A stretch of DNA of 55,023 nucleotides from an uncultured Chlamydiae bacterium (GTDB lineage: Bacteria; Chlamydiota; Chlamydiia; Chlamydiales; JAJFMA01). Within the stretch, counting starts at the first letter, position 1. Every line of letters begins with the position of its first letter. A program made the position numbers and the translations under genes. The stretch is from contig CAMFKD010000001.1 in the NCBI GenBank assembly GCA_945957095.1, positions 1 to 55,023 on the forward strand, written 5' to 3'. Positions 1 to 55,023 of the stretch are shown one piece after another. The notes under the pieces were generated by a model that was not told the DNA's origin, did not search any database, and saw only the letters and a list, made by a program, of their open reading frames with translations.

Positions 1-8772: not shown

Positions 8773-11202
8773 TTGAGAAGCATTGTGACGCAGACGACCA
8801 TAAAATTAACTCTGCAGATAGGCGCCAAGCAAACCGAAAAGGTGTTTAGCCAAGATTCCGTTCTTTTTGGGACTCACTCGTCGGATTTACGGGATTTGCC
8901 TTTTGACACAAGCTTTATGCTTCCCGAGCACGTCAAAATCTTTGTCAAAGATGGCGTCTTCTTTGCACAGAATTTGGCCAATGACCCTTTTGTCGCTGTT
9001 AACGAAAGGCCTTTTGGTAAGAAAAAGCTCAATAGTGGCGATCGCCTTACTATCGGAGAATTAGAGGTTTTATTTGAAGGTCAGACTATTGCTCCAAGCC
9101 AGCGACCCACACCGCGGCCTCTACAATCGCTATCGGATAGTCTTGAACGCACCATGTTAAAGACGCCTCCTAGGCTTAAACATGAACCAATTGTGGAAGA
9201 GGATGAAGACTTAGAAGCGCTTATTCGAGAGGTGGAGAGCTTTGAAGCTGAAGAAGCACTGCAAGCGCACGCTCATGATCACGCAGCATTTAATGCAAAC
9301 GCCTTACATAGTACTGTCACGGATGTTCCTGGGCAAGTCGGACGGCACACATTAGAGCATTCTCCACAGGCTAGCAATACTCGCTCTCTCAAAGAGAGGC
9401 ATCCATCTAAATCCAAACGCTTGCTCGATTTAGACGGGACTGTTCTAGCCGCAAAGAACCATTTTGGGGTGCAAGAAAGCCGTCATAAATCATTGTGGAG
9501 GCCGTTGCTTGTCATTATCTTTGTCTTGATCGCTCTCATGTTGGCGGTAGGTTCAGGGTTCTACTTTACCTTCAGCGAAAAAAGTGATGAAGAGGAGTTT
9601 ATTGCAGCGCAAGGGCTGGCTGATATGGGCATCGCTCTAACTTATGCTCAGCAGCATCAACTCAAATCCCCAAATCAAAATTGGGGCGATCCCGATTTTC
9701 TTAAAGAAGCTCTCGCTCATGTCTTACCGCCTGCTTATCCTTCCTTGATCGCATTGGACAAGCAAGGACTCTTCACCGACAGCCCCTACATGCTTCGCAT
9801 CTACACTAACAATGACCTCTCACAATTTTTGCTCATCGCTCAGCCGGAACCTAGTTTGTGGCAGTGGCTCTTGCCACGTGAGACCATCTTACTTGATTCA
9901 CGAACCATGGAGTTACATAAGACCACTGATTTGCGTGCTCTTAACCGTCTTCTAGCGAATACCAAACCGTTGGATGGAGCTAATGCTCTCGAGGTATCTC
10001 ATCTCGTCAGCGAAGCATCTCTGATTCGCCTCACCTTACTAGCGAATGAAACTGGCCATCGTGAGTTCCTCCCTCCTAAAGGACTGAGCAAACTCCTACC
10101 TGGAGCTGAACATCATCTCTACAATGCCCCTCGCTATTTCCGCATGAGCGCATCGCTGGTGCATGCTCTTGCTGCATATTTAGAACAGCAAGAAGAGGCC
10201 GCTGACGATGTAGCACAGGATTTGCGCAATAAAATTGTTGATTACAGAAAGCTTCCTAATGCCATTCTGTACAGTGATTTGAGTGAAAGCACTACTCGCA
10301 AGATAGAAAGTCTGTTAAAGAGTTGGTTTGTAGACCAACCAGCCCCTGTGATTGCCGAACTGCAGCTTGAAAAAGGCAGTGGTCGTATTCTGTCGACTTA
10401 TTTGTTGGGTAACAAACGCTTGGATGTCAGCGACGATGAGTTTCCCACCGAGGCCGAATTCATTGGCGAAAACAGTGAACAGTCACCTCAATTACGCGCT
10501 CTTTACTCCGCTGTTACTACACGTAAACAGGCTTTGGAAGGCTACAAAGAACGCTTAAGCAGCTTGTTGAAGGAGCAAATCGCATCGCCTAAAGAACATT
10601 TCTTTGAGACAGCAATGCAGATGATCCGCGAGTTCAATGACATAGATATTGGCGAACAAGTTGACATTCGACAAGCCATCGTCGATGTCTACCGCAGTGA
10701 AGTGCTCGAAAATAATGCGTTAAGCCATCAAGACTTTGTCGTTGAGGTAAAAGGAACCGATATTGAGCCTTTTTTACCCCCAGAGTTTTTCGAGGCTCAA
10801 GAGCCCGTACCAGCACCTTTAGTGGCTGAAGGGGAACGTGAACTAGTCGATCATGGGGTAGAGTTCAGTGCTGCCTTGTTACAAGTACAACACGCTACCG
10901 ACTTCAAATCGTTGGAAGCAGCTATTGCTGCTGCTAATCAAGCTTTATCCCGTGAGCCCCTACCAAATGATGAAAGACTGCGCACTTCGCGTAATAAGCT
11001 GCAGGTACAGGTCGTCCATCGCTTAGAGCAGCTTCTATTAGGGGCTGGCAGTCCTCTGCCTGACGCCGCTTTTGACCATCATAACCGCAGCCGCCTTCAA
11101 CACATTCTCCTCAGTGCCGGCATCGAAGACCAAGAACAGCTCGACTACTATCTCCATGAATATGACATCCTGATGAATCAAAAGCATCGTGTCAGAAATT
11201 AG
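8773..11202 (+). CDS. FHA-domain membrane protein (CT664-like architecture)
   Basis: 809 aa with a TTG start (GTG at 8785 is an alternative). The N-terminal FHA-like pattern is VLFGTHSS...LPEHVKIFVKDGVFFAQNLANDPFVAVNERPF...LNSGDRLTIGELEVLF. There is a single TM (LWRPLLVIIFVLIALMLAVGSGFYFTF) and a long unrecognised C-terminal region. Confidence 0.65.
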   Translation: MRSIVTQTTIKLTLQIGAKQTEKVFSQDSVLFGTHSSDLRDLPFDTSFMLPEHVKIFVKDGVFFAQNLANDPFVAVNERPFGKKKLNSGDRLTIGELEVLFEGQTIAPSQRPTPRPLQSLSDSLERTMLKTPPRLKHEPIVEEDEDLEALIREVESFEAEEALQAHAHDHAAFNANALHSTVTDVPGQVGRHTLEHSPQASNTRSLKERHPSKSKRLLDLDGTVLAAKNHFGVQESRHKSLWRPLLVIIFVLIALMLAVGSGFYFTFSEKSDEEEFIAAQGLADMGIALTYAQQHQLKSPNQNWGDPDFLKEALAHVLPPAYPSLIALDKQGLFTDSPYMLRIYTNNDLSQFLLIAQPEPSLWQWLLPRETILLDSRTMELHKTTDLRALNRLLANTKPLDGANALEVSHLVSEASLIRLTLLANETGHREFLPPKGLSKLLPGAEHHLYNAPRYFRMSASLVHALAAYLEQQEEAADDVAQDLRNKIVDYRKLPNAILYSDLSESTTRKIESLLKSWFVDQPAPVIAELQLEKGSGRILSTYLLGNKRLDVSDDEFPTEAEFIGENSEQSPQLRALYSAVTTRKQALEGYKERLSSLLKEQIASPKEHFFETAMQMIREFNDIDIGEQVDIRQAIVDVYRSEVLENNALSHQDFVVEVKGTDIEPFLPPEFFEAQEPVPAPLVAEGERELVDHGVEFSAALLQVQHATDFKSLEAAIAAANQALSREPLPNDERLRTSRNKLQVQVVHRLEQLLLGAGSPLPDAAFDHHNRSRLQHILLSAGIEDQEQLDYYLHEYDILMNQKHRVRN

Positions 11203-11275
11203 GAAATTAGGGCTGTACGTATAGTCGTTGCTCTATTACAATCTTTCTATTCCATAAAGTACATATGATTTAGTG

Positions 11276-12559
11276 ATGAAGTATCAATCTCCCCCTGGTG
11301 TTTTTGACATTATCCCTAACGAAGAGCGAGAGCCATGGCGTAATTCCATCATTTGGCAATATGTCGAAGAAGTTATGCGTGCTGCTGCGAAGCAATATGG
11401 TTATCAGGAGATTCGCACACCTGTTCTAGAACGCACGGAGCTCTTTCAGCGTAGTGTAGGCGAGACATCAGACATCGTATCGAAGGAAATGTATACGTTT
11501 GAAGACCGTGGTGGACGCATGTTGTCGCTACGTCCTGAAGGCACTGCAGCTGTTATGCGTGCTTACATTAATGCTCAAATGTCTACGTTGGCTCCGGTCC
11601 ATAAGCTCTTCTATATAGGGCCTATGTTTCGCTATGACCGTCCTCAGGCTGGCCGCTACCGACAACACCACCAGTTTGGAGCTGAAGCGATCGGCTGTTC
11701 TGCTCCTGAACAGGATGTGGAGCTCATCGACCTAGCCTATACCATCTATCAGCGGCTTGGTTTGAAAAATTTAAAGGTCTATCTCAATTCTATCGGCGAC
11801 CAGGCATCTCGCGAGGCCTACCGCAATGCCTTGCGTGATTTTCTGCGGCCACATATGGACCGGCTTTCTAATGACAGCAAGGTGCGTTTTGAGGCTAATC
11901 CCTTGCGCATCTTAGATTCAAAAGATCCCCAAGATCAGGAACTGTGCCGAGGAGCCCCGTCGATTCAAGACTTTCTCAGCCCTGCTAGCCGTGAGTTTTT
12001 TGCGGGTGTAAAAGAGTGTCTCGATCGCTTAGGAATATCCTACGAAGTCAATAGCTCTCTTGTCAGAGGCCTTGATTACTACAACGAGACCGTCTTCGAG
12101 ATCGTCTCATCGGACCTCGGGGCACAAAATAGCATCGGTGGTGGTGGACGCTTTGACGGTTTGATACAACAACTAGGGGGGCCTGATCTTCCCAGTGCGG
12201 GCTTTGCCACAGGTATTGAGCGTGTCATCCAAACCATGCTGCGGCAGGGGGTTGCCATGCCGTCAGCACCTCGTCCACAGCTTTTCCTTATTCCCCTTGG
12301 CCAGACGGCTGCTAGACAATGTTTTGGCATTTTAGGCGACTTGCGGAGAAGAGGCTTGGCGGCTGAGATGGATTTTACTGGTAAGAAGCTAGGTAAAGTG
12401 ATGGCTTATGCCGACCAAATCAGAGCCCAATATGTCGCAGTGATAGGCGATAATGAGTTATCATCAGGTCAGGTAGAACTTAAAGAAATGGCGACAGGTA
12501 ATAAGCAGCACGTTGCTTTGCAAGACTTGCCGCAGTTTTTTTCCACACAAGCAAATTAA
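11276..12559 (+). CDS. hisS: histidine--tRNA ligase
   Basis: Class II aaRS motifs are present (LRPEGTA, FRYDRPQAGRYRQHHQFGAE, GGGGRFDGL). The ATG at 11276 immediately follows the in-frame GTG at 11273. Confidence 0.95.
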   Translation: MKYQSPPGVFDIIPNEEREPWRNSIIWQYVEEVMRAAAKQYGYQEIRTPVLERTELFQRSVGETSDIVSKEMYTFEDRGGRMLSLRPEGTAAVMRAYINAQMSTLAPVHKLFYIGPMFRYDRPQAGRYRQHHQFGAEAIGCSAPEQDVELIDLAYTIYQRLGLKNLKVYLNSIGDQASREAYRNALRDFLRPHMDRLSNDSKVRFEANPLRILDSKDPQDQELCRGAPSIQDFLSPASREFFAGVKECLDRLGISYEVNSSLVRGLDYYNETVFEIVSSDLGAQNSIGGGGRFDGLIQQLGGPDLPSAGFATGIERVIQTMLRQGVAMPSAPRPQLFLIPLGQTAARQCFGILGDLRRRGLAAEMDFTGKKLGKVMAYADQIRAQYVAVIGDNELSSGQVELKEMATGNKQHVALQDLPQFFSTQAN

Positions 12560-12587
12560 GGCGTTTTTAACCAATTTAGGGAATATT

Positions 12588-14372
12588 ATGGTCAACTTTC
12601 GTCGTACACACGATTGCGGCTCACTTCGTAAACAGGATATCGGAAGCACTGTTAGACTGTCTGGCTGGGTCAATCGCTTTCGAGACCATGGTGGCCTGAT
12701 CTTTATCGACCTGCGTGACCGTTTTGGGCTGACTCAACTTGTCTTTGATCCTGTTAAAGACCCTGAAACTCATGCCTTGGCTGCCTCCCTGCGTTCTGAA
12801 TTTGTTGTGACCATTTCCGGTATCGTCTGTGAACGGCATACAGGTATGGCCAATCCCAACCTTGCAACGGGTGACATCGAGATTGAAGTCAAGGAACTGA
12901 CAGTCCTGTCTAAGGCTAAGACACCACCCTTCTCCATCTGTGATGAAACCATCGACGTGAACGAAGAGTTACGTTTGCGTTACCGCTACCTCGATATGCG
13001 CCGCGGCGACATTGCTAAAAAGCTAGTGGTGCGTCACAAGAGCATGATGGCTGTCCGTAACTACTTGGACAGCCAAGGGTTCGTTGAAGTCAACACCCCT
13101 ATTTTAGGTAAATCGACACCCGAAGGAGCGCGTGATTATCTCGTTCCTTCACGCGTCTACCCAGGCAGCTTTTATGCCCTACCGCAATCACCCCAGCTCT
13201 TCAAGCAGCTGCTGATGGTGGGAGGGATGGACCGTTATTTCCAGATCGCCCCTTGTTTCCGCGATGAGGACCTCAGAGCCGAGCGTCAGCCTGAATTTCA
13301 TCAGATCGACATGGAGATGAGCTTTAACACCACCGAAGATCTTTTCACCATTGTTGAAGATTTGGTGAAGTATGTCTTCAAAGAAACCATCGGTGTCGAT
13401 ATCCCGACACCGTTTAAACGTATCCCCCATCATGAATGTCTTGAGCGCTATGGCACTGATAAACCTGACCTACGCTTTGGGATGGAGCTGGTGCGGTTAG
13501 ATGACCTCGCAGCAGCTAGCTCGTTTGGTGTCTTTCAAGAACAAGTTAAAGTTGGCAACAGCGTGAAAGGCTTCTGTGTCAAAGGCGGTGCTGACATCTC
13601 GCGCAAAAATATCGACGAATACACTGCCTTTGTCGGACAACTAGGTGTCAAGGGACTTTCCTACATGAAGCATACCGACGGCCAACTCAACGGCGGCATT
13701 GCTAAGTTCTTTACGGAGCAGCAACTCAAAGAAATCTCCGCCCGCATGAGTGTCGAACCTAACGACCTCGTCTTTGTCATTGCTGATACAAAAGAGCGTA
13801 CTAACCAAGCTCTAGACCATCTTAGGAGAAAAGTTGCTCGCGACCGCAACCTAATCCAGCCAGGGCGTTACGAATTGCTGTGGGGTACAGAGTTCCCACT
13901 TTTCGCTTGGGACGCTGAAGAAGGGCGCATCGCTTCGGAGCACCATCCCTTCACCTCACCTCACTTTGACGACTTTCATCTATTGGAAAGCGACCCCCTT
14001 AAGGTGCGCTCTTTGAGCTATGACCTAGTCTTAAACGGCTATGAGTTGGCGTCTGGATCACAGCGTATCCACGACAGCGAATTCCAGCAGAAGATCTTCG
14101 AAATCCTTAAACTGACTCCAGAACAGATCGAAGCTAAGTTCGGCTTCTTTGTCCGAGCACTAAGCTATGGTACTCCTCCGCATCTAGGTATTGCTTTAGG
14201 CTTCGACAGGCTAAATATGATCCTTTCTGATACAGAGAACATTAGAGACGTTGTAGCGTTCCCAAAAACACAGAAAGCGTCAGACCTGATGATGGAAAGC
14301 CCCTCACCTGTTGCTGAAGCACAGCTGCATGAGCTGCGCCTTTCCGTTCAGGAAGAGCTGGAACGACGCTAA
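12588..14372 (+). CDS. aspS: aspartate--tRNA ligase
   Basis: The ORF track begins at 12513, inside the hisS tail. The ATG at 12588 gives MVNFRRTHDCGSLRKQDIGSTVRLSGWV, a typical AspRS N-terminus. Also present: FRDEDLRAERQPEFHQIDMEMSF and GSQRIHD. Confidence 0.95.
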   Translation: MVNFRRTHDCGSLRKQDIGSTVRLSGWVNRFRDHGGLIFIDLRDRFGLTQLVFDPVKDPETHALAASLRSEFVVTISGIVCERHTGMANPNLATGDIEIEVKELTVLSKAKTPPFSICDETIDVNEELRLRYRYLDMRRGDIAKKLVVRHKSMMAVRNYLDSQGFVEVNTPILGKSTPEGARDYLVPSRVYPGSFYALPQSPQLFKQLLMVGGMDRYFQIAPCFRDEDLRAERQPEFHQIDMEMSFNTTEDLFTIVEDLVKYVFKETIGVDIPTPFKRIPHHECLERYGTDKPDLRFGMELVRLDDLAAASSFGVFQEQVKVGNSVKGFCVKGGADISRKNIDEYTAFVGQLGVKGLSYMKHTDGQLNGGIAKFFTEQQLKEISARMSVEPNDLVFVIADTKERTNQALDHLRRKVARDRNLIQPGRYELLWGTEFPLFAWDAEEGRIASEHHPFTSPHFDDFHLLESDPLKVRSLSYDLVLNGYELASGSQRIHDSEFQQKIFEILKLTPEQIEAKFGFFVRALSYGTPPHLGIALGFDRLNMILSDTENIRDVVAFPKTQKASDLMMESPSPVAEAQLHELRLSVQEELERR

Positions 14373-14399
14373 CAATAGGCATCCAAGGATACGTTAAAT

Positions 14400-14777
14400 A
14401 TGACAGTCGCAAGAGTAGTTGGTGAGTACGCAATAACGGCTGCTATCAGTGAAGGAGTTGGGCGAAGGTGGGATCTGCCTAAGTGGCATGGCCTTAAATC
14501 GTATGCCTTATCTCTACCGATAGCAGTGTGCTTGAATTACAGTCTCAACAGTGTTCCTCTTATCCAGAACAGCTGGATCGCCTGGACAGCCGCTCATAGC
14601 ATCAGTGTGACGGCGCAAGGCTTGGCTATGCTATGGGTTGCTAATCGCGCTAAGATTGACTTTCCACCAAATGTTGATGGGGAAAACTATTGCGCTAACC
14701 GATGTACCACAGCGCTGTTGTCGACGCTATTTATCTGGATCACTGGCTTGGCAATCTCACAGTTTTACCAACAGTAA
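14400..14777 (+). CDS. small hypothetical hydrophobic protein (coding status uncertain)
   Basis: A 125-aa ORF that exactly fills the gap between aspS and ppdK. It has hydrophobic segments but no motif I recognise. Confidence 0.3.
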   Translation: MTVARVVGEYAITAAISEGVGRRWDLPKWHGLKSYALSLPIAVCLNYSLNSVPLIQNSWIAWTAAHSISVTAQGLAMLWVANRAKIDFPPNVDGENYCANRCTTALLSTLFIWITGLAISQFYQQ

Positions 14778-14790
14778 AAGGTAAAGAGGC

Positions 14791-17556
14791 TTATTCAAGG
14801 GCAGCTCTGGCGGCGGCTAGGCGAGCCACGGGGATGCGATAGGGGCTACAGGAAACGTAATCGATGCCCACTTTATGGCAGAAAGCGATAGAGCTTGGGT
14901 CGCCGCCATGTTCACCGCAGATGCCGCATTTGACGTTGGGACGCACCTTGCGTCCGCGTTCGATCGCGAGTTGAATGAGTTGCCCCACGCCATCGCAGTC
15001 TAATGTTTGAAAGGGATCGTCGTGGATAAGCTGCAGCTTTTCTTGGCTGTCAGAAGGGTTTGGAACACCTTGCAGGTAACTGGGGAGGAAGTGTGCGCTG
15101 TCATCACGGCTCATACCAAAAGTTGTCTGCGTGAGGTCATTCGTGCCAAAGCTGAAGAATTCAGCCTGTTCGGCAATGCGGTCAGCTAAGAGTGCAGCCC
15201 TGGGTAACTCTATCATGGTTCCGACGCTGTAGAGGATGCACAGACCATAGTCTTTGGCGATATCGGCAGCGACGCGGTCGATGAGTATTTTTTGGTGTAA
15301 AAGTTCTTGTTCTAGAGAGACTAGAGGTACCATCACTTCGAGGTAGATTTTGCCGCCTTCTAACATCACTTCAGCTGCTGCTTCGAAGATAGCTCTGGCT
15401 TGCATAAGAGTTAAAGCGGGATTCAGGACACCCAAGCGGCATCCACGGTAGCCGAGCATGGGATTGTGTTCTTTGAGCGAATGGGCGATGTCCATCATTT
15501 TCTTTTCAGGGATGCTAAGACGAGTCGCTAGTTCGCGGATTTCATGGTCATCATGGGGCAGAAACTCGTGAAGGGGAGGGTCAAGAAGGCGTATCGTCAC
15601 AGGCAGTCCATGCATGCTGCGGAAGATGCGCTTAAAGTCTTCCTTTTGGTGTGGTAGGAGCTTTTGTGTGGCGGCATTACGTTCTTCTTCGTGTGTACTG
15701 AAGAGCATGCGCCGCACATCTAAGAGGCGTTCAGGATCCATAAACATATGTTCTGTACGGCAAAGGCCGATACCTTCGGCACCGAAGGCTCTTGCTGCAG
15801 AGCTATCATGCGGGGTGTCGGCGTTGGTACGTACCTTCAGCTTGCGGTACTTGTCCGCTAACGCCATGACCGTGCTGTAATAGTGGTAAAGACGGCTGTT
15901 TTCCGGCTCTACCTCTTTGGTGAGAAGGACTTGCAAGATTTCTGATGGGCTAGTTGTCAAGCTGCAGAAGAAGACCTCTCCTGTCGATCCATCGATGGAG
16001 ATAGGATCACCTTCCTTAAGAGTATAATCGCCGCAGGTGACAGTGCCTTGTTGGAGATCAATATGCAGGGCGCTGCAGCCGACGACGCAGGGCTTACCCA
16101 TCCCTCTGGCTACTACAGCGGCGTGGCTAGTGGCACCTCCACGGGCGGTGAGGATGCCTGCTGCTGCAACCATACCTGGAAAATCATCAGGATTTGTCTC
16201 TTTGCGGACGAGGATGCAGGCGGTGCCTTCGCTTTGATAGGCGATGGCTTTGGCAGAAGTGAGCGCTAAACACCCTGAAGCGGCGCCAGGGCCTGCATTG
16301 AGGCCTTTGGCGACCATCATGGCAGTAGCGCGTTGCTTGTCTCTGTGATGAAACACTGGAGCCAGCATATGCTCGATCTGTTCAGGCGAGACTCTGCGGA
16401 GTACCGTTTTCTCATCGATCAACCCTTCTTCTAGCATCTCGATGGCCATACGAGAGGCTGCTAGGCCAGTACGCTTACCAGTGCGCGTCTGTAGCATATA
16501 GAGTTTACCATCGTCGATGGTGAACTCGATATCTTGCATATCGCGATAGTGTTGCTCTAGCTTATTGACGGTGTCTTTTAACTCCTGATACACGTCAGGC
16601 ATCAGTTCCTCTAAGCTGGTGAGCGATGATTCCGTGATCTTCTTTTGGTATAGGTTGATGGGATGAGGTGTACGGATCCCAGCGACGACATCTTCTCCTT
16701 GCGCGTTAGTGAGAAATTCGCCGTAGAACATCCGCTCGCCTGTCGCTGGATCACGGGTAAAGCCAACGCCGGTAGCGGATTGATCGTTGCGGTTGCCAAA
16801 GACCATAGCTTCGACGGTAACGGCTGTTCCCATGTCATTAGGGATATGGTGGATGTGGCGGTAGAGCCTGCAGCGCTCGCTATCCCAGCTGGAAAAGACC
16901 GCTTTGATAGCACCGAACAGCTGTTCGAGGGTGTTTTGTGGGAAAGAATGGCCCACATGCTTTTTAAACAGCTCTTGGTAGGTATGGCATAGTCCCTTGA
17001 GGGCTGTGACATCGAGCTCAACATCTTCATGAACGCCGGCTATTGCTTTTGCGGCCTCTAAGGCTTGCGAAAACTCTTCGCGAGGTAGGCCATGAACAAT
17101 GGAGCTGTACATACTTAAAAAGCGGCGGTAGCAGTCGTAGGCTAAATGCTCATTATTCATTACCTTGGCAAAACCAATGACGGTTTCGTCGTTAAGACCT
17201 AGGTTCAGCACAGTATCCATCATGCCAGGCATCGAGATAGCAGCTCCTGAGCGTACCGATACGAGCAAAGGATTGTCTTTATTGCCGAAACCCGCCTGCA
17301 TCTGCCCTTCAAGAAGCTTAATCGCCGTTTGCACCTCATCAGTGAGTTCTTTAGGCAGCTGTTTGTCATGGTGTAGGTAGTAGAGGCATGCTTCTGTTGT
17401 GATGATGAAACCAGGAGGGACGGGTAGGCCGATGGCAGCCATTTCGGCTAGCTGCTTGCCTTTGCCCCCGAGGACACTTTTATCTAAAGGAGGCAGACGT
17501 AACCCTTTGCCGAACGGGAAGGTGTAACGTATCGTTGTCCTTTGCTCGGTATCCAT
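14791..17556 (-). CDS. ppdK: pyruvate, phosphate dikinase
   Basis: PPDK-type sequence throughout (GGKGKQLAEMAAIGLPVPPGF, TARGGATSHAAVVARGMGKPCV, GLCRTEHMF, GICGEHGGDP). I chose the start at M48 (CAT at 17554-17556), which has GGAG-containing RBS-like sequence upstream. The longer ORF to 17697 would overlap the divergent gene. Confidence 0.93.
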   Translation of the reverse strand: MDTEQRTTIRYTFPFGKGLRLPPLDKSVLGGKGKQLAEMAAIGLPVPPGFIITTEACLYYLHHDKQLPKELTDEVQTAIKLLEGQMQAGFGNKDNPLLVSVRSGAAISMPGMMDTVLNLGLNDETVIGFAKVMNNEHLAYDCYRRFLSMYSSIVHGLPREEFSQALEAAKAIAGVHEDVELDVTALKGLCHTYQELFKKHVGHSFPQNTLEQLFGAIKAVFSSWDSERCRLYRHIHHIPNDMGTAVTVEAMVFGNRNDQSATGVGFTRDPATGERMFYGEFLTNAQGEDVVAGIRTPHPINLYQKKITESSLTSLEELMPDVYQELKDTVNKLEQHYRDMQDIEFTIDDGKLYMLQTRTGKRTGLAASRMAIEMLEEGLIDEKTVLRRVSPEQIEHMLAPVFHHRDKQRATAMMVAKGLNAGPGAASGCLALTSAKAIAYQSEGTACILVRKETNPDDFPGMVAAAGILTARGGATSHAAVVARGMGKPCVVGCSALHIDLQQGTVTCGDYTLKEGDPISIDGSTGEVFFCSLTTSPSEILQVLLTKEVEPENSRLYHYYSTVMALADKYRKLKVRTNADTPHDSSAARAFGAEGIGLCRTEHMFMDPERLLDVRRMLFSTHEEERNAATQKLLPHQKEDFKRIFRSMHGLPVTIRLLDPPLHEFLPHDDHEIRELATRLSIPEKKMMDIAHSLKEHNPMLGYRGCRLGVLNPALTLMQARAIFEAAAEVMLEGGKIYLEVMVPLVSLEQELLHQKILIDRVAADIAKDYGLCILYSVGTMIELPRAALLADRIAEQAEFFSFGTNDLTQTTFGMSRDDSAHFLPSYLQGVPNPSDSQEKLQLIHDDPFQTLDCDGVGQLIQLAIERGRKVRPNVKCGICGEHGGDPSSIAFCHKVGIDYVSCSPYRIPVARLAAARAALE

Positions 17557-17635
17557 CGCTCCTATCCCCTCTTTATATTTACCATACTCAATCACACTCT
17601 TTTCTCCTATTGGCCAATTCGCTATTCTGTTTGGC

Positions 17636-18793
17636 ATGACGCACGAAGAGACGCCCGAATACAACCGCAATAACCCTTTTATGGCGACGCTGGTCACGCG
17701 CTATCCCTTGACCAAGCCCTATTCTCATAAGATAACGCAGCACATGGAGTTAGATCTTCGTGGATCTGGCTTCACCTACAAGACTGGCGATAGCATTGGT
17801 ATCTACGCTGTCAATGACCCTGCGCTGGTGATGCGTCTTCTCCAGCGGCTACAAGCTACAGGCGATGAAGAGGTCATCACCAAGAAGGGGGAGACGCTTC
17901 CTTTCAGTGAATGGCTATCATCGCGCGCCAACATCAATCGTTGCAGTAAAAAGATGGTTAGCCTTCTCCATGAACGGCAATCGAAAGCAGCGCCAAAGGC
18001 TAGCTTGGAACGTCTGCTCGCGCCAGAAGGACAAGCGGAGCTTAAAGAGTTCTTGGACGCAAGAGAGGTGTGGGATCTGCTTGAGGAATACCCCGAGGTT
18101 GCCATTGAACCACAGGAACTTTGCGATTTAGTGGGGCCGCTTCTTCCACGTTTCTATTCTATTGCTTCGTCAGCAGTGGTGCATCCCGAACAAGTGCACC
18201 TTACCGTTGCCTTGACGCAGTATGTCACCAATGGTCATGTACGCTGTGGAGTATGTTCCCATTACCTCTGTCACTTGGCTCCTCTCAATATGCCTGTGGT
18301 GCCGGTCTATCTGCAGCCTTCTAAAGATTTCACGTTACCCGCCGATCACACGGCTCCACTGATCATGGTAGGGCCTGGTACTGGTGTGGCACCTTATCGT
18401 GGGTTTATGCAGGAACGCATTTCTGTGGGGGCGACAGGAGCTAATTGGCTTTTTTTTGGCGATTGGAATCGCGCTTCTGACTTCTTCTATGAGGACTATT
18501 GGAATCACCTTGCGGCTGAAGGACGTTTAAGGCTTAGCCTCGCGTTCTCACGCGATCAAGCGGAGAAGGTGTATGTGCAGCACCGTCTGCTGGAGAACGC
18601 TGCCGAGGTGTATCGATGGCTAGAAGAGGGTGCCTATTTCTATGTGTGCGGTGACGCTGAGAATATGGCTAAAGGTGTTGATCAAGCATTACATATGATT
18701 GTCGCTGAACAAAGCGGTCAAGGGGCAGACGCCGCCAAAGCTTATATTAAAGCACTACGGGAAAGCGGTCGCTATCTTCGCGATGTCTACTAA
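17636..18793 (+). CDS. FAD/NADPH oxidoreductase, CysJ / diflavin-reductase C-terminal type, without an FMN domain
   Basis: 385 aa. RFYSIASS (FAD binding), [12 protein letters not shown] (NADPH), YFYVCGD and C-terminal RYLRDVY. There is no flavodoxin-like N-terminal module. Confidence 0.8.
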
Positions 18794-19275
18794 TTTTCGA
18801 TTGTCGTGACAATGACGAAGGCTTGCAACCCATCGCCACAGCCAAAATCAGTTAACCCTTCGCCTGTCGTAGCGGTGATGCCCACCTGGTCTACCTTTAA
18901 GCCCATCACCCTAGCGATGTTTTCGCGCATCCTGAGCAGGTAACGCTTGAATTTAGGTTTCTTAGCTTCAATGGTGATCGCGACATGCGTCACCTTTTGC
19001 TTTCCCAGCGTTTCCATCGCTTTGCGCAGATACACCTCGCTGTCGGTAATGCCATCTTTCAGGCAGAGGTCGTCAGCGATGCCTCCTAAGATCAACACAT
19101 GCGTTAACGATGTAATGGCATTGCAGATGGCATGATAGACGACGTCACCATCGCTATTAGCATTGAAACCAGGGGTGTCCTCGAAAATACAACCCGCTAT
19201 GATACAGGGTTTTGTGGAATCTAATGGCAAAAAACGGTGGCTATCCTGCCCAATCCCTGTCCTCACAATCGACAT
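18790..19275 (-). CDS. ispF: 2-C-methyl-D-erythritol 2,4-cyclodiphosphate synthase
   Basis: 161 aa. Starts GIGQDSHRF..., with [13 protein letters not shown], and has IspF length and motifs. Its stop overlaps the convergent stop of the upstream gene (CTAA). Confidence 0.92.
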
Positions 19276-19396
19276 GTCGACACCTCAAATTTTAGGAACA
19301 TCATAGCGACTTCCTATTTGTCATTCCAGCGCCAAAACTCGCAAAAAAAGTAAGGCATGAGTATGATGTCGGCAACGGACTGTTAGGAGCGACCTC

Positions 19397-20866
19397 TTGC
19401 TGACACAAGATAAAGAAACAATCTCTAGAATGCCTAGAGGACCTATTACTGCAACGCAAGAAGTGCTTAAAGTACAGGGAGGCGCCCAGCTTAAAGGCAC
19501 CGTCCGAGCTGCAGGCGCTAAAAATGCAATGACGAAACTGCTTGTCGCATCGCTGCTATCCGACAAACGCTGCATCTTCTACAATGTTCCCGATATCGGC
19601 GACGTTGAAGTGACCGTTGCCCTCTGCCGTGAGATTGGTGCTGACATCCAATGGGACCGCGCTAAAGGCGTCATGGAAGTCATCACGAAAGAAATTAAGA
19701 CTTCTTATATCCCTCAGAGCTTTTCAGGCGCTAACCGTATCCCTATCCTCATGATTGGGGCCCTCTTAGGGCGCACTGGCGACGACATCATCGTCCCTAC
19801 AGTAGGGGGCTGTAAAATCGGTAGGCGCTCCGTCGACTTTCACATTACCGCTCTAGAGAAGCTGGGTGCGCGCATTGAGTATCGTGAGATGCGTCGCGAA
19901 GGCGCTTATTTTGCTAGCGCTCATAATGGCTTAAAAGGTGCCGTCATCGAACTTCCCTTCCCTTCAGTAGGGGCTACTGAAAATACCATCTTGGCTAGCG
20001 TGACAGCTCGTGGCACTACCGTCATCAAGAACGCGGCTATCGAGCCGGAGATCGTAGATCTCATCCTCTTTTTGCAGAAACTCGGTGCGATCATTACCCT
20101 CGATGTGGACCGTACCATCCACATCCAAGGGACTAGGCGTTTCTATGAAGTGGAACACACTGTCCTTCCTGACCGCTTGGAAGCCGCCTCTTGGGGGATG
20201 GCTGCCATCGCTTCTAAAGGGAAGGTGTTAGTAGAAGGCGCCCAGCACCTTAATATGATTACTTTCCTCAATAAAGTACGGGAAGTCGGCGGCGGTTATA
20301 ACGTCAAGAGCGACGGTATCGAATTCTTTTATGATGGTCCGATGCAGGGTGGCTTGCACATTGAAACCGACGTTCACCCGGGGTTTGGGACCGATTGGCA
20401 GCAGCCTTTTGTCGTCTTGCTGACACAAGCAAGCGGCGCTTCTGTCGTCCATGAAACAGTCTATGAAAATCGCTTTGGCTACTGCCAAACGTTGGTGGAG
20501 ATGGGAGCTGATATTTCTCTATTCCGTCAATGCTTGGGGGGTAAGAGCTGTCGCTTTGCTTCGCAAGGACATCTACACAGTCTGGTCGTCAGAGGTCCAA
20601 CTCCCCTTACCGGCCGCGATATCACGATTCCAGATTTGCGTGCAGGCTTTGCCTATGTCATGGCGGCACTGCTCGCCAGCGATAGCAGCACGTTACGAGG
20701 CGTTCGTTACCTGGACCGTGGTTATGAAAATCTAGTGCCGAAATTGCAGGCGCTGGGGGCTGATATCGAACGCTCTCAGGCGGCAGTTCTCCCCGGGACT
20801 GAAGAGGCTGAAGGGCCCTATGGACTTGCTAACTTTTGTCAATCCCCCTTCGGTGAGCTAAGTTAA
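19397..20866 (+). CDS. murA: UDP-N-acetylglucosamine 1-carboxyvinyltransferase
   Basis: MurA-like throughout (AGAKNAMTKLLVASLL, VGGCKIGRRSVDFH, DRLEAAS, DLRAGFAYVMAAL). The start is TTG 19397 with AGGAG 7 nt upstream, and ATG 19430 is an alternative. Confidence 0.92.
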   Translation: MLTQDKETISRMPRGPITATQEVLKVQGGAQLKGTVRAAGAKNAMTKLLVASLLSDKRCIFYNVPDIGDVEVTVALCREIGADIQWDRAKGVMEVITKEIKTSYIPQSFSGANRIPILMIGALLGRTGDDIIVPTVGGCKIGRRSVDFHITALEKLGARIEYREMRREGAYFASAHNGLKGAVIELPFPSVGATENTILASVTARGTTVIKNAAIEPEIVDLILFLQKLGAIITLDVDRTIHIQGTRRFYEVEHTVLPDRLEAASWGMAAIASKGKVLVEGAQHLNMITFLNKVREVGGGYNVKSDGIEFFYDGPMQGGLHIETDVHPGFGTDWQQPFVVLLTQASGASVVHETVYENRFGYCQTLVEMGADISLFRQCLGGKSCRFASQGHLHSLVVRGPTPLTGRDITIPDLRAGFAYVMAALLASDSSTLRGVRYLDRGYENLVPKLQALGADIERSQAAVLPGTEEAEGPYGLANFCQSPFGELS

Positions 20867-20867
20867 A

Positions 20868-21842
20868 TTGTCTCATTGCGGCCGTTCCTGGAAAGATGTT
20901 CTTCGAGATAATGTCACGGACTGGGTAAGGCTAGCAGATTACCTCGAGCTTTCTGCTGAACAACGCCGCCATATCGTTGCCATACGCCGTTTCCCTTTAA
21001 ACATTCCCTTGCGATTGGCTTCAAAGATAGCTAAGGGCAACCTGGATGATCCTCTCTTCAAGCAATTTGTTCCTACAACAGCTGAAAACGTGGAACAAGC
21101 AGGTTTTGATTGCGATCCTATTGGCGATACGGCCAGCCGGAAAAGTCCAAAACTTCTGCACAAGTATCGCGGTCGGGCGTTGCTGCTCTGCACCAGTGCC
21201 TGCGCGATGCACTGTCGCTACTGCTTCCGGCAGCATTTTGATTATGATGTGAAAGATAAGCTCTTTCAGGCTGAGTTAGAGGTGATTCGCCATGACCCCA
21301 CTATCACAGAGGTGATTTTGAGTGGAGGAGATCCTCTATCCCTCTCTGATCACTATTTGGAAGCATTGATGCAAGCGCTTGCTGCAATTCCTCATGTCAA
21401 ACGTCTACGCTTTCACACTCGCTTCCCCATTGGGATTCCCGAACGGTTGGACGATAGCTTTTTGCGGCTCTTTGACAACCTTGATCTCGCCGTTTGGTTT
21501 GTGATTCATAGCAACCATCCTCGAGAGCTGGATGACGACGTATTAGCAGCGTTAAAGCGACTGCAACGGAAGGGGGTTGTCATCTTGAATCAATGGGTGT
21601 TGCTTCGCGGAGTCAACGATGACGTGGAGGTGCTCGCAGAGCTATGCGAGAAGATGGTAAACCATGCTATCTTCCCTTATTACTTGCATCAGCTCGACAG
21701 AACACTGGGAGTCGGGCATTTTGAGGTGCCAGAAGCCGAAGGGCAAGCGCTGATCAAAGCTCTGATGACGCGCCTGCCTGGCTATGCCGTTCCCAAGTAT
21801 GTGCGTGAAGTGGCTGGCGAAGCCAGCAAAACAATGTTGTAG
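20868..21842 (+). CDS. epmB: EF-P beta-lysylation protein EpmB / lysine 2,3-aminomutase-like radical SAM enzyme
   Basis: 324 aa. Radical-SAM CAMHCRYCFR preceded by LLHKYRGRALLL, with an N-terminal region like YjeK. The TTG start is 1 nt after the murA stop. Confidence 0.85.
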   Translation: MSHCGRSWKDVLRDNVTDWVRLADYLELSAEQRRHIVAIRRFPLNIPLRLASKIAKGNLDDPLFKQFVPTTAENVEQAGFDCDPIGDTASRKSPKLLHKYRGRALLLCTSACAMHCRYCFRQHFDYDVKDKLFQAELEVIRHDPTITEVILSGGDPLSLSDHYLEALMQALAAIPHVKRLRFHTRFPIGIPERLDDSFLRLFDNLDLAVWFVIHSNHPRELDDDVLAALKRLQRKGVVILNQWVLLRGVNDDVEVLAELCEKMVNHAIFPYYLHQLDRTLGVGHFEVPEAEGQALIKALMTRLPGYAVPKYVREVAGEASKTML

Positions 21843-21865
21843 ATCTATACCCAAACAAATTGAAA

Positions 21866-22099
21866 TCAGCGCTTTGACAGCCTTTTTAAGAGATCATCAT
21901 TTTCTTTGAGAACATCCCTAAATGCTTTCTTATGCAAGTCTGGATTGACAGCTTTAACCGATTGAATGGTGATTCCACCGTTAGGATCGACAGTAATTTG
22001 AAACCACGCCGTTTTTTCGGATAATCCCGCAGCATCTAGCAAAGCCTTGTCGATGACTAGCGCACTGTTGTTGCCGTGTTTGATAAGTTGTTTGATCAT
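21866..22099 (-). CDS. AbrB/MazE (SpoVT-AbrB fold) antitoxin-like DNA-binding protein with no adjacent toxin
   Basis: MIKQLIKHGNNSALVIDKALLDAAGLSEKTAWFQITVDPNGGITIQ matches the looped-hinge-helix antitoxin pattern. I chose the ATG at 22099 because AAGGAG lies 6 nt upstream; the track ORF starts 7 codons earlier. Confidence 0.6.
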   Translation of the reverse strand: MIKQLIKHGNNSALVIDKALLDAAGLSEKTAWFQITVDPNGGITIQSVKAVNPDLHKKAFRDVLKENDDLLKRLSKR

Positions 22100-22184
22100 T
22101 TCGTTCTCCTTGTAATCCATGCGTTATAACAAAATGCCTTTATCTCTCTCAATACATCGTGATGACAATCAGGTGCACTTCCCT

Positions 22185-22209
22185 CTCTGTGACCTCTGTG
22201 TTCTCTGTG
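22185..22209. repeat. solo triplet of CTCTGTG heptamers phased at 9 bp (same module as in the large repeats)
   Basis: CTCTGTG occurs at 22185, 22194 and 22203 and is followed by gtaaaaaattt. This resembles 54782-54815 (CTCTGTG/CTCTGCG/CTCTGTG then gtaataaattc). Confidence 0.7.
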
Positions 22210-22234
22210 GTAAAAAATTTAGCGGAAATGGCGA

Positions 22235-24001
22235 TTACATTCTCTCGACGGTGGCGATGCCAAGAATGGAGAGCCCTTGCTTGAGGGTGCAGGCGACTAC
22301 TTCACTGAGGAGGAGGCGTGAGTGTTGTTCGGGGGAGCCTTCAACGCGACAATCGCGGAAGAAGGCATTGAATCTTTCAGCCAAGCCAAATAGGTAGTCA
22401 GTGAGGCGATTGGGGATGAGGTCTTTGGACACGAAATCTAAGGTTTCATGGAACTGAAGCAAGTGGAGAGCTAGTGCCAGTTCGGAAGGATGTTCTAGCT
22501 TGATCTCCTCTTTGCCGATCAGGTTGTTGATGTCGACCCCGACCTTGCGCTTAATGCTTTCGACGCGCACATAAGCGTACATGAGGAAGGCGGCAGTATT
22601 GCCTTCGAAGCGCAGCATACGGTCATAGCTGAAGGTATAGTCTCCTTGGCGATGTGTCGACAGGTCAGCATATTTGACAGCGCCGATTCCTAACGCTTTG
22701 GCTAATGCTAGGCGGTCTTCACGATCGATCTCTGGGCTGCGCTCTTTCAGAATTTCATCGGCCCTATCGACGGCTGTTGTCAGAAGGTCGATGAGCCTTT
22801 CTGTCTCACCTGCGCGTGTTCGGAACTTCTTTCCATCAGGACCTAAGACCAATCCAAAGGTCACGTGGTCGACGCGGTTTTTGGCAGGGTTGAGATAGCC
22901 GGCTTTCTCAGCGGCTTTAAAGATCATGGCAAAGTGTGTCGCTTGTCCTGCATCGGTGACATAGATGATGCGTTCAGCTTTCTCCACCTCGCAGCGATGA
23001 CGTATCGCTGCCATATCGGTCGTGTCGTAATTGTAGCCACCGTCGCTCTTCTGCACCATAAGGGGAAGAGGATCACCCTCTCGGTTTTGAAAACCCTCTA
23101 AGAAGATGCACTTGGCGCCGTCAGAGAGCTGGACAAGGCCTTTAGCTTCTAAGTCAGCGACAACCTCTGCAAGCATGGGGTTGTAGAAGGACTCACCACG
23201 CTCCACCAACTTGATATCCAGTAAGTCATAGATTTCTTGATAGGCTTTACGCGAGATGTCACAGATGATTTCCCAGGCGTGTAAGCTATCTGGGTCGCCG
23301 CCCTGCAGCTTCACGACCTCAAGACGTGAGCGCTGCTTAAATGCTTCGTCGGCGTCAAAGAGCATCTTGGACGCCTTGTACCAGGCAACTAGCTGCGTGA
23401 GGTCGGTGTGGTGTTCGCCGCTGAGAACCTTAGGCGCTTGCTCTTTCATGTAGGCGATGAGCATGCCAAAGGCAGTACCCCAGTCTCCAATGTGGTTGAG
23501 GCGCAGCACATCATGCCCTTGGAACTCCAACAAGCGCGCCAGGCAGTCACCAATGATCGTCGAGCGTAGGTGGCCGACGTGGAGCTCTTTAGCGGTATTG
23601 GGTGACGAGAACTCGACGATGGTCTTTTGCGGATGGGTAGGCTTGTCGACACCAAGTCGTGGATCGCCAACCAGCGTATTGACCTGGTGATTGAGAAAGG
23701 CGTTGTCGAGAGCAATATTGATAAAGCCCGGTCCTGCTATCTCCAGATGGGCGATCATCGCCAAGCCCTCTCCGTTGCTGCGGTCGAGGTGGTGGACGAT
23801 ATGTTCAGCCACCTGCCTAGGCGCTACCTTAAGCTGCTTCGCTAGCTTCATCGCTGTGTTGCATTGGTAGTGACCGAACTTATCGTTTGTGCTTTGCGTT
23901 ACTTCGACAGGAATAGCGTCAGCATCAGGCAACAGCTCAGGATAGGCCTTCAGAATGGCCTGTAAAAATTTATCGTATAACTGGTTAATCAGGCTTTTCA
24001 T
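22235..24001 (-). CDS. argS: arginine--tRNA ligase
   Basis: ArgRS-like, with class I HIGH-type SSPNTAKELHVGHLRST and a C-terminal anticodon-binding region ending VERM. I chose the start at M18 (MKSLINQLYDKF, CAT at 23999-24001). Confidence 0.93.
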   Translation of the reverse strand: MKSLINQLYDKFLQAILKAYPELLPDADAIPVEVTQSTNDKFGHYQCNTAMKLAKQLKVAPRQVAEHIVHHLDRSNGEGLAMIAHLEIAGPGFINIALDNAFLNHQVNTLVGDPRLGVDKPTHPQKTIVEFSSPNTAKELHVGHLRSTIIGDCLARLLEFQGHDVLRLNHIGDWGTAFGMLIAYMKEQAPKVLSGEHHTDLTQLVAWYKASKMLFDADEAFKQRSRLEVVKLQGGDPDSLHAWEIICDISRKAYQEIYDLLDIKLVERGESFYNPMLAEVVADLEAKGLVQLSDGAKCIFLEGFQNREGDPLPLMVQKSDGGYNYDTTDMAAIRHRCEVEKAERIIYVTDAGQATHFAMIFKAAEKAGYLNPAKNRVDHVTFGLVLGPDGKKFRTRAGETERLIDLLTTAVDRADEILKERSPEIDREDRLALAKALGIGAVKYADLSTHRQGDYTFSYDRMLRFEGNTAAFLMYAYVRVESIKRKVGVDINNLIGKEEIKLEHPSELALALHLLQFHETLDFVSKDLIPNRLTDYLFGLAERFNAFFRDCRVEGSPEQHSRLLLSEVVACTLKQGLSILGIATVERM

Positions 24002-24044
24002 AGCTGCTAGCCTAACACGATTGCTCTTAAAGTGAAAGCGCATG

Positions 24045-24132
24045 ATGGACAATGGACATGGACGTAATGGACCTAATAGACGCCATGGACATTATAAACG
24101 TCTTTTTTGTCCATCATGTCTATTACGTCCAT
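24045..24132. repeat. array of ATGGAC-type hexamers with 9-bp phasing, arranged as an imperfect palindrome
   Basis: ATGGAC at 24045, 24052, 24058, 24067 and 24085. ATAGAC at 24076 and ATAAAC at 24094. A T6 run follows, then the inverse GTCCAT at 24109, GTCTAT at 24118 and GTCCAT at 24127. 24058-24072 is complementary to 24118-24132 (14/15). Confidence 0.8.
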
Positions 24133-24134
24133 GC

Positions 24135-25478
24135 TCAGCGAGGGGCATGTGCGGCTCTTTTGGGGGAATGGCTATATCTGCGCGGTTTAGGCGCTCCATC
24201 GCGCTTCTGGAAAGTCGGCGAAGCAGTCCCCTGACGCTCTGTAGGCTCTTGGACAGGTCTGCCTTTGCTCACCCTCTCGCGTTGGCGGAAGGGGGGCCTG
24301 CGGTTTCTGTCTTGCTTAGGTGCCGCTGGCCGTGGTTTGTGCGTTGGTTCTAATCCAGGAATCGTAACAGGTGTCATGGTTTGCCCAGTGAAACGCTCGA
24401 TGTCTCGGACCAATGGTTTGTCTTTGGGTGCCGCAAAGCTAATGGCGATCCCTTTCGCTCCTGCGCGTCCTGTGCGTCCGATGCGATGCACATAGTCTTC
24501 TGTGCTTTGCGGCAGGTCGAAGTTAATGACATGGCTGATGGTATGGACGTCAAGGCCTCTAGCAGCGACATCGGTAGCCACCAAGACGGCAATCTTGCCT
24601 TGGCGCATACGTTCCATCGTTCTAGTGCGTTGGCGCTGGTTCATGTCGCCATGGAGGGCAGCAGCGTGATGGCCTTCTTCCAATAGGATATCGACAAGCT
24701 CATCAGCATGACGCTTGGTCGCCGTGAAGACGATCGTTTGCTGCGACGCCTCTTCGCGCAACAGGTGATGCAATAGGCGGATCTTATGATTCATATTGTC
24801 GACGAGCAGTAGCCGCTGGTCAATACTTTCATGCTTGGTGCGTTGGGCATGGACGCAGATCTCTTGAGGGTCCGACAGCAAGCGCTCCGACAGTTTCAGG
24901 ACATTGCCTTTTAGCGTCGCAGAGAAGAGGAGTGTCTGACGTTGCTTAGGCGTAGCATCGGCAATCTGTTCCACAGGACCGATGAAGCCCATGTCTAGCA
25001 TGCGGTCTGCTTCGTCTAGCACGAGCATCTCGAGGCGTGAGAAATCGATACGTCCCCTCTCCATGTGGTCGATGAGACGCCCTGGCGTTGCCACCAAGAT
25101 TTCGTAAGGCTGTGATAGCTGTCTGTTCTGAACAGGGTAGGGAGCCCCTCCATAGATACAGACTGTAGTCATACGGGGTAGGTACTTACTATAAGCTACC
25201 GCTTTGGCTGTCACCTGCATCGCCAACTCTCGTGTTGGCACGAGGATGAGGATCCGGGGACCGCGAGCGCGCGAAGTAGAGCGTACGATCAGTTTGTTGA
25301 GAGCGGGAAGGATGAAGGCAGCCGTCTTACCGGTGCCTGTTTGGGCGGAGGCGCGCAGGTCATGACCTGCCAACACCTTAGGGATTGCCATTAGCTGGAT
25401 TTCCGTCGGAGAGGTATAGCCCTCCTCTTCAACCGCTTTCAGAATATCAGGATGCAAATTAAGTTCTTGGAATGACAC
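24135..25478 (-). CDS. DEAD-box ATP-dependent RNA helicase (RhlE-like, basic C-terminal tail)
   Basis: 447 aa with a GTG start. AQTGTGKTAAF (motif I), PTRELA, VLDEADRMLDMGF (DEAD), SAT, HRIGRTGRAG, and an Arg/Pro/Lys-rich tail. Confidence 0.92.
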   Translation of the reverse strand: MSFQELNLHPDILKAVEEEGYTSPTEIQLMAIPKVLAGHDLRASAQTGTGKTAAFILPALNKLIVRSTSRARGPRILILVPTRELAMQVTAKAVAYSKYLPRMTTVCIYGGAPYPVQNRQLSQPYEILVATPGRLIDHMERGRIDFSRLEMLVLDEADRMLDMGFIGPVEQIADATPKQRQTLLFSATLKGNVLKLSERLLSDPQEICVHAQRTKHESIDQRLLLVDNMNHKIRLLHHLLREEASQQTIVFTATKRHADELVDILLEEGHHAAALHGDMNQRQRTRTMERMRQGKIAVLVATDVAARGLDVHTISHVINFDLPQSTEDYVHRIGRTGRAGAKGIAISFAAPKDKPLVRDIERFTGQTMTPVTIPGLEPTHKPRPAAPKQDRNRRPPFRQRERVSKGRPVQEPTERQGTASPTFQKRDGAPKPRRYSHSPKRAAHAPR

Positions 25479-25587
25479 AAAGTCTCACTTTTGAAAAGAT
25501 AAAAAATCAGCATATCATATGGAAACAATAATAGACAGTTTTATTTGCTATATTTTATCTGCTTCTCAGTCTCACAGAGAGTTTTGG

Positions 25588-26922
25588 TCACCAGCTGTGT
25601 TTCTTGCGAACAACCTCCCACTGCTTATCGTTAAACTCTTTTATTTCACATCCATAATAAAAATCATTATCATTCAAACCTGAGGCATACTGGTCATTAT
25701 CGTAGTTTCGCCATCCGCACTCTTTACGGGTACTATCTTCCCCTAAGAGGAATAATGTACCATTCCCTTCTTTCAGGCCATTGTGATGGTTGCCCTTCCA
25801 ACATCCATAAGGCCATTCATCTATCCCACAGCTCGTTCCTTCGCCATGCAGAGCCCGAGCTTCACTACTATTATAAACATAATCGCCTTCAGTGTGAAGG
25901 ATACGACCTTCATATACTTGCCCGTTGATCAATCGATTTCCATCGAAGTTGCCGGTTAGTAGTCTTTCAGGAAAATTGGTCTTGACGGTTGTGTTGATAC
26001 ATTGAAAATTTTTCACTGTTGCTTTGACTTCTGGTATATCATGGATGTCGAAATAGCTATTCTTAATATAGTTTCCGTCCTGAAGCCATACGATGGTAGC
26101 CTTTGGGGTTTCGAAGAAGAATTCGGATAGAAATTCAAAAAAACCCACACTTTTCACGCTGGTCGTTTCCCAAAGGAACGTACCATTAGCGATACAAAGA
26201 GGATCTCTCCGATGATCATAATCGATGCAGGAGAGAGAACCAACCCCAGATATCAGCTCATCATCGAGACAACTACCTGCGAATGTAGCGTGATAGACAT
26301 CTCCATCATATTTTCTGTAAGGAGGAACGAACGTAACAGTTTTGTTACACGGATAAGAGGTGTTTGTATTCGAGGGATCTGCTTGAGAAGAATGGGAGAG
26401 TGTACGCGAGCTCTGTGACTGACTGAAACTACTACCGCCAAAGGGCCACCATTGAGTCGGTGGGTCGGATTGAGAACTGGATGATGTTGGCGAGTCGTGT
26501 GAGACACCAGAACCATCTCCGCCACCACGAGAGGTAAGTCTTGCCGTTGGACGATACGCTAGACAGACGGTAGCTAAGCAAACAGCCCCAGTGGCAGCCA
26601 TGAGCGCTCGATATATGGTTGTATTGGCTTGTTTCTTCTTGTCGACAAGCTTTTCGACGCTTTTGACTGCGGGTAATATGGTAGCGATAGCTGGAGCGTG
26701 TGGAGTAGGTGGCTTAATGGCCTGAGCTGTTGTTGGTAGCTTTGATGCGGTTCTTTGGTCGAGAGAAATTCGCTTCATCACAGTAGTCGGCAGTTGTTGT
26801 CCGGCTCTTCTAACAGGCTTTACCCCTGGTTTTCCATGGCCTGCGGTCACAGGCCTTTTGGCTGATTGTGCTGGAGTACTAACCGTGGATGGGTGGAAAG
26901 ACGCTCTTACAGGTGTTGTCAT
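25588..26922 (-). CDS. paralog family member P1: basic N-terminus, single TM, Ser-rich linker, Cys-conserved MORN-like ectodomain
   Basis: 444 aa. MTTPVRASF..., QANTTIYRALMAATGAVCLATVCLAY (TM), an SSSSQS/WWPF linker, GNFDGNRLINGQVYEG...EGDYVYNS, and CWKGNHHNGLKEGNGTLF. Confidence 0.8.
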   Translation of the reverse strand: MTTPVRASFHPSTVSTPAQSAKRPVTAGHGKPGVKPVRRAGQQLPTTVMKRISLDQRTASKLPTTAQAIKPPTPHAPAIATILPAVKSVEKLVDKKKQANTTIYRALMAATGAVCLATVCLAYRPTARLTSRGGGDGSGVSHDSPTSSSSQSDPPTQWWPFGGSSFSQSQSSRTLSHSSQADPSNTNTSYPCNKTVTFVPPYRKYDGDVYHATFAGSCLDDELISGVGSLSCIDYDHRRDPLCIANGTFLWETTSVKSVGFFEFLSEFFFETPKATIVWLQDGNYIKNSYFDIHDIPEVKATVKNFQCINTTVKTNFPERLLTGNFDGNRLINGQVYEGRILHTEGDYVYNSSEARALHGEGTSCGIDEWPYGCWKGNHHNGLKEGNGTLFLLGEDSTRKECGWRNYDNDQYASGLNDNDFYYGCEIKEFNDKQWEVVRKKHSW

Positions 26923-27003
26923 TGATTGATTTTTTTGTGAAAATGATTGGGTGTTTTATATATTTTCATGTATAGCGTAATCGTTTTATTAGTTATGTGC
27001 TTA

Positions 27004-28332
27004 TTAATTATGTGAATAGCGTTTTACATTGCATGTATTCGTATTTTCAAAACCAGAAATCTGCATGTCAGAAGAGTACTCTCGCGATCCGCAGTCGTTA
27101 CGAGAATCGTCATTGTTTATGGAAAATAATGAACCTTTCCCTTCTTTCTTGCCTTTATTATGGTTCCCCTCCCAGCATACGTAACGGTAATGCTCTATGT
27201 TGCAGCTTATGCCTGTGCCATTCAGGAATCGAACTCCATTGCTATCATAAACATAGTCGCCATCGGTCATAAGATCTTGATACTTATATACCTTCCCGCT
27301 GGTCAATTGAGTTCCATTGAAGTTACCGACCAGCTTTTCACTATCCCAAAAATCGCTCCTAACAGTCGTATCGATGAGCAGATAGTCTTTGACTGTTGCT
27401 TCAACTTCTAACCTATCCCAAACACCATTATAACGATCGTAGCCGTCTAACTTGCGATAGTTTCCGTCTTGAAGCTGCACAGTGGTGGTTGGGGAGGAGA
27501 AAATCTGGAAGAGGGCTCCTAAAAAACCCTCCGCTTTCACAGAGGTTGTTGTGATGGAGAATGTACCATTAGCGGTACAGATATGATCGGTGTCATAAAA
27601 ATTAAGATCGTTGCAGAAGAGAGATCCTTCTGTGGATATCAGCTCGCCATTGAGGCAGGTACCATTGAATGTAGCATCATAGATATCTCGATCATCTCTT
27701 TTGTAAGGAGCGATGAACTTAACAGCTTTCGTGCACGCATAGGGATCAGATGTGTTTGTATTCCAGAGAAGTGGTTGAGAAGAATTCAAAGATGTTTGCG
27801 AGCTGTGTGACTGACTGGAACTACTGCTACTGAAGGGCCACCAGTAGTGGGTCGATGAATTCGATTGAGAACTGGACGATGTGTGCAAATCGTTTGAGTT
27901 GTCAGGGGCATTTCCGCTGTTATTAGCACGAGAACTGGAGTGGTCGTTATTGTTGCCCCCCCTTCTTAAGCGGAGATAGACGGCACCTAAGCAAGCGGCG
28001 CCAACGGTAGCCATGAGTGCTCGATACATCGTCGTATTGGCTTGTTCCTTCTTGTCGACAGGTTTCTCGGTAGCCTTAACTGCGGGCGCTATGGCAGCAA
28101 TAGCGGGGGTGTTTGGAGCGGGTGATTTAATGGTCTGAGCTGCTGGCAGCTTCGACGCAGTCTTTTGGTTGGTTGGGATTCGCTTCGTTACAGTAGTCGG
28201 CAGTCGTCGTCCTGCTCTCGCAACGGGTCGTCCTGCTAGCTTTCCGTTGGTTGTAGTCAAGGGGCGTTTGGTTGGTGGTACCAGTTTGCTCGCTGTGGAT
28301 GGGCGGAAAGATGCTCTTACAGGTGTTGTCAT
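27004..28332 (-). CDS. paralog family member P2
   Basis: 442 aa and collinear with P1. MTTPVRASF..., QANTTMYRALMATVGAACLGAVYL, a Ser/Asn-rich linker with WWPF, GNFNGTQLTSGKVYKY...DGDYVYDS, and CWEGNHNKGKKEGKGSLF. Confidence 0.8.
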   Translation of the reverse strand: MTTPVRASFRPSTASKLVPPTKRPLTTTNGKLAGRPVARAGRRLPTTVTKRIPTNQKTASKLPAAQTIKSPAPNTPAIAAIAPAVKATEKPVDKKEQANTTMYRALMATVGAACLGAVYLRLRRGGNNNDHSSSRANNSGNAPDNSNDLHTSSSSQSNSSTHYWWPFSSSSSSQSHSSQTSLNSSQPLLWNTNTSDPYACTKAVKFIAPYKRDDRDIYDATFNGTCLNGELISTEGSLFCNDLNFYDTDHICTANGTFSITTTSVKAEGFLGALFQIFSSPTTTVQLQDGNYRKLDGYDRYNGVWDRLEVEATVKDYLLIDTTVRSDFWDSEKLVGNFNGTQLTSGKVYKYQDLMTDGDYVYDSNGVRFLNGTGISCNIEHYRYVCWEGNHNKGKKEGKGSLFSINNDDSRNDCGSREYSSDMQISGFENTNTCNVKRYSHN

Positions 28333-28347
28333 GATTAACCTTTATTT

Positions 28348-35877: not shown

Positions 35878-37470
35878 ATGTCACAGTCGGTTCAACCTGA
35901 GTTTGGTAGATGGCAGCGGCTATTGTGGCCGGTGCATCGCTCCGAATGGAAGAAGCTGATTCCTATGCTGCTCATCTTCTTCCTCATCACCCTAAATTAT
36001 AATGTACTGCGTACGATGAAGGATTCCCTGATTGTGACGGCTAAGTCGTCAGGGGCCGAAGTCATCCCCTTCCTCAAGGTATGGGCGATGTTTCCGATGG
36101 CTATCCTCCTCACCTTCATCTATACACGCTTGGCCAATCGCTGGCCCCGCGAGATAGTCTTTTACATCATGATGGGCTTCTTCCTAGCCTTCTTCTTCCT
36201 CTTTGTCACGGTGCTCTATCCTTTCCGCGACTACCTTCACCCACATGCTTCTGCGGATTGGTTGCAAGAACAGTTGCCGCAGGGCTTCCGCGGCCTCATC
36301 GCGATGTACCGGTATTGGGCGTTTACAGGTTTCTATGCGATGGCGGAACTTTGGGGGGCTATCATGCTCTTCACCCTTTTCTGGGGCTTTGCCAACCAAA
36401 TCACACGTGTCGAAGAGGCCAAGCGTTTCTACGGATTGTTTGGCATTGGCGCTAATTTTTCCGGGATGGTTGCAGGGGTCATTTCCATGCTGCTTATCAC
36501 CTACGGTAAGCAGGTGCCTCTCTCATTCGTCCCAGAATCCGAACGATGGTTATTTCTGCAGCTTGTGCTGGTCCTAACTTGTGGATTGGGTGTCATCGCA
36601 CTATTCCGCTGGATGCACCGAGAAGTGCTGACTGATTCGCGTTTCTACGACCCTGAGAAAGCGGTGGAAGACAAGAAGGTGAAAGGACGCGTTTCGATGC
36701 GAGACAGCTTTGCCTATCTGTTCCGATCGCGTTATCTTCTCTGTATCACGATCATCGTCGTCGCCTATAACATCGTCATCAACCTCGTTGAGGTGGTGTG
36801 GAAGCATCAAGTGCGTGAGGTCTATCCGAATACCGACGAGTTTACCTATTACATGAACCAAGTGATGTTTTTCATCGGCTTGGTAGCGACATCAACAGCG
36901 CTATTTGGAACAGGCAACTTTATCAGGCGCTGTGGCTGGACGTTCACTGCGTTGATTACCCCAGTGGCGCTTCTCACCACAAGTGTTCTCTTTTTCTATT
37001 TCTTCTTCTGTAAGGAAGGGATGTGTTTTGCGGCTATTCCGGTTGGCTTAGGCCTTTCGACGCCAACGTTAGTGGTGTTTTTGGGTTCTCTCCAAAATTG
37101 TATCAGTCGGGCCGCCAAGTATTCTGTCTTTGATGCCACTAAGGAGCTAGCTTTTGTTCCCCTTGACAGCGAATCGAAGCTTAAAGGGAAAGCTGCAATT
37201 GACGGTGTCTGTTCTCGCCTGGGTAAATCGGGCGGTTCTGTCATCCACCAAGGCCTCCTCATGTTTTTCTCCACAATTGTTGCGAGTGCTCCCTATGTCG
37301 CCGCCGCTCTTTTGGTGATCATTGGCTTGTGGATTCTAGCTGTCACGGCTTTGGGCAAGCGTTTTAACGAACTCACGCAACAGCAGACCGCAGATGCTTT
37401 AGCCGCCGCGAAGGCATCGTTAGCAGAGAGTGATGATGTTGAAATGCAAGAGCAAAAGATAGGTGCTTGA
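35878..37470 (+). CDS. ntt: nucleotide transport protein (ADP/ATP translocase, NTT/TLC family), copy 1
   Basis: 530 aa from ATG 35878. A multi-TM protein with NTT hallmarks: NYNVLRTMKDSLIVTAKSSGAEVIPFLKVWAMFPMA, FWGFANQITRVEEAKRFY and KGKAAIDGVCSRLGKSGGS. Confidence 0.92.
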   Translation: MSQSVQPEFGRWQRLLWPVHRSEWKKLIPMLLIFFLITLNYNVLRTMKDSLIVTAKSSGAEVIPFLKVWAMFPMAILLTFIYTRLANRWPREIVFYIMMGFFLAFFFLFVTVLYPFRDYLHPHASADWLQEQLPQGFRGLIAMYRYWAFTGFYAMAELWGAIMLFTLFWGFANQITRVEEAKRFYGLFGIGANFSGMVAGVISMLLITYGKQVPLSFVPESERWLFLQLVLVLTCGLGVIALFRWMHREVLTDSRFYDPEKAVEDKKVKGRVSMRDSFAYLFRSRYLLCITIIVVAYNIVINLVEVVWKHQVREVYPNTDEFTYYMNQVMFFIGLVATSTALFGTGNFIRRCGWTFTALITPVALLTTSVLFFYFFFCKEGMCFAAIPVGLGLSTPTLVVFLGSLQNCISRAAKYSVFDATKELAFVPLDSESKLKGKAAIDGVCSRLGKSGGSVIHQGLLMFFSTIVASAPYVAAALLVIIGLWILAVTALGKRFNELTQQQTADALAAAKASLAESDDVEMQEQKIGA

Positions 37471-37542
37471 TCCTGTAATCAATTTTTATGTGGATAAAAA
37501 CTAATAGTTAGCATATAAATTTTCTTTTTCCTTAGAGGGATT

Positions 37543-39102
37543 ATGAGAAGTAAACAAAAGCATGAGTTTGGTAGGTTGAGGTCGATCCTCTGGCCTATCC
37601 ACCGCAGTGAAACGCGGATGATTCTTCCGATGTTTCTGATGCTCTTCTGCATTTGTTTTAACTACAGCGTGTTGCGCAATATGAAGGACGCTTTAGTGGT
37701 CACTGCTAAAGCTTCCGGTGCTGAAGTGATTCCCTTCATTAAGGTATGGGCGATGTTGCCCATGGCGGTGTTGCTGACGTTGATCTACACTAAGCTTGCT
37801 AACCGCTACAGTCAGGAAAAAGTCGTCTACATCCTCATCACAGGATTTTTGATCTATTTTGCTCTTTTTGCCTTTGTTCTCTATCCCAACCAAGACACCA
37901 TCCATCCGCACCAAACTGCTGAAGCGCTCGAAGCGATGTTGCCTGGTGGTTTTCGTTGGATCGTGGCGATGCTGCGAAACTGGACCTTTACTGCCCTCTA
38001 TGTCATGTCAGAGCTATGGGGTTGCATCGTTCTCACTGTTTTATTCTGGGGCTTTGCCAACGAGATCACCCGTATCGGCGACGCTAGACGCTTTTATGCT
38101 GTCTTATCCGTTGGGGGCAACCTGTCCGCGGTATTGGCTGGTCAGGTACCCACTCTCGTGATGGAAGCGACCATTGGCGATGCTGTTTTTATTCTCATGA
38201 GTATCGTCATCTTCTTAGGCCTTGTCACGATGGCGACTTTCCGTTGGATGAATGTTTACGTCCTCAATGACCGCCGCTATGATGAACTGCATGGACGCCG
38301 TCCCCTCGCCGAAGGTAAGGAGAAACCCAAACTCTCCATGCGTGAAAGTTTAGTGCAGCTAGCGGGTAGTAAATATTTGCTCTGCATCGCCGCTCTTGTG
38401 GTAGGCTATAATCTCGTCATCAACCTCGTTGAGGTGGTGTGGAAAGACCAGCTTAAGCAGCTCTACCCAAGCTTTGGCGACTACAACGCCTACCTCGGTG
38501 ATGTCACAACAGCTGTAGGCTTATTGTCGATGGCTCTATCGTTCCTCATCCCAGTCTTCATTAAGAAGGCAAGTTGGACGGGTACCGCTCTTATCACTCC
38601 TGTCACCATGCTGATTACGGGTGTGGGTTTCTTTACTCTCTTATTCTTTAAGGACGCCTTGCCACCTGAAAGCCTTTTCCTAGGCGCTACACCATTAGCG
38701 ATGGTTGTCTTCTTTGGCGGAGCTCAAAACTGCTTTAGCAAAGGATGCAAGTATTCGGTCTTTGATACTACGAAGGAGATGGCCTTTATTCCTCTCGATC
38801 ATGATTTCAAACTCAAAGGCAAAGCAGCTATCGATGGTGTCGGTTCCCGCTTTGGTAAATCGGGGGGGTCGCTATTGCATCAAGGGTTGCTTCTCATCTT
38901 CACAACACTAAGTGCTAGTGCTCCCTATGTTGCGGCTATCTTACTCGGTGTGATTGTGCTCTGGATCTTTGCTGTTAGGTCTCTGGGTGTGCAGCTGCAT
39001 ACTCTCGTTGCTAACCGCGGCGAAGCCATTGGCGAAGACCGTGAAAAACAGGTCATCGCTACAACCACAGCAGACACAGGGGCGGTTGCTGCGACGACTT
39101 AG
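37543..39102 (+). CDS. ntt: nucleotide transport protein (NTT/TLC family), copy 2
   Basis: 519 aa and collinear with copy 1: NYSVLRNMKDALVVTAKASGAEVIPFIKVWAMLPMA, FWGFANEITRIGDARRFY and KGKAAIDGVGSRFGKSGGS. Confidence 0.92.
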   Translation: MRSKQKHEFGRLRSILWPIHRSETRMILPMFLMLFCICFNYSVLRNMKDALVVTAKASGAEVIPFIKVWAMLPMAVLLTLIYTKLANRYSQEKVVYILITGFLIYFALFAFVLYPNQDTIHPHQTAEALEAMLPGGFRWIVAMLRNWTFTALYVMSELWGCIVLTVLFWGFANEITRIGDARRFYAVLSVGGNLSAVLAGQVPTLVMEATIGDAVFILMSIVIFLGLVTMATFRWMNVYVLNDRRYDELHGRRPLAEGKEKPKLSMRESLVQLAGSKYLLCIAALVVGYNLVINLVEVVWKDQLKQLYPSFGDYNAYLGDVTTAVGLLSMALSFLIPVFIKKASWTGTALITPVTMLITGVGFFTLLFFKDALPPESLFLGATPLAMVVFFGGAQNCFSKGCKYSVFDTTKEMAFIPLDHDFKLKGKAAIDGVGSRFGKSGGSLLHQGLLLIFTTLSASAPYVAAILLGVIVLWIFAVRSLGVQLHTLVANRGEAIGEDREKQVIATTTADTGAVAATT

Positions 39103-39404
39103 GTGATAAACGGTAGATAATTACCGCGGTGGATGCATTCGAAGGAGGCGTTGGGGTATGTGGATAGCCATAGCTTGGGCGCAGCCGCTGCCCTCTTGGA
39201 CCACTTAAATTCATAGCCAAAAAGCGCTCCTGAACGCTCCTCCACCCAGTCTAACTCTTTTTGATCATACGTGCGCCAAAAGAAATTGTGGCTGAACGTG
39301 CGTGTGTATTCCTGCTTCTTTAGACGTTCCATGACTAGGTAGTTTTCCCATAATGCCCCGATGTCGTCTCTCCTTTCCAGTAGATTAAAGTTGTTAATCA
39401 GCTT
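39099..39404 (-). pseudogene. C-terminal remnant of an AAA ATPase of the DUF4143 (COG1373-like) family
   Basis: The 77-aa track ORF (…FFWRTYDQKELDWVEERSGALFGYEFKWSK…) extends upstream in frame as KLINNFNLLERRDDIGALWENYLV, up to a TGA at 39405-39407. Only about 100 C-terminal residues of a normally about 400-aa protein are present, with no P-loop part upstream. Confidence 0.55.
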
Positions 39405-39497
39405 TCATATATGCTTTATTAATAATATGTAATTAAAATTTACATAAATTATTAAATAGTGTATAATTTGTTTTTATTATAGAAAAATGGTGCTATT

Positions 39498-41240
39498 GTG
39501 GAAGAAATCAATGGGCAGCTATCACCCGAATTGTTATCCCAATCATTCTCCATCCAGTTGCAGCCATTAGAAAGGGAACGCGAAGAAGCCAATCCCGCCA
39601 TCACCTTCCCTGCTGTTTCGCCGTGGGATAACGGACCAGAGGGGTTAAAGTTTATAGTGCGACATGTTGTTCGGGGAGCGAATAGCTTGTCACACCTCGC
39701 GCAACGGTGGCTATTTGGAGTGGATGATAGCGCTGTTGAGAATCCAGACTCAGAGGGAAGGACAGAGCTGTGGTATGCTTGTGCTGCCGGTAAGTTAGAT
39801 GTTGTCCAAGAGTTGCTCCAGCGCGGAGCTAATCCCAACGCTGCCGATGTGTTTCAGGCCACTCCCTTTTTTGAGGCATGCCGTAATGGCCATGCAGAAA
39901 TTGTGCGGCTTTTGCTTCAATACGGTGCTGATATTGAAGTTTTTGATAGTTATCATTCGACCCCTCTCGCTTGGGCTAGTTTTAACGGCCACCTTTCAGT
40001 TGTTCAGTTGTTGGTGAAGGCCGGCGCTAAAGTGGATAGCCTAGATAACAACCGAGACACACCACTAGCTAATGCTTGTCGGATGGGTCGTCGCGATATC
40101 GCCGTGTTTTTATTAGACCATGGAGCTGATCTCAATCATGAAGACAACTACCATGGCACGGCACTCTTGATAGCATGTATGAGCGGACAACAAGAGATAG
40201 CGGAGCTATTGCTCGATCGTGGTGCCGATATCAATGTATTGGATAAGCTTGGCTATACCCCACTTCAGTATGCATTGCGTTCCTCTGTTTTTAAAGGAAC
40301 AGAGACATTAGCACGTCTGCAAGCAGGTGATGATGGCACTTCCGAGCGGATGATGCTCTCTAAGGAACTAGCCAACCGGTTTGGCATTTATGTCACAATT
40401 GATGTAAAGGGGCGCCCAATTCAGTTGTCTGGGTGGCATGTGGAAGTAGCGGGCAAGACATTACGACGAGAAGTTGATGCTTTTTATCCCAAGCTGACAG
40501 AGGCAATAGAGGTAGACGGTCGTTTATGGCATGGGATCATGGCACAACTGTCGCGGACAAGTCGTAAAAGGGTGAATGTTTTTGGGAAAAAAGGAATCCA
40601 AGAGGTCTTGTTGGCCGCTCAACACGCATTAACTGATACGACCATGACCACCCCATCTCAAGCACAACGCAAGCTAGAACAAACGGGATTGGTCGCGCTT
40701 CTGCTCTCGACAGGGACCCACGCTGTCGCTGTGGTGATTCAGAAAGTTGGTAACCTATATCGGATCGCCCGTGCCAATAAAGGTGATGGGAGTGAGCCAC
40801 ACCCCGGCATCCATCTCGACTTCTGTGCATCGGTCGATATCGATAAACTGTATCCTAAAGTCGACTTGTCATTTTTCACTACAGACTTTCGCCAGGATTT
40901 TAGGGCCACTAAGAATTCAACTTATATCCGACAAAAGTATCAAAAAACGGGAAATTGCAGCATTGCCAACGCCAATGGCGCTGAGCTAGCAGTACTTTAC
41001 CTTCTTCTGGAACCTCGTATCGGGCATGATGCGGCGTTGGAATTGGCGCAAGCCATCAAAAAACGGCGATGCGATATTTCGAGGACACATTCGTTAACTC
41101 AGTATCTAGATTTCTATGAAAAACACCCACATCTGCCAATCGAAAAACAGGTGTTACATACTCTCCTCAACAAACGAGTCACTGGAACACGCGAAGATAG
41201 ACAGCGCCGCGGGTTAATTAAAGGCTCTATCAGTGCTTAA
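39498..41240 (+). CDS. ankyrin-repeat protein with an unrecognised ~290-aa C-terminal domain (candidate secreted effector)
   Basis: 580 aa with a GTG start after an AT-rich region containing TATAAT (39462-39467). About five ANK repeats span aa ~88-262 (TELWYACAAGKLDVVQELLQRGANPN, TPFFEACRNGHAEIVRLLLQYGADI, TPLAWASFNGHLSVVQLLVKAGAKV, and so on). Confidence 0.85.
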   Translation: MEEINGQLSPELLSQSFSIQLQPLEREREEANPAITFPAVSPWDNGPEGLKFIVRHVVRGANSLSHLAQRWLFGVDDSAVENPDSEGRTELWYACAAGKLDVVQELLQRGANPNAADVFQATPFFEACRNGHAEIVRLLLQYGADIEVFDSYHSTPLAWASFNGHLSVVQLLVKAGAKVDSLDNNRDTPLANACRMGRRDIAVFLLDHGADLNHEDNYHGTALLIACMSGQQEIAELLLDRGADINVLDKLGYTPLQYALRSSVFKGTETLARLQAGDDGTSERMMLSKELANRFGIYVTIDVKGRPIQLSGWHVEVAGKTLRREVDAFYPKLTEAIEVDGRLWHGIMAQLSRTSRKRVNVFGKKGIQEVLLAAQHALTDTTMTTPSQAQRKLEQTGLVALLLSTGTHAVAVVIQKVGNLYRIARANKGDGSEPHPGIHLDFCASVDIDKLYPKVDLSFFTTDFRQDFRATKNSTYIRQKYQKTGNCSIANANGAELAVLYLLLEPRIGHDAALELAQAIKKRRCDISRTHSLTQYLDFYEKHPHLPIEKQVLHTLLNKRVTGTREDRQRRGLIKGSISA

Positions 41241-41260
41241 TCAATATCCAAGCCAACTTT

Positions 41261-42922
41261 TCAGTTCGTTTGAATATAAGCCATAGCTTTCAAGCCAGAT
41301 GCAAAGCCTTCTTCAGAAGTCACAGTATGCGAGATCAGATCGCCTAACGCTTCTGTGATTTGTACGGTCAACTGTTTAGTGGAGATGGTCTGCTCGCCAT
41401 AAACACCGTCGTAGATGACATTGAGAAGCTGCAACAACTTGCGCCGCGTCTCTTTGCTTTCTGCTTTGGTAAAGTCTAACTTATTCAAGACCTTGAGAAG
41501 ATTCGGCATCAACGCACTAGTCAGCTGCCGTTGCTTTGCTGTTAGAGCGTTGCCCGAGAAGAGTCGGATGACTATGGCTGCCGTTTTACCCGTAATATAG
41601 CGCGCAGGCCAGGTCGTCAGCCATCCTAAAGAGAACTTGATGCTGCGTTCATAAGAGAGGAGGCGGCGCAACGTCGGAACAGTGTCCAGCGCAAACTTTG
41701 TATAGCTGGAAGGGGGCTTGCCAACCTTAGCCTTCAAACGTAATTGTCGTGCTTTCTCTATGCCATGGACGAGGTCTGCAACTCCCGCTACAACGATCGG
41801 GGCATCAGGGAGGGCCCAGATGTTCTGGATTGTTGCACTGTCAGGCAGAGCATTGACTTTGTTGGTTTCAAGGGCAAACTGCTTCTTGAGTTCATTGAGG
41901 ATTTTAGTTTTCTCTTGCGGAGCCATCGCCTGATCGATCGGCATCATGTCAAAAAAGCGCTGAAGAATATTCACCAAGAGTTTGCACATCTCCGCTGATC
42001 GTTTGCCACCAAGCTGCTTTTTTGGGGTGCCCTTAGCTAGGGCATTTTGGTCAAACCAGCCGTCGAGGGTCCGGTATGGTGATTGATCAATAGATGATGC
42101 TACCTCGTCAAAGAGAGGATCGAGAAGAGCGATATCCTGTTTGCTGTCGGCAGGAAGATGTTCGTAAAGGAATGTGCGCAGAAAAGTGCTGAGCGCAGGA
42201 CCCATGTGATTTCTTAAGTTGTGCAGCGCGGTCCCAAAGGTGATGGGCGGAGGTTGTACGTCTGGTGTCAATGCGATAGCCGGTTTCGACGGCCCCATCA
42301 GCTTTTGGCGCATTACCTGCTCTGCATGCTTACCACGTATCTGCAGCTCGCTTAAGTTGATGTGATTGATCGACTTTCGCCAGCCTATGAAGACCATGAC
42401 CCTATTAAACACAGCTGCAATGGTATCAAGCAGACCACCAAAGAAGCCGCGTCGGCCTGACAGCGCAAATTGGCCAGTGGCCACTCGGTCGATCGTTTGA
42501 GGCAGATCCTTCATATGCCCGCGAAACTCTCGCGTTGCACTATTGATTGCCTGTGCTTTAACACTAAGAGCACTAGCAGTTCCTGGCAGGTAGCCCGATA
42601 GAACAGAGAGCTGGCTTATTATGCTTTTAGCGAACGCTTTGACTTCGCTTCTAGTCTCCAAAACAGCCCGTTCAGCAGTCTGACGTAGCCCTTTGAGCTC
42701 ACGAATATGTTTGTCGAGAGGAGAAGCTACCTTTTGGTCGGGACGTCTGGCAGCATTGGCTTGTTGGATAGCAAAATCCAAAGCCACCATCGCTTCTTGC
42801 CGTATCCGCTGCTGCGCTGCTGTCGCACCTGCTAGAGCACCACGCACTGGACTCATCGCAATGTCCATCTGTTCGTTGGACGATGCATGTCTAACAAGAG
42901 GTATCTTGGGAATGCTATTCAT
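41261..42922 (-). CDS. hypothetical protein, no recognisable domain (candidate effector)
   Basis: 553-aa uninterrupted ORF with AT-rich flanks. It has one hydrophobic stretch (FFGGLLDTIAAVFNRVMVFIGW). I recognise no motif. Confidence 0.7.
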   Translation of the reverse strand: MNSIPKIPLVRHASSNEQMDIAMSPVRGALAGATAAQQRIRQEAMVALDFAIQQANAARRPDQKVASPLDKHIRELKGLRQTAERAVLETRSEVKAFAKSIISQLSVLSGYLPGTASALSVKAQAINSATREFRGHMKDLPQTIDRVATGQFALSGRRGFFGGLLDTIAAVFNRVMVFIGWRKSINHINLSELQIRGKHAEQVMRQKLMGPSKPAIALTPDVQPPPITFGTALHNLRNHMGPALSTFLRTFLYEHLPADSKQDIALLDPLFDEVASSIDQSPYRTLDGWFDQNALAKGTPKKQLGGKRSAEMCKLLVNILQRFFDMMPIDQAMAPQEKTKILNELKKQFALETNKVNALPDSATIQNIWALPDAPIVVAGVADLVHGIEKARQLRLKAKVGKPPSSYTKFALDTVPTLRRLLSYERSIKFSLGWLTTWPARYITGKTAAIVIRLFSGNALTAKQRQLTSALMPNLLKVLNKLDFTKAESKETRRKLLQLLNVIYDGVYGEQTISTKQLTVQITEALGDLISHTVTSEEGFASGLKAMAYIQTN

Positions 42923-43044
42923 GTAAACTTGATTGTTGTTTGTTGAATATTGATTTTACAATACAATTATTATAAATTCAATTCAATTAACTTAATCTTA
43001 ATAACATGTCAGCAAGGAAGGATAGCAACAGCGCGCGTCCAACC

Positions 43045-43211
43045 GTACATGTTCACCTAGTCCAGCAAAACTGAAAATGATGAGATTAAGCGACATATGA
43101 AAACGAAAAAACCGAGTAAATAGCCAGAAAAGCCTATTTACGAGGTTTTTTCGATTTTCAGATGCGCTTAAGATCTTCGTTTTCAGTCTGCTGGACTAGG
43201 TGAACATGTAC
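43045..43211. mobile_element. MITE-like non-autonomous element: 23-bp perfect TIRs, 8-bp target-site duplication
   Basis: The left TIR GTACATGTTCACCTAGTCCAGCA (43045-43067) is the exact reverse complement of 43189-43211. The arms extend imperfectly to about 35 bp and the interior is itself palindromic. GTCCAACC flanks both ends directly (43037-43044 and 43212-43219). There is no ORF inside. Confidence 0.75.
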
Positions 43212-43963
43212 GTCCAACCGGCTGAGGCCCCTTGGATGTTGACCGGAAAGCAAGAGAGCTCAAATCCATGCGAAGGCAACATATCTAGACAATGCAGCTT
43301 TTCCAAATGGCAGTAGCCAATATCTCGGCCAACTCTATGACCTTCCCAGATAATGGAGGGGTCCCCATGTTCCGCGTAGCGCTTTGCGGTATGAACAAAG
43401 GGAGCATCCCAGCTCCAGGCATCGGTACCCGTAACCCGCACCCCACGTTCCAACAAGAAAAGAGTGGCTTCTCTGCCCATTCCACAGCCAGCAGAGAGAT
43501 ATTCCTGTGTGCCAAATAGTTCTCCAGCACGCGTGTTGACAAGGACAATATCCAAAGATTGCAGGGTGTAGCCAATGCGTTTTAACTCTTGTTCGACATC
43601 CGATGCCGTTGCGACATATCCGTCAGGAAGGTGACGAAAGTCAAGCTTGACACCTGGAGCAAAGCACCATTCCAAGGGTACTTCGTCGATCGTGATGGCA
43701 CGTTTGCCACCATCCATGGTGGAAGCATAGTGGTAGGGAGCATCGAGATGTGTCCCATTGTGTGTGTATAGAGTCAACTGCTCAACAGCCCAGCCTTCAC
43801 CATCGGGCAGATCGCTCTCCTTTAGACCAGGAAAAGACGCACACATCTGGGCGACCGTCTCTTGATGGCTTAAATAAGTCACTTGAGCAGGCATCCAAGG
43901 TGGGTCACTGTACGCGGAATTACTAATGGGGATCGAGAGATCAATGATACGACGCTTCTTCAT
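43196..43963 (-). CDS. cyclase-family protein (arylformamidase / kynurenine formamidase-like), C-terminus altered by the MITE
   Basis: 255 aa. HNGTHLDAPYHY matches the HxGTHxDxPxH metal-binding motif of the cyclase/KynB family. The last four codons and the stop (YMFT*) are encoded by the element's TIR. Confidence 0.78.
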   Translation of the reverse strand: MKKRRIIDLSIPISNSAYSDPPWMPAQVTYLSHQETVAQMCASFPGLKESDLPDGEGWAVEQLTLYTHNGTHLDAPYHYASTMDGGKRAITIDEVPLEWCFAPGVKLDFRHLPDGYVATASDVEQELKRIGYTLQSLDIVLVNTRAGELFGTQEYLSAGCGMGREATLFLLERGVRVTGTDAWSWDAPFVHTAKRYAEHGDPSIIWEGHRVGRDIGYCHLEKLHCLDMLPSHGFELSCFPVNIQGASAGWTYMFT

Positions 43964-44040
43964 AATGTACTAAACATTGACAATTAACAGCATTACCTTC
44001 ATAGTTTACCTTTTTCTTATTAAAAGGTAAGTCTTAAAGT

Positions 44041-45594
44041 ATGAATACAGTGTCGCAAACAGGTGTTACAACAGATGTAAAAACTTCTGTATGGCTAGAG
44101 TATCAAAAAACAGCATTAACAGCTAAAGAAATAAGTAGAGAGCAACTGCGAGATGCTGTTGGCGCTGTCGTAGTGGATTTACAAAATAATTTATTAGCCG
44201 ACGATAAAAAATATGTGCAGCGTCTGTTGCGTTGTGTGACCCGGCTTTCGGCGATCGCCTATAACGAGGATAGGGATCTCTATCATCGAATGGCCGCTGT
44301 TGTTACGGAACACTTTTCTACTCTAGCCCCTTACCTGCCAATGGACCTGCGGCTTAAGACAGAGGATGGTAGTACGGTTGCGACATCTGCGTTAGCGTTG
44401 ATGCGAGTATCGGATGTCTTTGCCAAAATGTTTGGATCTCAATTTGGAGAGAGTAAGGCATTTATCGACCGCTATCCGATCGGGCCTTTATATAAAAAGA
44501 TGAAGATCGACATTGGCGGCATTTCTAGTGAGCAGCTATGGCTGTTAGTGGACTGTATCATGGGTAGAGAGCTAAATCCATTTAGTATGGAAAAAAGGAC
44601 AGTCCATGAGTTTGACAAAACCATGGACTATTGGAATATAGGGGAAACGGATCGTAGAGAATTTCAAGATCGGATACGGTGTGCTCTCTTTCGTAACGTC
44701 CATGTTGCTGCTTTCTGGCATGATGTTTGCCCTGATCTCTCTTCGAATGATCCCGAACGGGTTGAACGAGCGGTGGCCCAACTCGCAAATGACACAACAG
44801 TAGACTATCTCCTCACCCTTATTTGCATCTTCGAAGATTTGGCGAAGATAGAAGATATGTTTCCACTATTGCAGCGTATCCTTTCCAGAATCCATGTTGA
44901 TTGGGGAAGCGGAAGCCCAGAAGCCATCCAGATATTGCTCAGTCGGTTGCATCGCCTAGGACAGTCGAGACTTTGCGATGCTTATTCCGATTATGCGTTG
45001 GAACAGTTAAGTCGGAAGCAGTCGGTCCCCGAATTATTGGAGTTGGTCGACTGTCCAGAGCGGTTAATAGGCCATTCCTTACAGTCGATTCTTTCACAGG
45101 CTACTGTGGATTGGTCCAGTGGGACCGTAGAGCAGCGCAGAAGGTTGCTAGACCTTATGGATCAAATAGGGAATCCTTTGGCAGTCATGCGTTATTTTGA
45201 CGGAGTGGTTGGGGAGTCCTCTAGCGAGCAATTACTAAGAATTCTAGAAAGGGAAACTCTGTTGCCTAATCTCACAGAGGAAGAATCGCTCATCTATGCC
45301 AAACGATGCATTTGGGATCACCTGCGCCAGTGGTTTCGAGCTATCGCTGATGATTGGGATCACGTCAGCACTCATGTTAAGATTCGAGGTGCCAAGCAAA
45401 CGCTAAGGCGTAAGCTTCTCGATTCAACCATTGTAAGTAACTTAAAGCGGTTTGCGGCTGTGGGTTCATCTCTGCGCCCCTGGAACTTTCATGGACGAGA
45501 ACTGGATGGATTTCCTAAGGCGGCACAAGAGTGGTTGATGAATGCGATTAATGGAAAATTTGGCATTCACAATGTACCCTCTACAGGTAGCTAA
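44041..45594 (+). CDS. BTB/POZ-like domain protein (eukaryote-like, candidate effector)
   Basis: 517 aa. Residues ~100-200 (DLRLKTEDGSTVATSALALMRVSDVFAKMFGSQFGESK...IDIGGISSEQLWLLVDCIMGREL) follow the BTB consensus pattern. The C-terminal part has an internal duplication (ILSRIHVDWGSGSPEAIQILLSRLHRLG / ILSQATVDWSSGTVEQRRRLLDLMDQIG). Confidence 0.55.
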   Translation: MNTVSQTGVTTDVKTSVWLEYQKTALTAKEISREQLRDAVGAVVVDLQNNLLADDKKYVQRLLRCVTRLSAIAYNEDRDLYHRMAAVVTEHFSTLAPYLPMDLRLKTEDGSTVATSALALMRVSDVFAKMFGSQFGESKAFIDRYPIGPLYKKMKIDIGGISSEQLWLLVDCIMGRELNPFSMEKRTVHEFDKTMDYWNIGETDRREFQDRIRCALFRNVHVAAFWHDVCPDLSSNDPERVERAVAQLANDTTVDYLLTLICIFEDLAKIEDMFPLLQRILSRIHVDWGSGSPEAIQILLSRLHRLGQSRLCDAYSDYALEQLSRKQSVPELLELVDCPERLIGHSLQSILSQATVDWSSGTVEQRRRLLDLMDQIGNPLAVMRYFDGVVGESSSEQLLRILERETLLPNLTEEESLIYAKRCIWDHLRQWFRAIADDWDHVSTHVKIRGAKQTLRRKLLDSTIVSNLKRFAAVGSSLRPWNFHGRELDGFPKAAQEWLMNAINGKFGIHNVPSTGS

Positions 45595-46841
45595 CCTTTT
45601 CCGTAGCTTGGGATGAGGTATGTTTTGCGCTTCTCTAGAAATGCTTTGCGTTCCTTGTCGTGTAGCCCTTTCAGTTCCCAGACGACATAGTTCTTTTCCT
45701 GTAAGATGCGGAAGACCTCATCTGTTCCATTGACCTTCGCGAACATCTCGCGTCGGCTTTTGGACTTTTCTAGCGCATCCATGAATGGTTTAGGATATAG
45801 GCTTTTGAGCATGCCAATCAGCAGATACTGCGTCTGTACTGGTTTAAAGACTTTTGGATCGGTGATCGTTAAGAGTACGCCATGGCAGGGCTCTTGTGAA
45901 AACTTTCCAGAAAACGGACGGAAGTGGAAAGGGATGAACGCCACACCCGGGAACTTTTGTGCATTGAGCTTGGTAGCGAAAGCTTCGGCATCGATCCAAG
46001 GCGCTCCTATTATCTTGAAAGGCAGGGTATAGCCGATGCCGATGCTGGCAATATGTAGTTCTCCTAGAATCCCGGTGGTGGGGTAGAACCATGCCGTAGA
46101 AGCCTCAGGGATATTGGGACTTGTAGGGATCCAAGTCAATCCCGTGTCCTCAAACGTCATACTGCGCTTCCATCCGCGCATCGGAATCACATGCAGTTCA
46201 GCCCCGATGTGATATTCTCCATTGAAAAAAGCAGCTAATTCACCCACCGTCATCCCGTGGCAATAAGGGACGTTGAGATAACCGACGATGGAGCGCCACT
46301 TCTCTTCTAGAAGAGGGCCGTCGACGAGAAGACCATTGATAGGATTGGGGCGATCGAGGACGACCACAGGGATTTTTTCCTTGGCTGCCTCTTCTATCGC
46401 ATAGCATAGGGTGGAAACATAGGTGTAGGAGCGAGACCCGATATCTTGAATGTCATATAGCAGTAAGTCGAGATCCTTTAGCATCTCTTTGGTAGGACGT
46501 TTAGTGGTACCGTGGAGACTGTAGATAGGTAGGCCGTCGATGTCTTTGCCATGTTCGATGTTATCAGCAGCATAGGCATCGCCGGTGATCCCATGCTCCG
46601 GAGCGAACAGAGCGACCAATTGATACCCTTTGCGGTGGGCGTTAGCCTTGAGGATTTCAATCGTATAGCGTCGCTGGCTGTTGACGGCAGTGTGATTCGT
46701 AATGAGGCCTAACCTTTTTCCTTTTAATAAAGCATCATAATCGCCTGATACTAGCGTGTCGATGCCCACTTGTACCGGCGCAGCTTGCAAGGTGCTGGCA
46801 AAGAATAGAAGGAAAATGATTCTTAGGAAGAACTGTTTCAT
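45591..46841 (-). CDS. namZ: DUF1343 family protein (exo-beta-N-acetylmuramidase NamZ/YbbC-like), secreted
   Basis: I chose the start at M18 (MKQFFLRIIFLLFFASTLQAAPVQ, a signal peptide). It has a DUF1343-like core: GLITNHTAVNS, FAPEHGITGD, LLLYDIQDIGSRSYTY, VVLDRPNPINGL and PYCHGMTVGELA. Confidence 0.8.
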   Translation of the reverse strand: MKQFFLRIIFLLFFASTLQAAPVQVGIDTLVSGDYDALLKGKRLGLITNHTAVNSQRRYTIEILKANAHRKGYQLVALFAPEHGITGDAYAADNIEHGKDIDGLPIYSLHGTTKRPTKEMLKDLDLLLYDIQDIGSRSYTYVSTLCYAIEEAAKEKIPVVVLDRPNPINGLLVDGPLLEEKWRSIVGYLNVPYCHGMTVGELAAFFNGEYHIGAELHVIPMRGWKRSMTFEDTGLTWIPTSPNIPEASTAWFYPTTGILGELHIASIGIGYTLPFKIIGAPWIDAEAFATKLNAQKFPGVAFIPFHFRPFSGKFSQEPCHGVLLTITDPKVFKPVQTQYLLIGMLKSLYPKPFMDALEKSKSRREMFAKVNGTDEVFRILQEKNYVVWELKGLHDKERKAFLEKRKTYLIPSYGKG

Positions 46842-46923
46842 CAGGTAACACCATAACACAAGGTGTCTGTTTTTTGGGAGTAACGTACACACACACCAAG
46901 TAGATTGTTTCTGTTTCTCTTTT

Positions 46924-47125
46924 GTAAATGTTCACCTATGTCACCATTCGTGCCCGCGCCCGTGTGCATTAAGCTAAACAACATTTTCACCAGCAGAGAT
47001 CAGTGAGATCTATGAGAAGGATTGAGATAGTGTTAGAATATTGGGTTGAGACCTTTCATTTCTTCTCCCTAATCTCATTCCTCCTCACTGGTCTCTGTGG
47101 CTCAGTGGTGAATTATGCAACAAGC
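46924..47125. repeat. another copy of the modular repeat (modules A-B-C plus an F module)
   Basis: Reads gtaaatgttcacctatgtcaccattcgtgcccgcgcccgtgtgcattaagctaaacaacattttcacc... The end, ctcactggtctctgtggctcagtggtgaattatgcaacaa, is the reverse complement (with mismatches and a gap) of 54944-54978. Confidence 0.7.
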
Positions 47126-47228
47126 CCACCCCATGAACATATACCCACGTTTTCGCCTCGCAGCGAAGTTAAGTTTATTTTCAACCTAACTCGTTTCCAT
47201 GCTAAGGTGAGGCAAAGCGAGGGGATAA

Positions 47229-48749
47229 ATGAATATTTCCTATACAGAGCAGAGCCGATTTAAGTTGGTCATTCTGGCTCTATTATTGCCCTTCACCTTG
47301 TATATTATAGGTCTTAATCCTTATGTCGCACCGGAGACCTATGATGATGTGGTCTACCTGCAGGGAGCCGCTTCGTTGGCCAACTTTGATGGGTACCGCT
47401 CTCTTGGACAGCCTATTGTGGATTGGCCACCACTGCTTTCCGTCTACCTAGCGATCCCGATGTGGTTAGGGTTACAGTCCGTGTGGGTTGCCAAGCTGCT
47501 TATTCTGCTGACCGTAGCATTAGGCATGGTGATGATCTATCGCTATCTTGACACGTTAAAACGACCTCATGTTGTGTTGATCTGTGTCTTGATGCTATTG
47601 CTCCCAAATAGCCTGATTTGGGGAACGCGGGTGATGACAGAATGGCCCTATATTTTGCTCAGCTTTTCGTTTCTCTTCATGCTGCATAAAGTAAATGGAC
47701 GCCCCTATCTAAGTGTCATTGTATTGTCGGGGTTGCTGTTCGCTGCTTGCCTATTGACGCGCTACGCTGGGGTGCTTTTGTTTGCTGCGTTGGTGGCTCA
47801 AGCATGGGAACGTTATTCCAAACGTAAGCCTGGACGACCAGCTTTACGTTATGTCATGCCCGAGATGATGATCTCAGCTATTGGAGTAGGAATCTTTGCT
47901 GTTGTGTGGTTGCTACCGATGTTGTGGATGCGACTATCGGGAGAGGCCGCTTCGAAGTATTATCAAGACATGAGTGTCATCAGCTCTGTAGAGCCTCTTT
48001 CTTTGTTTGGCTTTGTGTTAGACCTCTTCTTTCAAGAGCGCGCATTCACGGCGTTACCTTTTGGCTATCTTGTTATCATCCCGATGTTGATGATTACAGT
48101 GTTGGTGATGTGGGGGTTTGTTGTTCTTTGCTACCAGCGCGTTCTCCGTCCCGGTGACTGGTATGTCGTCGCTTGGTTGATTGTTTTTGCGATTCATGAT
48201 GGTAAGTATACGCGGTACCTATTGCCTATCGCTCCGTTGGTACTTAGCTACTTCTTTTTAGGTGCTGAAGCAATTTATAATCAATGGCTTGGATTTATGC
48301 GCAAGACTGCTGTTGGCTTGGGTACCTTAGCTATCTGTACTTGGATAGTTTATCTTGCCGCGTTAGATGTCTACCTCCTGATCAAAGGCAATGGGAAGGC
48401 CTATAGCGGAATCAGCTATTTGGCAAGTCCTACTCCGGAGCAATTCTATCTGGGTGATTGGTTGGATCTCTACCTCGCAAGCCACCAAATGAAGGAAGAT
48501 TCAATACCAGGACCTTTTGCTCTGTATAACGTCGGTGCCAGACGATATGCGGCTTACTTTTCGGGTCGACCCATCGAAGACTACTGGTCTGGTCATCCCT
48601 ATCGTTATCTGCTGTTGGGAACGCGTGGGCCTGTTCCTGAAGACCTTAAAGAGGGATTAGCATCTAAACTAGTGTTCCAGCGTCCCGCCTATTCCCTCTA
48701 TCTCGTATCGGGTAACCAAACTGGTGGGGCAGGGCCAAGCAAACAATGA
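47229..48749 (+). CDS. polytopic membrane protein, possibly a GT-C fold glycosyltransferase (ArnT/PMT-like)
   Basis: 506 aa with about 10 or more hydrophobic segments. The first loop has PETYDDVVYLQGAASL, which resembles the DxD/ExxY loop motif of GT-C enzymes. The functional call is weak. Its stop overlaps the putA start (ATGA). Confidence 0.45.
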   Translation: MNISYTEQSRFKLVILALLLPFTLYIIGLNPYVAPETYDDVVYLQGAASLANFDGYRSLGQPIVDWPPLLSVYLAIPMWLGLQSVWVAKLLILLTVALGMVMIYRYLDTLKRPHVVLICVLMLLLPNSLIWGTRVMTEWPYILLSFSFLFMLHKVNGRPYLSVIVLSGLLFAACLLTRYAGVLLFAALVAQAWERYSKRKPGRPALRYVMPEMMISAIGVGIFAVVWLLPMLWMRLSGEAASKYYQDMSVISSVEPLSLFGFVLDLFFQERAFTALPFGYLVIIPMLMITVLVMWGFVVLCYQRVLRPGDWYVVAWLIVFAIHDGKYTRYLLPIAPLVLSYFFLGAEAIYNQWLGFMRKTAVGLGTLAICTWIVYLAALDVYLLIKGNGKAYSGISYLASPTPEQFYLGDWLDLYLASHQMKEDSIPGPFALYNVGARRYAAYFSGRPIEDYWSGHPYRYLLLGTRGPVPEDLKEGLASKLVFQRPAYSLYLVSGNQTGGAGPSKQ

Positions 48750-51700
48750 CCGATGACCTTCTCGGATACCGCGAAAAAGCGTTGCACCTCCTATCTAAAG
48801 CAAAAGAAAGTGGAGCAAACGCACAACAAGCGTTAGAACTGGCATCGGTACTGTTATGTTGGGGTGAAGCGATTCAAACAGTTGATGAGCGGCAGCTTCA
48901 AGCACAGCTAGCTCGAATGATGGACGATCCAGTAGGAAAAGCCTTCACCGCTAGCTTGACAGATCAATGTTTTCGTAGCCATGATCCTAGTCGCATCGCC
49001 AATCAGATCGCCTATCTCATCGATCGATATGGCATTCCTCACTTTCTCACGGCAAAGCGTCGCATGGAGCTTAAGCTCTTTAGGGCTATGAGTCCATTAT
49101 TTCCACGATTGTTAGTGCCTGTGGTAAAGCATGCTCTTCGGCGCGAGACGGCACGTGTGATTCTACCAGGAGAACCCAAAGCGCTTACAACACATCTTCA
49201 GCAGAGAAGTCGTGAGAATGTGCGTGTCAATCTCAACCATCTCGGCGAGGCTATCTTAGGAGAAGACGAAGCTCAGCGTCGCCTTAAAAGCTATCTCGAT
49301 GACCTTGCCAATCCAGATATCACCTACATCTCAGTGAAGATCTCAACCATTTGCAGCCAATTAAACCTTCTCGATTGGGATTATACTCTTCATATTTTGT
49401 CGCAGCGTTTGCGTCAGCTCTACCGTGCTAGCATCAGTGACCCGCCAAAATTCGTCAACTTAGACATGGAGGAATATCAAGACCTTGCCTTGACTGTTGC
49501 CCTCTTTAAACGTGTTTTAGATGAGCCTGAGTTTCAGCAGCTATCCGCTGGTATTGTTTTACAAGCTTACATCCCTGACTCCTTTCACTATCAGCAAACT
49601 CTAACAGATTGGGCAATCAAGCGTGTTGCCGGTGGTGGAGCTCCCATTAAGATTCGCATCGTAAAAGGTGCTAATCTGGCAATGGAACAAGTGATGGCAT
49701 CGATGAATGGATGGGAGCAGGCTCCTTACGGAAACAAGGGCAATGTAGATGCCAACTTTAAGCGGATGGTGACGTATGGCATGACATCCCAACATGCTCA
49801 TGCCGTTCATCTGGGGATTGGCAGTCACAATCTCTTTGATATCGCCTATGCTTTGCTATTGAGAGCAGAGAAAGGAGTCGAAGATCAAGTGACCTTTGAA
49901 ATGCTAGAAGGCATGGCGGACCATCTGAGGCGTGCCGTTCAAGCTGTGAGTGGAGACATCTTGCTCTATTGCCCAGCAGCCACGGCTGAAGAGTTCCAAC
50001 ATGCGATCGCTTACCTCATCCGACGACTAGACGAAAATACAGCTCCTCAGAACTTTCTACGTCATCTTTTCCATTTATCTCCTGGTACGTCAGAATGGGA
50101 GCAACAGGCAAATGCCTTTACAATCGCTTGTCAGCAAATTGACCAAGTATCAAGTTCTTCTCAACGCATCCAAAATCGTGCTGATGAGCCGCAACAACCT
50201 TTATATGATTCTTCTTTTTGCAACGAACCCAATACAGATTGGTCACAAGCTTCTAATCGAGCTTGGTTAGCTGGTGTCGTAAAAGCTTGGGCTGATATTT
50301 CGTTGCCTAATATAGAATCAGCAACACTAAAACAGGTAGAAGATGCCGTTTCTACAGCTGCTGCCGCTAATCCTCAATGGGCGACAACATCAGTAAGCGA
50401 GCGTTCTCGCATTCTCTGGAATGCTGCCCAGGCAATCCGTCGAAGACGCGCTGATCTCATGGGAGCCATGATCTATACATGTGGCAAGATAGCTACAGAA
50501 GCCGATGTAGAAATACAGGAGGCTATCGATTTCATCGAATACTATCGCCGACAGATCTGTGAGCTTTATGCGTTGTCTGATATTTCCTGGAAGCCAAAAG
50601 GTACTGTCTTGGTTGCACCACCCTGGAACTTTCCCTGTTCCATTCCCGTAGGTGGAATCGCTGCTGCTTTGGCAACTGGCAACACTGTCTTGTTTAAGCC
50701 TGCCCCTGAGGCTGTTCAAGTGGGATACTTGATCGCTCAAGCTTTTTGGGAAGCAGGAGTCGGTAGGGACGTTCTCCAATTTATCGTCTGCGACGACGAG
50801 GTGGCAGGCAAAGGTTTTATTCAGAATGAACGCGTCAATGCTGTCATTTTGACTGGTTCTACAGTTACGGCACGACACCTCCTCCATTTGCGCCCTGGTC
50901 TCGACTTGTTGGCTGAGACAGGTGGCAAGAATGCCATAATCGTGTCACGCATGGCTGACCGCGATCTTGCTATCCGTGATGCCGTGCAATCAGCTTTTGG
51001 CCACGCAGGACAAAAATGCAGTGCCTGCAGCTTACTGATCTGTGAAGCTGAGGTCTATGATGACCCTCACTTTAGAGAACAACTACGAGATGCTGCGTCA
51101 AGTTGGGCTGTCGGCGCCTCGTGGGAGATGAGAACGAAAATAGGTCCTCTCATCGCTGCTCCGCGAGAAGAACAACGACGTGCGCTCACGACTTTAGAGG
51201 AAGGTGAGGAGTGGCTGCTGCAACCGCAGCCCGATCCGGATAATCCCTGCTTATGGTCGCCAGGGATCAAAATCGGCGTACAGCCAGGAAGCTTTACGCA
51301 TCGTACAGAGTTTTTCGCGCCTTTGCTTGCCGTCATGCGCGCTAAAGACATCGATGAAGCGATAGCAATGGCTAACGGAACGCCTTACGGTTTGACGTCG
51401 GGTTTGCATAGTTTAGATAGTCGTGAGCATCAACAATGGCTAGCTTCTATCGAAGCTGGCAACCTCTATATCAATCGCGGTATTACCGGTGCTGTGGTCC
51501 AGAGGCAGCCATTTGGTGGCTGTAAAGACAGCAGTTTTGGCCCTGGCGCCAAGGCCGGCGGTCCTCACTATTTGATCAACCTGATGCGTGCCGAACAAAC
51601 GATGTTGCCTCAACAAAGTACTGAGATACCGGAACAGATAAAGACCTTTGTGCAGTGGGTTACCCAACAGCTATCCGATCGCGAGCAGCCGCTATGGCAT

Positions 51701-52201
51701 GCTAGCATCGCCAGCTATTGCTACTTCTGGAAACATCTATTTTCCCAATCCGTCGATGTCAGTCACGTGATCGGACAAGATAACCGTCTGATCTATCACC
51801 CTCAGAAGATTATCCTACGCATGCAACCCCAAGACAAAGTGATAGATCTCTACCGCGTTTGTGCTGCCGCGCTGGTATGTGGCGCAGATTTAGAGATTAG
51901 CTGTAGTCGAGAAGCTTCTGTAGATGGTCTCGATCAGTGGGATATCAATATCATGATCGAAACTGAAGAGACATTTGCTCAACGCCTAGCAAACTATCCA
52001 TTCCCAAGGGTACGTCTATTACAACGTCCTTCAGCATCGTTGGAATTTGGTTTAGCTAAAACGGGTGCTAGAATTATCTTGGGACCTGTTTTAGCGAATG
52101 GACGCCTCGAACTACTCCATCATGTCCGCGAGATTGCCCTCAGCTATGATTTTCATCGCTATGGAAACCTACAGCAGGATTTCCAGGGAATTGCTCTTTG
52201 A
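48746..52201 (+). CDS. putA: bifunctional proline dehydrogenase / 1-pyrroline-5-carboxylate dehydrogenase
   Basis: 1151 aa. It has an N-terminal PRODH barrel region (ISVKISTI, VNLDMEEY, IRIVKGANL, FEMLEGM) and a C-terminal ALDH domain (FKPAPEAV, ETGGKNAIIV, GQKCSACS). Confidence 0.92.
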   Translation: MTDDLLGYREKALHLLSKAKESGANAQQALELASVLLCWGEAIQTVDERQLQAQLARMMDDPVGKAFTASLTDQCFRSHDPSRIANQIAYLIDRYGIPHFLTAKRRMELKLFRAMSPLFPRLLVPVVKHALRRETARVILPGEPKALTTHLQQRSRENVRVNLNHLGEAILGEDEAQRRLKSYLDDLANPDITYISVKISTICSQLNLLDWDYTLHILSQRLRQLYRASISDPPKFVNLDMEEYQDLALTVALFKRVLDEPEFQQLSAGIVLQAYIPDSFHYQQTLTDWAIKRVAGGGAPIKIRIVKGANLAMEQVMASMNGWEQAPYGNKGNVDANFKRMVTYGMTSQHAHAVHLGIGSHNLFDIAYALLLRAEKGVEDQVTFEMLEGMADHLRRAVQAVSGDILLYCPAATAEEFQHAIAYLIRRLDENTAPQNFLRHLFHLSPGTSEWEQQANAFTIACQQIDQVSSSSQRIQNRADEPQQPLYDSSFCNEPNTDWSQASNRAWLAGVVKAWADISLPNIESATLKQVEDAVSTAAAANPQWATTSVSERSRILWNAAQAIRRRRADLMGAMIYTCGKIATEADVEIQEAIDFIEYYRRQICELYALSDISWKPKGTVLVAPPWNFPCSIPVGGIAAALATGNTVLFKPAPEAVQVGYLIAQAFWEAGVGRDVLQFIVCDDEVAGKGFIQNERVNAVILTGSTVTARHLLHLRPGLDLLAETGGKNAIIVSRMADRDLAIRDAVQSAFGHAGQKCSACSLLICEAEVYDDPHFREQLRDAASSWAVGASWEMRTKIGPLIAAPREEQRRALTTLEEGEEWLLQPQPDPDNPCLWSPGIKIGVQPGSFTHRTEFFAPLLAVMRAKDIDEAIAMANGTPYGLTSGLHSLDSREHQQWLASIEAGNLYINRGITGAVVQRQPFGGCKDSSFGPGAKAGGPHYLINLMRAEQTMLPQQSTEIPEQIKTFVQWVTQQLSDREQPLWHASIASYCYFWKHLFSQSVDVSHVIGQDNRLIYHPQKIILRMQPQDKVIDLYRVCAAALVCGADLEISCSREASVDGLDQWDINIMIETEETFAQRLANYPFPRVRLLQRPSASLEFGLAKTGARIILGPVLANGRLELLHHVREIALSYDFHRYGNLQQDFQGIAL

Positions 52202-52252
52202 GCTGCAGCAACTTAGAGGATAGGGTGCGTGTGATGATTCTGTTCATATGCC

Positions 52253-52278
52253 AATTTTGTAACAGGAGTTACAAAATT
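52253..52278 (+). terminator. perfect 11-bp stem hairpin downstream of putA (possible terminator, no T-tract)
   Basis: AATTTTGTAAC-AGGA-GTTACAAAATT, starting 52 nt after the putA stop. The lack of a following U-run makes an intrinsic-terminator role uncertain. Confidence 0.3.
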
Positions 52279-52351
52279 GTCCATCCATGACAAATATGCT
52301 TATGCCTTGTATGATGTCCGTCTCTATTAGGTAGATGCTCTGAAGGATACA

Positions 52352-54556
52352 ATGGCGGCACATGTGATGGCACAGATAGAAGCTGGGTTAAACCCTCCAC
52401 AGCGCGAGGCTGTCGAGCACGACCAAGGTCCCTTGCTTGTTTTGGCGGGAGCGGGTTCTGGCAAGACGCGCGTTGTGACTTTCCGCATCATCAGGCTATT
52501 GGAGCGCGGTGTTGATCCTCATCGCATCTTGGCTGTTACCTTTACCAATAAGGCGGCTGGCGAGATGCGCAACCGCGTCGCCAATGCCACTCAGGCAGAT
52601 GTCTTGGTGAGCACATTTCATAGCTTGGGTGCTAGGATGCTGCGTGAATCGATCCATCACCTCAGTTATCGACGCGATTTCACCATCTATGATGAAGAAG
52701 ATGTTGAGAGAGTGATCAAAGGCTGTGCGGATGATATGGGGTTGGCTGTAGAGCGCAGTGACATCAAGAAGTTTCGTCTTCTGATTTCTAAGGCAAAAAA
52801 CGCGTTGCAAAGCCCAGATGAATTTGATGTAGGCGAGCGTGGTCTTTCAGCGGAAAGAGGACAAAGCATCTACAGAGCCTATACACAACGTCTGTTTCAA
52901 TTTAATGCCGTCGATTTCGATGACTTACTCTTTCTCCCTGTCAGACTGCTAAAAGAGTGTCCAGAAGTGCTCGAATACTACCAGCAGCGCTGGCACTATC
53001 TCTTAATCGATGAATACCAAGACACCAACCAAGCTCAGTATGAGTTGATTCGTCTGTTAGTCGCACAACGACGTAATCTCTGCGTTGTTGGTGACCCTGA
53101 TCAGTCTATTTACTCGTGGCGAGGAGCGGAAATACGTAATATCCTCGATTTCCAACAGGACTACCCCGATGCTAAAGTTGTGCGATTAGAGCAGAACTAC
53201 CGCAGTACTACGCACATTCTTGATGCTGCTAATGCCTTAATCTCCAATAACACATCACGCTTTGAAAAGAACCTGTGGAGTGCTCTAGGAGCTGGCGAAA
53301 AGATAGGTCTCTTTACAGGACAAGATGACGCGGAGGAAACGGCGTTTGTCGCCCGATGTATCCGCCATCACCGCGATAAAGAAGGAATTAACCTTAACGA
53401 TATGGTGGTCTTCTATCGCACAAACTTTCAGTCACGTGCCTTTGAAGATCGCTTTCTAGCAGCTCGCATTCCCTACGTTATCGTGGGCGGTGTTTCTTTC
53501 TATCAAAGACGTGAAGTCAAAGATATCATGGCGTATTTACGCATGGTTCATTCAGGCAGTGATATGGTTTCTTTTGAGCGCACCGTCAACTTGCCAAAAA
53601 GAGGCCTTGGGGCCCAGACAGTGGAGAAGATCCGCTCTGCAGCAATGGCAGAACATGTCGCCATTCTAGACTTTTGTAGAGGGTTGGTTAAAGGGGCGCA
53701 AACGCATCTTACCCTGACAGCAAAGCAGAAAGGCGCGTTGAAAGGATATGTAGACATCATCGACGAGCTAAGACAACTGGTCGATAAGGGAACCCTTAAA
53801 AGTCTTGTTCAGGCTGTCATCGACAAAACAAGCTACATGGCTTATCTCAACCTTGAAGAAGAAACTTACGCAGATCGCAGCGCCAACTTAGAAGAATTGG
53901 TCACCAAGGCTCATGAATGGGAGCACGAGCGTGTTAACGGTACTCTTGGAGAATTTTTAGAAGAGCTGTCTCTAAAGGCTAGCTTGGATGAAGTAGACCC
54001 TTTACAGCCGCGTGTTAGCTTGATGACAATTCACAGTGGCAAAGGCCTTGAGTTTCCTGTTGCCTTTCTGGTGGGGATGGAAGAAGATCTTTTTCCCCAT
54101 ATCAATAGCCGCGACAGCGACACGGCTTTAGAGGAAGAGCGGCGCCTGTGTTATGTTGGCATGACGAGGGCACAAAAATACCTCTATATCACGCATGTAC
54201 GCAGTCGCACCCTTTGGGGAACGCGCCGGGCAATGTACCCTAGCCGTTTCTTAAAGGAACTTCCGCGTGAACATTGCCGGCCGCTGCGTGAGCCCATGAG
54301 TTCGGCGTCTACATCTCACAAAGAAGTCATGGAAGATGAAGCCGATGAGCATGTCGTTTATGACGAACCTGTTCGTGCATCCACAAGTTCTGCTTTTAAG
54401 GCTGGCGATGTCGTTTTTCATCGCGAATTTGGCATTGGCACCATCGAGTCGATCTATGAAGGTGGTGCTGGCCTCACCTACAAGGTGTTCTTTTCTAAGG
54501 ACGGGCAGACACGCAGTCTGATCGCTAAATTTTCCTCTCTATCGCTATTGAAGTAG
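52352..54556 (+). CDS. uvrD: ATP-dependent DNA helicase, UvrD/PcrA/Rep family
   Basis: 734 aa. LNPPQREAV, AGAGSGKTRV (motif I), LLIDEYQDTN (II), VGDPDQSIYSWRGA (III), NYRS, TIHSGKGLEF and YVGMTRA. Confidence 0.93.
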   Translation: MAAHVMAQIEAGLNPPQREAVEHDQGPLLVLAGAGSGKTRVVTFRIIRLLERGVDPHRILAVTFTNKAAGEMRNRVANATQADVLVSTFHSLGARMLRESIHHLSYRRDFTIYDEEDVERVIKGCADDMGLAVERSDIKKFRLLISKAKNALQSPDEFDVGERGLSAERGQSIYRAYTQRLFQFNAVDFDDLLFLPVRLLKECPEVLEYYQQRWHYLLIDEYQDTNQAQYELIRLLVAQRRNLCVVGDPDQSIYSWRGAEIRNILDFQQDYPDAKVVRLEQNYRSTTHILDAANALISNNTSRFEKNLWSALGAGEKIGLFTGQDDAEETAFVARCIRHHRDKEGINLNDMVVFYRTNFQSRAFEDRFLAARIPYVIVGGVSFYQRREVKDIMAYLRMVHSGSDMVSFERTVNLPKRGLGAQTVEKIRSAAMAEHVAILDFCRGLVKGAQTHLTLTAKQKGALKGYVDIIDELRQLVDKGTLKSLVQAVIDKTSYMAYLNLEEETYADRSANLEELVTKAHEWEHERVNGTLGEFLEELSLKASLDEVDPLQPRVSLMTIHSGKGLEFPVAFLVGMEEDLFPHINSRDSDTALEEERRLCYVGMTRAQKYLYITHVRSRTLWGTRRAMYPSRFLKELPREHCRPLREPMSSASTSHKEVMEDEADEHVVYDEPVRASTSSAFKAGDVVFHREFGIGTIESIYEGGAGLTYKVFFSKDGQTRSLIAKFSSLSLLK

Positions 54557-54584
54557 GAAGCAAAACTTGCGTAGCTTCATAGCC

Positions 54585-54940
54585 GTACATGTTCACCTAT
54601 ATTCCGATTCGTGCCCGCGCCCTTACCCGGAGTCCATAAATCAGACCCGGGTACGCACACATATGCATTAAGCTAAGCGACATTTTCACCACAGAGTGCA
54701 CAGAGAACACAGAGAGGGTAATGAAACAAACACAATACCTTCGTAAAAATCGAAAAAAGATCTCTCATTTCCTTCTCTTTCCTCTGTGTTCTCTGCGCGC
54801 TCTGTGGTAATAAATTCTTAAATATTAGTAGTTAATTTTTATCGTTCATATCGTTATATCATTCCTATTGTTTTCTCAAGTCTTCTGCATACATAGCTTA
54901 ATGCATATTGGCACGCACACGGGCGCGGGCACGAAAAAAC
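54585..54940. repeat. contiguous, most complete copy of the modular palindromic repeat (A-B-C-D-loop-D'-E-C'-B')
   Basis: gtacatgttcaccta (A). ttcgtgcccgcgccc at 54608-54622 pairs with gggcgcgggcacgaa at 54921-54935 (B/B'). gcattaagcta at 54665 pairs with tagcttaatgc at about 54895 (C/C'). CACAGAG x3 (54690, 54699, 54708) faces CTCTGTG/CTCTGCG/CTCTGTG (54782, 54791, 54800). A TATCGTT-type array sits at 54840-54872. An F-module sequence continues to the window end. Confidence 0.8.
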
Positions 54941-55023
54941 GGTGTTGTTGCATAATTCAGCACTGAGCCAGTGAGATCAGCAGCAATTTCTGCTAAATAT
55001 TAACTACTAATCTTTAGGAATTT

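Follow-up and report, generated by a model that had tools for sequence, protein, structure and literature searches.

The 3′ end of a cyclase-family gene (PF04199; E = 7.5e-37 for the present protein) of an uncultured Chlamydiae bacterium coincides with a 167-bp inverted-repeat element that is enclosed by two direct copies of a short sequence. The gene lies in a window of 55,023 nucleotides (the whole stretch of DNA analysed here), at a locus that is syntenic with Chlamydiales MAGs; the host, a chlamydia-like bacterium, has an ankyrin-repeat protein and a pair of TLC nucleotide transporters. The features around the element are as follows (TIR, the inverted repeat at each element end; TSD, target-site duplication):

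41261 to 42922, minus strand: downstream gene of 553 aa, without a Pfam family, co-directional with the cyclase gene
42953 to 42981, minus strand: promoter-like site, a consensus match only, in native spacer untouched by the insertion
43009 to 43035, minus strand: former 3′ end of the cyclase gene, cut off from the ORF by the element and comprising the RAVAILPC codons and the TGA, from in-silico excision and codon alignment with two orthologs (L016 and L017)
43037 to 43044: left TSD copy, GTCCAACC, with identity running to 10 nt (43036 to 43045)
43045 to 43211, no strand: non-autonomous element (MITE), near-palindromic throughout and non-coding, its bounds taken from TIR and TSD
43045 to 43067, plus strand: left TIR, GTACATGTTCACCTAGTCCAGCA, 23 nt, or 24 nt counting C43044
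43189 to 43211, minus strand: right TIR, perfect complement of the left TIR and source of the Y-M-F-T codons and of the TAG (43196 to 43198)
43212 to 43219: right TSD copy, GTCCAACC, on the gene strand inside the codons for G-W-T
43196 to 43963, minus strand: present cyclase-family gene, 255 aa, ending ...GASAGWT-YMFT*

Anatomy of the element and its target-site duplication

Counted at their longest, the TIR arms (43044 to 43067 and 43189 to 43212) are 24 nt long and 100% complementary, and the 23-mer occurs in just these two places in the window, where shuffled sequences lead one to expect 0.00 occurrences. The element as a whole matches its own reverse complement at 82% over 170 nt, i.e., it is nearly one continuous imperfect palindrome, and it carries stops in all six frames, the longest open run being 50 codons. 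Read as RNA on the gene strand, it folds into a hairpin of −109.5 kcal/mol, compared to −43.9 ± 3.6 kcal/mol for shuffles (z = −18.5). Rfam at gathering thresholds returned 0 families, for the element or anywhere else in the window. We can dismiss an assembly (fold-back) artefact because the element occurs in full and with the same sequence in ERZ12289969 and ERZ12289974 (L001 and L002), two metagenome assemblies independent of each other, and because its arms are only ~82% alike outside the TIR. The element displays three of the five features by which MITEs are recognised: a length below ~800 bp without a transposase gene, TIRs of at least 10 to 15 bp, and a TSD whose empty site can be demonstrated. 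The remaining two, several to many copies per genome and an autonomous IS with matching TIRs, are taken up below.

The direct repeat around the element, CGTCCAACCG, is found at 43036 to 43045 and at 43211 to 43220 with a 10/10 match. Considered by itself, this copy fits a duplication of 6 bp (with a 24-nt TIR), 8 bp (23-nt TIR), or 10 bp (22-nt TIR). Most simply, the TSD would be 8 bp, which is the most economical reading because the flanks of two larger composite repeats (described below) match in the 8-bp register: those of a 582-bp composite (TCATAGCC/TCATAGTC, abutting GTAC... and ...ATAC) at 7/8 and those of a 221-bp composite at 5/8. By our own binomial estimate, the chance of at least 7/8 flank matches is ~4e-4. 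The repeat at the MITE then extends to 10 nt because the target's adjoining C and G happen to equal the end bases of the element. When a DDE-type transposase inserts DNA through a staggered cut, the telltale trace is a perfect direct duplication in exact contact with perfect TIRs, and it is this arrangement that gives the element its MITE anatomy.

The host gene and its uninterrupted relatives

Read on the gene strand, the codons at the junction are GGT TGG AC/G TAC ATG TTC ACC TAG (the slash marks the boundary), so that the TIR supplies the final four codons and the stop codon. When we excised 175 bp in silico, in any of four registers, the same 259-aa protein resulted, ending ...GASAGWTRAVAILPC* with a TGA at 43009 to 43011; the reconstructed empty-site junction is ...GGTTGGACGCGCGCTGTT....

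Homologs of the cyclase were used to judge this restored tail. The best 120 of 8000 matches were 68 to 75% identical, and the homologs that we retrieved, 17 out of 17, end ...(S/G)(A/G)GW(T/C)RAVA(I/V/L/M).... The R-A-V-A motif is at least 90% conserved, and the window protein alone deviates among the 18 aligned sequences, with RAVA of the conserved C-terminal strand W-T-R-A-V-A changed to YMFT. Two of the homologs share their gene order with the window (UvrD-PutA-NamZ-...-cyclase-...-TLC-TLC): L016, from GCA_030679955.1 ("Chlamydiales bacterium"), and L017, from a 3.9-Mb contig bearing five TLC transporter genes and a BTB-domain gene. In both, the DNA is unbroken at the insertion point, reading GGC TGG ACG CGC GCA GTA GCG ATT and GGG TGG ACT CGG GCC GTT GCT ATG, respectively, and the reconstructed window sequence at the same site is GGT TGG ACG CGC GCT GTT GCT ATC. 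Since all of the retrieved homologs end in WTRAVA and both syntenic Chlamydiota orthologs lack an interruption, the insertion is real and derived; as judged from these alignments, the site in the window represents the derived state relative to its orthologs.

These data leave virtually no room for the reading that there was no insertion, in which the hairpin would be a native 3′ structure (a terminator or stabiliser) and YMFT* the natural end of the protein. A hairpin that sits exactly at the 3′ end of a gene is what such a reading would predict, but the missing codons follow in frame immediately past the element, the homologs, including the two syntenic orthologs, end otherwise, and no T-run follows the stem. 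The excision result, the ortholog codon alignment, and the RAVA conservation together refute it. A canonical intrinsic terminator was likewise rejected as the identity of the hairpin, as its stem has no T-run behind it.

Much of this locus had been anticipated by a preliminary description made from the sequence. It had placed a 167-bp element with perfect 23-bp TIRs at 43045 to 43211, between direct copies at 43037 to 43044 and 43212 to 43219, and these bounds hold, with arms of 23 to 24 nt that are fully complementary and with GTCCAACC as the core of the copies. Its duplication of 8 to 10 bp, left open by ambiguous ends, is borne out and narrowed to, most simply, 8 bp by the composite flanks. 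The open reading frame and the junction agree with its account of a gene ending GASAGWT-YMFT* on a TIR-derived TAG (43196 to 43198), and all four excision registers reproduce its restored ...RAVAILPC* with the TGA at 43009 to 43011. It had called this tail natural-looking, and RAVAILPC indeed matches the RAVA motif of the 17 other homologs. It had also named what would count against an insertion, namely relatives without any element-free allele and a restored tail unlike that of homologs; this comparison was run and favours insertion, given the uninterrupted L016 and L017. Its core reading, that a non-autonomous TIR/TSD element swapped the C-terminus of the cyclase, is thus supported by excision, homologs, and orthologs alike.

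All contigs, from at least 6 samples, are 99.96 to 100% identical to the window and represent one clone (runs with the clone's contigs: SRR12456164, 65, 71, 72, and 73), and the exact 255-aa protein is found on 6 to 7 contigs of this one clonal population. These runs belong to one accession series with the zebrafish stool metagenomes of PMC9240224, a study that reports Chlamydiota MAGs, and such an origin is plausible. As all samples are one clone, they offer no polymorphism and no population timing. No empty-site allele was seen within the species among these clonal samples, and the protein database lacks the 259-aa form: after the 100% match, the next one listed there is 75% identical. The perfect TIR and TSD, from which the timing is read, suggest that the insertion is fairly recent.

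Related termini, copy number, and candidate transposases

The ~11-nt terminus of the element, GTAyATGTTCA, also bounds at least five larger, mosaic, and partly decayed repeats nearby. The repeats with the same or a related terminus, in the window and in adjoining loci (L009, L019), are:

~1782 to 1895, window: mosaic element with a related terminus
29504 to 29870, no strand assigned: decayed composite repeat, left terminus GTA-TGTTCACCTATATTCC with a 1-nt deletion, right end degenerate
30862 to 31103, no strand assigned: composite repeat with a right terminus only (...GTAAACATGTAC), having modules in common with the element at 54585 (88 to 97% identity)
46924 to 47144, no strand assigned: 221-bp composite repeat, termini GTAAATGTTCAC.../...ATGAACATATAC, flanks 5/8
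54585 to 55023, no strand assigned: left part of the 582-bp composite, which starts GTACATGTTCACCTA and ends ...CCCCATGAACATATAC; whole repeat at L009:12234-12815, flanks TCATAGCC/TCATAGTC 7/8
L009:17890-18039: mosaic element with a related terminus
L019:19364-19612: mosaic element with a related terminus

The terminus GTAnATGTTCA (GTANATGTTCA) occurs 5 times in the window versus 0.08 expected. The terminal 15-mer of the element recurs exactly at 54585 and with one mismatch at 46924, its matches numbering 4 in total versus 0.06 expected; at 29504, it recurs with a 1-nt deletion. With up to 2 mismatches allowed, about 10 termini were found in ~81 kb (the window and the L009, L019, and L010 extensions). 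Behind the conserved 11 to 12 nt, the subterminal modules differ (CCTAGTCCAGCAG, CCTATATTCCGATTCGTGCCCGCGCCC, TGGGGT..., CGGGATAAAAATCC...), and the mosaic elements have internal hairpin modules in common. The right end of the L019 composite (L019:19589-19610) matches the MITE TIR at 20/22 positions, and for this reason the link between the MITE and the modular repeats is real. Of the whole set, only the 167-bp element is pristine; the other repeats are decayed. The preliminary description had already noted the 15-nt terminus at 54585, 46924, and 29504 and had drawn from it a link to larger modular repeats; the three sites stand, and the link turns out to be wider than claimed. We would put forward only tentatively, and with some doubt, that the element may be the youngest member of an undescribed, lineage-specific superfamily of mosaic non-autonomous elements; these would have in common only the 11- to 12-nt terminus GTAyATGTTCAC and an 8-bp TSD, would swap subterminal hairpin modules, and would be moved by a transposase.

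A second full copy of the element was absent from the ~81 kb of genome covered (the window plus ~26 kb of extra DNA). Contig ends provide an indirect view of copy number: within the element, a Logan contig recorded for 5 samples breaks off after 29 nt and a metaSPAdes contig after 54 nt (~k−1 for k = 55), and Logan contigs stop 28 to 44 nt inside the related composite repeats. Such breaks resemble de Bruijn graph behaviour at sequence shared between loci and are suggestive of a multi-copy element, at a low coverage of 5 to 7x where they could also partly reflect that coverage or the inverted repeat itself.

Among window ORFs of at least 150 aa, Pfam scans and the existing Pfam annotations of the retrieved contigs yielded no transposase domain, which agrees with the earlier statement that the window holds no transposase, and Pfam scans of the window found no Y1 transposase domain. 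An autonomous IS with matching ends was found neither in the window and the extra loci (~81 kb) nor in the scanned public collections. An 18-mer of the TIR had just 3 matches in GTDB representative genomes (Crocinitomicaceae, Rhodobiaceae, and Rhizobiales MAGs), which we treated as chance. JGI metagenomes gave 0 matches both to a TIR 20-mer and to a degenerate pattern built on the more frequent type of composite-repeat end, IMG/VR gave 0 to the exact TIR pattern, and blastn of the element or TIR against PLSDB plasmids and phages gave nothing or noise. As none of the exact-pattern scans (GTDB representatives, JGI, and IMG/VR) produced a true match, the source organism is absent from those collections. 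The six-frame translated element, used as a protein query for genes fused to copies, had 0 matches in a search that is underpowered for tails shorter than ~30 aa. As a separate observation, two of the three GTDB matches have the same extended surrounding sequence and look homologous to each other.

Could the element instead be the remnant of a full-length IS that landed in the gene and later lost its interior, leaving a dead, single-copy scar? The TIR and TSD would look identical under such an origin, and the single copy in ~81 kb and the lack of any copy in the scanned public collections would be expected from it. However, a palindrome over the whole length is typical of fold-back MITEs and is unexpected for joined IS interiors, and arms that have diverged inside a perfect TIR and TSD suggest an old family and a young insertion. 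Furthermore, contigs from independent assemblers stop 29 and 54 nt into the element, which is how assemblies behave at multi-copy sequence, and one composite repeat matches its TIR at 20/22 positions. We therefore regard the remnant as an unlikely origin, at well below the probability of MITE insertion.

As for the partner transposase, a gene for a PDDEXK_2 "nuclease family transposase" lies ~8 kb left of the window, where it adjoins a composite repeat and looks multi-copy. We do not regard it as the partner, the TIR not being found on its upstream side; to our knowledge, the PDDEXK_2 family is not known to make TSDs. Inverted repeats of the IS66 family usually start 5′-GTAA-3′ and are accompanied by an 8-bp TSD (ISfinder/TnPedia), and the IS6, ISL3, IS256, IS1595, and IS1 families also make TSDs of 8 to 9 bp. 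The termini of the present element family start GTAC, GTAA, or GTAT, and their best-supported TSD is 8 bp, which is reminiscent of IS66. An IS66-type relationship of the termini may serve as no more than a lead.

The mosaic repeats also bear on whether a DDE-type enzyme was involved at all. The element is in essence a single long hairpin, the related repeats combine hairpin modules in mosaics that recall BIME-like architectures, L009 and L010 diverge downstream of a common module (through recombination or mis-joining at repeats), and the multi-copy-looking PDDEXK_2 gene has a composite repeat next to it. All of this could be accommodated by a hairpin-recognising non-DDE system (REP/RAYT or IS200/IS605-type) or by recombination between mosaic intergenic repeats, with the flanking repeat being incidental. 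Yet a perfect duplication of 8 to 10 nt that abuts perfect TIRs has a chance of ~4^-8 and carries the staggered-cut (DDE) signature, HUH/Y1 elements produce no duplication and have no TIRs, and a second element keeps 7/8 of the duplication in the same register. We consider these routes very improbable, more so than the IS remnant.

Overall, the element is probably a bacterial MITE, presumably mobilised in trans, that inserted in the 3′ end of the cyclase gene, swapping its conserved tail. Its mobilisation in trans, a DDE-type mechanism, whether cut-and-paste or copy, and its multi-copy status are what we infer. In the sequence of events that we propose, a transposase acting in trans would recognise the GTACATGTTCAC... 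ends and make a staggered cut, most likely of 8 bp, in the target GTCCAACC inside the codons for Gly-Trp-Thr 248 to 250; the element would be joined at the cut, and gap repair would yield the flanking duplication. Reading would then pass Thr250 into the TIR, adding Tyr-Met-Phe-Thr before the TAG, and the residues of the conserved last β-strand, Arg-Ala-Val-Ala-Ile-Leu-Pro-Cys, would be left untranslated downstream.

Comparison with known elements and consequences for the gene

Several families of small palindromic repeats resemble the element in part. The Correia elements of Neisseria (CREE) and the enterobacterial ERIC sequences are hairpins of ~100 to 170 bp with TIRs of ~25 nt, which are transcribed together with adjacent genes and can change how genes end and how mRNA is processed. 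The 167-bp element is likewise hairpin-forming and of similar size and TIR length. Correia elements duplicate TA, and their TIRs of ~26 bp have a Neisseria-specific sequence; an assignment to them was rejected, as the element duplicates the non-TA sequence GTCCAACC of 8 (to 10) bp and has no Rfam or nucleotide match. Rickettsia palindromic elements (RPE) are palindromes in coding genes of obligate intracellular bacteria; they keep the reading frame, are translated as part of the host protein, and lack a clear TIR or TSD. Our element is also palindromic, enters a protein-coding gene, and changes its protein, but it is not an RPE: translation ends after 4 codons at the TAG of the TIR, and a classical TIR and TSD are present. 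Its clear TIR and TSD, together with the lack of a Y1 domain in the window, also set aside a REP/BIME or IS200/IS605-type element.

Bacterial MITEs are non-autonomous IS derivatives of 50 to 800 bp with TIRs and TSDs of 2 to 10 bp (PMC10969869, PMC11602168). The element agrees with them in size, perfect TIRs, TSD, non-coding and fold-back character, and position at a gene end or between genes, and differs in that it has no sequence similarity to anything in the searched collections. The closest analogue in habit is QMITE2 of Coxiella burnetii, which is 150 to 190 bp long, has variable direct repeats of 7 to 11 nt, lies mainly in ORF 3′ UTRs and intergenic regions, has ~50 copies, and includes a GTAG REP targeted by IS1111 (PMC5896051). 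The two are alike in their obligate intracellular host, size, direct-repeat length, and 3′ position, whereas in the 167-bp element no relation to GTAG REP/IS1111 and no sequence similarity to QMITE2 was seen. In Cardinium, MITECca01 is a MITE of a repeat-rich intracellular symbiont that was similarly recognised through TIRs common to other repeats; its parent, ISCca4 of the IS982 family, was identified (PMC9769881), whereas none was found for our element in ~81 kb and the scanned collections. Environmental chlamydiae are rich in repeats and transposases (PMC2878342), and our search of the open literature turned up no account of MITEs in this phylum, the Chlamydiota.

What the exchanged tail means for the enzyme can be approached from its structure. 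The lost Arg of RAVA aligns with an Arg in a distant PDB relative, isatin hydrolase (5NNA/5NNB). In the AF2 model of a syntenic ortholog (P0008), residues 249 to 256 form the last β-strand, with a pLDDT of 86 for the last block and 65 overall; in the window protein, the present strand W-T-Y-M-F-T is shorter, and the Arg is gone. The chance that the tail swap has functionally impaired the enzyme appears roughly even. The metal motif HxGTHxDxPxH is present as HNGTHLDAPYH, invariant in the alignment, with all of its metal-motif residues kept. Outside the tail, the gene body has 3 singleton substitutions versus 0 to 5 in other homologs, i.e., within the homolog range, and relaxed selection on the gene body is hence unsupported. 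Because there is no excess of substitutions and the metal-motif residues are kept, the gene is either still useful or only recently damaged. At the RNA level, a read-through transcript would now have a long, very stable 3′ hairpin before the co-directional gene for the 553-aa protein.

The insertion is an ordinary, clean example of a known event, as Neisseria, Coxiella, Rickettsia, and others provide well-documented cases of gene ends changed by MITE insertions; it opens no new mechanistic question and will be unsurprising to the specialist. In this environmental chlamydia, non-autonomous elements are active or have been so recently, and the dense mosaic repeats of its genome fragment metagenome assemblies. 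An annotator would call the 255-aa gene intact, and yet it may be a fresh pseudogene or encode an altered enzyme. More generally, the case illustrates how small transposons without coding capacity can reshape protein termini in an obligate intracellular bacterium, here by turning a near-invariant motif into four element-encoded residues.

Mosaic repeats in intergenic regions

Intergenic regions of the window and of two contigs of the same genome that extend beyond it (L009 and L019) contain composite, mosaic repeats, which are made up of interchangeable hairpin modules (e.g., TTCGTGCCCGCGCCC/GGGCGCGGGCACGAA, CACAGAG...CTCTGTG, and GCATTAAGCTAAGCGACATTTTCACC) and are bounded by GTAyATGTTCAC-type termini. 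Copies share 70-97% identity, and most of the ends are decayed.

Mosaic repeats by position
Window 1715-1895
Window 29504-29870
Window 30862-31103
Window 46924-47144
Window 54585-55023
L009:12234-12815
L009:17890-18039
L019:19364-19612

The composite repeat downstream of UvrD is present in two assemblies of one clone (L009:12234-12815 and L010:11428-11960), which are identical as far as the CACAGAG/CTCTGTG hairpin module inside it. Past this module, they run into different genome regions: one assembly goes on with adh_short/glycosyltransferase genes, the other with RlmN/PAP2/LexA genes. Either the repeat has mediated a rearrangement, or one of the contigs is chimeric.

A PDDEXK_2 gene and an unrelated inverted repeat

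A gene of the PDDEXK_2 family lies to the left of the window, some 8 kb from its first position:

L019:18393-19334, "PD-(D/E)XK nuclease family transposase" (E = 4.7e-60)

Directly downstream lies a composite repeat, one end of which matches the terminal inverted repeat of the MITE in the cyclase gene at 20 of 22 positions. Because L021, a Logan contig, stops ~120 nt inside the PDDEXK_2 gene, this gene may be multi-copy. Within the window, the short intergenic gap that separates the ArgRS gene from the DEAD-box helicase gene contains an inverted repeat (24057-24133; 25 nt, 84% complementary, 27-nt spacer) whose sequence is unrelated to the MITE family.

Paralogous and lineage-specific genes

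Two sets of tandem paralogs were observed in the window:

25588-29406 (-), three genes (444, 442, and 352 aa)
35863-39102 (+), two TLC (ATP/ADP translocase-type) transporter genes

The first three, 39-50% identical pairwise and without a Pfam family, combine proline/serine-rich N-termini with Cys/Trp/Gly-rich C-terminal halves; they look like a lineage-specific family, possibly secreted. The TLC paralogs are 50% identical to one another, and the corresponding place in the relative L017 holds five TLC genes in a row.

Lineage-specific genes also flank the cyclase gene:

39498-41240 (+), lineage-specific gene
41261-42922 (-), lineage-specific gene
44041-45594 (+), lineage-specific gene

One encodes a protein with ankyrin repeats, whose C-terminal half (~300 aa) is of no recognised type; the other two encode proteins of >500 aa, neither of which has a Pfam family. 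At the syntenic loci of both relatives (L016 and L017), these genes are absent or different. The cyclase neighbourhood appears to be a gene-gain hotspot.
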